A stretch of DNA of 14,663 nucleotides from an uncultured Methanosarcinales archaeon (GCA_964647565.1 CAZYIM010000050.1:1-14663), one strand, 5' to 3'; positions 1 through 14,663 are shown, numbered from the stretch's first letter. Made by a program: numbers and translations. Notes: a model not told the origin generated them from the letters alone.

Positions 1-1
1 T

Positions 2-340
2 ATCGAAGGTCCAATTTCAAAATATTACAAAGATAACTTGGTTTTGGAGACGAGTATATTCTCGACAAAATTCTATAACAATAAACCTTCAACAGCTAAA
101 AAAATAATTCGTTCAATTGACAAAGCAATAGTTTATATTAATGAAAATCCATCTCTTGCAAAAAGATATTACTCCGAGTTTACTCCTGTAGATGACTCAT
201 TAGAACAAAAACTTCCAATATGCAAATATTATCCTTCATACGAAATGGATGCAAAAGCATTTCAAAAAGATGCGGACATGTTTGCAAAGACAGGTTTAAT
301 TGAAAAAGAGATAGATGTATCAACTATGTTGATTAGTTGA
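2..340 (+). CDS. ABC transporter substrate-binding protein, NitT/TauT (SsuA/NMT1-like) family, C-terminal part (5'-truncated by the window edge)
   Basis: Frame is open from base 2 (IEGPISKYYKDNLVLETSIF...), so the TTG at 38 is internal. C-terminal pattern 'IIRSIDKAIVYINENP...FQKDADMFAKTGLIEKEIDV' is typical of SsuA/TauA-like binding proteins. Lies directly upstream of the ATPase and permease. Confidence 0.75.
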   Translation: MEGPISKYYKDNLVLETSIFSTKFYNNKPSTAKKIIRSIDKAIVYINENPSLAKRYYSEFTPVDDSLEQKLPICKYYPSYEMDAKAFQKDADMFAKTGLIEKEIDVSTMLIS

Positions 341-352
341 GAAGAGGGTATA

Positions 353-1075
353 ATGACTATACTCTCTGTTTCTAATTTGAGCAAAAGTTACTTAGATAAT
401 CACGTAATAGACAGCTTAGACTTTACAATAAAAAAAGGAGAGTTTGTGTCAATACTTGGCCCAAATGGCTGCGGTAAATCAACACTTCTGTATATTTTAT
501 CTGGTCTAGACACTTGTTTCAAAGGGTCAGTGAGTTATCAGGGAAAAAATGTTAAAAAAGGATTTATTTTTCAGAATGTTAATGATTCTGTTCTTCCCTG
601 GGAAGACCTAATAAGTAATGTTAGACTCGATAATAAAAAAATCCAAAGCAAAAAGATAAAAGAAGTTTTACAAGATTCAAAATTATGGTCATTTAGGAAA
701 AAATACCCTTATCAATTATCTGGAGGGATGAAACAATCTTTAGCAATTGCACGAGCATTTGTCCAAGATTGTAATATCTTGTTTCTTGACGAGCCATTTT
801 CTTCACTAGATTATTATATGGCCATATCCGCCAGAAAAAATCTATTGAAGCTGTGGCAGAAAAATCGACCAACTGTTTTATTCGTCTCGCATGATATTGA
901 TGAGACCATAATGATGTCTGATAGAATAATCCTGCTCTCTGAAAGGCCTGCGAAAATAAAAGAGATAATAAACATAAAGCTGATAAGACCAAGGAATCAG
1001 TCGTTAATAACATCCAAAGATTTCAACGAATACAAGAATCAGATCCTGCGCCATATAAAAGATGAAAGTAAATAA
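353..1075 (+). CDS. ABC transporter ATP-binding protein, NitT/TauT (SsuB/TauB-like) family
   Basis: Walker A GPNGCGKS, Q-loop FIFQ, signature YPYQLSGGMKQ, Walker B/D-loop LFLDEPFSSLD, H-loop VSHDIDE, and TauB-like tail 'LSERPAKIKEII..LIRPR'. Confidence 0.95.
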   Translation: MTILSVSNLSKSYLDNHVIDSLDFTIKKGEFVSILGPNGCGKSTLLYILSGLDTCFKGSVSYQGKNVKKGFIFQNVNDSVLPWEDLISNVRLDNKKIQSKKIKEVLQDSKLWSFRKKYPYQLSGGMKQSLAIARAFVQDCNILFLDEPFSSLDYYMAISARKNLLKLWQKNRPTVLFVSHDIDETIMMSDRIILLSERPAKIKEIINIKLIRPRNQSLITSKDFNEYKNQILRHIKDESK

Positions 1076-1838
1076 AATCATATCATACATCATTGTACCC
1101 GTAGGCTTGTTTTTAATAGCTTTGGCTACATATCATCTCGAAATATTCAACAAATTAATGTTCCCAAATCCAATAAAGATCATAGACTGTTTATTCCTGC
1201 TGCTCTCAGATAATGAAACTTATTCAAACATTCTGTTAACATTGAGTAGAGTAATAAATGGAATCATAATCAGTGTTGTTATCGGAGTTCCGTTAGGCAT
1301 ATTAATAGGTTATTTCAATTATATCTATGATATGTTTGAATTTATAATTGATTTTTTTAGATCTATTCCTGTAACTGCTCTATTTCCTTTGTTCCTATTG
1401 TTCTTAGGAGTAGGAAATTTATCAAAGATAATATTAAGCGCTTGGATAGCAACGCTGGTTATAATAGTTAACACTTCTTACGGAGTGAGACACGCAAATA
1501 AAGCCCATATTAAGATGGCAAAGGTTTACAATACTTCAAAGAAATTTATATTCACAAACGTTATTTTTCTAGGGACCTTGCCTAACATATTTTCGGGATT
1601 AAGAATCGGAGTATCCCTTGTTCTTATAGTGATAATTGTATCTGAAATGTTTATTGGATCTGTAAATGGTCTGGGCTATGCAATTTTAGATGCACAACTT
1701 GCCTATCGAATACCTGAAATGTATGCTATGATAATATTAACGGGAATACTCGGTTATTTGTTAAACAGGTTATTGCTTTTTGTAGAAAACAGAACAGTTC
1801 ATTGGACAGAAGACACACTCAGTTTTCAAGCTAAATGA
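1062..1838 (+). CDS. ABC transporter permease, NitT/TauT (SsuC/TauC-like) family
   Basis: Multiple hydrophobic helices; 'TLSRV..G....GVPLGILIG', 'FRSIPVTALFPL', 'LPNIFSGLRIG', 'IVSEM....GLGY'. Overlaps the ATPase gene by 14 nt. Confidence 0.93.
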   Translation: MKVNKIISYIIVPVGLFLIALATYHLEIFNKLMFPNPIKIIDCLFLLLSDNETYSNILLTLSRVINGIIISVVIGVPLGILIGYFNYIYDMFEFIIDFFRSIPVTALFPLFLLFLGVGNLSKIILSAWIATLVIIVNTSYGVRHANKAHIKMAKVYNTSKKFIFTNVIFLGTLPNIFSGLRIGVSLVLIVIIVSEMFIGSVNGLGYAILDAQLAYRIPEMYAMIILTGILGYLLNRLLLFVENRTVHWTEDTLSFQAK

Positions 1839-1848
1839 ACTATTACAG

Positions 1849-1855
1849 TTTTTTT
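1849..1855 (+). terminator. Oligo-T run, possible archaeal terminator of the ABC operon
   Basis: T7 run starting 11 nt after the permease stop codon. Confidence 0.35.
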
Positions 1856-1886
1856 AACTCAAACCAAGTTGGGGAGAAATCCCTAG

Positions 1887-2009
1887 AAAAAAGATAAACT
1901 AGCAGTAGTATGGTCAGAACCCATCGTCGCCACGCTAATACGAAGCAAAGAGGTATCTAAATCATATAGACAGTTCTTTGAAGTACTTTGGGCAAATTCA
2001 AAAGCATAG
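1887..2009 (+). pseudogene. Start-less 3' remnant of a probable TrmB-like transcriptional regulator gene
   Basis: Manual translation: KKDKLAVVWSEPIVATLIRSKEVSKSYRQFFEVLWANSKA* (TAG 2007-2009). An in-frame TAG at 1884-1886 precedes it and there is no start codon. From recall, it resembles the 'DKvaiiiW.e.p.a.lI.skeia.sy..yFe.lW..ak' C-terminus of TrmB-family regulators in DPANN archaea. Confidence 0.6.
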
Positions 2010-2013
2010 TTAA

Positions 2014-2029
2014 CGAAACTGTTTTAAAA
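2014..2029 (+). promoter_or_regulatory. BRE/TATA promoter of the methyltransferase gene (leaderless)
   Basis: CGAAACTG followed by TTTTAAAA (2022-2029), 20 nt before ATG 2050. Confidence 0.5.
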
Positions 2030-2049
2030 AAACCATACTCAACAACATC

Positions 2050-2646
2050 ATGCCACACTATTACTCAGAGGATCAAAAATCTGCTTTGAGACTGGATAAG
2101 ATCACCATCAAGCTAAAAACAATCACTTTCGAGGTCTATTCTGCATCAGGAGTCTTCTCAAAAAGAAAGTTAGACCGCGGGACTGATGTTTTCCTTCACA
2201 ACCTGATCATAAAAGACGGTTGGAGAGTTCTGGACATTGGCTGCGGAAATGGCATAGTAGGAATAGCATTAAAGAAACTCAATCCTAAGATTGGAGTTGT
2301 GATGTCGGATATCAACAAAAGAGCTGTTATGCTTGCCAAAAAGAATGTCAAGATGCACCAGCTTGACAACCAAGTTGTCAGATCAGATCTTTTTGAAAAA
2401 ATAGCAGGAAAGTTCGATACCATACTAAGTAATCCTCCACAGCATGCAGGTAAGGATGTGTGCTTCGCAATAATCCAACAAGCACTAAAATTTCTAAAGA
2501 AAGGGGGTCTGCTACAAATTGTGGCCAGACACAACAAAGGCGGCAAAACACTCGAAGAAGAGATGCAACGAGTGTTTGGAAATGTAAAAGAGATTGCAAA
2601 AAAATCAGGTTTTAGGGTATATTTATCTAAGAAAGAAAACGTTTAA
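2050..2646 (+). CDS. Class I SAM-dependent methyltransferase, RsmC/MTS (methyltransferase small domain) family
   Basis: N-terminal HYYS, 'SGVFSKRKLDRGT', motif I VLDIGCGNG, 'MSDINKRAV', motif IV SNPPQH. Confidence 0.9.
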   Translation: MPHYYSEDQKSALRLDKITIKLKTITFEVYSASGVFSKRKLDRGTDVFLHNLIIKDGWRVLDIGCGNGIVGIALKKLNPKIGVVMSDINKRAVMLAKKNVKMHQLDNQVVRSDLFEKIAGKFDTILSNPPQHAGKDVCFAIIQQALKFLKKGGLLQIVARHNKGGKTLEEEMQRVFGNVKEIAKKSGFRVYLSKKENV

Positions 2647-2671
2647 ATAAATATCATATTTCCATATTAAC

Positions 2672-3385
2672 ATGTTTTCAGGTGGCAGAAATCTTAACCG
2701 AGATAGTATAAAAGATAATACCCTTAATTATATGAATAACATTACTTCATACTTTAAAGAGGTGGGTTCTTTTTATAAAAACGAATATTTAATGGGTATG
2801 AGAATTATCACTGATAATTATTCAGATAAGCTGACCAAAAATGTATTAGGTAAAATTGCAAAAATTCAGAAGATACCGCCAAAAACTGAAGATGATTTTG
2901 ATTTAAAATATAGTATACTTAATAAGAGTGCAAGGCCCTTTGAGAATATCCCATATAGATTTAGGCAATCTGTAATTGCCCTTGTCCCAGGTGATGCCAT
3001 AAAATGGGTGGTAGATTATAGAAATAAAACCTACAATCTAAAAGAAAAGTCAAGCGAATATGTATATTCAGGTGTTGCTTTTAGCTATGCTGTAAGTATA
3101 CCAACAAAAATGCTTACAGGTTTAGGTATTATCAAAGCAATTCCATATATCGCCGCAGGTGGAAAAGCAGCAATTTATTTTGCAGCATATTTAGCCTTAA
3201 TTGAAAATCCGTTAAGACTATACTTGCAAAAGAAAGGAATTACAACAGGATTATTATTTCCATATGAAGGAATATATCAAGTCATTAAGATGTCCAGGTT
3301 AAAAAACGGATCAAACAATTCAGAGGATCTGGATGATCTGATGAATTCTATAGTTAATGAACAAAAAGAAAAACAATCCACATAA
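2672..3385 (+). CDS. Hypothetical protein, possibly membrane-associated
   Basis: 237-aa AT-rich ORF filling the gap, with TTTAAATA (2642-2649) 22 nt upstream of the ATG. Hydrophobic Gly/Ala-rich stretches in the C-terminal half. No motif recognised. Confidence 0.7.
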   Translation: MFSGGRNLNRDSIKDNTLNYMNNITSYFKEVGSFYKNEYLMGMRIITDNYSDKLTKNVLGKIAKIQKIPPKTEDDFDLKYSILNKSARPFENIPYRFRQSVIALVPGDAIKWVVDYRNKTYNLKEKSSEYVYSGVAFSYAVSIPTKMLTGLGIIKAIPYIAAGGKAAIYFAAYLALIENPLRLYLQKKGITTGLLFPYEGIYQVIKMSRLKNGSNNSEDLDDLMNSIVNEQKEKQST

Positions 3386-3386
3386 T

Positions 3387-3746
3387 TCAGATCTCTTCAC
3401 AACCACCTTCTTTTGTACAGATAAGTCTAATTCCTAAGCCCATCTGTAAAACAGCAGAGAGAATTGCCATATGTTCTTTACCAGTACCTGATATAAGATT
3501 AAGAGCGATCTGAGTATCCAAAATCTTACCTTCAAGCTGTTTCTTGATCTGTTCCACAATAGACTTTATCTCAGCATCAGGATCTACAATGATAAAATTT
3601 ACCTGATGTCCTTCAACAGAGAATTTCTGAGCGCCAAACTGGTTGGTGACCAAGAAGGTGGCTTCCCACTCTTCAGCTTGCACCAACTCTGCAACCTGGG
3701 CCCAACTCCCTTTCCCAACAGAAAGACAAGCAATTAAAGATGTCAT
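3387..3746 (-). CDS. Small alpha/beta hypothetical protein with a CARF-like Rossmann pattern
   Basis: 119 aa with alternating beta/alpha segments. 'IALNLISGTGKEHMAILSA' resembles the CARF [DN]x[ST]GGx[KR] strand-helix motif. Own TATA box TTTATAAA at 3769-3776, 22 nt upstream of the ATG. The CDS is well supported; the fold call is tentative. Confidence 0.7.
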   Translation of the reverse strand: MTSLIACLSVGKGSWAQVAELVQAEEWEATFLVTNQFGAQKFSVEGHQVNFIIVDPDAEIKSIVEQIKKQLEGKILDTQIALNLISGTGKEHMAILSAVLQMGLGIRLICTKEGGCEEI

Positions 3747-3788
3747 GAAAAATAGAAAAAATCAAGGATTTATAAATTTTTATGAGTA

Positions 3789-4871
3789 TCAATCGGAAAG
3801 ACTTTGGTATTCTCTTAATCTTCCGACGACTTCAATGAGGGGCCAACAATCGAAAAAATTAGTTCCAGTTATCTGGTTGGTTGACGCCTGGTACATGTTG
3901 CTTATCAATTCAAGGAAATTTAGTTCCAGCTTTTCAGGTTTAATTTCACAATATTTTTTCCATTCTAGTTCGCCAAGCTGTTCTGCCTTGTCTTTGGCGG
4001 CATCAACATCTTGTTTCCATGCCGAATCTTTATAGTACTCTCTCAACGGTTGCTTAGATATCATCTGCCCATCGTAAGTCGTCCGTATCTCATCAAGATT
4101 ACCTACAACATCACCCACGCCCAGATCTCCATATCGAATATAAAGTTCTATCTTACCATCCCATTGGATAAAACCCTTTGAAGCCAGATAATCAGAAGTC
4201 ACTTTATTGACGTTTCGAGTGAACTCAAGAATCTCTTCATTTGCAGAAGGTTCTAATCCTGCAATATACATTGCCCTTGCTGGAGAGATCAACCGATCAG
4301 AAGGTTCCCTCTTGGTCCAATACTCATAAACAGGTTCAGGAAGCAGGGTATCAGGTTCTGGAATGGTGTCAAGGCCATACTGATCAAGAAGGTTTTTTAA
4401 CGAACCATCCTGTTTGGATTCTGCTTTTTTTGCCCTGCTAAAAAAGGAACTGCCTTCAGGAAGACCATTTCTATAAACAATCTCAAGGGGCAACATATAA
4501 TTGTCTTTTTGACCCACTCTATATGGTTCATAGTCATTATCAATAGGCAATACCTGAGCACCTCCAACCACCAATTGATCTCCATAAATTTTGTTATCTG
4601 CAAAGTAAGAATAGGGTTTGACTTCCATATCTAATAATAAACCCCTAAAATGTGTACCAATCCCCTCCTTTTCGAGGAGATCCAACATAAATGCCCCGCT
4701 CATGGTCTGTGCATAGCCCTTCAGAGGTATTTTATCAGGCATATGACCCCAATCAAAGACAGAATACCAATCAAATTTTTTAAAAGCCAAATCAGGAACA
4801 AGATCATCAGAAGGTTCCTGATCATTCAAAGAAAATATTGCAGTTGTACTGCCCTCATGGAGTTTTTTCAT
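3789..4871 (-). CDS. purC: Phosphoribosylaminoimidazole-succinocarboxamide (SAICAR) synthase, long archaeal type
   Basis: Motifs YSVFDWGHMPDKIPLKG, GIGTHFRG, PLEIVYRN..PEGSS, TKREPSDR, DGKIE, DVVGNLDEIR, ISKQPLREYY. Start moved from TTG 4883 to ATG 4871 because of the SD GGTGAG at 4875-4880. Confidence 0.88.
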   Translation of the reverse strand: MKKLHEGSTTAIFSLNDQEPSDDLVPDLAFKKFDWYSVFDWGHMPDKIPLKGYAQTMSGAFMLDLLEKEGIGTHFRGLLLDMEVKPYSYFADNKIYGDQLVVGGAQVLPIDNDYEPYRVGQKDNYMLPLEIVYRNGLPEGSSFFSRAKKAESKQDGSLKNLLDQYGLDTIPEPDTLLPEPVYEYWTKREPSDRLISPARAMYIAGLEPSANEEILEFTRNVNKVTSDYLASKGFIQWDGKIELYIRYGDLGVGDVVGNLDEIRTTYDGQMISKQPLREYYKDSAWKQDVDAAKDKAEQLGELEWKKYCEIKPEKLELNFLELISNMYQASTNQITGTNFFDCWPLIEVVGRLREYQSLSD

Positions 4872-4904
4872 TTTCTCACCCAAAGAAATTTGGAAATTAT
4901 CAAT

Positions 4905-4942
4905 TATTTAAAATTTATCCTTAAATTAATAAAATTTAAATA
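4905..4942. promoter_or_regulatory. Divergent TATA boxes for purC (minus) and mgtC (plus)
   Basis: TTTAAATA on minus at 4905-4912, and TTTAAATA on plus at 4935-4942, 21 nt before ATG 4964. Confidence 0.5.
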
Positions 4943-4963
4943 GTCAATATCTTATAGAAAACT

Positions 4964-5431
4964 ATGCACTCATTTATTGACTTCCTTATTAAAATTGTTC
5001 TAGCAATAATATTAAGTGGCTTGATTGGTCTTGACAGGGAAGTGAAGGGAAGACCTGCAGGATTCAGGACATATATGCTTGTTTGTCTTGGAGCAACCAT
5101 TATCGTAACAGCGAGTCAATATGCTTTATCTGGTCCCGATGCAGTTTCAAGAGTTCTATCAGGTGTCATAACAGGTATTGGTTTCTTAGGCGCTGGCACA
5201 ATCATAAGAAGTGTTACAGTACACAAACATGAAACCATCATTAAAGGCTTGACTACAGCCGCAGGAATCTGGGTTGCTGCAGGTTTAGGCATAGTCATAG
5301 CATATGGCCTCTATTTCCATGCTGTAATAACAACTGCAGCCATCATGATGATCTTACAGGCAGGCAAGCAATTTGAAAAAAAATTGATAGTAGCCTCAAA
5401 AAACCTAGAAAAAAAATCAAATAAGAAGTAG
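4964..5431 (+). CDS. MgtC/SapB family membrane protein (N-terminal membrane domain only)
   Basis: Signature motifs 'GLIGLDRE...RPAGFRTYMLVCLGA', 'SRVLSGVITGIGFLGAGTII', 'GLTTAAGIWVAAGLG'. Confidence 0.92.
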   Translation: MHSFIDFLIKIVLAIILSGLIGLDREVKGRPAGFRTYMLVCLGATIIVTASQYALSGPDAVSRVLSGVITGIGFLGAGTIIRSVTVHKHETIIKGLTTAAGIWVAAGLGIVIAYGLYFHAVITTAAIMMILQAGKQFEKKLIVASKNLEKKSNKK

Positions 5432-5434
5432 GAG

Positions 5435-5608
5435 TTATTTCTTCTCCATATAACCGCATTTACCACAGCTTATTCTATCTTTATGATCTGCCATAAAGAC
5501 ATTACACTTAGGACACTTCTTGTTCTTGAGCTCTAATTTATCTCCAGAAACAGTATATACTTTGTGAAGCTGATTATTGGGTTTTTGCTTTTTTGGTTTT
5601 TTAGCCAT
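5435..5608 (-). CDS. rps27ae: 30S ribosomal protein S27ae (eS31); absent from the ORF track
   Basis: Manual translation, 57 aa: [57 protein letters not shown]. Zinc ribbon CPKC...FMAxHxDRxxCGKCGY. ATG abuts the S24e stop (TAAATG). Confidence 0.95.
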
Positions 5609-6094
5609 TTAGTTATCCCCCTCTTTTTTCATGTCAGAAACCTGTTCAGGTTTCTGAGCACCATCAGAAACTGTCGTTTCTGAGACTTCAGTGGCAGCTT
5701 CTTCAACTGGTGCTTCTTCAGCAGGAGCATCAGTTTTTTTAGTATCGTCAGCAGGAGCTTCATCCTCTTTAGGTGTTTCTGCAGGTGCAGGTGTTGGAGC
5801 AGCTTTTTCCTCTTTTTTCTTCTCTTCATGTCTTTTGATGACATAACCTGACTCAATCTTGTTAAGATCAGCTTCTTTTTTATAAAGTACTGCTTCAATA
5901 TTTGCAAACTCGTGACCATATTCCATTTGGATCTTTCGAACTGCTACAAGTTTAGCATCCGCTTTCATCTGTTTTGCGATTTCATCGACAACCGCCTTCC
6001 TAGAAGGGGTTGGTCCAGAAAAGAAAAGCTTGCCAATTATTTCTGTTCTTGAAAATAATGGCTGCTCTGTTTTTGTTACTATCTCAATATTCAT
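5609..6094 (-). CDS. rps24e: 30S ribosomal protein S24e (eS24) with a long acidic C-terminal extension
   Basis: 'QPLFSRTEI...GPTPSRKAV...LVAVRKIQMEYG...AVLY'. Conserved position between spt4 and rps27ae. SD GGTGAT overlaps the spt4 stop. ATG 6094 preferred over TTG 6097. Confidence 0.88.
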   Translation of the reverse strand: MNIEIVTKTEQPLFSRTEIIGKLFFSGPTPSRKAVVDEIAKQMKADAKLVAVRKIQMEYGHEFANIEAVLYKKEADLNKIESGYVIKRHEEKKKEEKAAPTPAPAETPKEDEAPADDTKKTDAPAEEAPVEEAATEVSETTVSDGAQKPEQVSDMKKEGDN

Positions 6095-6100
6095 CAATGA

Positions 6101-6286
6101 TCACCTTACCTTAATAGCGTATTCTCCTTTTTTATCTACATTCATCTTATGAGCTATCATAGAGTCTTCAACATTTAAAAAAGCGATTCTGCCCTGCCAA
6201 TTGGTAGATGCCTGTTGCTTTTTACAAATAGGACAAGTATCTCCCTCAAAGAAGATTTTACAACTTTTACATACTTTCTTTTTCAT
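6101..6286 (-). CDS. spt4: Transcription elongation factor Spt4 (RpoE'')
   Basis: CxxC...CPxC zinc ribbon, 'STNWQG', 'SMIAHKM....GEYAIKVR'. Follows rpoE1. SD AGGTGA upstream. Confidence 0.93.
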   Translation of the reverse strand: MKKKVCKSCKIFFEGDTCPICKKQQASTNWQGRIAFLNVEDSMIAHKMNVDKKGEYAIKVR

Positions 6287-6295
6287 TTAATTCAC

Positions 6296-6853
6296 CTACT
6301 TAGTGGTTGCTTTGCCCTTGGCCAGGTCATCCGCAATCCAATCTTCCCTACCCAGACCAACCTGCCTCATGGTCAGCCCGATTTTAGGATTAGTAATATC
6401 CTTATAAGATACCGCTATAACCCTTGCAATACATTTATCGCCCACTTTCAGGGCTCTATGAGTCTCCTTGCCTTGAAGCGACTTATCCTTGCTGAAAGAT
6501 ACAAAATCATTCATTGCCTGACTAATATGAACCATTCCTTCTATAGGCCCTAGCGAAATAAATGCTCCAAAATCTGCAATATCCTTTATCTTACCAAAAG
6601 CAACTTCCTGAAGCTCCGGTTCGAAAGTTATTAAATTAAAGACAGTCTCATAATAAGCAGCGCCGTCTCCAGGTATGATTATTCCTTCACCCACAGAGTC
6701 AACTGATGAGACATCAATAACTAGGCCGAGTTCCTTGGATATATAACCAGAATATTTGGTTTTTATCTCTTCAACTACAGCCTGCTTTAGATCTTTTCCA
6801 AACATACCAGGAGCAACCCTGATATGACCTTTAACTTTAACCTTGTAAAACAT
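6296..6853 (-). CDS. rpoE1: DNA-directed RNA polymerase subunit E' (Rpo7)
   Basis: 'HIRVAP..FG', 'GEGIIIPGDGAAYY', S1 domain 'FGAFISLGPIEGMVHISQ', 'KIGLTMRQVGLGREDWI'. Confidence 0.96.
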   Translation of the reverse strand: MFYKVKVKGHIRVAPGMFGKDLKQAVVEEIKTKYSGYISKELGLVIDVSSVDSVGEGIIIPGDGAAYYETVFNLITFEPELQEVAFGKIKDIADFGAFISLGPIEGMVHISQAMNDFVSFSKDKSLQGKETHRALKVGDKCIARVIAVSYKDITNPKIGLTMRQVGLGREDWIADDLAKGKATTK

Positions 6854-6854
6854 T

Positions 6855-7244
6855 TTATCCCTCTATTATGAGATATTTCTTTTGTCTTAAAGTGATTATC
6901 TTCACACCTTTTTTTTTAAGACGGGATTTTAACTCTTTATCCTGTGTAGCCACATAAGTATCCTTATTAGCTAATCGGACAATAGAATCATCCACGTTAT
7001 CTGTCGAGTAATTAGCAACCATTTTTAAACCTTTTTGTTTTATAAGCACAACAGCCAACTTAGCAGCCATCTTATCCTTGGTGCTACCAGTATCATTAAT
7101 TTTCTTTAATTCAGGTAATGTGCCCTTTAAAACTTCAAGTTGATATGGAAAATCCATCAATCTGTCTATCTCTGAAAAAATGTCTACACTGAACTGGCCA
7201 GGCACTAGTAAAAAATTAGTGTCAAGGATGACTTTTTTCTTCAT
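6855..7244 (-). CDS. PIN-domain ribonuclease, Fcf1/Utp24-like (DUF188 type)
   Basis: 'VILDTNFL', 'LPELKK', 'VDDSIV', 'VATQDKELK', 'LRQKKYL'. Canonical position upstream of rpoE1. Confidence 0.9.
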   Translation of the reverse strand: MKKKVILDTNFLLVPGQFSVDIFSEIDRLMDFPYQLEVLKGTLPELKKINDTGSTKDKMAAKLAVVLIKQKGLKMVANYSTDNVDDSIVRLANKDTYVATQDKELKSRLKKKGVKIITLRQKKYLIIEG

Positions 7245-7295
7245 AATTTAAAAAGAGCAGGAATGTTTAAAAATCTTTTGAACATCGGCATAAAG

Positions 7296-7418
7296 ACAGC
7301 AACAATGGCACAGAGACCAGGTCTCCTGGCCAGGTTTCGTTCAAGCTACACTTGAATGAACTTTGAACTTCTCTCAAATCTTTCGCTAGAAAATCGTGCT
7401 ACCTGCCATTATTGTTAT
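7296..7418 (-). ncRNA. Candidate structured non-coding RNA (~120 nt), family not recognised
   Basis: Ends pair with each other (7296-7310 with 7404-7418). Internal hairpins at 7315-7331, 7336-7360, 7362-7378 and 7381-7392. More GC-rich than the flanks. Minus-strand TTTATTAA box at 7438-7445, about 22 nt upstream. Confidence 0.4.
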
Positions 7419-7461
7419 TGTTTTAAGAAAAAACTCATTAATAAAATACTAAATTCACCAA

Positions 7462-7505
7462 CAGAAACCTTTATATAATATGGAACTTGTATCGCAAATG
7501 AGGTG
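7462..7505 (+). promoter_or_regulatory. BRE/TATA promoter and SD of the PAC2-rdgB unit
   Basis: CAGAAACC, then TTTATATA (7470-7477), then SD GAGGTG (7500-7505) before ATG 7511. Confidence 0.6.
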
Positions 7506-7510
7506 GAATT

Positions 7511-8203
7511 ATGAAAATCGTCCTAAAGAAAAAGCCTAAAAACGCAACAATCATCGAAGGATTCCCTGGTTTTGGGTTAATTGGTACAATTGCAACAGAG
7601 TTTCTTATTGAACATTTAAAGCCAGAACTAATTGGAGAGTTCATATATGATGAACTTCCTCCTACTGTCGCCATCCATAAAGGTGAACTTGTCAGACCAA
7701 TGGCTGTATTCTATGATAAAAAACATAATCTGGTGATTCTACACACCATCCTCAATACAAAAGGAAATGAATGGAGTGTGGCAAATGAAATAGTGAACAT
7801 GGCTAAAGAACTGGAGGCTAAAGAGATCATAAGCATAGAAGGTGTAGCGACAGCCCAGCAGAAACCAAAAGACATCACAGTCTACTACTATGGAGAGCCT
7901 AAGTTCAAGGATTTAGGTCTAAAGCCGGTAGATGAGAGCATCATCATGGGAGTCACTTCTGCAGTCATGCTCAAATTCGATAAGATGAAGTGCTTGTTTG
8001 CAGAAACCAATCTAGGCCTCCCAGATAGTAAGGCTGCTGCCAAGATAGTCGAGATTCTAAACTCCTACCTGGGACTGAAAATCAATACAGATCCTCTACT
8101 CAAACAAGCTGCAGAATTTGAGGGCAAGATCAAAACGATATTGAAGCAGAGTACAGACACAGTTGATACTGCCAACAAAAAGAACCTTAGCTATTTGGGA
8201 TGA
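7511..8203 (+). CDS. PAC2 family protein (proteasome assembly chaperone homologue)
   Basis: 'IIEGFPGFGLIGTIATEFLIEHL', 'LPPTVAIH.G....P', 'IISIEG', 'IMGVTSA', 'LFAET..GLPDSKAAAKIVEIL', C-terminal YLG. Confidence 0.88.
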   Translation: MKIVLKKKPKNATIIEGFPGFGLIGTIATEFLIEHLKPELIGEFIYDELPPTVAIHKGELVRPMAVFYDKKHNLVILHTILNTKGNEWSVANEIVNMAKELEAKEIISIEGVATAQQKPKDITVYYYGEPKFKDLGLKPVDESIIMGVTSAVMLKFDKMKCLFAETNLGLPDSKAAAKIVEILNSYLGLKINTDPLLKQAAEFEGKIKTILKQSTDTVDTANKKNLSYLG

Positions 8204-8748
8204 AGGAACTTATTTTTATTACTGGAAACAAGCACAAGTTAGAGGAAGTACAGGATATTCTGAAAGACTACAAGATTATTCAGGAGAATATAGACCTGCC
8301 AGAGATCCAGGAACTAGACGCTGAAAAGGTTATGTTCGAGAAGATGAAGGTAGCCGAAAAAAAAATCAAAAAACCCTTCTTTATTGAAGATACCTGTTTC
8401 TGTGTTGATGCCTGGAATGGACTTCCAGGTCCACTGATTAAATGGTTTATGGAAACTGTTAAACCACCCGGCATCCATAAAATGCTATCTGCTTATGAAA
8501 ACAAGAAAGCCAGAGGTATTTGCACAATAGGATATAAAGAACCAGGAAAGAAAGCGGTTTTTTTTACAGGTGAAATACCGGGACAAGTAGTCAGCGAAGC
8601 AGGCTCTGAAAGGTTTTACTGGGACAGGATATTCATACCAGAAGGCCAAAAAAGAAGATTCTCTGAGATGACCATTGAAGAGAAAAACAAGATAAGTCAC
8701 AGAACCAAGGCAGTACTAAAATTTAAACAGTTCTTAGAAAAAAATTAA
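8200..8748 (+). CDS. rdgB: Non-canonical purine NTP pyrophosphatase (Ham1/RdgB, ITP/XTP pyrophosphatase)
   Basis: 'FITGNKHKLEE', 'LPEIQE', 'IEDT', 'GLPGPLIKWF', 'FYWDRIF', 'EEKNKISHR'. ATGA overlap with the PAC2 gene. Confidence 0.93.
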   Translation: MKELIFITGNKHKLEEVQDILKDYKIIQENIDLPEIQELDAEKVMFEKMKVAEKKIKKPFFIEDTCFCVDAWNGLPGPLIKWFMETVKPPGIHKMLSAYENKKARGICTIGYKEPGKKAVFFTGEIPGQVVSEAGSERFYWDRIFIPEGQKRRFSEMTIEEKNKISHRTKAVLKFKQFLEKN

Positions 8749-8749
8749 C

Positions 8750-8763
8750 AAAAACTTTATTAA
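8750..8763 (+). promoter_or_regulatory. BRE/TATA promoter of pyrH (leaderless)
   Basis: AAAAAC followed by TTTATTAA (8756-8763), 22 nt before ATG 8786. Confidence 0.5.
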
Positions 8764-8785
8764 TGTCTCTTCAACAGTTTTTTTT

Positions 8786-9469
8786 ATGACCAAGGAAACC
8801 ATTGTTATAAGTGTTGGAGGATCTTTGATTGTGCCTGAAGAGGTGGATTATCAATTTCTAAAGAAGTTCAAGGAGATCATCCAAAAAGAGATCCGCAAGG
8901 GGAAAAGGTTCATCCTTGTTGCGGGCGGCGGCAAGACCTGCCGGAAGTACCAGGCAGCTGCTGAAAAAGTCAGCATGCTGACTCAGGAGGATATGGATTG
9001 GCTTGGTATCCATGTAACAAGGCTTAATGCTCATCTTTTGAGAACCATTTTTAGAAAGATTTCACATGCAGAAGTCATTACCAATCCACATCACAAGGTA
9101 AATTTTGATGAACCTATTCTTATTGCAGCTGGCTGGAGGCCAGGATGCAGCACAGATTATGATGCTGTCCTATTGGCCAAGAACTATGGAGTAAAAAAAG
9201 TCATCAACCTAAGCAATATGGATTATGCGTATGACACGGATCCAAAAAAATTCAAGAATGCTAAGATTGTTAAAAAGATATCCTGGGAGGGTTTTCGAAA
9301 GATTGTTGGCAGTGAGTGGAAACCAGGTATGAATGTCATCTTTGATCCAATTGCCAGCAAAGAAGCTGAAGCATTTGATATGACCGTAATTATTGCTAAT
9401 GGCAAAAAACTGAAGAATTTTGAAAATATTCTCGAAAACAAGAAATTTATTGGGACAGTCATCAATTGA
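8786..9469 (+). CDS. pyrH: Uridylate (UMP) kinase, archaeal type
   Basis: 'VISVGGSLI', 'VAGGGKTCRKYQ', 'DWLGIHVTRLNA', 'GWRPGCSTDYDAVLLA', 'YDTDPKK', 'FDPIASK'. Confidence 0.95.
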   Translation: MTKETIVISVGGSLIVPEEVDYQFLKKFKEIIQKEIRKGKRFILVAGGGKTCRKYQAAAEKVSMLTQEDMDWLGIHVTRLNAHLLRTIFRKISHAEVITNPHHKVNFDEPILIAAGWRPGCSTDYDAVLLAKNYGVKKVINLSNMDYAYDTDPKKFKNAKIVKKISWEGFRKIVGSEWKPGMNVIFDPIASKEAEAFDMTVIIANGKKLKNFENILENKKFIGTVIN

Positions 9470-10514
9470 TATCTTCTTGCACTATTTCTGGAAAGTATGT
9501 AAATTTAAACTCCTCGTTTGCAATCATGGTTTCATAGTTGGTTATCTCACCAGGAAACAATTGCCTTAAGCTGTATAGAGTGGAATGTAATTCCTCTGTT
9601 TTTTTAACACACAGATAAGCCACCAGATTAAATCTGCCAATGCTCTTAACTGCCCAAAGAACATTTTCATCGGTCGAAAGAAACTCCCTCAATTTCATCT
9701 CTTTTTTTCCCTGAAGATTCTCTATATTCAATAAGATCGTATATATCGAATAACCAATGGAGGCAAAGTTAATTACAGGAACAAATCTTAATATCAGACC
9801 TTTTTTTAATAAGTTTTTCAACCTATAGACCACTGCATCTGCAGACAATCCAATTTTCTCTGCTATCTGATAATTTTTTATCTCTGCATTATTAGCAATC
9901 AGGCTTATTATTTCCAGGTCCATTTCATCATATTTATCTTTATTTTTACTTACATTGTAAGTATAATCATCTTGTTTAATCATACTTACATTGTAAGTAT
10001 CAACATGTGCATCAGAAAAGAAACTCCTTGGTAAAACTCTACCAACAAAACCTTTACTAATAGTACAAATCTCATAATTCTGTACATTAGAAGAACAGGC
10101 AGAAAGGATCAATCCCATGTAAGTGTCAAATTCCTTCACAGATTTTGCAATCAGAGCGACCTCCAGATCATATCTGCCCTGAAATTTAAGGACAGCTCTA
10201 ACAAAGGGCAGTTTCACTAACTTATCAATAATTTCAGATTCAACTTCTTTTGCAGGATTATGCAATTGCAGAAACAGATGGTAGACATCATAGCCAAGTT
10301 TGGTGATGTCCACCACTGTTCTGTATCCCTGAATAACACCTCTTTTTTCAAAATTGATTATCCTGTAACCAACTGAGTCTCTGGACAATTGAGTTCTCTT
10401 TGCAACTTGTGTTGAGGGGGTTCTCGAATTCTTAGAAAGCTCACAAAGAATCTTTCTGTCCTTCATATCAAGGGCTACAGCAGAATCACTGGTCTGTCGC
10501 TGTACATACTTCAT
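9462..10514 (-). CDS. Tandem (two-domain) Lrp/AsnC-family transcriptional regulator
   Basis: Two wHTH+RAM units: 'DMKDRKILCELSKNSRTPSTQVAKRTQLSRDSVGYRI...GVI....D..KLGY' and 'DEMDLEIISLIANNAEIKNYQIAEKIGLSADAVVYRLKNL.KKGLI...N..SIGY', each followed by 'GRY/FDL'-type RAM strands. ATG 10514 fits the TATA spacing; ATG 10523 is an alternative. Confidence 0.9.
   Translation of the reverse strand: MKYVQRQTSDSAVALDMKDRKILCELSKNSRTPSTQVAKRTQLSRDSVGYRIINFEKRGVIQGYRTVVDITKLGYDVYHLFLQLHNPAKEVESEIIDKLVKLPFVRAVLKFQGRYDLEVALIAKSVKEFDTYMGLILSACSSNVQNYEICTISKGFVGRVLPRSFFSDAHVDTYNVSMIKQDDYTYNVSKNKDKYDEMDLEIISLIANNAEIKNYQIAEKIGLSADAVVYRLKNLLKKGLILRFVPVINFASIGYSIYTILLNIENLQGKKEMKLREFLSTDENVLWAVKSIGRFNLVAYLCVKKTEELHSTLYSLRQLFPGEITNYETMIANEEFKFTYFPEIVQEDIN
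9947..10000. repeat. Two exact 18-nt direct repeats (period 36), each a palindrome
   Basis: TACTTACATTGTAAGTAT at 9947-9964 and 9983-10000. Core is TACTTACA-T-TGTAAGTA. Encodes TYNVS twice in the Lrp interdomain linker. Confidence 0.9.
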
Positions 10515-10536
10515 TTCCCACATAAAACAAAAATAC

Positions 10537-10615
10537 TTTAAATAATTTTCGGATTATTTGGATTTTTCTGTAAAAACTTTCTAATAATTCTTATGACATA
10601 TATACTAATAGGTGA
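10537..10615. promoter_or_regulatory. Divergent promoter region between the Lrp gene and the HD-rSAM operon, with an inverted repeat
   Basis: Minus-strand TTTAAA box at 10537-10542. Inverted repeat AAATAAT-N6-ATTATTT at 10540-10559. Plus-strand AAAAAC then TTTCTAAT (10578-10585, non-consensus TATA). SD GGTGA at 10611-10615. Confidence 0.5.
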
Positions 10616-10620
10616 AAAAA

Positions 10621-11253
10621 ATGAGAGAAACAAAACAAACCCTTCGAAAAATCATCTTGGATGCATATGAGAAAGCACCGCAAAAAGAGTACCACAACTG
10701 GAACCACATCTTAGATGTTGTGACAACAGTCAAACAACTCGGAAAAAGCGAAGGTGTAGGAAGCAAGATATTGTACATAGCAGAAATAAGCGCCTATTAC
10801 CACGATGTTATCCACCACAACTCACCAGACGATGAAAAGCTCAGTGCAGATTATGCCTACAAAAAAGTGCAGCAATATGGATTAACTGAGCCTGAAGCTA
10901 TGCTTATAGGTAACACCATAAAAGCTACAAATGTGAAAACGCAGCCCAACAACATACTCGAAAGAATAATCAGGGATGCAGATGTGGCTAATTTCGGCAG
11001 AAAGGATTTCATGGAAAAAAACGAGCTTGTACGCCTAGAGCTGAATTTTGAAAAAGATTTGAACTGGTACCAAAATACCCTTAAATTACTCGAAGGTCAT
11101 CAGTTCTACACCCAATCTGCGCGACAGCTTTACACTGAAGGTCTTAAAAAAAATATCCACAAAGTTGAAAAAAAACTGGAGGTGTTTAGCAAATGCGACA
11201 GAAAAGAAAGCTACTTGTTGCAGGCTGGTCATTCACAAGCAAGTGCAACCTAA
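10621..11253 (+). CDS. HD-superfamily metal-dependent phosphohydrolase (YHN..H / HD / DAD, phosphodiesterase-like subtype)
   Basis: 'EYHNWNHILDV', 'SAYYHDV', 'DEKLSA', 'IKAT', 'IIRDADVANFG', 'RLE....W....LLEGHQFYT'. ATG 10621 follows SD GGTGA; GTG 10612 is part of that SD. Confidence 0.85.
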   Translation: MRETKQTLRKIILDAYEKAPQKEYHNWNHILDVVTTVKQLGKSEGVGSKILYIAEISAYYHDVIHHNSPDDEKLSADYAYKKVQQYGLTEPEAMLIGNTIKATNVKTQPNNILERIIRDADVANFGRKDFMEKNELVRLELNFEKDLNWYQNTLKLLEGHQFYTQSARQLYTEGLKKNIHKVEKKLEVFSKCDRKESYLLQAGHSQASAT

Positions 11254-12218
11254 AATGTAAACACTGCTACAATGCATCAGGAAAAAGTAAATCAGATGAG
11301 TTAACATTCGAGCAAGCCAAAAAGGTAGCTCAAAAGCTGGTTGATTACAGTGTAGCCGCAGTGAACTTTGGTGGAGGCGAATGCCCCCTTAGAACTGACT
11401 TTCCAAAAATTTGTAAGCTCTTGCACGAGGGAGGGGTAAAGCTATCTCTGACCACAAACGGCCTACCTTACAAAGAAGTTGCCAAGTATATGCATCTTTT
11501 CCATGATATTGGCGTCTCAATTGATTTTGCAGACGAGAAAAGACAAGACTGGTTCAGGGGAATAAAAGGCGCATATAAGTTAGCTTGTAAAGCAGCCAGG
11601 TTCTTTGCAAAGCAAGGAATTGATACAGAGATTGTTACATGCATCACCAAACTTAATTGCAATCCAAAAGAACTTAAGAAAATTTACGAGCTTGCCAAAA
11701 AGCTTGGAGTCAACCATTGGCGGCTTAACAGATACAGGCCCACAGGAAGAAAAGAGATTCAGGATCTGTTAAAGCTTGAACCCAGCGATATCAAACTAGC
11801 GTATAGCTTCCTGGATAAGCTGATAAGAAAAGATTTTGTTATTCCTGATCCCTTATTTGCCAATTTTGGTAGAAAAGTAGCAGCCTGCCCTTCAGGAAAG
11901 ACCAGTTTTAGAATAATGTCCAATGGAGAGGTTAGTCCAGATGTTTATCTGAAGATCTCAGGAGGCAACATACTCAAAAAAGACATTGATGATATCCGGG
12001 ATTCAGATATATTCAGGGCAATAAGAAACAGGGACTTGAAGGGCACCAAATGCGAAGTATGCCAACATCTAAAAACCTGTCAGGGCGGTTGCGCTGGCTC
12101 TGCTTTCCTGGCTTATGGAACCTTTGACAAGCCAGATCCTCTCTGTTGGAACGAACCCAAATGGAATGTACATGAGAAATACCTATGCACAGCATATGTA
12201 CCGCTGTTTGAAACGTGA
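11193..12218 (+). CDS. Radical SAM protein with SPASM domain (PqqE/MftC/AhbD-like group)
   Basis: CNLKCKHC (CX3CX2C), GGGE, TTNG, VSID. C-terminal CPSG...GEVSPD and CEVCQHLKTCQGGC...PDPLC. Strong SD GGAGGTG at 11178-11184 inside the HD gene. Confidence 0.9.
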   Translation: MRQKRKLLVAGWSFTSKCNLKCKHCYNASGKSKSDELTFEQAKKVAQKLVDYSVAAVNFGGGECPLRTDFPKICKLLHEGGVKLSLTTNGLPYKEVAKYMHLFHDIGVSIDFADEKRQDWFRGIKGAYKLACKAARFFAKQGIDTEIVTCITKLNCNPKELKKIYELAKKLGVNHWRLNRYRPTGRKEIQDLLKLEPSDIKLAYSFLDKLIRKDFVIPDPLFANFGRKVAACPSGKTSFRIMSNGEVSPDVYLKISGGNILKKDIDDIRDSDIFRAIRNRDLKGTKCEVCQHLKTCQGGCAGSAFLAYGTFDKPDPLCWNEPKWNVHEKYLCTAYVPLFET

Positions 12219-13237
12219 TAAAGATGGAACTCAATATAAAAAAATTAGATCTTAACATCACCAATAGATGCAACTACAGGTGCGTCCATTGCTGCTTTGA
12301 TTCAGGCATAAAGAACATGGAAGAGTTATCTTACGATGAGATAGAAAGAGTCCTAACAGATGCTAGAGAATTGGGTGTAAAGCGTATTGATGTAACAGGC
12401 GGAGAAACTCTGGTAAGGAAGGATTTGGAACAAATACTCAAGAAAGGAAAAGAGCTTGGTTTTAGAATTGAACTCCTGACCAATGGATCTCTGCTAACCA
12501 AAGAAAAACTGCTTAGGTTCAAGGAAATTGGTCTGGATGCCTTAGGCATTAGTCTTGACGGCTCAATCCATGAAATATACAAGAACATCAGGGGACAGAC
12601 TCCAAAAACATTCAAAAGAGTAGTTGAGAACATCAAGCTATGCAAGGACTTGGGCTTCTATACCAAGGTCAACACAGTCGTCTTCGAGAGCAATATCAAC
12701 GATATTCCCAGTATCACCCAACTTTGCATTGATTTGGAAATTGATGAACACGGCATCTATTACTTTACACCCATTGGAAGAGGTAAGAGCAACAGCAATC
12801 TGGTTGTGCATCCACTTGATTGGCTTGAATTGGCAAAAAGAGAGCTAAGTCAATACAAAGACAAAATGAAATTATCAATAGAGCTGGCCTATGCAAATTC
12901 AAATAATTGCAATGGTGCAAAGACCAAGTGTTTTATTCAGGATCCCCACCACCTCCAGATATTACCAAACGGAAATGTCTATCCATGCGCCATCATGGCA
13001 GCATATGAAAAACCTCTTGGCAACCTCAGAGAAAGGTCTTTGAAAGAAATATGGCATGATGGTGCTGGATGGGATCGATACAGGAAAAATATTGAACACG
13101 TAATGGCAAGACATAATGGCTGTGTGGATTATTCAGCCTGCTTCCCAGATTCCCAGAAATACCAATTCATCTGTCCATGCAGAAAATTCTCAATTGATGA
13201 GGTATTTAGAAATGAAAGGGAGGTTTGTAGTTTGTGA
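12215..13237 (+). CDS. Radical SAM protein with twitch/atypical SPASM domain
   Basis: CNYRCVHCC, TGGE, LTNG, ISLDG, twitch-like 'CF...LQILPNGNVYPC...LGN', and extra C-terminal Cys (GC, AC, CPC). Start is GTG 12215 (GTGA overlap) or ATG 12224. Confidence 0.9.
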   Translation: MIKMELNIKKLDLNITNRCNYRCVHCCFDSGIKNMEELSYDEIERVLTDARELGVKRIDVTGGETLVRKDLEQILKKGKELGFRIELLTNGSLLTKEKLLRFKEIGLDALGISLDGSIHEIYKNIRGQTPKTFKRVVENIKLCKDLGFYTKVNTVVFESNINDIPSITQLCIDLEIDEHGIYYFTPIGRGKSNSNLVVHPLDWLELAKRELSQYKDKMKLSIELAYANSNNCNGAKTKCFIQDPHHLQILPNGNVYPCAIMAAYEKPLGNLRERSLKEIWHDGAGWDRYRKNIEHVMARHNGCVDYSACFPDSQKYQFICPCRKFSIDEVFRNEREVCSL

Positions 13238-13781
13238 AGGTTTGGATGCATCAGGTAAAACCACCACTATCAAGGGCCTGATCAAGAAAAATCACGAACT
13301 GCTCTATTCAAAAGGTCTCAAATCAAAAACCCTTTTCGGCAGGATTTCCGGTTTATTTCCAAACACCCTGACCTTCCTGTTAGAATTCGCATACATCTCC
13401 CAAAAATATATTATCCCTGCACTCAAGTCAGGTAAGACCGTCATCCAGGACAGGTATATTGAATCTGTAATCACATACGGACCTGTTGTCGATCGTTGGC
13501 ATAACCAACTAGCAATAAAAGCCATCAAACCTAGGCTGGCCAAGCCCGATGTGGTTGTCTATTTCACAGTATCAAAAGAAGAACGAGTTAAAAGATTAAA
13601 GGAAAGCATGGAAAATCGCTATCATAGGCAGTTGATAGAGAATCCAGAACAGATCGATGACAGGCTTGAAAGGTACAATGTACTATTAGATAAATACTCC
13701 AACAAACAAGTGATTAATACTACAAAACTGAGTATAAAGGAAAGCTGCAACAAGTTAGATGAGATAGTAAAAGCAAATTAA
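13212..13781 (+). CDS. Thymidylate-kinase-like P-loop nucleoside monophosphate kinase
   Basis: 'FVVCEGLDASGKTT' P-loop, 'IIPALKSGKTVIQDRYIES', 'KPDVVVYFTVS.EER..RL'. True start is probably ATG 13212 (SD GAGGT 13199-13203), not 13116. Confidence 0.85.
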   Translation: MKGRFVVCEGLDASGKTTTIKGLIKKNHELLYSKGLKSKTLFGRISGLFPNTLTFLLEFAYISQKYIIPALKSGKTVIQDRYIESVITYGPVVDRWHNQLAIKAIKPRLAKPDVVVYFTVSKEERVKRLKESMENRYHRQLIENPEQIDDRLERYNVLLDKYSNKQVINTTKLSIKESCNKLDEIVKAN

Positions 13782-13799
13782 AAAGAAACAGATCTTTAA

Positions 13800-14366
13800 T
13801 TACTTAGCCAATAATCTATAAACAGCACCTGCTGCACAACCCAGGCCAAATGCAATAGCTGTTTTTTTTCCAGTTCTAAGCAGACCAGTCTTCATTTGGT
13901 TCTTAAGCCAGGAAGGATCATAAGAAGTTGCTTCTATTGATTCCAGCATAGTTTTAGCAGATTCAGATCGATCAGAATATGCGTTTAAATCTTTCATAAA
14001 ACTAGAATTATTGTTCATTATCTTATTCAATTTCTGGATTTTTTTAGAAACCATATATTTACTGGACAATCCTACAGCAGGAGGACCTAAAGTCATTGCA
14101 GCACTATAACCTATTGGTAGTGGATTTCCAGAGCCAATCATAAAGCCAGCTGTAGCCGCAGGCCCAAAAAAAACAAGGTTACCTAAACCAGTACCAAATT
14201 TCTCAGTTATGTTCCCCACAATCTTCTGTGCAGAAGACTTTTTACCCTTAACATCAGTAATCACTTTCACTAGGATTGTATCAATAAATCTATCCGAAGT
14301 ATAAGTATAATCCGTGTGATTCGCCGCCATCAGTGGTTTTTCAGGAATTTGAAAATTTCGATTCAT
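13800..14366 (-). CDS. Hypothetical membrane-associated protein
   Basis: 188-aa ORF with SD GAGGTGA (14371-14377) and BRE/TATA CCGAAACA-TTTAAATA (14405-14420). Gly/Ala-rich hydrophobic hairpin in the middle and a hydrophobic C-terminal helix. Confidence 0.72.
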   Translation of the reverse strand: MNRNFQIPEKPLMAANHTDYTYTSDRFIDTILVKVITDVKGKKSSAQKIVGNITEKFGTGLGNLVFFGPAATAGFMIGSGNPLPIGYSAAMTLGPPAVGLSSKYMVSKKIQKLNKIMNNNSSFMKDLNAYSDRSESAKTMLESIEATSYDPSWLKNQMKTGLLRTGKKTAIAFGLGCAAGAVYRLLAK

Positions 14367-14426
14367 AATATCACCTCTTATTATGCGTATAATAGATTTA
14401 CCAGTATTTAAATGTTTCGGTTTTTT

Positions 14427-14442
14427 ACCACTATTTAGTGGT
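14427..14442. promoter_or_regulatory. 16-bp palindrome, operator-like
   Basis: ACCACTA-TT-TAGTGGT, between the endonuclease IV stop and the BRE/TATA of the 13800-14366 gene. Confidence 0.35.
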
Positions 14443-14663
14443 TAAATAATAGAAAGCATCCTCTCGACATCGGCAAAAGGATCTGGACTTTCGCAGATTA
14501 TCCTTATGTCTTTTTTCTGCCTCTGTAATTCTGTATAGAGTTTTTTCCATTCATCCATTGAAACAAGCAGATGCCTGCGCTCACCCTTTTCTGTAAACTC
14601 AATTCCCGAGAAATGCGCATGTATACGCGAGTTTGGCAGCCTTGAAACAACATCATTGTAATC
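14442..14663 (-). CDS. nfo: Endonuclease IV-like TIM-barrel AP endonuclease, archaeal type, C-terminal part (5'-truncated by the window edge); absent from the ORF track
   Basis: Manual translation: DYNDVVSRLPNSRIHAHFSGIEFTEKGERRHLL...IRIICESPDPFADVERMLSII*. HxHFSGIE..xKGE++H and IICESP are typical of archaeal endonuclease IV. Confidence 0.85.
   Translation of the reverse strand, partial: DYNDVVSRLPNSRIHAHFSGIEFTEKGERRHLLVSMDEWKKLYTELQRQKKDIRIICESPDPFADVERMLSII

Follow-up and report, generated by a model that had tools for sequence, protein, structure and literature searches.

The window analysed here, a 14,663-nucleotide stretch of the genome of an uncultured Methanosarcinales archaeon (GCA_964647565.1 CAZYIM010000050.1:1-14663), contains overlapping genes for an HD-domain phosphohydrolase, two radical SAM enzymes (rSAM1 and rSAM2) and a kinase of the thymidylate kinase (Tmk) family, with a gene for a tandem Lrp regulator diverging from them. 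None of the described pathways fits this module. We see an even chance that it is a self-contained, Lrp-regulated operon for an undescribed pathway, in which a nucleotide is tailored by radical chemistry.

Organisation of the locus

All five reading frames, with their Pfam domains, were found where the original prediction had placed them (Table 1). If the longest reading frames are taken, with ATG 13212 as the kinase start, the HD, rSAM1, rSAM2 and kinase genes overlap by 61, 4 and 26 nt, as had been predicted; rSAM2 may, however, start at ATG 12224, in which case the 4-nt overlap with rSAM1 is lost. The embedded Shine-Dalgarno sites that had also been predicted are present, with GGAGGTG 9 nt upstream of the rSAM1 ATG and GAGGT 8 nt upstream of the kinase ATG 13212. 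A similar AGGTG precedes ATG 10621 of the HD gene, making this start likelier than GTG 10612. As anticipated, the unit is bounded by a convergent gene at either end. Its predicted lack of a precursor peptide, a PqqD/RRE protein, a protease and an exporter also held: Pfam and NCBIfam profile searches detected no PqqD/RRE, protease or transporter domains in the unit, and the overlapping operon genes leave no space between them for a peptide gene. Genes for Ham1/RdgB and UMP kinase are neighbours of the module in the window.

Table 1. Features of the module and its surroundings (positions counted from the first nucleotide of the window).
Feature	Position	Strand	Evidence or remark
pyrH, archaeal-type	8786-9469	+	Convergent neighbour of the Lrp gene
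Tandem (two-unit) Lrp/AsnC-type regulator, 353 aa	9462-10523	-	Two HTH_AsnC-type/HTH_24 stretches (Pfam); divergent from the operon
Divergent control region	10536-10590		Alignment of 14 Lrp/HD intergenic regions
HD-domain nucleotide phosphohydrolase, YpgQ-like or PDE-like	10612-11253	+	Pfam HD 27.5 bits (cut-off 22)
rSAM1, SPASM-type C-terminal Fe-S domain	11193-12218	+	Pfam Radical_SAM 72 bits, SPASM 26 bits
rSAM2, twitch-like C-terminal cysteine set	12215-13237	+	Pfam Radical_SAM 106 bits, SPASM 40.9 bits
Tmk-family NMP-kinase-like protein, 189 aa from ATG 13212	13116/13212-13781	+	Pfam Thymidylate_kin 55.7 bits
ORF without family match	13800-14366	-	Convergent neighbour past the kinase

The host had been presumed to be an archaeon of reduced metabolism, but its genome is 2.68 Mb large (86 contigs, 87% complete) and rich in radical SAM genes, with 44 SPASM matches at E<=0.01, 42 of them above the cut-off. 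The genomes of its order-level relatives measure 0.6-2.1 Mb. Large islands of radical SAM genes with glycosyltransferase, lipid and sulfotransferase genes are present in the host genome, as are two more clusters of kinase, radical SAM and NUDIX genes, on contigs C45 and C29.

Recurrence of the gene set

Co-occurrence was counted over 26 genome loci found via rSAM1. The rSAM2 gene is adjacent to rSAM1 in 22 of these, a Tmk-family kinase lies downstream in 21, the tandem Lrp gene is divergent upstream in 18 and an HD gene is present in 14, in one of them (L045) fused to rSAM1 in a protein of 550 amino acids. Its absence from the other 12 loci indicates that the HD protein is dispensable for the core chemistry. 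The complete set of five genes, ordered as in the window, occurs in 11 loci. A search that started from the kinase gave 80 metagenome matches, the best six of which all lie beside rSAM2; the score then drops from E 2e-29 to E 1e-15, where generic Tmks begin. The genes thus co-occur in other genomes, as the original prediction required, and the five-gene arrangement exceeds chance.

Within the module, conservation is highest for rSAM1, with 47-67% identity in the best 120 of 197 homologue clusters (E<=1e-20). The module is distributed patchily, occurring in seven of the 301 genomes of the phylum, and no relatives of rSAM1 were found on viral contigs. The flanks of the 11 long loci consist of varied housekeeping genes and not of defence islands, which counts against a role in defence. 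Other loci do not keep Ham1 and pyrH beside the module (Ham1 is near it in one of the 26), and no extra small gene is conserved across related loci. In variant loci, genes for NUDIX or HAD proteins, a PfkB kinase, a nucleoside phosphorylase, an amidohydrolase or a B12-rSAM enzyme take the place of rSAM2 or HD. The phosphorylase most resembles MTA phosphorylase and the amidohydrolase 5'-deoxyadenosine/MTA deaminase, both well under the respective cut-offs; the two may merely dispose of radical SAM by-products and then say nothing about the substrate. In three related loci, an ORF with weak likeness to cyclodipeptide synthases is inserted between rSAM1 and rSAM2, and a distant rSAM1 homologue (31% identity) is encoded with PqqD on a Patescibacteria contig.

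The HD protein and the kinase

The HD protein scores above the 22 bits of the Pfam family (Table 1) and has the H...HD...D metal ligands of HD phosphohydrolases; residues His28, His32, His64, Asp65, Asp122 and Asp124 are invariant in 15 orthologues. Profile searches gave E-values of 6e-9 to 3e-8 for 2pq7, 3djb and YpgQ (5dqv); class-I cNMP phosphodiesterases were matched as well. Its structure model (pLDDT 94.7) has YpgQ-ADP as the top fold match (TMq 0.61-0.64), at a sequence identity of about 20%. Fold, profile matches and invariant ligands are shared with YpgQ-type HD proteins; the literature assigns YpgQ to the NTP pyrophosphohydrolases and reports that it hydrolyses (d)NTPs (PMC8177086). 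The nearest multidomain relatives are fused to class-III nucleotide cyclases or cNMP-binding domains, and these form the sister clade of the module HD (SH-aLRT 100). In contrast to them, the module HD is a single domain within a radical SAM operon, and the host genome contains no class-III cyclase. The module HD has no match in PADLOC-DB 2.0.

The kinase belongs to the thymidylate kinase superfamily (PF02223, at least 27 bits; Table 1), with an EGxDxxGKT P-loop and a DR motif. Glu9, Gly10, Asp12, Gly15, Lys16 and Thr17 of the P-loop, Asp80-Arg81 and Arg128 are invariant in 18 orthologues, while the third residue of the DR motif varies; presumably, the usual base-binding motifs are missing, which leaves room for a substrate other than a nucleotide. 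With 59.7 bits, the protein does not reach the cut-off of the dTMP kinase equivalog TIGR00041 (83.25). The solved relatives that its profile finds at E<=1e-5, 32 of the 38 chains listed, are all thymidylate kinases. PADLOC models for PDC-M51B and VakA match it at 1e-15 and 3e-11. In a phylogenetic tree, 23 module kinases and the host kinase of contig C45, which lies beside a viperin-like radical SAM gene, form one clade (support 97/92); this clade and the kinases of four variant loci are split from 29 generic Tmks and the ThyX-adjacent Tmk (100/99). The latter is one of four Tmk-family genes in the host genome and is located beside ThyX and dCMP deaminase genes, so that the genome has other Tmks besides the module kinase, as the original prediction required. 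Four of the five other module-bearing genomes likewise have at least two Tmk-family genes. The module kinase is distinct from the housekeeping Tmk and dedicated to the module.

The radical SAM enzymes

The amino-terminus of rSAM1 begins right at the CX3CX2C motif (Cys18, Cys22 and Cys25), with no RRE before it, and Cys287, Cys290, Cys296, Cys318 and Cys332 are also invariant. SkfB is its top solved relative by profile (E 1e-27), accompanied by CteB, PqqE and anSME; fold matches are SuiB, SkfB, CteB, BlsE, PqqE and anSME. The best NCBIfam matches include the GeoRSP, mycofactocin and PqqE maturases, far under their cut-offs. One homologue is given the name "Fe-coproporphyrin III synthase" by a source.

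In rSAM2, Cys19, Cys23, Cys26, Cys239, Cys258 and Cys320 are invariant in 19 orthologues, and Cys303 is present in at least 90% of them. MoaA (2e-19), BlsE (8e-16) and GDGT-MAS (1e-15) are the top solved relatives, the likeness to MoaA and BlsE being confined to the amino-terminal 170 residues. As both rSAM1 and rSAM2 score far under every NCBIfam cut-off, the prediction that they fall outside the characterised families stands. The full SPASM motif has seven cysteines (CX9-15GX4C ... CX2CX5CX3C ... C). Family-wide, five carboxy-terminal cysteines are conserved in rSAM1 and three to four in rSAM2 (SPASM scores in Table 1); from this pattern, a single, twitch-like auxiliary cluster per enzyme and two clusters appear equally probable. 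Pfam detected no B12 domain in either protein.

The regulator and its control region

The Lrp protein contains the HTH_AsnC-type domain (64 bits) in two stretches, which makes it a tandem Lrp, while AsnC_trans_reg matches weakly (18.7 bits, Pfam). This agrees with the layout of Lrp/AsnC regulators, an amino-terminal AsnC-type helix-turn-helix followed by a ligand-binding RAM domain, here in duplicate; solved Lrps align to residues 12-157 and 197-317. Among solved structures, those of Pyrococcus Lrp/FL11-type regulators match best (E 1e-10), with no AhbA/B chains at E<=1e-3. Orthologues in the 18 loci with this gene share 31-48% identity; nine other tandem-Lrp paralogues in the host genome share at most 35%.

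Alignment of the 14 Lrp/HD intergenic regions showed 13 columns to be invariant and another 15 nearly so, although the proteins of these loci share just 30-50% identity. In the control region, two TATA-like boxes (TTTAAAT... and ...TTTCTAATAAT) lie around a TTTCGG...ATTTTT segment. The boxes are putative divergent promoters and the segment is likely the Lrp operator; conservation of this operator-like region supports the predicted binding of DNA by the tandem Lrp.

Comparison with known systems

The module shares with viperins (pVip/RSAD2) and their CMPK2/VakA-type kinases the genetic linkage of a radical SAM gene to a nucleotide kinase of the Tmk superfamily, a linkage that has been documented (bioRxiv 10.1101/2023.09.13.557418); the match to VakA and the common clade with the kinase following the viperin-like gene on C45 extend the likeness. 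Neither enzyme is a viperin: rSAM1 and rSAM2 reach 68.2 and 89.6 bits against the NF038283 cut-off of 180, over model positions 3-201 only and not through to the carboxy-terminal nucleotide-binding part that a viperin match should cover, and the PADLOC pVip models cover only residues 8-206 of the module proteins. Unlike viperin loci, the module has two radical SAM enzymes, each with an auxiliary Fe-S domain, an HD protein and a dedicated Lrp, and is not set in a defence island. No known defence system in PADLOC-DB 2.0 was found with all its components; there are single-protein matches only, of the kinase to PDC-M51B/VakA and of the radical SAM cores to pVip.

The oxetanocin A pathway likewise pairs an HD protein and a radical SAM enzyme (OxsB) on a nucleotide, OxsA being described as its HD phosphohydrolase (PMC8177086). 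OxsB is cobalamin-dependent, whereas rSAM1 and rSAM2 carry SPASM/twitch domains, and the module HD is nearest to YpgQ, OxsA not being among the matches listed. OxsA works in complex with OxsB, and the HD-rSAM1 fusion of one genome points to a comparably close coupling. The oxetanocin pathway is not known to include a Tmk-like kinase or a second radical SAM enzyme.

Phage DNA modification at the dNMP level, for which cognate dNMP kinases have been described along with a dCTP pyrophosphatase (PMC13326640), follows the three-part logic seen in the gene order of the module: NTP-to-NMP hydrolase, modifiers and dedicated NMP kinase. The phage modifiers are ThyA-like hydroxymethylases and the hydrolases are of MazG or dUTPase type, in contrast to the radical SAM modifiers and HD-type hydrolase of the module; unlike the phage pathways, the module is chromosomal in archaea, with no relative on viral contigs. 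The solved enzymes closest to rSAM2 are MoaA, a GTP 3',8-cyclase, and BlsE, a cytosylglucuronate decarboxylase. Each has a nucleotide or nucleoside as substrate and uses one auxiliary cluster, which the four-cysteine, twitch-like set of rSAM2 recalls. Identity with either was rejected: against the MoaA models TIGR02668 and TIGR02666 (cut-offs 325 and 284), rSAM2 scores 121 and 110 bits and rSAM1 65 and 59, and rSAM2 scores 75 bits against the BlsE model (cut-off 400).

Alternative explanations

The solved relatives of rSAM1 and its maturase-type NCBIfam matches would suit a RiPP-like or maturase system in which a peptide or protein encoded elsewhere is cross-linked or oxidised, the HD protein and the kinase being accessory; so would the cyclodipeptide-synthase-like ORF of three related loci and the PqqD beside the Patescibacteria homologue. 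We regard such a system as quite improbable. The RRE or PqqD and the precursor gene that go with maturases of the SkfB, PqqE and MftC type are not in the window, nor are a protease and an exporter, and none of these is conserved in related loci; rSAM1 starts at its cysteine motif and scores far under the maturase cut-offs, and the genes that constantly accompany it encode a kinase of the Tmk family and hydrolases that act on nucleotides. Highly improbable is a tetrapyrrole pathway like that of alternative haem (Ahb/NirJ), with the tandem Lrp as a fused AhbA/B-type decarboxylase and the radical SAM enzymes as AhbC and AhbD analogues. The AhbD, NirJ2 and AhbC models do match both enzymes (E 1e-29 to 1e-40), AhbA/B models match the Lrp (E 6e-8), and one homologue is named accordingly by a source; but the former scores are 101-138 bits where the AhbC/AhbD/NirJ cut-offs are 500-650, and the Lrp reaches 32.6 and 32.1 bits where NF040707 and NF040708 have cut-offs of 125 and 140. 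Furthermore, the closest solved relatives of the Lrp bind DNA, its gene is preceded by the conserved predicted operator, HemB and HemC, detected in 11 of 14 control genomes, were not found in the host genome at 87% completeness, and the kinase and HD protein would be left without a role.

The tailored molecule may instead be a small one other than a nucleotide, for instance a sugar phosphate, the precursor of a cofactor or the head group of a lipid, in which case the kinase would act on a non-nucleotide acceptor and the HD protein would strip phosphate. The kinase score below the dTMP kinase cut-off, its variable DR motif, the likeness of rSAM2 to GDGT-MAS and BlsE, the radical SAM islands of the host and the PfkB sugar kinase in one variant locus are in line with this, but it is unlikely, given that the solved relatives of the kinase at E<=1e-5 are all thymidylate kinases, that the relatives of the HD protein all act on nucleotides and that NUDIX genes stand in for HD in variant loci. 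Distinctly unlikely is salvage or house-cleaning, by which damaged or unusual nucleotides, imported or made in the cell, would be returned to usable (d)NDPs. An HD protein converting NTP or cNMP to NMP would form a recycling pair with an NMP kinase, in keeping with the activity of YpgQ (PMC8177086), and the adjoining Ham1/RdgB and UMP kinase genes and the MTA-phosphorylase-like and deaminase-like genes of variant loci would fit; two radical SAM enzymes are costly for such a task, however, the module is rare although salvage is needed by all, and its Ham1 and pyrH neighbours are not kept elsewhere.

Proposed pathway

The radical-modified nucleotide pathway of the original prediction is supported; none of the three observations that would have spoken against it was made. 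The partner genes in variant loci, the clade of the kinase and the family of the HD protein point to nucleotide chemistry. The substrate and product, however, are inferred, and by both sequence and fold the solved enzymes closest to rSAM1 are maturases of peptides. With a nucleotide as the presumed substrate, the order of steps and their chemistry may be as follows. The HD protein would yield a nucleoside 5'-monophosphate, either from a triphosphate (YpgQ-like) or from a nucleotide that is cyclic or esterified in another way (PDE-like). Coupled to it, rSAM1 would perform a first 5'-deoxyadenosyl-radical step, and rSAM2, with its MoaA/BlsE-like core, a second. The dedicated Tmk-family kinase would then convert the modified monophosphate to the diphosphate, and general kinases this to the triphosphate. 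Expression would be controlled by the tandem Lrp, bound to the conserved operator between the divergent promoters. As for its biological role, the module is a recurring unit of scattered small archaea, in which its product would be a non-canonical nucleotide, perhaps an analogue with antiviral or antagonistic action, perhaps a signal.

Layout and control region of the module

The original prediction had proposed a nucleotide-modification system made up of a tandem Lrp regulator, an HD protein, two radical SAM enzymes (rSAM1 and rSAM2) and a kinase. ORF calls and Pfam matches place the five reading frames as it had them, and the overlaps of 61, 4 and 26 nt between the operon genes are confirmed, taking the longest ORFs. 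Shine-Dalgarno-like sequences precede the start codons of rSAM1 (GGAGGTG) and of the kinase (GAGGT), while AGGTG is located 5' of ATG 10621, where translation of the HD protein probably starts. The module is bounded by convergent genes, an archaeal pyrH upstream and a 188-aa ORF downstream. The middle of the latter is hydrophobic and glycine/alanine-rich; searches of Pfam, NCBIfam, PADLOC and PHROGs gave no family match for it, and homologues are absent from the related loci. On the upstream side, one strand (window 7511-9469) carries the genes for a PAC2 proteasome-assembly chaperone, for a Ham1/RdgB ITP/XTP pyrophosphatase and for the archaeal UMP kinase, the first two overlapping by 4 nt and the run meeting the Lrp gene convergently with an 8-nt overlap. 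These three genes are not conserved beside the module in other loci.

Features of the module and the ORF that follows it
Feature	Position	Strand	Description
Tandem Lrp	9462-10523	-	353 aa, two AsnC-type HTH units
HD protein	10612-11253	+	Pfam HD; ATG 10621 probable true start
rSAM1	11193-12218	+	Radical SAM with SPASM match
rSAM2	12215-13237	+	Radical SAM with SPASM match
Kinase	13212-13781	+	Thymidylate_kin family
188-aa ORF	13800-14366	-	Convergent with kinase

In an alignment of the Lrp/HD intergenic region from 14 loci, 13 columns are invariant and 15 nearly so, despite a protein identity of just 30-50% across these loci. A TTTCGG...ATTTTT segment sits between two TATA-like boxes. The best solved relatives of the Lrp protein are DNA-binding Pyrococcus Lrps which, together with the conserved control region, points to a dedicated regulator of the module. 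A sigma-70 promoter/terminator scan gave 11 sites versus 14.8 expected, with a bacterial model applied to an archaeal host.

Ten tandem Lrp/AsnC genes (two-unit, about 305-363 aa) are spread over several contigs of the host genome. The nine paralogues of the window's gene are each at most 35% identical to it; the one on contig C44, at 35%, has a NirDL-like HTH match.

Recurrence and distribution

Homologues of rSAM1 fall into 197 clusters (E<=1e-20). Those listed, the top 120, show 47-67% identity and have sources named as Woese-, Pace-, Nano- and Aenigmatarchaeota. A profile from 31 of them retrieved 26 loci in species-representative genomes, against whose ORFs the window proteins were blasted, with Pfam applied to odd ORFs. 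An rSAM2 orthologue adjoins rSAM1 in 22 of the 26, a Tmk-family gene lies downstream in 21 (17 at E<=1e-20, four weaker), and a tandem Lrp gene is upstream and divergent in 18. The HD gene was found in 14, in one of which it is fused to the N-terminal end of rSAM1. All five genes occur in the window's order in 11 loci; several incomplete loci end at contig edges (L027, L034). The related loci have no fifth conserved gene 3' of the kinase.

A metagenome scan with the kinase profile yielded 80 loci. In the best six (E<=2e-29) rSAM2 always adjoins the kinase, and rSAM1 is also there in four; metagenome loci L047 and L048 hold the complete module. The remaining 74 have a generic Tmk at E>=1e-15 or no kinase match at E<=1e-4.

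Among 301 genomes sampled evenly across the phylum, seven, the window's own included, have an rSAM1 orthologue (E<=1e-60). The 128 ORFs that flank 11 long loci encode varied housekeeping functions, among them ribosomal proteins, aminoacyl-tRNA synthetases, PCNA, RNR, RuBisCO and CDC48; they share no common genomic context, and defence-like domains are isolated. When the rSAM1 profile was run against viral contigs, none of 27 candidate stretches was confirmed. The module thus behaves as a portable accessory unit, and not as a core gene set or a typical defence-island resident.

The sole fusion seen is the 550-aa HD-rSAM1 protein of locus L045; searches for longer fused forms gave one weak match for rSAM1 and none for the kinase. 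The L045 contig, titled as a Gammaproteobacteria MAG, also carries an rSAM2-like gene, a TrmB-type regulator and a bacterial DnaN; it represents either transfer into a bacterium or a binning/labelling problem. The rSAM2 orthologue of L034 (2786-3828) is broken into two ORFs, and an rSAM1 match in genome G210 (C7:98891-99940) has one in-frame TGA; both may reflect decay, sequencing error or recoding.

The HD protein

The invariant residues of the HD protein are His28, His32, His64-Asp65, Asp122 and Asp124. Its family profile matches 2pq7, 3djb and YpgQ at E values of 6e-9 to 3e-8, followed by many class-I cyclic-nucleotide (cNMP) phosphodiesterases over the N-terminal motif. The best fold match of the predicted structure (pLDDT 94.7) is YpgQ-ADP (TMq 0.61-0.64), and the catalytic domains of PDE2, PDE5 and PDE10 follow at similar TMq. 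According to PMC8177086, YpgQ hydrolyses (d)NTPs and has a mononuclear Mn site.

Against 1.84 billion representatives, the HD profile has 1,421 matches at E<=1e-30. Among the best 150 of these, 29 are longer than 400 aa, and Pfam, run on 20 of the 150, places a class-III cyclase domain beside the HD domain in 12 and a cNMP-binding domain in three. In a quick tree of 65 rows, the HD domains fused in this way form a clade (SH-aLRT 100) amid poorly resolved module HDs. These fusions make cNMP phosphodiesterase activity a live alternative to NTP pyrophosphohydrolase for the window protein. Both reactions would end in a 5'-NMP, the kind of substrate that NMP kinases take. The host genome itself has no class-III cyclase.

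Proteins P0203-P0270 have a same-family HD at the C-terminus of bacterial-type chains of 500-1550 aa, partnered by class-III cyclase, STAND/TPR, PAS, Reg_prop or cNMP-binding domains; their HDs may be a clade of HD-type cyclic-nucleotide phosphodiesterases.

A first search of 60 relatives from the same order found distant HD homologues in four genomes only, in two of which (G004 and G008) a tandem Lrp gene is again divergent from HD. In G004 (L020 6032-7776) and in L029 (11476-13384), a PPAT-DPCK (CoaD-CoaE-like) fusion gene is directly followed by an ORF of about 200-230 aa. In G004 this ORF is distantly homologous to the HD protein of the window, and in L029 the pair lies just 3' of the module. 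A complex prediction for rSAM1 and the HD protein, run without controls, scored 0.00.

The kinase and its paralogues

The P-loop, Asp80-Arg81 and Arg128 are invariant in the kinase, the third residue of the DR motif being variable. Four Tmk-family genes of the host genome score above the Pfam cut-off. The one on contig C13 adjoins ThyX and dCMP deaminase and is likely the housekeeping enzyme; two more sit in radical SAM clusters, on contigs C45 and C29. Of five other module-bearing genomes, four have two or more Tmk-family genes, among them canonical ones that score highly and lie away from the module.

A tree of 60 Tmk-family proteins, which omitted L047 (length/X filter) and generic matches past the first 30, unites 23 module kinases and the C45 kinase in one clade (support 97/92). 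Together with the kinases of four variant loci, in which rSAM1 has other partner genes, and one metagenome row, this clade is split at 100/99 from the other Tmks, namely 29 generic proteins and the C13 and C29 genes. The exact positions of the C45, C13 and C29 kinases are unsure because of long branches.

On C13 (L015, 5234-8725), the ThyX beside Tmk is double-length (521 aa, two Thy1 stretches) and the dCMP deaminase is fused to a P-loop kinase-like domain (342 aa).

Variant loci and other radical SAM clusters

In the variant loci, rSAM1 is accompanied by a HAD protein, a nucleoside phosphorylase, a Tmk-like kinase and NUDIX (L041), by an amidohydrolase, a B12-rSAM, a Tmk-like kinase and NUDIX (L026), or by another rSAM, a PfkB kinase and B12-rSAMs (L040). 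The phosphorylase is most like MTA phosphorylase and the amidohydrolase most like 5'-deoxyadenosine/MTA deaminase, both well under cut-off; the two may only clear a radical SAM by-product. Three further loci have mutually homologous ORFs of 270-300 aa between rSAM1 and rSAM2 (L024 6738-7619, L037 8996-9811, L043 3946-4857). They are weakly cyclodipeptide-synthase-like (Pfam 26.4 bits versus a cut-off of 27; PDB profile E values 0.02 and 0.06), and if this likeness is real, these variants may use aminoacyl-tRNA.

The C45 cluster (L013, 10776-16403) encodes an NrtR-type NUDIX regulator, a NUDIX protein, a GTP-cyclohydrolase-II-like protein of 370 aa, a 284-aa rSAM, the kinase, a PRAI-like protein and a 413-aa unknown. 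Its kinase is Tmk/dNK-like, with 35% identity to that of the window. Along its whole length, the rSAM matches the PADLOC pVip model 'viperins associated with kinases' (E 4e-38), but at 121 bits it stays under the NCBIfam viperin cut-off of 180; the cluster is likely a prokaryotic viperin locus.

On C29 (L014, 5784-15485), ten genes lie on one strand: a sugar-1-P nucleotidyltransferase, the Tmk-like kinase, a cytidylyl/adenylyltransferase-like protein, an rSAM, an rSAM/SPASM, NUDIX, an rSAM, a histidine phosphatase, an rSAM/SPASM (spiro-SPASM-like) and a B12-rSAM. The set resembles a pathway for tailoring a nucleotide sugar or a nucleoside.

The radical SAM enzymes

Both radical SAM enzymes fall far under all NCBIfam cut-offs. 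The top scores, in bits versus cut-off, are GeoRSP (151 versus 400), mycofactocin (137 versus 265) and AhbD (136 versus 500) for rSAM1, and PqqE (147 versus 381), NirJ2 (138 versus 500) and MoaA (121 versus 325) for rSAM2. The N-terminus of rSAM1 opens at the CX3CX2C motif and has no RRE; five C-terminal cysteines are kept family-wide. In rSAM2, Cys239, Cys258 and Cys320 are kept, and Cys303 is present in at least 90% of orthologues. The solved relatives of rSAM1 are SkfB (1e-27), then CteB, PqqE, anSME and BlsE, and those of rSAM2 are MoaA (2e-19), BlsE and GDGT-MAS. The predicted structure of rSAM1 (pLDDT 87.4) retrieves generic SPASM/twitch enzymes only (SuiB, SkfB, CteB, BlsE, PqqE, anSME). 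These matches settle the fold class of the two enzymes, not their substrate.

Discussion

Read as a pathway, the gene order would lead from an NMP-producing hydrolase through two radical steps to an NMP kinase. That the module tailors a nucleotide, in general, we consider an even bet; the exact order of steps, or a role in defence, antagonism or signalling, is proposed with much less assurance. The hydrolase/modification/kinase logic is that of phage dNMP-modification pathways (PMC13326640). The pairing of radical SAM enzymes with a kinase echoes the viperin-kinase linkage (bioRxiv 10.1101/2023.09.13.557418), and the HD protein echoes the step that an HD phosphohydrolase carries out in oxetanocin biosynthesis (PMC8177086). 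Literature searches found no description of the gene set; the supplementary kinase table of the viperin paper (Supplementary Table 5) might list kinases of the module clade.

A target that is a small molecule other than a nucleotide seems unlikely to us. Salvage appears slightly less probable again, and maturation of a peptide or protein ranks a little lower still. An Ahb-like haem pathway, to which the AhbD and NirJ2 matches would belong, is very improbable; it was rejected on the sub-cut-off scores, the character of the Lrp protein and the fact that HemB and HemC were not found in the 87%-complete genome. Within nucleotide tailoring, a more specific and less likely version is a second, viperin-independent nucleotide-analogue pathway. 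The two auxiliary-cluster radical SAM enzymes would build a nucleotide not seen before, possibly cyclised or ring-altered, which DPANN archaea would turn on viruses or competitors or send to their hosts as a signal; the PDE-like HD protein would feed or quench this nucleotide, the dedicated kinase activate it and Lrp sense it.

The window is one entire contig (C50, 14,663 bp) of the host assembly. At 2.68 Mb (86 contigs, completeness 87%, contamination 1.9%), this assembly is clearly larger than the relatives sampled from the same order, whose genomes span 0.6-2.1 Mb. It has 44 SPASM matches, and contigs C12, C13 and C17 (L127, L128) carry long arrays of SPASM rSAMs and B12-rSAMs interspersed with PMT_2 glycosyltransferase, LPG_synthase_TM, arylsulfotransferase, GDSL lipase, aldo-keto reductase and GcpE genes. 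This shows that a small-genome archaeal order can include an rSAM-rich member with dozens of Fe-S radical enzymes.

Radical SAM chemistry on free nucleotides is the source of antiviral chain terminators in the case of viperin, of cofactors in that of MoaA and of nucleoside drugs in that of oxetanocin. The module is a compact, well-conserved set of four enzymes, outside curated families, whose catalytic motifs are intact and which comes with a regulator and a putative operator. To our knowledge, the archaea that host it have not so far been grown alone; the small size of the module makes heterologous expression feasible. Its product would be new nucleotide chemistry, possibly a new immune or signalling molecule.
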